26,095 nucleotides of DNA from Tolypothrix carrinoi HA7290-LM1 (GTDB taxonomy: Bacteria; Cyanobacteriota; Cyanobacteriia; Cyanobacteriales; Nostocaceae). Under the pieces are notes generated by a model. It saw nothing but the letters and a program-made list of their open reading frames with translations, searched no databases and was not told where the DNA came from. Below, one piece after another: positions 1 to 26,095 of this stretch. The DNA is taken from contig JAHHIK010000117.1 of the NCBI GenBank assembly GCA_019358935.1, forward strand, positions 1 through 26,095. The letters are read 5' to 3'. The stretch's first letter is position 1. Every line of letters begins with the position of its first letter. A program made the position numbers and the translations under genes.

Positions 1-126
1 GGACTAGTGACCTCTACTCTACTTGGGGAAACCCTAGTAGAGCAAGTAACTAGGAAGAATGTAGAATCCCCTGATTTTCTGTACAAATGAGCGATAGCGA
101 AATTTGTACAATCAGGGGAGTGTCAA
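1..126 (+). mobile_element. tnpB: Right end of an IS200/IS605-family element: last codons of tnpB, subterminal hairpin and TCAA terminus (omega-RNA region)
   Basis: Frame 1 reads GLVTSTLLGETLVEQVTRKNVESPDFLYK* (stop 88-90), resembling cyanobacterial TnpB C-termini (..EQV..ESP..). Hairpin TCCCCTGATT (67-76) / AATCAGGGGA (110-119) is followed by GTGTCAA ending at 126, typical of IS605 right ends. Truncated by the window edge. Confidence 0.75.
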
Positions 127-197
127 AGATATTAGAAAAACACTGGTACAATCTTTTGCGATAATCAAATCAATATCTGCAATCCAATAAATTGCCA

Positions 198-1094
198 ATG
201 AAAATCTCCCAACTTCGGGCTGTAATTGCAGTGGCAGATTATGGCAACTTTAGTGAAGCGGCTTTGGAATTACAGCTTTCCCAGCCAGCAATTAGTCACG
301 CTATTGCTACTTTGGAAGAAGAATTAGGTGTACCTTTATTTGCTAGGGGACGTCGCGGTGCTGTGCTGACAGCAGCAGGAGAGCGCATTTTATACCATGC
401 ACGTCAAACGCTGCAACACATAGAGATGATGCAACACGAAGCAAATTTGCATAAAGGTTTACATGGTGGTCATGTGCGAATTGCTTCTTTTCGCAGCGTT
501 GCTACTCATTTACTACCAAAAGCGATCGCTCAATTTCACTCTTCATTCCCAGAAGTTGCTGTCACCATCATAGTATGTCCTGCCTTCGTTGATGTAGAAA
601 ATTCTTTACGCGAGGGACGCGCTGACATTGGTATTACCTGTTTACCAACTAGTGATGAATTTGAAGTATCGGAAATTCTACGGGATGAGTATGTAGCTTT
701 AGTACCACCAAATTCCCGAATTGCCGGAAAGCAAATTAGTTGGGAAGACTTAGCAGCTTATTCACCAGTCATGATTCCCACCACACCCTGTGGACGTATT
801 CTCCACAACCACCTAAAGACTGTAGCACTCTTGATGAATACTACTACCGACATTCAAGAAGATTCTACTATTGTTAGTATGGTCAATCAAGGACTCAGAG
901 CAGCTATTCTCCCTCGTTTAGCAGCTGTGCCAATTCCTCAAGAGGTGCAAGTATACAGTTTACCAGTACCGCTAGAGAGAGTAATGGGAGTAGCAATTTT
1001 ATCTAATGCCCTTCAGGTTCCTGCTGTGTTCACCTTTCTAGAAATGCTGAGGAAATTTGACTTTCAAAGTTTGGCTAAATCCACTTGTTCATGA
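198..1094 (+). CDS. LysR-family transcriptional regulator
   Basis: N-terminal HTH (GNFSEAALELQLSQPAISHAIATLEEELGVPLFAR) plus LysR substrate-binding domain (LREGRADIGI). ATG at 198 preferred over TTG at 192. Confidence 0.95.
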   Translation: MKISQLRAVIAVADYGNFSEAALELQLSQPAISHAIATLEEELGVPLFARGRRGAVLTAAGERILYHARQTLQHIEMMQHEANLHKGLHGGHVRIASFRSVATHLLPKAIAQFHSSFPEVAVTIIVCPAFVDVENSLREGRADIGITCLPTSDEFEVSEILRDEYVALVPPNSRIAGKQISWEDLAAYSPVMIPTTPCGRILHNHLKTVALLMNTTTDIQEDSTIVSMVNQGLRAAILPRLAAVPIPQEVQVYSLPVPLERVMGVAILSNALQVPAVFTFLEMLRKFDFQSLAKSTCS

Positions 1095-1127
1095 CTTATT
1101 ATCAGCATTGAAAGATACATTTTACTT

Positions 1128-1553
1128 ATGACGTACCGAATTGTTTCACAACTGACTGAAAATCAAATTTCGGAACTGCTGGATTTGTACAAAAACGAAT
1201 TCTGGAGTAATCAACGTACACTTGAAGACGTAGTGCGGATGCTGGCAGCATCAGACATTATTATCGCTTTAGTTGATGAAAATGAAAAATTAATTGGTTT
1301 TACTCGCATACTCACTGACTTTGTTTATCGAGCAATTATTTTCGATGTGATTATTAAACCGACTCATCGAAACATGAAACTTGGCTCGAAGTTGATGGAT
1401 GCAGTTGTCAATCATCCTCAGTTAAAATCAATAGAGTGGATTGCTCTTTGCTGTTTACCAGAAATGATTCCATATTATCAACGTTGGGGTTTTACATCTG
1501 AATTAGTTAAAATGCAGTTGATGTTTAGAATAAATCAAAATAATGATAATTAA
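1128..1553 (+). CDS. GNAT-family N-acetyltransferase
   Basis: LIGFTRILTDFVYRAIIFDVIIKPTHRNMKLGSKLM (acetyl-CoA-binding motif A) and YYQRWGF. Confidence 0.9.
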   Translation: MTYRIVSQLTENQISELLDLYKNEFWSNQRTLEDVVRMLAASDIIIALVDENEKLIGFTRILTDFVYRAIIFDVIIKPTHRNMKLGSKLMDAVVNHPQLKSIEWIALCCLPEMIPYYQRWGFTSELVKMQLMFRINQNNDN

Positions 1554-2001
1554 CCCGGAAAATGTACCCAGTCGCACAACTTCAATTTATCCTGATGAAT
1601 TTAAGCCTTTGGTGTCAGGAAGAGTGAAACAAGCGTTAGGTAATGCGGCTAAATTGAAAAACTTCGGTGTAAACTTGGTTACACTTGCGCCAGGAAGTTG
1701 TTCTGCGCTGAGGCATTGGCATATGCTACAAGATGAGTTTATTTATGTGATAGAGGGTGAAATCACGCTAATTAGCAACGAGGGAGAACAAATATTAAAA
1801 CGGGGTATGATGGCGGGTTTTCCTGCTGGTGAGGAAAATGGACACCATCTGGTGAATAAATCCGAGGCGATGGTAGTTTATTTAGAAATTGGCGATAGAA
1901 CTCCTGACGATCGCGTAAACTATCCAGATGATGACATCATCGCGAAATCCACTTCTGATGGTTGGATGTTTACACGCAAAGATGGTACTTTGTATGATTA
2001 A
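1543..2001 (+). CDS. Cupin-domain protein
   Basis: SALRHWHMLQDEFIYVIEGE and GHHLVN cupin metal motifs; overlaps the GNAT gene by 11 nt. Confidence 0.9.
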   Translation: MIINPENVPSRTTSIYPDEFKPLVSGRVKQALGNAAKLKNFGVNLVTLAPGSCSALRHWHMLQDEFIYVIEGEITLISNEGEQILKRGMMAGFPAGEENGHHLVNKSEAMVVYLEIGDRTPDDRVNYPDDDIIAKSTSDGWMFTRKDGTLYD

Positions 2002-2028
2002 TTTTGCATAAATATTGTGGGCGATCGC

Positions 2029-2472
2029 ATGGAAAACATCTACAACTTTCTCAAAATATCCGATACAATTGCCACTTCCGGACAACCAACTCAAGAACAG
2101 TTTCAAGCAATCAAAGAAGCCGGATATCAAGTTATTGTAAATCTGGCACTACCAGAATCTCCTAACGCTTTGAAAGATGAAAAGCAAATTGTCGAAAATC
2201 AAGGTATGCAATATGTCCACATTCCCGTAGTTTGGGAAAACCCAACATTGGAGAATGTGACGGACTTTTTTAGTGTCATGGAAGCGATCGCAGACAAACA
2301 AGTTTTTGTGCATTGCGCTGCAAATATGCGAGTTTCCGCATTCATGTATCTTTATCGCTGCCTTCATCAAGGTATTAGTGATGAAGATGCAAAAAAGGAT
2401 TTGCAGAAAATTTGGATTCCTAATGAAATATGGCAAAATTTTATTGAACAAGTAATGTCAATGCAAAAATAA
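2029..2472 (+). CDS. Protein-tyrosine-phosphatase-fold protein (DUF442 / sulfur-transferase-like)
   Basis: TSGQPT, VIVNL and VFVHCAANMRVS (CX4R loop). ATG at 2029; GTG at 2017 is an alternative start. Confidence 0.8.
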   Translation: MENIYNFLKISDTIATSGQPTQEQFQAIKEAGYQVIVNLALPESPNALKDEKQIVENQGMQYVHIPVVWENPTLENVTDFFSVMEAIADKQVFVHCAANMRVSAFMYLYRCLHQGISDEDAKKDLQKIWIPNEIWQNFIEQVMSMQK

Positions 2473-2522
2473 TCCTTAAAAAAAGGCGATCGCACTGTAT
2501 TTGCGTGGACGATCAACAAATT

Positions 2523-2948
2523 TCATGAAGCAAACCAGTTTTCAACTTTTAGAGATTGAAACTCAGCATAGTCTACCACATTGTTTGTCACTAAAACTAA
2601 GTTATTAACAACAGCAATTGCCGCAATTTGTCCATCAACAAAGGTTGGTGTTTTCCCAAGCTTAACTAACCTTGTCCGCTCAGAGGCGTGCCATTTTGCA
2701 GCTTCTTTATCATAGGGTAATAATGGCAGCTTTGCTTCTACCTCTTCTTTAAGGTAAGCTTCGATTGCCCGACGTTTTTGAGAGTTAGGCAAGCGATAAC
2801 AGCCGTAGAGCATTTCATGAAGTACAACAGTTGCAGTGGCTAATGAGTCATCATATCTCAGTAGTGATTCCATAACGCCAGGGTTGGGAACTGGGCGTAG
2901 CGGTTCTGATAAGATATTGGTATCTAATAAAAATTGGGAAGCAGTCAA
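2523..2948 (-). CDS. vapC: VapC-family PIN-domain toxin
   Basis: FLLDTNILSE, DGQIAAIA and LVLVTNN..D PIN motifs. The TTG start overlaps the antitoxin TGA stop (TTGA). Confidence 0.92.
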   Translation of the reverse strand: MTASQFLLDTNILSEPLRPVPNPGVMESLLRYDDSLATATVVLHEMLYGCYRLPNSQKRRAIEAYLKEEVEAKLPLLPYDKEAAKWHASERTRLVKLGKTPTFVDGQIAAIAVVNNLVLVTNNVVDYAEFQSLKVENWFAS

Positions 2949-3226
2949 AAGTTAACCTCCCGACCAGATGTGCGATCGCGAACATTATCGAAAATTTCAT
3001 CTGGGTTAATATTTAATCTGGATATTTGGTACTTTTGCCGAAAGGTAGCAAGTTCTGCACCAAATTTGCTGTTTTCTCTTATCAAACGTTGATACTCAGA
3101 TAAGGATAATACAACTGCTACCGATTGACCTCGCCGTGTAATTTCAACAGGTTTACCATTTTCGGCTTGATGAACAATTTGAGCAAAGCGATCGCGGGCT
3201 TGAGCGATTGAGTATTGATCTGGCAT
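2945..3226 (-). CDS. Phd/YefM-family antitoxin
   Basis: YSIAQARDRFAQIVHQAENGKPVEITRRGQSVAVVLSLSEY is a Phd/YefM signature; lies directly upstream of the PIN toxin. Confidence 0.92.
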   Translation of the reverse strand: MPDQYSIAQARDRFAQIVHQAENGKPVEITRRGQSVAVVLSLSEYQRLIRENSKFGAELATFRQKYQISRLNINPDEIFDNVRDRTSGREVNF

Positions 3227-3245
3227 TGTTAAAATTAGATAATAT

Positions 3246-3268
3246 ATGGCTATATTGATGGCTATATT
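3246..3268. promoter_or_regulatory. Putative TA autoregulatory operator (direct repeat ATGGCTATATT x2)
   Basis: Two perfect 11-bp copies (3246-3256, 3258-3268) 20-42 bp upstream of the antitoxin start, in the divergent intergenic region. Confidence 0.45.
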
Positions 3269-3368
3269 TTATCGCAATGATATTGTTTTTGCAGAGGCGA
3301 TCGCATCCCACTGACATCTCAGTAAAATCGCTATAATACAAAACAAAAGCGACACAAGGTTGCGGCAG

Positions 3369-6300
3369 ATGCTCAGGCGGAAAAAATTCAAGAAGTTCAA
3401 GCATCAATCAGTGAAACCTTCAACCCATAAAGGGTTTAGCAAAGAAGTAGCACCAGTTAGATTAGAGAAACGAGACGCACAAACATGGGCTGAGTCCGGA
3501 TGTAAACAATGTCAAGCAGCCAACTACAAAGTTGCTCTTGCTTCCTGCAAACGTGCTATTGAAATAGATGCTAACAACTATCTAGCTTGGATCAACCAAG
3601 CTTGTGTACTTAATAAGTTAGAACGATATGAAGAAGCGATCGCATCATACGACAAAGCGATAGAAATTAAACCTGACTTTGACTTTGCTTGGTGCAATCG
3701 GGGTATGGTGCTGTTTAACTTAGGGCGATTTTATGAAGCGATCGCATCTTGGGACAAAGCCATAGAAATTAAACCTGACTGCGACTTAGCTTGGTATAAC
3801 CGGGGTATGGCATTGGAAAAGTTAGGACAATTTGAAGAAGCGATCGCATCCGACGATAAAGCGATACAAATTAAACCTGACTACGACTCAGCTTGGAACA
3901 ACCGGGGTGTGGCATTGGAAAAGTTAGGGCAATTTGAAGAAGCGATCGCATCCTACGACAAAGCGATACAAATTAAACCTAATTATTACGATGCTTGGTA
4001 TAACCGGGGTGTTGCGCTGGGTAATTTAGGGCAATTTGAAGAAGCGATCGCATCCTACGACAAAGCGATAGAAATTAAACCTAATTATTACGATGCTTGG
4101 AACAATCGGGGTGTGGCGTTGGAAAGGTTAGGGCGATTTGAAAAGGCGATCGCATCCTACGACAAAGCTATAGAAATCAAATCCCACTTATACTTCGCTT
4201 GGTTAAACCGGGGTGTGGTATTGGGTAACTTAGCACAATATGAAGAGGCAATCGCATCATATGACAAAGCCATAGAAATTAAACCTGACTGCGACTTAGC
4301 TTGGTATAACCGAGGTGTGGCATTGGAAAAGTTAGGACAATTTGAAGAAGCGATCGCATCCTACGACAAAGCTATAGAAATTAAACCTGACTTTGACTTG
4401 GCTTGGTTAAACCGGGGTGTGGCATTGGAAAGGTTAGGGCGATTTGAAGAGGCGATCGCATCCGAAGACAAAGCTATAGAAATTAAACCTGACTTTGACT
4501 TGGCTTGGTTAAACCGGGGTGTGGCATTGGAAAGGTTAGGGCGATTTGAAGAGGCGATCGCATCCGAAGACAAAGCTATAGAAATTAAACCTGACTTTGA
4601 CTTGGCTTGGTTAAACCGGGGTGTGGCATTGGAAAAGTTAGGACAATTTGAAGAAGCGATCGCATCCTACGACAAAGCGATAAAAATTAAACCTAATTAT
4701 TACGATGCTTGGAACAATCGGGGTGTGGCGTTGGAAAGGTTAGGGCGATTTGAAGAGGCGATCGCATCCGAAGACAAAGCGATACAAATCAAACCTGACT
4801 TCGACTCAGCTTGGCACAACCGGGGTATTGCGTTAGGTAACTTAGGGCGATTTGAAGAGGCGATCGCATCTTGGGACAAAGCTATAGAAATCAAACCTAA
4901 TCATTACGATACTTGGCACAACCGGGGTATTGCGTTAGGTAACTTAGGGCGATTTGAAGAGGCGATCGTATCCGAAGACAAAGCCATAGAAATCAAACCT
5001 GACTTCGACTCAGCTTGGCACAACCGGGGTATTGCGTTAGGTAACTTAGGGCGATTTGAAGAGGCGATCGCATCTTGGGACAAAGCTATAGAAATCAAAC
5101 CTAATCATTACGATACTTGGAACAACCGGGGTGTGGCGTTGGAAAGGTTAGGACGATTTGAAGAGGCGATCGCATCCGAAGACAAAGCCATAGAAATCAA
5201 ACCTGACTTTGACTTAGCTTGGTGTAATCGGGGTAATGCGCTGTTAAATTTAGGATGCTATGAAGAAGCGATCGCATCCTTCGACAAAGCCATAGAAATT
5301 AAACCTGACTTTGACATAGCTTGGTTAAACTGGGGTTTTGCCTTGGGGAATTTAGGACGATTTGAAGAAGCGATCGCATCCTTCGACAAAGCTATAGCAA
5401 TCAAACCTGACTTTGACTTGGCTTGGAATGGGCGGGGTGCTGTGCTATGCGATCACTTGCAACGCTATGAAGATGCGATCGCATCCTTTGACAAAGCCAT
5501 AGAAATTAAACCTGACTTTGACTTGGCTTGGTTAAACCGGGGCATTGCGGCAGAAAAATCAGTTACTTATAATCCGCCGAGTTTGTTAATTGGCATAGTA
5601 CAGAGAAATCTAACCCTCAACCAGCGCGGCTATGAGGGAAAATTGGCAAGCTATGAGGAAGGTTTGAAGTATTGCCAGCAAGACACGCACCCAGAAGGTT
5701 GGGGAAAATTACATCAGGCAATAGGTAATGCTCACTACTTCCGAGGGCGAGGAAATTCTTACCCCCGCACCTATTGGTACAAAGCTGTTATAAATTACAA
5801 TCAGGCTCTGAAAACTCTCACAGAAGCAGATTTTCCTGAGTTGCATCTGGAGGTTTTGCGAGAGTTAATTGGCGTTCAATTGGATTTGCAGGAAACCGCC
5901 AAAGCTGAAGAACTCCAGCGACGCGGTACAGATTTTTTACGCCGCTTGCTGAGTGAAGCAAATCGCTCTGATAAAAGTAAAAAACAACTAGCTTTGAAGT
6001 TTGCAGGCTTTCAGCAGTTGACTGTTGATTTAGCGGTGCAGTCTGGGAATCTGGTACAAGCAGTTGAATTAGCAGAACAGGGTAAAAATGCCTGTTTAAG
6101 TTGGCTTTTGTCTGCGTGGAGTGATGATATTTCCTCCCCCAGCTACTTAGAAATGCAACGGTTGCTCAATCCTACAACTGCTGTTGTTTACTGGCATATT
6201 AGCCCTTACGCCCTACACACTTTCATCCTCAAACACAACGCGCTATCACCCATCGTCTTGGGAGAAACCCGGTTTCTTGAAGAAGTCGGGCTTCTCAGCC

Positions 6301-7526
6301 AAACGCAACGCTTGCGTGAGTTTGAAGACTGGGTGAAAAAGTGGAATGAGCAATACGCCGATTATCGCAAAGGCAAAGATAAGCAAACATCGAACCTAAC
6401 CCCCCAGCCCCCTTCCCTGCAAGGGAAGGGGGAGAAATCAAAGCCTCTCTCCTTGCAGGAGAGAGGTTTGGAGAGAGGTTCCAACTGGCGCGACAACTTG
6501 CCCGAAATGCTTCGCCAATTGGGTAATATTCTCGATATACCTGCGATTGTAAACGCAATTGACCTAACCCCCCAGCCCCCTTCCCTGCGAGGGAAGGGGG
6601 AGCAAGATTCCCCTCCCCTGGCAGGAGAGGGGTTAGGGGAGAGGTCAATCCAAAATCTCATCCTAGTTCCTCACCGCGACTTACACCGCTTTCCTCTCCA
6701 TGCGCTGTTTGGCGATCGCTTCACCATCACCTATCTACCCAGCGCTCAAATTGGCTTAATTCCCTCAACCCTCTTTGAAAACAAAGGTTATGAGCGGGAC
6801 AATTTATTAAGCATCGAACATCCCAACAGCAAAGGTTATCCCTCGTTGGAATTTGCCCAAATTGAATCGGAAGCGATAAACCGGATGTTCTTCAAACCCA
6901 CTCGCTTTTCCTCTAAACAAGCTACAAAAGAAGCACTAATAACTGCTTTGCCGGAAAAACACAGTATTTTTCACTTTACAGGACATGGCGAATACAATTT
7001 TCACAATCCGGCTTTATCTCACTTGGCGTTAGCGGGTGAAGATAAACTGACTCTTATCGATATTTGCAACTTTGATTTGAGAAGTTACAGACTCGTTAGT
7101 CTTGCTGCTTGCGAAAGCGCGATCGCAGGTAATCATACCATCACTACCGAATATGTCGGGCTTGTCAGTGGCTTTATGAGTTGCGGTGTGGCGCATGTCG
7201 TCAGTACTCTGTGGACTGTGGAATCAGCCGCTAGCGCTTTGGTGATGATTCAATTTTACCACCTGCTGCAACAAGAAAAATCAGAGATTGTAGCTTTGGC
7301 TAAAGCTACCCAATGGTTGCGAAATGTCACTAACGCCAAACTTGCAGAATGGTATGCAGCCCAAATTGCCCGACTTCACGAAGATGAAGGTATAGTTTAC
7401 CGTTTTTTGTCACGCCATTTAAACTATATTAACAATACAACCGAACCAAATAATAAACCTTATAATCATCCTTATTTCTGGGCAGCTTTTACAATTACTG
7501 GGAATTTTGAATCATGCAACCTTTAG
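3369..7526 (+). CDS. TPR-repeat + CHAT (caspase HetF associated with TPRs) protease
   Basis: About 19-20 34-aa TPR repeats (AWxNRGxALxxLGxFEEAIASxDKAIEIKP). C-terminal CHAT domain with IFHFTGHG (His), VSLAACES (Cys), STLWTV and HPYFWAAF. Start uncertain (TTG 3360 or ATG 3369). Confidence 0.93.
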   Translation: MLRRKKFKKFKHQSVKPSTHKGFSKEVAPVRLEKRDAQTWAESGCKQCQAANYKVALASCKRAIEIDANNYLAWINQACVLNKLERYEEAIASYDKAIEIKPDFDFAWCNRGMVLFNLGRFYEAIASWDKAIEIKPDCDLAWYNRGMALEKLGQFEEAIASDDKAIQIKPDYDSAWNNRGVALEKLGQFEEAIASYDKAIQIKPNYYDAWYNRGVALGNLGQFEEAIASYDKAIEIKPNYYDAWNNRGVALERLGRFEKAIASYDKAIEIKSHLYFAWLNRGVVLGNLAQYEEAIASYDKAIEIKPDCDLAWYNRGVALEKLGQFEEAIASYDKAIEIKPDFDLAWLNRGVALERLGRFEEAIASEDKAIEIKPDFDLAWLNRGVALERLGRFEEAIASEDKAIEIKPDFDLAWLNRGVALEKLGQFEEAIASYDKAIKIKPNYYDAWNNRGVALERLGRFEEAIASEDKAIQIKPDFDSAWHNRGIALGNLGRFEEAIASWDKAIEIKPNHYDTWHNRGIALGNLGRFEEAIVSEDKAIEIKPDFDSAWHNRGIALGNLGRFEEAIASWDKAIEIKPNHYDTWNNRGVALERLGRFEEAIASEDKAIEIKPDFDLAWCNRGNALLNLGCYEEAIASFDKAIEIKPDFDIAWLNWGFALGNLGRFEEAIASFDKAIAIKPDFDLAWNGRGAVLCDHLQRYEDAIASFDKAIEIKPDFDLAWLNRGIAAEKSVTYNPPSLLIGIVQRNLTLNQRGYEGKLASYEEGLKYCQQDTHPEGWGKLHQAIGNAHYFRGRGNSYPRTYWYKAVINYNQALKTLTEADFPELHLEVLRELIGVQLDLQETAKAEELQRRGTDFLRRLLSEANRSDKSKKQLALKFAGFQQLTVDLAVQSGNLVQAVELAEQGKNACLSWLLSAWSDDISSPSYLEMQRLLNPTTAVVYWHISPYALHTFILKHNALSPIVLGETRFLEEVGLLSQTQRLREFEDWVKKWNEQYADYRKGKDKQTSNLTPQPPSLQGKGEKSKPLSLQERGLERGSNWRDNLPEMLRQLGNILDIPAIVNAIDLTPQPPSLRGKGEQDSPPLAGEGLGERSIQNLILVPHRDLHRFPLHALFGDRFTITYLPSAQIGLIPSTLFENKGYERDNLLSIEHPNSKGYPSLEFAQIESEAINRMFFKPTRFSSKQATKEALITALPEKHSIFHFTGHGEYNFHNPALSHLALAGEDKLTLIDICNFDLRSYRLVSLAACESAIAGNHTITTEYVGLVSGFMSCGVAHVVSTLWTVESAASALVMIQFYHLLQQEKSEIVALAKATQWLRNVTNAKLAEWYAAQIARLHEDEGIVYRFLSRHLNYINNTTEPNNKPYNHPYFWAAFTITGNFESCNL
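3570..5545 (+). repeat. 102-bp tandem coding repeat (TPR array)
   Basis: GCGATCGC or a one-mismatch variant recurs every 102 bp from 3636 to 5370, then at 5475. Units 4365-4466 and 4467-4568 are identical. Confidence 0.95.
6262..6296. repeat. In-frame imperfect palindrome GAGAAACCCGGTTTCTT-G-AAGAAGTCGGGCTTCTC (small dispersed repeat)
   Basis: 17-nt arms, 14/17 Watson-Crick pairs; encodes ETRFLEEVGLL within the CHAT region. Confidence 0.6.
6392..6481. repeat. In-frame double-hairpin dispersed repeat, copy 1
   Basis: Terminal inverted GAACCT/AGGTTC. Hairpins CCCCCTTCCCT-GCA-AGGGAAGGGGG (6408-6432) and CCTCTCTCCT-TGC-AGGAGAGAGG (6444-6466). Encodes NLTPQPPSLQGKGEKSKPLSLQERGLERG. Confidence 0.85.
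6558..6649. repeat. In-frame double-hairpin dispersed repeat, copy 2
   Basis: Terminal inverted ATTGACCT/AGGTCAAT. Shares ACCTAACCCCCCAGCCCCCTTCCCTGC.AGGGAAGGGGGAG with copy 1. Encodes DLTPQPPSLRGKGEQDSPPLAGEGLGERS. Confidence 0.85.
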
Positions 7527-7936
7527 AAGCCTCGGAACTCAAAGCTTTTCTTTTTGCACTTTACCAGCTTGACGCACCTTTGCCAGATGATGTGCAAGCG
7601 CAAATAAATAATATCAACATTCCGGCGGATATTGACAAACTGTATAATATTGCGATGAGTTATCCGCCGCTTGCAACTTACTACGAACAAATTCACGAAT
7701 CTTTAAACGCAAATAGTAAAATCCGGAGTCGAGGACCATTACCAGCTAAAATTAATCATGCTGCGGAACAGCAAAGCACAGAAATCAACAATATTATTGT
7801 TGCCATTGACGAACAACTCGAAGAAGAAAAGTTAACTGAAATCTCTCAACCCATTTTCAAGGCTGCTGACTCTGTAAATAAAGCTAAAGATGTTTGGGCA
7901 ATAATTATTCGTTCTTTACAAATGCCCATGCCATGA
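7514..7936 (+). CDS. Hypothetical 140-aa helical protein, coupled to the TPR-CHAT gene
   Basis: The ATG overlaps the CHAT gene end by 13 nt and the TGA overlaps the next ATG (ATGA 7933-7936). Central basic linker KIRSRGPLP. Confidence 0.8.
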   Translation: MQPLEASELKAFLFALYQLDAPLPDDVQAQINNINIPADIDKLYNIAMSYPPLATYYEQIHESLNANSKIRSRGPLPAKINHAAEQQSTEINNIIVAIDEQLEEEKLTEISQPIFKAADSVNKAKDVWAIIIRSLQMPMP

Positions 7937-9312
7937 ATCAACAGCATAATCTCATTTATCCAACTGTTGATTTATTTGTCTACGATCTACAACAAGGCTT
8001 AGGACAAACTGAGGAGCAAATTAACCAAAATCGTCATCAGTTTTGGCGAAAAATCAAACCCGAATTAAATAAAGATTACCAACAACTTAATTCTCAAGAA
8101 CAGGATTTACTCCAAAAACTCGCTTCTCTGGAAAAAGCTGAAGCCGATTATGTCGAGTTACTCGTACCAGAAAAACTTGAAAAATTTGACTCAGACTTAG
8201 AAGGCTACTACCGCGCACTGCAACTGAGTGATACCTATGCCTTACAAATCGATTGCTCTGTTATCAATGATAATAACAGCAAACCAATCAGCCGTTTCCA
8301 GGATATTAAAAAAAATATAGAATCGCGCATACATCAGCAAGGAAAACTCGGTAAAACCTGGTTTGTTTGGGGACAGTTGTCAAAAATTTATAACGATGAA
8401 GAAATTCACGCGATCGCCCAACAATGCTATAAGCAAATAAACCCCAATTCTCAAACTCAAATCAACTTGAAAAACCAGGGTAATTTTTTAGGTGCAACTG
8501 CATTTGAAGTGTGGGAACAACCCAATGATTGGGTTGATGAAAAAAGCTTTCAAGATAGCTTTCATATATTAATATGTTTGTTTGCACCAGAGCGATCGCT
8601 TGACGACATCAGCACAAGCATCGCCAATGTATATTTCGATTTAAGCCGTCTGTTTTGCTACCGCCATAAAATTATTTGGGCTTACCACCAAAGCCGTAAA
8701 TTGAAAAGCAAACTCAAAAAAGATTTTCATGAGGTGCAACAAATAGTAAAAAAAATCACTGATTTAGGACAACAAATAAACGCAGGTAAACTAAATCTTC
8801 AAGAATTACAAAAAACCTTAACAGACACATTGACAATTTTATCGCACTATGCAATAGATTTAAATTACCTTGATGACCAAGGACGCACAATTAAAGTAAA
8901 TCTGAATAATTACAAAAAGCGGCTAGAGAAGATTTCAAAAGAAAATAGCAACAATCAGCGACAATTTATGCAAGAATTTAGCGAATTTAGTGCTGAGAAA
9001 TATCTCCAACAAATAGAGACAGATTATATTAACCTTAGCCCAGGTTTGACCCTGCTGCAAAATTTAATTAGTACAATTCAAGGTACAATTGACATATACC
9101 AAGCAAAAAGCGATCGCCACCTAGAAGAATTCATCGGCATCGCAGGTGTGGGACTAGCAACCAGCCAAATAGGATCTGCCGTCATCCTAGCCGAAATACC
9201 CAAAGATAAAAATCCTCTAGCTTACCAAACCCAAATCTTTACCTTGAGTTTAGGTATAGGCTTGATTTTTGCCGTGGTAACGTATATATTGTTTCGCATC
9301 TTTCGTCGCTAA
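7933..9312 (+). CDS. Hypothetical 459-aa protein with long helical/coiled-coil stalk and two C-terminal TM helices
   Basis: ATGA overlap start. Hydrophobic segments FIGIAGVGLATSQIGSAVILA and IFTLSLGIGLIFAVVTYILF with basic tail RIFRR, preceded by a Q/K/L-rich helical region. Confidence 0.85.
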   Translation: MNQQHNLIYPTVDLFVYDLQQGLGQTEEQINQNRHQFWRKIKPELNKDYQQLNSQEQDLLQKLASLEKAEADYVELLVPEKLEKFDSDLEGYYRALQLSDTYALQIDCSVINDNNSKPISRFQDIKKNIESRIHQQGKLGKTWFVWGQLSKIYNDEEIHAIAQQCYKQINPNSQTQINLKNQGNFLGATAFEVWEQPNDWVDEKSFQDSFHILICLFAPERSLDDISTSIANVYFDLSRLFCYRHKIIWAYHQSRKLKSKLKKDFHEVQQIVKKITDLGQQINAGKLNLQELQKTLTDTLTILSHYAIDLNYLDDQGRTIKVNLNNYKKRLEKISKENSNNQRQFMQEFSEFSAEKYLQQIETDYINLSPGLTLLQNLISTIQGTIDIYQAKSDRHLEEFIGIAGVGLATSQIGSAVILAEIPKDKNPLAYQTQIFTLSLGIGLIFAVVTYILFRIFRR

Positions 9313-9324
9313 ATTCCTCTCTTA

Positions 9325-9350
9325 CTCTGCGCCCTCTGCGCCTCTGCGGT
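9325..9350. repeat. Short CTCTGCG x3 repeat
   Basis: CTCTGCG at 9325, 9334 and 9342, between the operon end and rnhA. Confidence 0.6.
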
Positions 9351-9364
9351 TCGATATTATAATT

Positions 9365-10264
9365 ATGTCTTCTCAACGCACAATTCAAAGTATATATACA
9401 GATGGCGCTTGCACCGGCAACCCAGGTCCAGGAGGTTGGGGTGTAGTCGTCTATTTTACCGATGGCTCAATTTATGAAATGGGCGATCGCTCTTTGCATA
9501 CCACCAATAATAAAATGGAAATGCAAGCAGCGATCGCAGCTCTTAAATTCTTAGAAGAATCTGGACAAAAAGAACCCGTTCCCCTTTATACCGACAGCGA
9601 ATATTTAATCAACTGCGTTACCAAGTGGGTGAAAGGCTGGAAAAAGAAAGGCTGGAAAAAAGCAGATGGAAACCCCGTCCAAAATCAAGACCTTTTGGAA
9701 CAATTGGATCAACTCAATAGTCGCAGAGTCAAGTGGGAACATGTCCGGGGTCATTCTGGTAATATAGGTAACGAACGTTGCGATGTAATTGCTCGTGCCT
9801 ACGCCAGTGGTAAAACCCCATCCCTCAAACAACTGGCTTACACTCACTCTCACCAATCCTTAACGCAAATAAGCGAGATAAATGTAGCAAAAGTATCTGA
9901 TTGTGATACAAACTCGACAATAATTAACAAAAGAAAACAAGAAATCAGTATTGCAACAGATACAACAATTATGGAGCCATCTACATCGACAACAATCGAA
10001 GAAAAACCACCAGAGATGAGGGTGGCGCATCTCCGCAACTTGGTTGAAACTCTGCACATCGCTGACGAAATAGCCACAAAAGGCTACTTAATCACCAGTT
10101 CCGAACTAGCAGATTTAATGGATGTTCACGCCAGCGCTGTCACCAGTCGAGGAGATCAATGGCGCTGGCGCAACTGGATTGTCTCACGCGTAAGACGAGA
10201 AGGTAATCAAATTCTCTGGGAATTGGAAAGAGGCGATCGCGTGGAAAGTGAAAGTGAGGAGTGA
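9365..10264 (+). CDS. rnhA: Ribonuclease HI with cyanobacterial C-terminal extension
   Basis: IYTDGACTGNPGPGGWG, TTNNKMEMQAAI, YTDSEY, WKKKGWK and VRGHSGNIGNERCD. Extra C-terminal domain (LITSSELADL...WRWRNW). Confidence 0.95.
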   Translation: MSSQRTIQSIYTDGACTGNPGPGGWGVVVYFTDGSIYEMGDRSLHTTNNKMEMQAAIAALKFLEESGQKEPVPLYTDSEYLINCVTKWVKGWKKKGWKKADGNPVQNQDLLEQLDQLNSRRVKWEHVRGHSGNIGNERCDVIARAYASGKTPSLKQLAYTHSHQSLTQISEINVAKVSDCDTNSTIINKRKQEISIATDTTIMEPSTSTTIEEKPPEMRVAHLRNLVETLHIADEIATKGYLITSSELADLMDVHASAVTSRGDQWRWRNWIVSRVRREGNQILWELERGDRVESESEE

Positions 10265-10476
10265 GGAGTCAGGAGTCAGGAGTCAGGAGTGAGGAGTTAT
10301 GAGTTAAGAGTCAGAAGTGAGGAGTTAAGAGTGAAGAAGTTGTTCTATTTTCTATCTTCTTTCTCATAACTTTGCTCCTCAATATTCATAACTCCTAACT
10401 CCTAATTCCTAACTCCACACTCTTAACTCCGCTCCTCATAACTCCGCTCCTTTGCTCCTTTGCTCCTTTGCTCCTC
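10256..10476. repeat. STRR heptamer tracts in inverted arrangement between convergent rnhA and cruG
   Basis: (GAGGAGT/CAGGAGT/AAGAGT)n at ~10256-10335 faces (AACTCCT)n at ~10390-10445, followed by TTTGCTCC x3. The tracts can base-pair and may serve as a terminator. Confidence 0.8.
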
Positions 10477-11658
10477 CTAACTATACTTCCTTCCCCGCCA
10501 CTCGCGGGGAGTGCGGAGTGCAGATAAGAAAATTCGCAGCACTGCTATGGGATCGGCTAAAGGAGAAAGCCAGAACAACCAGCCACCATTAGCAGTTTTG
10601 CGATCGTAAGAAGGTGCGATCGCCAACAACAAAGCAAAGCGAATCACCACCAAAAACACATTCAAACCCAGTAGGGGCGGGGTTCCCCCGCCCTCTTGTA
10701 AAAACGAAATCCCCCTCCCCAGAAAAAAAAGCAGATAACCAAAAACGACAAAAATAGGTAAACCCTGAACCGCAAAAAGCAACCATAAATCCCCCCACAA
10801 CTGAGCGCGGGAAGATGCATCTTTCAAATCAAGACTTCGCCCCCATTCCTTCCACGTCTCCAGCGCTCCCTCATACATCCGCACCTTTAGCACCTTCGCA
10901 CCATCCAGAAAGCCCACCTTAAAGCCTTGAGCGGCGATATTACGAGCTAAAGTAACATCATCACAAAAAGAACCCCCAGCACTGCTATAGCCATCCACAG
11001 CCGCTAAAACTCGGCGACGACACAAAAAGCATTGTCCATTCGCCATCACCCGTTCTGGCTGCTTGGTATTCACACCAGCCGGATCAAATCGGTAAAGCAG
11101 AGTCATCAACAAAGCCGGTTGTAACCAGCATTCCCCTGGATATTTCAGGATAAACTGAGGCGACAGCGAAACCAAGTCATATTTTTCAGCTTCTGCTGTC
11201 TTCACCAAACCAGCAATCAAACCGGGATCGGGCTGAGTATCAGCATCCATCCCTAAAAACCACTCACTCGCCTCTGAACTATGCAAAAAGCCATTATGCA
11301 ACGCCCAAGGACGCCCCACCCAACCAGGAGGTAAAGGATCATCCGTCATCAGGCGAAAACGAGGGTCTTGCTGCTGTGCCAATTTTACCAAGTCGGGAGT
11401 GCCATCTTGGGACTTACTATCTACAACAATAATTTCCCGAAGTTCGTAGCTTTGTCGGCTTAAACATTCCAACAAAGGGCTAATGCGAAGAGCTTCATTG
11501 AGGGTGGGGACGACAACGCTGACACTACCTAAAAGCTCTGGTGTCGGTTGTTGGGGTTTAATAGGAGGATGGCGTCCGGGTCCTTTCAGCAGACGCGAGA
11601 GCAGAATCGCTGTTGCCGGTACTTGGATAAGTAGCAAAAATAGCGTTAAATAATTCAA
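10477..11658 (-). CDS. cruG: Carotenoid (myxol) 2'-O-glycosyltransferase, GT2 family
   Basis: VSVVVPTLNEA, VVDSKSQDGT, GWVGRPWAL, GMDADT, MANGQC, FCDDVTLAR and EWGRSLDLKD; downstream of cruF. An in-frame TAA at 11730-11728 limits the start to TTG 11658. Confidence 0.9.
   Translation of the reverse strand: MNYLTLFLLLIQVPATAILLSRLLKGPGRHPPIKPQQPTPELLGSVSVVVPTLNEALRISPLLECLSRQSYELREIIVVDSKSQDGTPDLVKLAQQQDPRFRLMTDDPLPPGWVGRPWALHNGFLHSSEASEWFLGMDADTQPDPGLIAGLVKTAEAEKYDLVSLSPQFILKYPGECWLQPALLMTLLYRFDPAGVNTKQPERVMANGQCFLCRRRVLAAVDGYSSAGGSFCDDVTLARNIAAQGFKVGFLDGAKVLKVRMYEGALETWKEWGRSLDLKDASSRAQLWGDLWLLFAVQGLPIFVVFGYLLFFLGRGISFLQEGGGTPPLLGLNVFLVVIRFALLLAIAPSYDRKTANGGWLFWLSPLADPIAVLRIFLSALRTPREWRGRKYS
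10671..10694 (+). repeat. GTAG-type REP-like palindrome in-frame inside cruG
   Basis: GTAG-GGGCGGGG-TTC-CCCCGCCC; reads EGGGTPPL on the minus strand, between two TM segments. Confidence 0.6.
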
Positions 11659-11660
11659 AA

Positions 11661-11862
11661 TTGGGGAATGGGGAATGGGTAATGGGTAATGGGTAATGGG
11701 TAATGGGGAATGGGGAATGGGGAGGAGTTAAGAGTTAGGAGTTAGGAGTTAGGAGGAGCGGAGTTATTCTGCTTGTCCCCTTGTCTCCCTTGTCTCCCTT
11801 GTCCCCTTGTCCCCCTTGTCCCCCCACTCCCCCACTCCCCCACTCCCCCACTCCCCCACTCC
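11661..11862. repeat. Compound STRR block between cruF and cruG
   Basis: Adjacent tracts of (GGGGAAT/GGGTAAT)n, (GAGTTAG)n, (CTTGTCYCC)n and (CCCCCACT)x5. Confidence 0.9.
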
Positions 11863-12768
11863 CTACTTCAAAGCAACTTTGACTGGAGCGACTTGCATTT
11901 CTGTGTTTGCTTCAACAGCTGTTTGCGAGGATGTATTTGCAGTTCTCCACCATAGAGACACAGCTGGAACTACACCACCAAAGAAGCCGAGCAAAACTGG
12001 AATCGCAAACCCAGATCCTAAGCTGAGTCCAGCGGCGAAGACAAAATTGCTGATATAAACGATTAAAGGAACGTTGAGTTGCGATCGCTCTAATTTTATC
12101 GACGCATTTCTCCACAATAGTGCTGTTACAGTCATGAATAAAGCACTTGTACCAAACCAACCTGCATAGTTTTGGTAAGGTGTCCCAAAGAAAGCTCCTG
12201 GTTTTTCCCAATACCAAAACGGAAAAGCGGTTTGACTCATACCTGGCTCTAAAGCGAAGTCCCAGCAGGTGAATAACAAAGCACCCACCGCTATAGCAGC
12301 AATGTGACGCACTATACTTGGTTTTTCGGCTACTTGCAAACCGGCTCTGGCGATTAAGTACGCCGATAGACCAACATAAAACCAGGATATAGGAATTGTA
12401 AACGGTACTAAACCGGCAATTTTATAGCCCAACCCACTCAAGTAGTTATAATCACCAAATGGAAATCCTGTGCTAGTTCCCAGCAGTTCACTTCCTACAG
12501 AGATAAACACTGATGGCAGCATGAATGCTAACCAGTTTCGCAATCCCAAAACTCTATAAGCGAAAATACTGACAGCTACTGTACCTAATATAATATCAAC
12601 TACACCGCCGTTAGCCATACTCGACTGCATCGCAGTCTCTCCAACAGTGCCTAAATTCAAAATTACTTCGGCATTAGGTATGACCAATAGTATACCAAGC
12701 AGTCCAAAAACCTTGGATAAAATATGACCGATGAGGCATACGCGCTCAACAATAACAAGTTGTCTCAT
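11863..12768 (-). CDS. cruF: Carotenoid 1',2'-hydratase / gamma-carotene 1'-hydroxylase
   Basis: SELLGTSTGFPFGDYNY, LGYKIAGLVPFTIPISWFY, WDFALEP and GTPYQNYAGW; multiple TM segments; co-oriented with cruG. Confidence 0.9.
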   Translation of the reverse strand: MRQLVIVERVCLIGHILSKVFGLLGILLVIPNAEVILNLGTVGETAMQSSMANGGVVDIILGTVAVSIFAYRVLGLRNWLAFMLPSVFISVGSELLGTSTGFPFGDYNYLSGLGYKIAGLVPFTIPISWFYVGLSAYLIARAGLQVAEKPSIVRHIAAIAVGALLFTCWDFALEPGMSQTAFPFWYWEKPGAFFGTPYQNYAGWFGTSALFMTVTALLWRNASIKLERSQLNVPLIVYISNFVFAAGLSLGSGFAIPVLLGFFGGVVPAVSLWWRTANTSSQTAVEANTEMQVAPVKVALK

Positions 12769-13197
12769 GATAATTCCCTAACAATACGTGACACGCGGCT
12801 ACTTCGCTGCTAACAGTTTACAAATGTTTAAGAACATATTTAACTAATTTGAGGGCTAATTAGGCGTAAACTTGTTTGTCTTTCTTTGACAGAGCATACG
12901 ATCCTATTGGCTAAAGGGAAAATACACAACATGTTAAACTTATAGTTTAAATTATTCAAGTAAAAATTTATCAACAAAGAATTCAATCTTTCTAAAGTCA
13001 GAATTCAGGAGTTTTAAACTCCACCTCAAGACAGATAAATCGGTTTAGACATCGACAAGAGCCTATTGATCGCAGCTAATGTTTCATTCATAAAATGAGC
13101 CAATTGTCAAGTAGCCCAAAAGCTTTGCTTGCAGCAGAGCAGATAGTTGTGGAATAATGAGTTGATATGGTATTGGGAAATCAACCCATGTCAATGT

Positions 13198-13641
13198 ATG
13201 AAAAGTTTTCTTTGGGTTTCCCTGACGTTAGTGGTTCTTGCTTACGGTAGCTTAGGCTGGTTGATATCGCAAGCACATTCACCTTGGTATGTTTGGTTGA
13301 CGGTAGTCACAGCTATCTTGTTTTTGCTATCAGCCTTGACAACTCCCTGGTTGAAGATTGCAGATTATTCTATTATTTTTTTTAAATCGGATACTAGAAC
13401 TTTCGCCTTTTCGGTTTTAGCTGCTTTCTTGTTCTTTGTGATGATCGCTTGGTTTAGAGTATTTCTTGATACCTTGTTAATCATCTGCGCGAACATATTA
13501 TTAAGAATAGACGTTCAAGGGTCCGGTTTGGGAGAACGGCAAACTTTTTTGATTACGAGTATCTTTTCATTAACAGGTTTAGCCTTGGGTGCAATCGTGC
13601 AGATGGCATTTTCACATCATTTAACTATCCGTTTTTTTTGA
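13198..13641 (+). CDS. Hypothetical integral membrane protein (about 4-5 TM)
   Basis: Highly hydrophobic ORF; ATG 13198 (MKSFLWVSLTL) is more plausible than TTG 13147. Confidence 0.7.
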   Translation: MKSFLWVSLTLVVLAYGSLGWLISQAHSPWYVWLTVVTAILFLLSALTTPWLKIADYSIIFFKSDTRTFAFSVLAAFLFFVMIAWFRVFLDTLLIICANILLRIDVQGSGLGERQTFLITSIFSLTGLALGAIVQMAFSHHLTIRFF

Positions 13642-13649
13642 AAATTGAA

Positions 13650-13744
13650 AATTGGTAATTGGTAATTGGTAATTGGTAATTGGTAATTGTAAATGCGTTT
13701 TACCCATTACCCATTACCCATTACCCATTACCCATTCCCCAATT
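13650..13744. repeat. Inverted STRR tracts (AATTGGT)n / (TACCCAT)n
   Basis: Heptamer runs facing each other directly after the stop codon; can form an imperfect hairpin. Confidence 0.85.
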
Positions 13745-14034
13745 TATTAACTTTTGAAGCCTAAATTACAAAATAAGTTTTATTATCTATGCCTTATAAT
13801 ACAATGTTTCAGTTGATAAACATGCTAGATAAAGGAAACATTAGATACAAATTGGCTTGATTAGTTTCTGCTTTTTGTTATGAAAATATTATCGTAAAAA
13901 AGTCTGCTGAAAAAGAGCAATATTTGCTACTTTTACAATTACATAATTTATGCTTTTTATTACAACTTTAAAAAAAATTTACATGCAAAATAAAAAGAGA
14001 GAAAAATACTGATATTTGCGTTCGGAGACGAATA

Positions 14035-15750
14035 ATGGTAGCGATCGCAGAAAATGCCCAAAAAAGGCTAACAATACAAACTGTAGAAATTGCCCCGAAT
14101 ACAACAGCGATTCGTTCTCTTGATTGGGACCGCGATCGCTTCGACATCGAATTCGGTTTGCAAAACGGTACAACTTACAACTCATATCTAATTCGCGGTC
14201 AGCAAACCGCATTAGTTGATACTTCCCACCGGAAGTTTGAAAAGCTGTATTTAGACACGCTCAAAGGTTTAATCAACCCCAAGGCAATTGATTATATCAT
14301 AATCAGCCACACAGAGCCAGACCACAGCGGCTTGGTGGAAGAAGTTTTGCAATTAGCGCCCAGAGCAACCGTTTTAGGTTCAAAAATTGCCCTACAATTT
14401 CTCGAAGGCTTAGTACACGATCCTTTTTCCAAGCGAATTGTTAAAAGTGGCGATCGCGTTGACTTAGGTAACGGACACGTCATAGAATTCGTCAGTGCGC
14501 CTAACTTGCACTGGCCCGATACAATATTCAGCTACGATCGCAAAACCCAAACTCTCTTCACTTGTGATGCTTTTGGGATGCACTTTTGCGACGAACGTAC
14601 TTTTGACGAAGATTTAGAAGCAATAGAAGCTGACTTTAGATTTTACTACGATTGCTTGATGGGTCCCAACGCCCGCTCTTTGCTGAATGCAATGAAGAGA
14701 ATGAGCGAACTAGGGAAAATCAACATCATCGCCAACGGACACGGACCCCTACTCCACCACAACCTTGATTTTCTCACAGAACGCTACCAAAGTTGGAGCC
14801 AAATCCAAGCAGAAGCGCAAACAACCGTAGCTTTATTTTACGTTTCAGACTACGGCTATAGCGATCGCCTCGCCATGTCAATTAATGAAGGAGTCCAAAA
14901 AACTGGGGTAGCCGTCGAAATGATGGACTTATCCAGTGCGGAAATCCAAGAAATTCAAGAACTGGCAGGTAGAGCATCTGGTATAATTATCGGAATGCCG
15001 CCAACCGCAGCCGTTGCAGCACAAGCGGCGATTAATTCGCTTTTAGTTGTCGCCAACAACAAGCAAAAAGTCGGACTCTTTGAATCTTACGGTGGGGATG
15101 ACGAACCGATTGATACCCTCCGGAGAAAATTCATCGATTTGAGTGTCAAAGAAGCCTTTCCCGCAATTCGGATTAAAGGTGAACCCACCGCAGCTACTTA
15201 CCAATTGTGTGAAGAAGCGGGTACGGATTTGGGACAATTGTTGATGCGCGAACGCAACATCAAGCAGATTAAATCTCTTGATGTCAACATGGAAAAAGCC
15301 CTCGGACGCATTAGCAGCGGACTGTATATTCTCACCGCCAAAAAAGGTGATGTCAGCAGTGCAATGTTGGCATCTTGGGTAGCGCAAGCGAGTTTGCAAC
15401 CATTAGGATTTACAATAGCCGTTGCCAAAGATAGAGCAATGGAATCATTATTGCAAATAGGCGATCGCTTCGTCCTCAATGCCTTAGAAGAAGGAAATTA
15501 TCAAGAACTGAAAAAGCACTTCCTCAAGCGTCTACCTCCCGGTGCTGACCGATTTGCCGGCATTAAAACCCAAAGCGCGAAAAACGGTTCTCCCATTCTC
15601 ACCGATGCTTTAGCATACATGGAATGTGAAGTCACTCAAAGCATGGAATGCAGCGACCACTGGATTCTTTACTGCACCGTCCAAGAAGGTCGCGTCTCCA
15701 AAGATGGACTCACCGCAGTTCGTCACCGCAAAGTAGGTAATTACTACTAA
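14035..15750 (+). CDS. flv3B: Flavodiiron (diflavin) flavoprotein, Flv3 type, likely heterocyst-specific Flv3B
   Basis: RSLDWDRDRFDIEFGLQNGTTYNSY; canonical iron ligands SHTEPDHSG, LHWPD, TCDAFG and GHGP; flavodoxin and flavin-reductase domains (SWVAQAS, CSDHW, HRKVGNYY). Tandem with a Flv1-type gene. Confidence 0.85.
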   Translation: MVAIAENAQKRLTIQTVEIAPNTTAIRSLDWDRDRFDIEFGLQNGTTYNSYLIRGQQTALVDTSHRKFEKLYLDTLKGLINPKAIDYIIISHTEPDHSGLVEEVLQLAPRATVLGSKIALQFLEGLVHDPFSKRIVKSGDRVDLGNGHVIEFVSAPNLHWPDTIFSYDRKTQTLFTCDAFGMHFCDERTFDEDLEAIEADFRFYYDCLMGPNARSLLNAMKRMSELGKINIIANGHGPLLHHNLDFLTERYQSWSQIQAEAQTTVALFYVSDYGYSDRLAMSINEGVQKTGVAVEMMDLSSAEIQEIQELAGRASGIIIGMPPTAAVAAQAAINSLLVVANNKQKVGLFESYGGDDEPIDTLRRKFIDLSVKEAFPAIRIKGEPTAATYQLCEEAGTDLGQLLMRERNIKQIKSLDVNMEKALGRISSGLYILTAKKGDVSSAMLASWVAQASLQPLGFTIAVAKDRAMESLLQIGDRFVLNALEEGNYQELKKHFLKRLPPGADRFAGIKTQSAKNGSPILTDALAYMECEVTQSMECSDHWILYCTVQEGRVSKDGLTAVRHRKVGNYY

Positions 15751-15894
15751 ATGGGCAATGGGGCATAGGGCATGGGGCATGGGGCATGGGGCATGGGGCA
15801 TAGGGCATGGAAAAAATCTCCCATTGCCCATTGCCCAATGCCCATTGCCCATTGCCCAATGCCCATTGCCCATTGCCCAATGCCCATTGCCCAT
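15751..15894. repeat. Inverted STRR tracts (GGGGCAT)n / (CCCATTG,CCCAATG)n between the flv genes
   Basis: Heptamer runs visible directly; they account for the spurious low-complexity ORF extensions here. Confidence 0.9.
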
Positions 15895-15925
15895 TTCAAG
15901 CTATCTCACCCTTCACTCCACACCT

Positions 15926-17638
15926 ATGAGCGATTCCAAACCCCGTGACGTTCAAGTTTTACCGATCGCCACAAACACTACAGTCATGAGAGCGCGTAGC
16001 TGGTCGCGTCTGCGGTTTGAAATTGAGTATGCATTGGAAAGAGGTACAACTTCCAATTGCTATTTAATCGAAGGTGATAAAATTGCACTGATCGACCCGC
16101 CGGCGGAAACCTTCACTGACATTTTTCTGGAAGGATTGCGGCATTCTCTCGACTTTAAAAAGTTGGATTATGTGATTTTAGGTCACTTCAGTCCTAACCG
16201 TATCGCCACTTTCAAAGCGCTGTTAGAAGTTGCACCGCAAATCACCTTTGTTTGTTCGTTACCAGCAGCTGGAGATTTGCGTACTACTTTCCCAGACCGA
16301 GATTTAAAAATCATCGTCATGCGGGGGAAAGAAACTTTAGATTTAGGTAAGGGTCATGTTTTAAAATTTGTTCCTACACCTAGTCCAAGATGGCCCGCCG
16401 GTCTTTGTACCTACGACCAACAAACGCAAATTCTCTACACAGATAAGTTATTTGCAACTCATATCTGTGGAGAGCAAGTTTTTGATGAAAACCGCGAAGC
16501 TTTAAAAGAAGATCAGCGGTATTATTATGACTGTTTGATGGCGCCTCATGCAACTCACGTACAAGCAGTTTTGGAGAAACTATCAGAACTGCAAGTGAGA
16601 ATGATAGCCACCGGTCACGGACCTTTGGTGCGTTATGGTGTTGTCGAGCTGATCAATTCTTATGAAGAATGGAGTCATTCGCAAACGAGTCGGGAGATAA
16701 CAGTTGCTTTATTGTATGCTTCAGCTTATGGCAATACAGCAACTTTAGCGCAAGCGATCGCTCTCGGATTAACTAAAGGTGGTGTCGCGGTAGAATCAAT
16801 CAACTGCGAATTTGCCGAACCTGATGAAATCCGCGCTGCTATCGAAAAAGCAGATGGTTTTATTATCGGTTCTCCCACCCTCGGTGGACACGCACCCACC
16901 CCGGTGCAAACAGCTTTAGGTCTTGTCCTCGGCGTTGGTGACAACAGCAAACTCGCCGGTGTCTTTGGTTCCTATGGCTGGAGTGGCGAAGCATTTGATT
17001 TAATTGAAGGCAAACTCAGAGATGCTGGATATCGGTTTGGGTTTGAAACGATGCGCGTCAAGTTCAAACCCTCAGATGTCATTCTCAAGCAGTGTGAAGA
17101 AACCGGTACAGACTTTGCCCAAACTTTGAGAAAGGCGAAAAAATTGCGTTTGCCACAACAAGCTGTAACTCCTGTGGAACAAGCTGTAGGTCGAATTGTC
17201 GGTTCGCTGTGCGTCATTACGGCAAAGCAAGGAGAAGTCTCCACAGCGATGTTAGGTGCTTGGGTTTCGCAAGCAACCTTCAATCCACCTGGAATCACCG
17301 TTGGTATTGCCAAAGACCGAGCGATCGAATCTTTGATGTATTCTGGGGGTAAGTTTGCCCTAAACATCTTAGCCGAAGGCAATCAACAAGATTTTGTCAA
17401 GCACTTCCGCAAATCTTTTGCTCCAGGTGAAGAGCGCTTTTCCGGCTTTTCTACAGAAATTGCCGAAAATGGCTGTTTAGTCCTCACCGAAGCCTCAGCA
17501 TATCTTGAGTGTTCTGTCAACCTACGCATGGAATGTGGCGATCACTGGGTTGTCTATGCCACCGTTGACAACGGAAAATTACTCAAACCTGATGCTGTGA
17601 CTGCGGTTCACCATCGCAAATCCGGCAATCATTATTAG
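15926..17638 (+). CDS. flv1B: Flavodiiron (diflavin) flavoprotein, Flv1 type, likely heterocyst-specific Flv1B
   Basis: Starts MSDSKPRDVQVLPI; non-canonical ligands GHFSPNR, PRWP and TDKLF typical of the Flv1/2 class; YASAYGNT, FGSYGWSGEA, CGDHW and HHRKSGNHY. Confidence 0.85.
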   Translation: MSDSKPRDVQVLPIATNTTVMRARSWSRLRFEIEYALERGTTSNCYLIEGDKIALIDPPAETFTDIFLEGLRHSLDFKKLDYVILGHFSPNRIATFKALLEVAPQITFVCSLPAAGDLRTTFPDRDLKIIVMRGKETLDLGKGHVLKFVPTPSPRWPAGLCTYDQQTQILYTDKLFATHICGEQVFDENREALKEDQRYYYDCLMAPHATHVQAVLEKLSELQVRMIATGHGPLVRYGVVELINSYEEWSHSQTSREITVALLYASAYGNTATLAQAIALGLTKGGVAVESINCEFAEPDEIRAAIEKADGFIIGSPTLGGHAPTPVQTALGLVLGVGDNSKLAGVFGSYGWSGEAFDLIEGKLRDAGYRFGFETMRVKFKPSDVILKQCEETGTDFAQTLRKAKKLRLPQQAVTPVEQAVGRIVGSLCVITAKQGEVSTAMLGAWVSQATFNPPGITVGIAKDRAIESLMYSGGKFALNILAEGNQQDFVKHFRKSFAPGEERFSGFSTEIAENGCLVLTEASAYLECSVNLRMECGDHWVVYATVDNGKLLKPDAVTAVHHRKSGNHY

Positions 17639-17651
17639 GATGCGCTGATTG
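17576..17651 (+). repeat. Left copy of island-flanking direct repeat (3' end of flv1B)
   Basis: Aligns with 23667-23743 at 67 of 77 columns, including a perfect 24-bp run GTGACTGCGGTTCACCATCGCAAA. Confidence 0.9.
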
Positions 17652-17697
17652 CACTTATTGGGAGAAAGGGCAAGGGTTTTGCCCTCATCCCTGTGAA

Positions 17698-17723
17698 ATC
17701 CCCCAGACTTTAGTCTGGGGGAT
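17698..17723. repeat. Perfect hairpin ATCCCCCAGACT-TT-AGTCTGGGGGAT (IS200/IS605-end or REP-like)
   Basis: 12-nt perfectly complementary arms; the TTTA-centred hairpin resembles IS605-family subterminal palindromes. Confidence 0.55.
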
Positions 17724-17838
17724 GAGCTTTAAGGGCTTTTCCCAAATGTTTGTAAGCGGCTTGACGAAATGCTTTAAGTCTAGCAATTTTCATTTTGGTA
17801 GCTGAAAGTTGGTAGTTCTTCTTTCAGTTTCTACCAAT

Positions 17839-17870
17839 GGGGGCTGTATTCAATCACACCCCCTTTTTTT
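17839..17870 (+). terminator. Rho-independent terminator
   Basis: GGGGG-C-TGT...ACA-CCCCC followed by T7. Confidence 0.6.
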
Positions 17871-18179
17871 ATTCTAAATGTAGCCTTTTTAGTCTAAACG
17901 CCAATTAATTATATTTACTTTTCAAATAACATATTTTCCGAAATTACCATTTCTGCATTTGTAGGTGTGTACAGATTGCACAAAAAATAATCAAAAAACT
18001 AGGAGGTATTTACATTAGCGTTATAGATGACCTGAAGAAGCAGTTTCATTCTACCTGTTTTTTTCCACAAGTGAAAGTTGGATTTTAGCAGATAATTACA
18101 ACCCGTCCGACCTTGCATTTTGGTATTTATGCAAGAGGGAATATTAACTGCGTTTACAACACTAAGGAGCAATAAAACA

Positions 18180-19938
18180 ATGGACAACGAAAAGCTGATT
18201 GAAGCGCTGCTAAACTGTCCTAATGGTGAAGAACTAGCTATTTTTAAAGCCAACCAAAACTTGATAGATGCTAGGTTAGTACAAACAATGCTAGATTATG
18301 CAACAAATCTGGCAACAAGAAACTACATAGACGCCTCCGAGCGCTTAATAAAGATTGTCGTCTTTAATCTGTTAGTTACCCTGAGAAATGCTAACTTTCG
18401 GGACTTGAAGAATGACTTTTTAGAGGCTAGCGCTCTGTTTTGTCTAGGTACTGATTACCAAGCCTTAGACCAATTAGCAGAAGCAAAAAAATGCTACCAG
18501 CAGAGTTTGAACATCACTAATAAGTTAGATATTGAGGTTGGAGGCGAACTCAAGGTAAGCAGTTTGCAGGGTCTGGGAAGTTATCACACAAGGAAGAGGG
18601 AATTAGCCGAGGCGGAAAAATATTACCAAGAGAGTTTGGATATTGCTGAGAAGATATTGGACATTGCTAATAACAAAAATGATGATGGGCTCCGGAACAT
18701 GGCTCTGCAGAAAAAGGCTAATGCTCTAGAACCCCTGGCAGGGATTTACTATAACCAAGGGAAATTAGATCAGGCATGGAGTTCCAACGAACAGAGCTTG
18801 ACGCTCAAGCAGCAACTTCAGGATCAGATTGGTAGAGGGAATTCTATTCGCTTTCGGGGAAGCATTTTTGTGGTCAAGTACTTTATTGATTTGGGTTATC
18901 AAACCCACTGGAGAAATTGCCTTTCGCCTCAAACCTTTATTGCAGGAATTTAATACATCTCTGGAAGAGCTGGTTGCGATCGCCCGTGAATCCATTGGTA
19001 CTACAAGAACGCGTTTTGTTGGCTCGGATGGGGACGATAATGATAACGAAATTATTCAAGGAAACAACAAACAATTACAACAACTTTATCAAATCCTGAT
19101 CGAACCTATTACTGAGTTTTTGCCAAAAGATGCAGATGAGCGGGTCATTTTTATCCCCCAAAACAGCTTATTTCTTGTTCCCTTCCCAGCCCTCCAAGAT
19201 GCTTCTGGTAAATATCTGATTTCGCAGCACACCATCCTCACCGCTCCTTCCATCCAAGTTCTAGAAATAACTCGCCAGCACCAGCAACGAGTCCAAAAGA
19301 TGGAGCTTCAGGATGTACTGGTGGTAGGCAATCCGACCATGCCGCCTTTTAAATCTCATCAGTTGATTCCTCTTCCAGGTGCAGAACAGGAAGCCAAACA
19401 AATCGCTCCCCTCTTGAATACCGAAGCATTTATAGGCTCGGAAGCCACTAAGGTTGCTATTGTCGAGCGGATGCCTACAGCACGGATTATTCATCTAGCA
19501 ACTCACGGGTTACTCGATGACGCTGATGAATTAAAGGTGCCAGGAGCGATCGCTTTAGCGCCGTTAGGAACAGATGATGGTTGGCTTACGGCTACAGAAA
19601 TCATGAATTTAAAGATGCTAAAAGCTGAGTTAGTTGTTCTGAGTGCTTGTAACACTGGACAAGGACGATTAACCAGGGATGGCGTGATCGGCTTATCTCG
19701 CTCTTTTATTTCTAGAGGCGTTCCGAGTGTGATTGCATCTTTGTGGTCAGTACCTGATGCTCCCACTGCCTCCTTCATGGTTGAGTTTTATCAAAATCTA
19801 CAACGAGGCTTAGACAAAGCCCAAGCCCTGCGGCAAGCGATGCTAACGATCAAGGAAAGATATCCCCACCCAATAGATTGGGCTGCGTTTACATTAATTG
19901 GCGAAGCATCGCAATCTATCTTTCAAAAAGCTGTATAA
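18180..19938 (+). pseudogene. Split TPR-CHAT gene (TPR part 18180-~18848, CHAT part ~18875-19938 in another frame)
   Basis: RBS AAGGAG then MDNEKLIEALLNCPNGEE; TPR repeats end abruptly at QIGRGNSI. The CHAT frame picks up at TLLIWVIKPTGEIAFR with intact IIHLATHG, VLSACNTG, ASLWSV and DWAAF. The CHAT frame has no early ATG start. Confidence 0.75.
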
Positions 19939-19944
19939 ATTGCA

Positions 19945-22109
19945 GATGCGCTCACCCATTTCCTTTAGGAAGTAGATTGGTCAAACTCAAGAACTTAAAT
20001 CAGCGGAAAATACTTGCGAATTTCAGGTGCCGAACTCTACGAGCAGGTAGCAGTTAAGGTGAATACAGTATACCCTTCACAGATGCCCCAGTGTGAGGGC
20101 GATCGCAACCGAGTGATATTTGGAGGAATGCGGGTCGAGCGAGATCCCTTCATTACCGTGCAGAAGGTAGAGGGGAATGAAGTTACTCTGGAGGCTGGTT
20201 TGATACATGGGTTGCATGAAGGGACTGAACTAACTCTTTATCCACCCCAAGTGCAAACTAAGAAGGATTTACCCGCAGTTCTGACAACAGTTGAAGTTAC
20301 CTCAGTGTCAGCGACCACAGCCAAAGCAAGCATCAAGGAGGGTGCTAATATTGTCTCTATTCCCATTTTCGCCCGTGGTCTGATCGCCAAACAAGTTTAT
20401 GCTGGGCTGCACCAGACAGTAGCTCTAAAAGCAGATCCAGGGGAAGAAAACCAGAAGGCGATCGCACGTTTGCGTCAAGCAATCCTTGATGCAAATTCCG
20501 GTAGCGGTTCACCTTACCTAGAGGTGCTAGAAAATCGCGAGCAAGTAGCTGATTTGCGAGTTAAAGCTGCTGATGGGAAGTTGAACATCTACAACACCAC
20601 GGGTGAACAGCTAGTCGTTCCAGAAGACATCAAAGATGGTGGCGGTGATGAGATAGCCGTACTTCATTCCTTAGAAAGTATTGTTCGCTACCGCACTCTC
20701 CAGAGTCTTGTTAATCAAGAGCCGGAATCGGAGCTAGTAGGCAAGGTAAAACTCCGCCTACTTCGTTATGATGTAACGGGTGCTGATGATTCTCATATGC
20801 AAGAACTTCCGGCGGGCACTGTTGGCACAGGTGGGGAAATCACCCTTACCTTAGATCAGGAAGACAAAGACTCTAATCGGTACGTTCTAGAGGTGATTAA
20901 CGAATCGTCGAAACCCATTTATGCTCACCTTTTGCTTCTGAATCCTGATTACAGTATCAAACTTCAGTATCCACAATTGGGTCAAAAAGATCCCATTGAA
21001 CCGAATGGTGGCAAGCTGATCGTAGGTCTCGACAACCGGAAAGAGCGGTTAAAGTTCACCTTGCCTGTCGGATGGGATTCCTGCCGGGATTATTTGAAAG
21101 TTATTGTTACAAGTAACCCCACTGATTTCAAGGGGTTGGAGCAGAAAGGGCTAAACGTTCAACCTCCTCAAAGAACTAGAGCAGCTTCTTCTTCTCCTTT
21201 AGAGCGACTCTTAGATTGTGTTCTTTCTGGCAAGCGCTTCGCTGGCTCTGATGAAACAGAAGACCTAGAAGACTGGGCAACAACTTCTCTTTTTGTTACT
21301 GTCGTGCGTGGTTTCCAAACAACAACGCTAAATGCTCCTGCCGAAACTATTAGCTTGAACGACGGACTCACACTAGTCAAGCCTGAAGGTTTTCAGGGTC
21401 AAGTTACAAGCATCTACTAACCTGGGACTACGAGACGTTTGGCACGAGCGTCGAAGAGAATGGCGCTAAACTAGCTCTAGCCTTACAGCAGCAATGTGGC
21501 TTCGGTCCTGACGACCAGATTACCGTTCACGTCTACGCCCACAGTATGGGCTGCCTGGTTTCTCGCTGCACGATCGAGCTTTCAGGCGGTCACGAATTTG
21601 TTGATAAGTTGGTAATGGCAGGTCCTCCCAACAATGGCTCGACACTCGCCACGCTTGGTCGGGGAATAGTCTATCTGCTCACGGTATTTGTCAATCGGGT
21701 CTCGGTTATTCCACCGTTGGGGGCGTTCAACTGGTTGTTAGAGCAGCTTTACCAGGAAGGTGTTGGCTCTATAGACCTGAAAGCCAACTCTGCTATCCTG
21801 GATAAGCTCAACGCCCTCAAAGAGCCGTCAAATGTTCCATACTTGGTGCTGGCAGGAGAGAATCGGTTGAGTGAGGAGGAGAGAAACCTTCTCAATCGGC
21901 TTGCACAAAAAGTGCTGGGTCAAACTCTAGACAGCTTATTTGGGGAGAAAAACGATGTAGTGATTGGGCTGTCTAGTATGCGCGGTGTCAGGGGCGAAGC
22001 CTACCCAAAGCTGACAATTGAAGTATTAGATTGCGATCACTTCGAGTATTTCCAAATTCTCCAAGGACGGGAAGCAGTCAAGCGTTGGGTAACAAGCTTA
22101 TCGGTTTAA
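19945..22109 (+). pseudogene. Fragmented caspase-family / alpha-beta hydrolase fusion gene
   Basis: In-frame remnant DALTHFL* at 19945-19968 and ELYEQV..SQMPQCEG (end of a C14 peptidase domain) precede ORF 20014-21420. A second frame opens at ~21402 (YKHLLTWDYETFGTSVEENG) and contains VYAHSMGCLVSR, AGPPNNGS, NDVVI and CDHFEYF. Confidence 0.7.
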
Positions 22110-22122
22110 TACAAGAGTTGCG

Positions 22123-22156
22123 GTGACCAGGTGCACGCAATCGCGCACCTAGTCAC
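22123..22156. terminator. Hairpin downstream of the hydrolase fragment
   Basis: GTGACCAGGTGCACG / CGCGCACCTAGTCAC, 13/15 complementary. Confidence 0.4.
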
Positions 22157-22195
22157 TGGTACTAGCTCATAACTATGAGGAAGTGGCAGTGAATT

Positions 22196-22301
22196 ATATC
22201 GTGTCCGGTTAAAGACTGATCGTTAAGAGAGAGGGAGGGATTTGGGCTTTGACATTTGACAACAGACATGGGAATAATAAGTAATCAACCGGACTTGATA
22301 T
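22196..22301. mobile_element. MITE-like element (~105 bp)
   Basis: Terminal inverted repeats ATATCGTGTCCGGTT / AACCGGACTTGATAT (13/15), TA at both ends, non-coding interior. Confidence 0.65.
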
Positions 22302-22400
22302 TACTGGTAATTTTTATCTTCTTACCTTTGTTGCCTGTGCATCCTAATTCGCATTAGGCGTAATTTATCTTTTAAATAAAAGCTATATCTTTAAAGGAAG

Positions 22401-23546
22401 ATGCAGTACAAATCGCCTGAACAAGACTTAATGCGCCTTGAAATTCCAAACCCCCAAGGTGCTTCAGGAAACTATTTTGAACAAATTTCTCATACTTGTG
22501 TAATGACTGGAATGCAAATCCGCAAGGGCGACATTATTGATGCAGTAACGCCAATTTTCCAGCCTCTTGAGGCAGATCGCTCTATTAGATCCGAACTTTA
22601 TATTGGAAAGCAGCAGGGAGGCGATGGGGGCGGTGGAGATATTTTCCTACAATTCGGGTATGTGTTAGTTGGTCTACGCTTTCAGATTGTAAACTACTAC
22701 GGACACGGAGCTATCAATGCCCTCAGCCTGATTTGGCGCAGGTGGTTGAATGGGCAAGTTACTAATGAAGAACTTATCAGCGAACCATTGATACCTCAAC
22801 TGCCATCTTACGTTAAGACATTTGGCTCTGCTGAAAAGGTAGAAGTGTATGTACCTGATGAATACGTGGCAATAGGTATTTGTGGAAGAGCCTCCAGTTA
22901 TGTGAACACTCTGTCTCTCATAGCTGGTAAACCTGCTTTTGATATATCTGCAATTGTACGAACGCAAGATATCAACGCTCTTGTACGAGTAAACCTCCAA
23001 GAGATCGAGCAAAAACTAATTCAGGAGCAAACAGATGCGGATGAAGCAGCAGAACGCGATCGCCAACGCGCTCTACAAGAGCAGCAACAAGAACAAGCTG
23101 ACCGAGATGCAACTAATTATCAGTTAACTTGTGAGTTTTCAGGAGGAATGAGAAGCGCTACAGACGGTTTGTCAGTTGTAACGTTTAATAATGATGACTC
23201 CCTTGCCTTCGATGGTAAACTCCGTTTGCTGTACGCAAATCGCAGTTGTATCCGAGCTAATTTTGAGTTACAAGAGCCAGCTACTTTTGCAGTAATGTAC
23301 CTAAGCCATCTCTCTTCTGGAATGGGCGGTAGGAAGGGGTATTCACCAGTGAACATTGAGGTTAATAACAAGTGTGTAGCTGCTAACCACGATCCCCGAA
23401 GCGATAACTATACTGTTGATCGCTTTGAAATTACTTCCTATCTTTATGTTGGCACTAACGAAATAAACATCACTCTAGGTGATGCCACAACACACTATTG
23501 GATGGAATGGCTCAAATTATTAATAAACTTACCCAATATTCCTTAG
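22401..23546 (+). CDS. Hypothetical protein: beta-prism/jacalin-lectin-like N-terminal domain, Q/E-rich coiled coil, C-terminal beta-sandwich domain
   Basis: RBS AAGGAAG. Three pseudo-repeats (VMTGMQIRKGDIIDAV; GGDGGG..YVLVGL..AINAL; YVAIGICGRASSYVNTL), a coiled-coil linker, and C-terminal IEVNN...LYVGTNEINITL. Confidence 0.7.
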   Translation: MQYKSPEQDLMRLEIPNPQGASGNYFEQISHTCVMTGMQIRKGDIIDAVTPIFQPLEADRSIRSELYIGKQQGGDGGGGDIFLQFGYVLVGLRFQIVNYYGHGAINALSLIWRRWLNGQVTNEELISEPLIPQLPSYVKTFGSAEKVEVYVPDEYVAIGICGRASSYVNTLSLIAGKPAFDISAIVRTQDINALVRVNLQEIEQKLIQEQTDADEAAERDRQRALQEQQQEQADRDATNYQLTCEFSGGMRSATDGLSVVTFNNDDSLAFDGKLRLLYANRSCIRANFELQEPATFAVMYLSHLSSGMGGRKGYSPVNIEVNNKCVAANHDPRSDNYTVDRFEITSYLYVGTNEINITLGDATTHYWMEWLKLLINLPNIP

Positions 23547-23666
23547 TGTCATCCCATTACCTTGCAAAAAGTGTTGCGGTCAAGGATTACCCACTCCCGC
23601 GCAACACGGGTGCGCCGCATTATACTGCCATCATTTTTATAGATACTACCAGCCAGAAACTTACGC

Positions 23667-23743
23667 AAATTACTCAAACTTGATGCGGTGACTGCGGTTC
23701 ACCATCGCAAAGAAAGGCAATCATTACTAGTCAGCGCTGATTG
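23667..23743 (+). repeat. Right copy of island-flanking direct repeat (degenerate flv1B 3' end)
   Basis: Translates KLLKLDAVTAVHHRK, then a net +1-nt change (GAAA vs TCC) before GGCAATCATTACTAG (GNHY*). Confidence 0.9.
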
Positions 23744-23787
23744 TAACACGAATTCTCACAAACGATTAATTGGCGATCGCTAATTAC

Positions 23788-23820
23788 AACCGCCTTGGCT
23801 ATTGTTTAGCCAAGGCGGTT
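23788..23820. terminator. Perfect 14-bp stem-loop
   Basis: AACCGCCTTGGCTA-TTGTT-TAGCCAAGGCGGTT followed by TATT. Confidence 0.7.
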
Positions 23821-24216
23821 TATTGTATCGGCTCTTATCCGGATGAAGTATGAGCTTATCAGTATTTGTATATGTTTGTGTGTAATTCCTTAATTCTTTG
23901 ATGTATTCCACCCAATTGAAAACCAAAATAATGCTTTGCCCCCGCGATATCAATACAATCAGCAGTGCTTTTGTTTGCAGACAATTAGGTAAATTAAATC
24001 TTATACCTTCATTATTCAGTATACTGGCATTAATTTTATATATCTTCTCAGCCAGAAACTATAAAATACTTGAATCGGTGTGAGAAAATTCCGCAATTGC
24101 CACAAGGACAATTGAATATATAATGTGTAATGTTTGACTAGAAGTTCAGTAGTCAGCATCTTTTATAGTAAATGCCAACTACTACCACAACGCTTTTATA
24201 ATATTTTGCCTTACCC

Positions 24217-24396
24217 ATGACCCCAGAACACAGCAAGATTAAATTTCCCCTCTGGCAGTATCTCAACCAGCCCCTATTTAGCCACGATAATAAGTTGGTA
24301 TTAAATCCTCATCGCTTTGCCAACATCTGGCGAATAGAACTTCTCAAAAGGTGTTGGGCTAAAGAATGTGATGCTAAAGGACCGCAACAGCATTAA
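24217..24396 (+). CDS. Small hypothetical protein (59 aa), absent from the ORF track
   Basis: ATG 24217 to TAA 24396: MTPEHSKIKFPLWQYLNQPLFSHDNKLVLNPHRFANIWRIELLKRCWAKECDAKGPQQH. The FPLWQYLNQPLF...RCW pattern resembles a cyanobacterial small-protein family (from recall). Confidence 0.65.
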   Translation: MTPEHSKIKFPLWQYLNQPLFSHDNKLVLNPHRFANIWRIELLKRCWAKECDAKGPQQH

Positions 24397-24467
24397 ATAG
24401 CCACTTGCCAATTTTAGATTTTAGATTTTGGCATTGCTGAATATTAGTATTGAAACCGTAATTTCTC

Positions 24468-24494
24468 GTAGAGACGTTCCGACGGAACGTCTCT
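24468..24494 (+). repeat. GTAG-type REP-like palindrome
   Basis: GT-AGAGACGTTCCG-A-CGGAACGTCTCT, perfect 12-nt arms, between convergent genes. Confidence 0.75.
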
Positions 24495-24544
24495 GCTGAC
24501 AGTCACGCATGTGGCATGGTGACTTTCCGCAAAATCCAAAATGT

Positions 24545-25834
24545 CTAAGTTTCGTCGAGAGAACGAGGTTTTTTGCCGTCAAGCAAAGCACTAACAGTCA
24601 TGTCTCCCATGACATTAATCGCAGTGCGGCAGCGATCCAAAAACCAGTCTACCGTAACCAACAAAGCGATATACTGAGTCGGTAAACCAACGGAAGTAAA
24701 CACCAAAGTCATCGTTACCAATCCCGCATTCGGAATACCCGCTGCCCCCACCGATGCAAAAATCGACGTGAGGATGACAACTAACTGCTGTCCCAAATTC
24801 AGATGTTGCCCAATCACCTGGGAAATAAACAATGCAGACATCGCCTCGTAAAGGGCAGTACCATCATTATTAAAGTTTGCCCCAACCAGCGCCCCTAAAG
24901 AAGCAGAAGATTCTCGCAAGCCGATTTTTGTCTGTAGAATTTCAAAGGTGATAGGCATTGTCACCGTTGAAGATGAAGTGGAAAAAGCTGTCAAAAAGGC
25001 ATCAGCACCGCCAGCTAAAAACTTGAACGGGTTCACCCAAGAACCAAATTTGACTCTAGTGAGGTAGTAACAAGCTTGTAATGCCAGCGCTACCAGCACC
25101 GCTACGATGAAGGCAAACAGTGATTTAAATGGCGAAAAGCCCTGCAAGGCAACAGTTTTAGCTACAATTCCAAATACTGCCAGAGGTACGAGGGCAATCA
25201 CCCAGTTGAGGATGCGAATTACTGCCTCAAACAAAGTCCCCACTAAATCCTCAATCGGTTGGTATGCTCTTTTTCCTTCAGCGATTTGCTCTGATTTTAT
25301 TGCCCGCAAAACGATACCAAAGCTCAAAGCAATTACAATAAGTTGTATAACGTTATTATCAACCAACGGCTTGAGGACGGCTTCCGGTACAGCGTCTTTG
25401 AGTAATCCCCAAGGGTCAAGGCTTTGACTGGCTGCTTGTGTATTTTCTGGAGCCGCCAAACGCCCCCAAGTACCGGGACGCAGGATATTTGCCACTAAAA
25501 GCCCAACCAGTATTGCTACGGTTGTGTTAGTTAAAAGTAGTACAGCTAACTTGCGTCCTGCTCTTCCGGGAATATTCGTAGTCATGAAGGTATGCAACAC
25601 TGCTACGAGAATCAGCGGTGTAGCTAGGGCGCGGAGTGCTTTCAGCACCAATTCAGCGGGAATTGCTAAGTTGTTGATAAAGTCTTTATTGGCTGCGTTG
25701 GGGTTGCCCGCACCTAAAGCAATTCCTAAGCAGACTGCCAGCACTAAGGCGATGATAATTTGCAAGGTGAGAGGGATACGCTGCCACCAAGGACGGAATT
25801 TAGTGTCAGGCTTAATGCTTTCTGTTTCGTTCAT
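24545..25834 (-). CDS. Dicarboxylate/amino acid:cation symporter (DAACS, GltP/DctA family)
   Basis: AFSTSSSTVTMP, GANFNNDGTALY, SVGAAGIPNAG and VDWFLDRCRTAINVMGD. Confidence 0.95.
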   Translation of the reverse strand: MNETESIKPDTKFRPWWQRIPLTLQIIIALVLAVCLGIALGAGNPNAANKDFINNLAIPAELVLKALRALATPLILVAVLHTFMTTNIPGRAGRKLAVLLLTNTTVAILVGLLVANILRPGTWGRLAAPENTQAASQSLDPWGLLKDAVPEAVLKPLVDNNVIQLIVIALSFGIVLRAIKSEQIAEGKRAYQPIEDLVGTLFEAVIRILNWVIALVPLAVFGIVAKTVALQGFSPFKSLFAFIVAVLVALALQACYYLTRVKFGSWVNPFKFLAGGADAFLTAFSTSSSTVTMPITFEILQTKIGLRESSASLGALVGANFNNDGTALYEAMSALFISQVIGQHLNLGQQLVVILTSIFASVGAAGIPNAGLVTMTLVFTSVGLPTQYIALLVTVDWFLDRCRTAINVMGDMTVSALLDGKKPRSLDET

Positions 25835-26095
25835 TGCGTTTTGTCAGACTGAGGAATTGCATATATTGAAACACGACTCAAGAGATTTCACTCTTTGTAC
25901 AATCTGTAGTGATTCAAACTACAACAGCATTGTTGTCAATTACATAAATTTTCAGTGAAATCTTGATAAATAACCTAAGTTGCTAGTTATTGATTTAGGC
26001 GATCGCTTTGGGACAGTAAAGCAATAAAATGCCCTCCAAGAAGAGAAAATAAGGAGGGCTAGATGCTAAACGAAATAATTTCCATATATGCTATC

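Follow-up and report, generated by a model that had tools for sequence, protein, structure and literature searches.

CATRA is a system predicted in actinobacteria, in which a TPR-caspase is accompanied by a small protein of 100–170 aa and by a protein of ∼ 460–500 aa with a variable C-terminal effector. In the Streptomyces example the CHAT gene and the small and large genes are divergently arranged, a C-terminal TM region is present and the small protein carries a T-K-G motif. The CATASP mentions listed from the supplement of PMC8195603 (30 of 38) are actinobacterial GT4 fusions, and in the available text of 10.1101/2025.11.14.688446 CATASP is counted among the modules left unstudied. The same text describes protease-unlocked death effectors, namely Pepco, EACC1, MBL and an α/β hydrolase that is cut after Arg-Gly, and also names gasdermin and Csx29-Csx30. 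HetF, a membrane-bound CHAT protease of cyanobacteria, functions in cell division and in the development of heterocysts and cleaves between Arg and Ser (PMC9457339), and a CorA-like effector of type III CRISPR systems is thought to depolarise membranes (PMC11229360).

Here, a cyanobacterial module that resembles CATRA is described from Tolypothrix carrinoi HA7290-LM1, within a stretch of DNA of 26,095 nucleotides that was analysed as a whole (the window). No description of this module was found in the literature searched; the 2020 CATRA paper's own lists lay outside that search and may include cyanobacterial members. In the available part of Kaur 2020 (PMC7159879) CorA and CATRA go unmentioned. 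On the basis of gene linkage, intact catalytic residues, fold, swaps, fusions and a patchy, mobile distribution, we propose that the module is a switch to cell death or dormancy that is gated by a protease, probably directed against phage or other invaders and working like the predicted CATRA system, a reading to which we give a probability of roughly 0.55.

Gene layout and the protease

The module consists of three open reading frames on the forward strand (Table 1). Their chaining by overlaps of 13 nt (7514–7526) and ATGA (7933–7936), described in an initial sequence-only reading of the locus, was found again, and a family scan of the window proteins located the neighbours that it had named, vapBC, a DUF442-like phosphatase and rnhA. 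The vapBC pair was considered as a fourth component and rejected, since it is kept where the module has been deleted and is missing from three intact loci. Sequencing runs contained small shares only, and in one RNA library contigs from relatives span portions of the three genes; this is no demonstration of transcription.

Table 1. Coordinates of the module, its sites and its neighbours in the window.
Feature	Position	Strand	Remarks
vapBC toxin-antitoxin pair	2523..3226	-	neighbour, outside the module
TPR-CHAT protease gene	3369..7526	+	in-frame TTG at 3360; 1388 aa from 3360, residue numbering likewise
TPR array, ∼ 19 repeats, presumed sensor	3615..5542	+	18.9 copies of a 102-nt unit
Dispersed palindromic repeat, in-frame insertion	6394..6479	+	not part of the system
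Dispersed palindromic repeat, second in-frame copy	6562..6645	+	same repeat as at 6394..6479
CHAT catalytic domain PF12770	6618..7505	+	residues 1087–1382, E 1.3e-39
Glu1169, putative S1 acid (for P1 Arg)	6864..6866	+	Glu in 97/116 relatives
Catalytic His1209	6984..6986	+	invariant in 116/116 aligned relatives; aligned with His of 7x8a
Catalytic Cys1251	7110..7112	+	invariant in 116/116 aligned relatives
Small helical protein, 140 aa	7514..7936	+	CATASP-like position; candidate substrate
R71-S-R-G74 motif, candidate cut site	7724..7735	+	start of low-confidence linker, small protein
CorA-like protein, 459 aa	7933..9312	+	α/β domain ∼ 1–220, stalk 223–396, two C-terminal TM helices, basic tail
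rnhA	9365..10264	+	outside the module; insertion site recurs here but varies

The match to PF12770 bears out the assignment of a CHAT domain with both catalytic motifs, HFTGHG and AACES, and the His-Cys dyad of an active CHAT (clan CD) protease is present in every aligned relative. Moreover, the CHAT profile matches solved Csx29-type CHAT proteins (E 3e-15). Full-length close relatives of the protease range from 937 to 1426 aa. Glu1169 may be the S1 acid, a role that we take by analogy; in some clades it varies in step with the motif of the small protein. It is a generic CHAT residue, its equivalent being found in 15 of the 15 CHAT frames listed from the same genome. The genome holds 19 CHAT frames, and they include a same-clade TPR-CHAT paralogue with neither a small gene nor a TM gene beside it.

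Two copies of a dispersed palindromic repeat, both in frame within the protease gene, were overlooked in the first reading. This repeat gives 58 blastn matches in the genome, and positions 6386–6486 are skipped in the contig of a relative.

The small protein and its candidate cut site

The small protein is modelled as a soluble helical bundle, for which no fold match was found (best Z 4.0). Within it, the R-S-K/R-G motif falls in a linker predicted to be flexible (pLDDT 45–50 at residues 71–90) and is well conserved, 62 of 67 close relatives having Arg at column 71, and the same number Lys or Arg at column 73 and Gly at column 74. Three small proteins have Gln at column 71, and in each case the paired protease also has Gln at the position of Glu1169. 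Across 113 protease/small-protein pairs, 86 combine the acid with Arg and 10 lack both, while 8 have the acid without Arg and 9 have Arg without the acid; at locus L115, R-G is present in the small protein and the acid is absent from the protease. On the tree, covariation of Glu1169 with Arg71 was not significant, there being only 4–5 independent pairs (median p 1). On these family data the candidate for protease substrate is the small protein, and the conservation and covariation suggest that a cut would most likely fall after Arg71 or Arg73.

The CorA-like membrane protein

The third protein has the architecture of CorA/ZntB, in which an α/β domain is followed by a stalk and two C-terminal TM helices. 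The suggestion that it is CorA-like is supported by a Foldseek search with the 459-aa model, where the top 10 matches were all CorA (best E 9.4e-4), with low TM-scores of 0.15–0.23 over the query. In VIA the best match was CorA 8zah (Z 13.4, rmsd 2.0 over 115 stalk residues), which is mostly helical bundle, and 5n77 aligned with model residues 13–395 (Z 9.9, rmsd 4.3, 181 residues). Of the two TM helices originally called, the second is strong (Kyte-Doolittle up to 2.35) and the first weak (1.68); the latter is rich in Gly, Ala and Ser and poorly modelled, with pLDDT < 50 at residues 395–421. The GMN selectivity motif that follows TM1 is absent from the TM region of 242 proteins, and the four GIN matches among them all lie outside the TM loop. 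A separate, GMN-bearing CorA is encoded elsewhere in the genome.

A PDB sequence search returned only coiled-coil and ATP synthase c-ring noise, and the Pfam, NCBIfam and PADLOC family libraries yielded nothing specific for either the small or the TM protein; PF26095, precomputed for three homologues, was not recovered in the local Pfam scan.

Linkage, domain swaps and the wiring of the module

Gene linkage was counted over 140 related loci with at least 3 kb of upstream DNA. A caspase-family gene and the small domain accompany the membrane gene in 124 of them, so the downstream genes do not usually occur without a protease, and the CATRA-type neighbourhood of TPR plus caspase, small gene and large gene recurs at the same frequency. 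These 124 loci comprise 108 with CHAT and small genes (some of the CHAT genes broken), 8 in which the small domain is fused to the CHAT C-terminus, 7 with C14 and small genes, and locus L122. Both the caspase-family gene and the small domain are missing from 11 of the 140 loci, including an intact Coleofasciculus group, and three further orphan TM genes occur among 10 odd loci. In the seven C14 loci a caspase-nSTAND1 protein replaces TPR-CHAT, carrying WD40 repeats in four cases, a CARF-like domain in one and trypsin in one; the predicted sensor layout is that of an NLR-like immune architecture. At the other end of the module, the C-terminal effector of the large protein is variable, as in CATRA, being 2TM, bDLD1 (L122, beside a bDLD1-caspase gene) or bDLD1 plus trypsin (L198). 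The bDLD1 domain has been described as a conflict-system adaptor (PMC8195603). Across the family, it is the cytoplasmic CorA-like core that seems to be the constant part, rather than the TM pair.

A conflict role could also be wired differently, such that the CorA-like protein, alone or along with the small protein, would be a direct target of the protease, or such that the CorA-like core would be an upstream sensor or scaffold with the TM pair as a mere anchor. Indeed, the core is retained where bDLD1 or bDLD1 plus trypsin takes the place of the TM helices, so a pore is not obligatory. The TM region is also exchanged independently (39–44% identity, against 75–79% in the core). The TM protein has three invariant basic residues (Arg244, Lys246 and Arg395), the small gene is undetectable at two loci with CHAT and TM genes (L107 and L202), and L196 and L197 encode CHAT-TM fusions. 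A size-restricted search for proteins of 1023–2920 aa returned none; genome searches did yield such fusions. However, the three invariant basic residues are sited in predicted helices, whereas the motif of the small protein lies in a disordered linker. In addition, where another protease stands in for TPR-CHAT the small gene remains beside the TM gene, and the CHAT-TM fusions have partial domains and look like deletions. We consider such other wirings rather unlikely.

Distribution and mobility

The module occurs in 51 of 301 cyanobacterial genomes and, in this phylum sample, is confined to its own order. It is present in 21 of the 37 genomes of its own family and has been lost or broken within its own genus, and is not a core operon. 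Up to eight divergent copies are found per genome, 14 plasmid records carry the module and the family amounts to 959 clusters at 50% identity; no relative was found on viral contigs. The expected defence-island context did not emerge clearly: 9 of 62 downstream neighbours match PADLOC at 1e-15, a count made without a control and in which about half of the matches are housekeeping-like. A chromosomal site adjacent to rnhA holds 22 of 80 close loci, and this recurrence suggests long vertical residence.

That recurrence, together with the restriction to one order in the phylum sample and the lack of a clear defence-island signal, would suit a developmental or stress switch of filamentous cyanobacteria, in which proteolysis would tune an ion channel without any role against invaders. 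A precedent is HetF with PatU3, where a CHAT protease of cyanobacteria acts on a substrate involved in development (PMC9457339). Against this stand the loss and decay within one genus, the plasmid copies and the multiplicity of divergent copies, and the nSTAND1-sensor and death-like-domain swaps are unlike a fixed developmental gene, which leaves this explanation distinctly improbable. Less credible by far is an ordinary CorA-family metal transporter that by chance follows a TPR-CHAT gene, a type of gene that is numerous in cyanobacteria. Such a transporter would agree with the CorA-like fold, the number of CHAT frames in the genome and the solitary TM genes, but not with the absent GMN motif, the separate GMN-bearing CorA, the linkage across two protease families or the fusions.

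Proposed mechanism and significance

If the module is a protease-gated death or dormancy switch, the TPR array would bind a trigger and thereby activate the CHAT protease, which would cut the flexible linker of the small protein, likeliest after Arg71 or Arg73. The cut may then alter the action of the small protein on the CorA-like cytoplasmic domain, either by removing an inhibitor or by making an activating fragment, and the CorA-like oligomer would open, letting ions leak non-selectively through its Gly-rich TM helices and so depolarising the cell. In the variants, the output driven by the same core would be a death-like domain or a second protease. A broader proposal is put forward tentatively: these loci may represent a large cyanobacterial family, so far unannotated, of immune switches that work in three steps. 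Interchangeable sensors, either TPR-CHAT or NLR-like caspase-nSTAND1, would cut a ‘fuse’ that gates a CorA-derived channel, protease and fuse would co-evolve their cut-site specificity and so insulate the copies within one genome, and the core would drive either a pore or a death-domain-linked protease.

Filamentous cyanobacteria are rich in caspase-like proteases, very few of which, to our knowledge, have known substrates. The present family offers a candidate substrate, cut site and specificity residue together with natural specificity variants, which makes the mechanism testable by a few point mutants. Should the proposal be correct, it would define a new mode of gating for a CorA-type channel, in which a partner is proteolysed, and would point to one way in which multicellular cyanobacteria may undergo programmed cell death; the fuse-gated immune switch, if real, would supply the missing mechanism for CATRA/CATASP. 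Both partner genes are missed by current Pfam, NCBIfam and PADLOC models, and the family is therefore invisible to annotation.

Comparison with known systems

The link to CATRA drawn from the letters alone holds for the three-gene layout, to which STAND-type genes nearby can be added, and fails for Pfam membership. CATRA-N (PF20269), a model that detects Streptomyces CATRA, found no match in 101 and 91 aligned members, the genome itself or the 301 cyanobacterial genomes. CATRA-C (PF20270) gave no match on the 459-aa protein, a true CATRA control being likewise unmatched, and CATASP (PF20271) is not among the matches listed for 75 members or 16 distant ones and has none in the genome itself, the control small protein reaching only E 0.027. 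Alignment of the small protein with a control CATASP-type small protein by hhalign found nothing, and that of the large protein with seven real CATRA proteins gave probabilities of 3–5%, no better than housekeeping CorA. In our own profile test the large protein scored z 0.8 against CATRA in semi-global mode and z 2.4–2.5 in global mode (second setting), with housekeeping CorA equally high. The ESM Atlas returned a CATRA cluster for the large protein at 0.88 (170 features). CATRA itself yielded six homologues, one plasmid record and none in metagenomes, and CATRA-N was present on one of seven Streptomyces plasmids searched. The module differs from CATRA in its cyanobacterial host, its usual 2TM output and a protease that can be C14-nSTAND1.

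Among the other systems, type III-E Craspase is not matched: the protease scores 55 bits for the Csx29 family against a cut-off of 300, no cas gene was present among the 21 window proteins scanned, and in the loci examined CRISPR genes were not noticed either. Neither partner matches the Pfam, PADLOC or NCBIfam gasdermin models, and both structure models are of other folds. With CorA/ZntB and the type III CRISPR CorA-like effector the module protein shares an α/β domain, a long stalk and two C-terminal TM helices; it differs from the CorA Mg transporters in lacking GMN, and from the CRISPR effector in that gating would apparently be by proteolysis and not by Mg or SAM-AMP. HetF-PatU3 of Anabaena is similar in having a cyanobacterial CHAT protease and an Arg/Ser cut (PMC9457339), whereas in the module protease the N-terminal part consists of TPRs, and the module itself is patchily distributed and mobile. 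The protease-unlocked effectors share a sensor-fused caspase-family protease beside a small latent partner, with interchangeable sensors. However, those systems have two parts, and the protein that is cut is itself the toxin, whereas the module pairs a small protein predicted to be a soluble helical bundle with a retained third, channel-shaped protein.

Linkage of the three genes

The genes for a TPR-CHAT protease, a 140-residue small protein and a 459-residue CorA-like transmembrane (TM) protein make up a module that is real, widespread and unannotated. When the window sequence was re-examined, the three ORFs, overlaps, TPR array, CHAT motifs and neighbouring genes described in the sequence-only reading were all found as stated. 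A literature search returned no description of the cyanobacterial module, the 2020 CATRA paper lying outside that coverage.

The loci of relatives examined (161) comprised the top 80 among 421 matches to GTDB genomes, 80 picked by hand from a cyanobacterial profile-search match list to reach distant members, and one plasmid locus. Linkage was counted in the 140 with at least 3 kb upstream, among which kin are not independent. The TM gene was accompanied by a CHAT gene, sometimes broken, and a small gene in 108 of these; in eight the small domain was fused to the CHAT C-terminus, and in seven the small gene was accompanied by a C14 caspase gene. One locus (L122) was rearranged with all parts present, three held the small gene only, two the CHAT gene only, and 11 had neither protease nor small gene near the TM gene. 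Linkage persists to ∼ 21–25% identity of the TM protein, and loci closer to the window in one of the three genes tend to be closer in the others too (rho 0.66–0.80 between identities, 61 loci). Ten extra loci, chosen because their frames had unusual lengths or their scores were low, yielded two full triads, two CHAT-TM fusions, one TM-small fusion, one effector swap, one CHAT-TM pair without the small gene and three orphan loci. Intact TM genes without small or protease gene occur in Coleofasciculus (L035, L036, L037, L044, L047), behind phytoene desaturase/synthase-like genes; a TPR-only gene of ∼ 710 residues then follows.

Protease input and candidate cut site

Protease residues His1209 and Cys1251 (numbered from an in-frame TTG at 3360) are invariant in 116/116 aligned relatives and fall on the catalytic positions when aligned with Csx29-type structures. 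The TPR region shifts quickly in length, full-length close relatives spanning 937–1426 residues, and three of the 129 related CHAT proteins contain peptides resembling the palindromic repeat, which we take to be a ‘small dispersed repeat’. In seven loci the sensor is instead a caspase-nSTAND1 protein, mostly divergently transcribed, with Pfam matches to nSTAND1 (7/7), WD40 (4/7), a CARF-like domain (L092) and trypsin (L128); C14 was matched in four and its motifs were seen in the other three. That the small-TM pair is kept across two protease families points more strongly than any other observation to proteolysis as the input.

The small protein is a predicted helical bundle in which a linker at ∼ 71–90 is modelled with low confidence, and its model matched no known fold. 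Column 71 is Arg in 62 of 67 close members, followed by S/N/T, K/R and G. HetF is reported to cut PatU3 between Arg117 and Ser118 (PMC9457339), and a defence caspase to cut at Arg-Gly (10.1101/2025.11.14.688446). Glu1169 presumably occupies the position of the acid that clan CD proteases use for a P1 arginine. In the Csx29 alignment this position lacks an acid. Three close loci of one clade with Gln71 (L018, L019, L022) also carry Gln1169; the acid is gone from a clade of eight loci and from L170, all with hydrophobic, Gly-rich linkers; L168 combines Gly with an acidic linker, and five fused loci combine Ala with M-G-A-G-G. Against a link, CHAT domains generally carry Glu at 1169, and L115 has R-G present with the acid absent. 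The crude count was 86 pairs with acid and Arg, 8 with acid alone, 9 with Arg alone and 10 with neither; on the tree the covariation of the acid with Arg71 comes to only four to five independent pairs, too few for significance. As a putative mark of cut-site specificity, the 1169/linker covariation is a strong lead rather than a result.

The CorA-like protein

The AlphaFold2 model of the TM protein (pLDDT 85.7) consists of an α/β domain plus a long helical stalk and ends in two helices. Its top ten Foldseek matches were all CorA (best E 9.4e-4), with low TM-scores. The top VIA match was CorA 8zah, at Z 13.4 and rmsd 2.0 for 115 residues confined to the stalk; E. coli CorA was aligned over residues 13–395 (Z 9.9, rmsd 4.3, 181 residues), and the ESM Atlas placed the protein near the MJ1566_N (0.91), DUF3422 (0.89) and CATRA (0.88) clusters. 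TM1 is a conserved helix of small residues (G405, G407, S411).

A bDLD1 domain replaces the TM pair in L122 (E 6e-8), where a bDLD1-caspase gene adjoins, and in L198 (E 5e-8), where trypsin is fused; what stays constant is therefore the cytoplasmic core, and what varies is the output. Identities of TM region versus core were 39–44% versus 75–79% in L004–L013 and 77% versus 46% in L015, and such separate variation (L015–L024, L001–L014) suggests that the output module has been exchanged.

Distribution and genomic site

The module profile was positive in 51 of 301 cyanobacterial genomes, every one in the order of the window's source genome, and in 21/37 genomes of that genome's family; a broader profile was positive in 44 of 61 relatives, where copy number reached eight. 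The protein family numbers 959 clusters at 50% identity (no taxonomy attached) and is carried by 14 plasmid records, all cyanobacterial; a search of viral sequences gave no match. Among the matches listed, the nearest named relatives are heterocystous cyanobacteria (TM gene: Tolypothrix sp. 92%, Spirirestis 89%). In the own genome, which is 99.65% complete, the small and TM genes each occur once, and 19 frames contain CHAT. The split TPR + CHAT region further along the window is possibly a frameshifted gene.

Features noted in the window and at related loci
Feature	Location	Remarks
Dispersed palindromic repeat	window 6394-6479 and 6562-6645	in-frame copies inside protease gene; 58 blastn hits in own genome
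rnhA	window 9365-10264	∼ 150-aa C-terminal extension without Pfam match, kept across family
Second TPR + CHAT region	window 18120-19938	unrelated; two overlapping ORFs (277 + 369 aa)
TPR-CHAT paralogue, own genome	G000:C12:34238-37927	same clade, 48% identity; lacks small and TM genes; a 241-aa gene with similar N-terminus precedes it
Caspase-nSTAND1 proteins	L092:5141-8605 and L128:4514-7474	near-identical, ends differ (Cas_APE2256 CARF-like vs trypsin); second caspase gene adjoins in both
TPR-CHAT protein	L122:4466-9601 (-)	starts with apparent Clp N-terminal repeat domain (by eye); two bDLD1 domains in locus
363-aa gene	L198:9219-10310	no Pfam match; between core-bDLD1-trypsin gene and small gene
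Further CHAT gene, Streptomyces plasmid NZ_CP108443.1	L133:1520-5899	then 124-aa and 302-aa hypothetical genes without Pfam match

The insertion site at rnhA is unstable. The arrangement directly upstream of rnhA recurs in 22 loci among the best 80 of 421 matches; of seven same-genus sites, three are intact, one has a broken TM gene, one has lost the CHAT and small genes with vapBC kept, and two are occupied by other genes. The module was at 0 of 13 sites in other genera, preselected as sites where the broader profile had given no adjacent match.

Proposed mechanism

A trigger would activate the TPR-CHAT protease, whose cut would fall at Arg71 or Arg73 of the small protein; the cut would release or activate a CorA-like oligomer, and the resulting ion leak would lead to death or dormancy of the cell. 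We give this chain a probability of about 0.55. The same role with the three parts wired otherwise is unlikely, if the best of the alternatives. The putative defence role is proposed because of patchiness, decay, plasmid carriage, NLR-like sensors and death-like domains. Defence islands are not its basis, as PADLOC (run on 62 of 97 listed downstream neighbours) matched nine of the 62, about half being housekeeping-like. Developmental signalling in place of defence is rather more doubtful than a rewired module, and an ordinary transporter is very improbable, the GMN motif sought in the family's TM proteins being absent.

Comparison with CATRA

The layout of CATRA, itself a predicted system, was taken from a supplement of PMC8195603 and from one real Streptomyces plasmid locus. 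The further CHAT gene on Streptomyces plasmid NZ_CP108443.1, with its two hypothetical genes, is a possible additional protease module. As far as these sources go, layout, sizes and effector variability agree with the cyanobacterial module; in contrast, Pfam CATRA models give no match on the module proteins, and CATRA-N was sought in 301 cyanobacterial genomes and not found. Alignment of module proteins to CATRA with hhalign gave 3–5%. Our own profile test gave z 0.8, or z 2.4–2.5 in the global setting, which places G91, G140 and E192 in register with CATRA and in which housekeeping CorA scores equally high. The cyanobacterial module appears to work like CATRA, and it may be a distant branch of that system.
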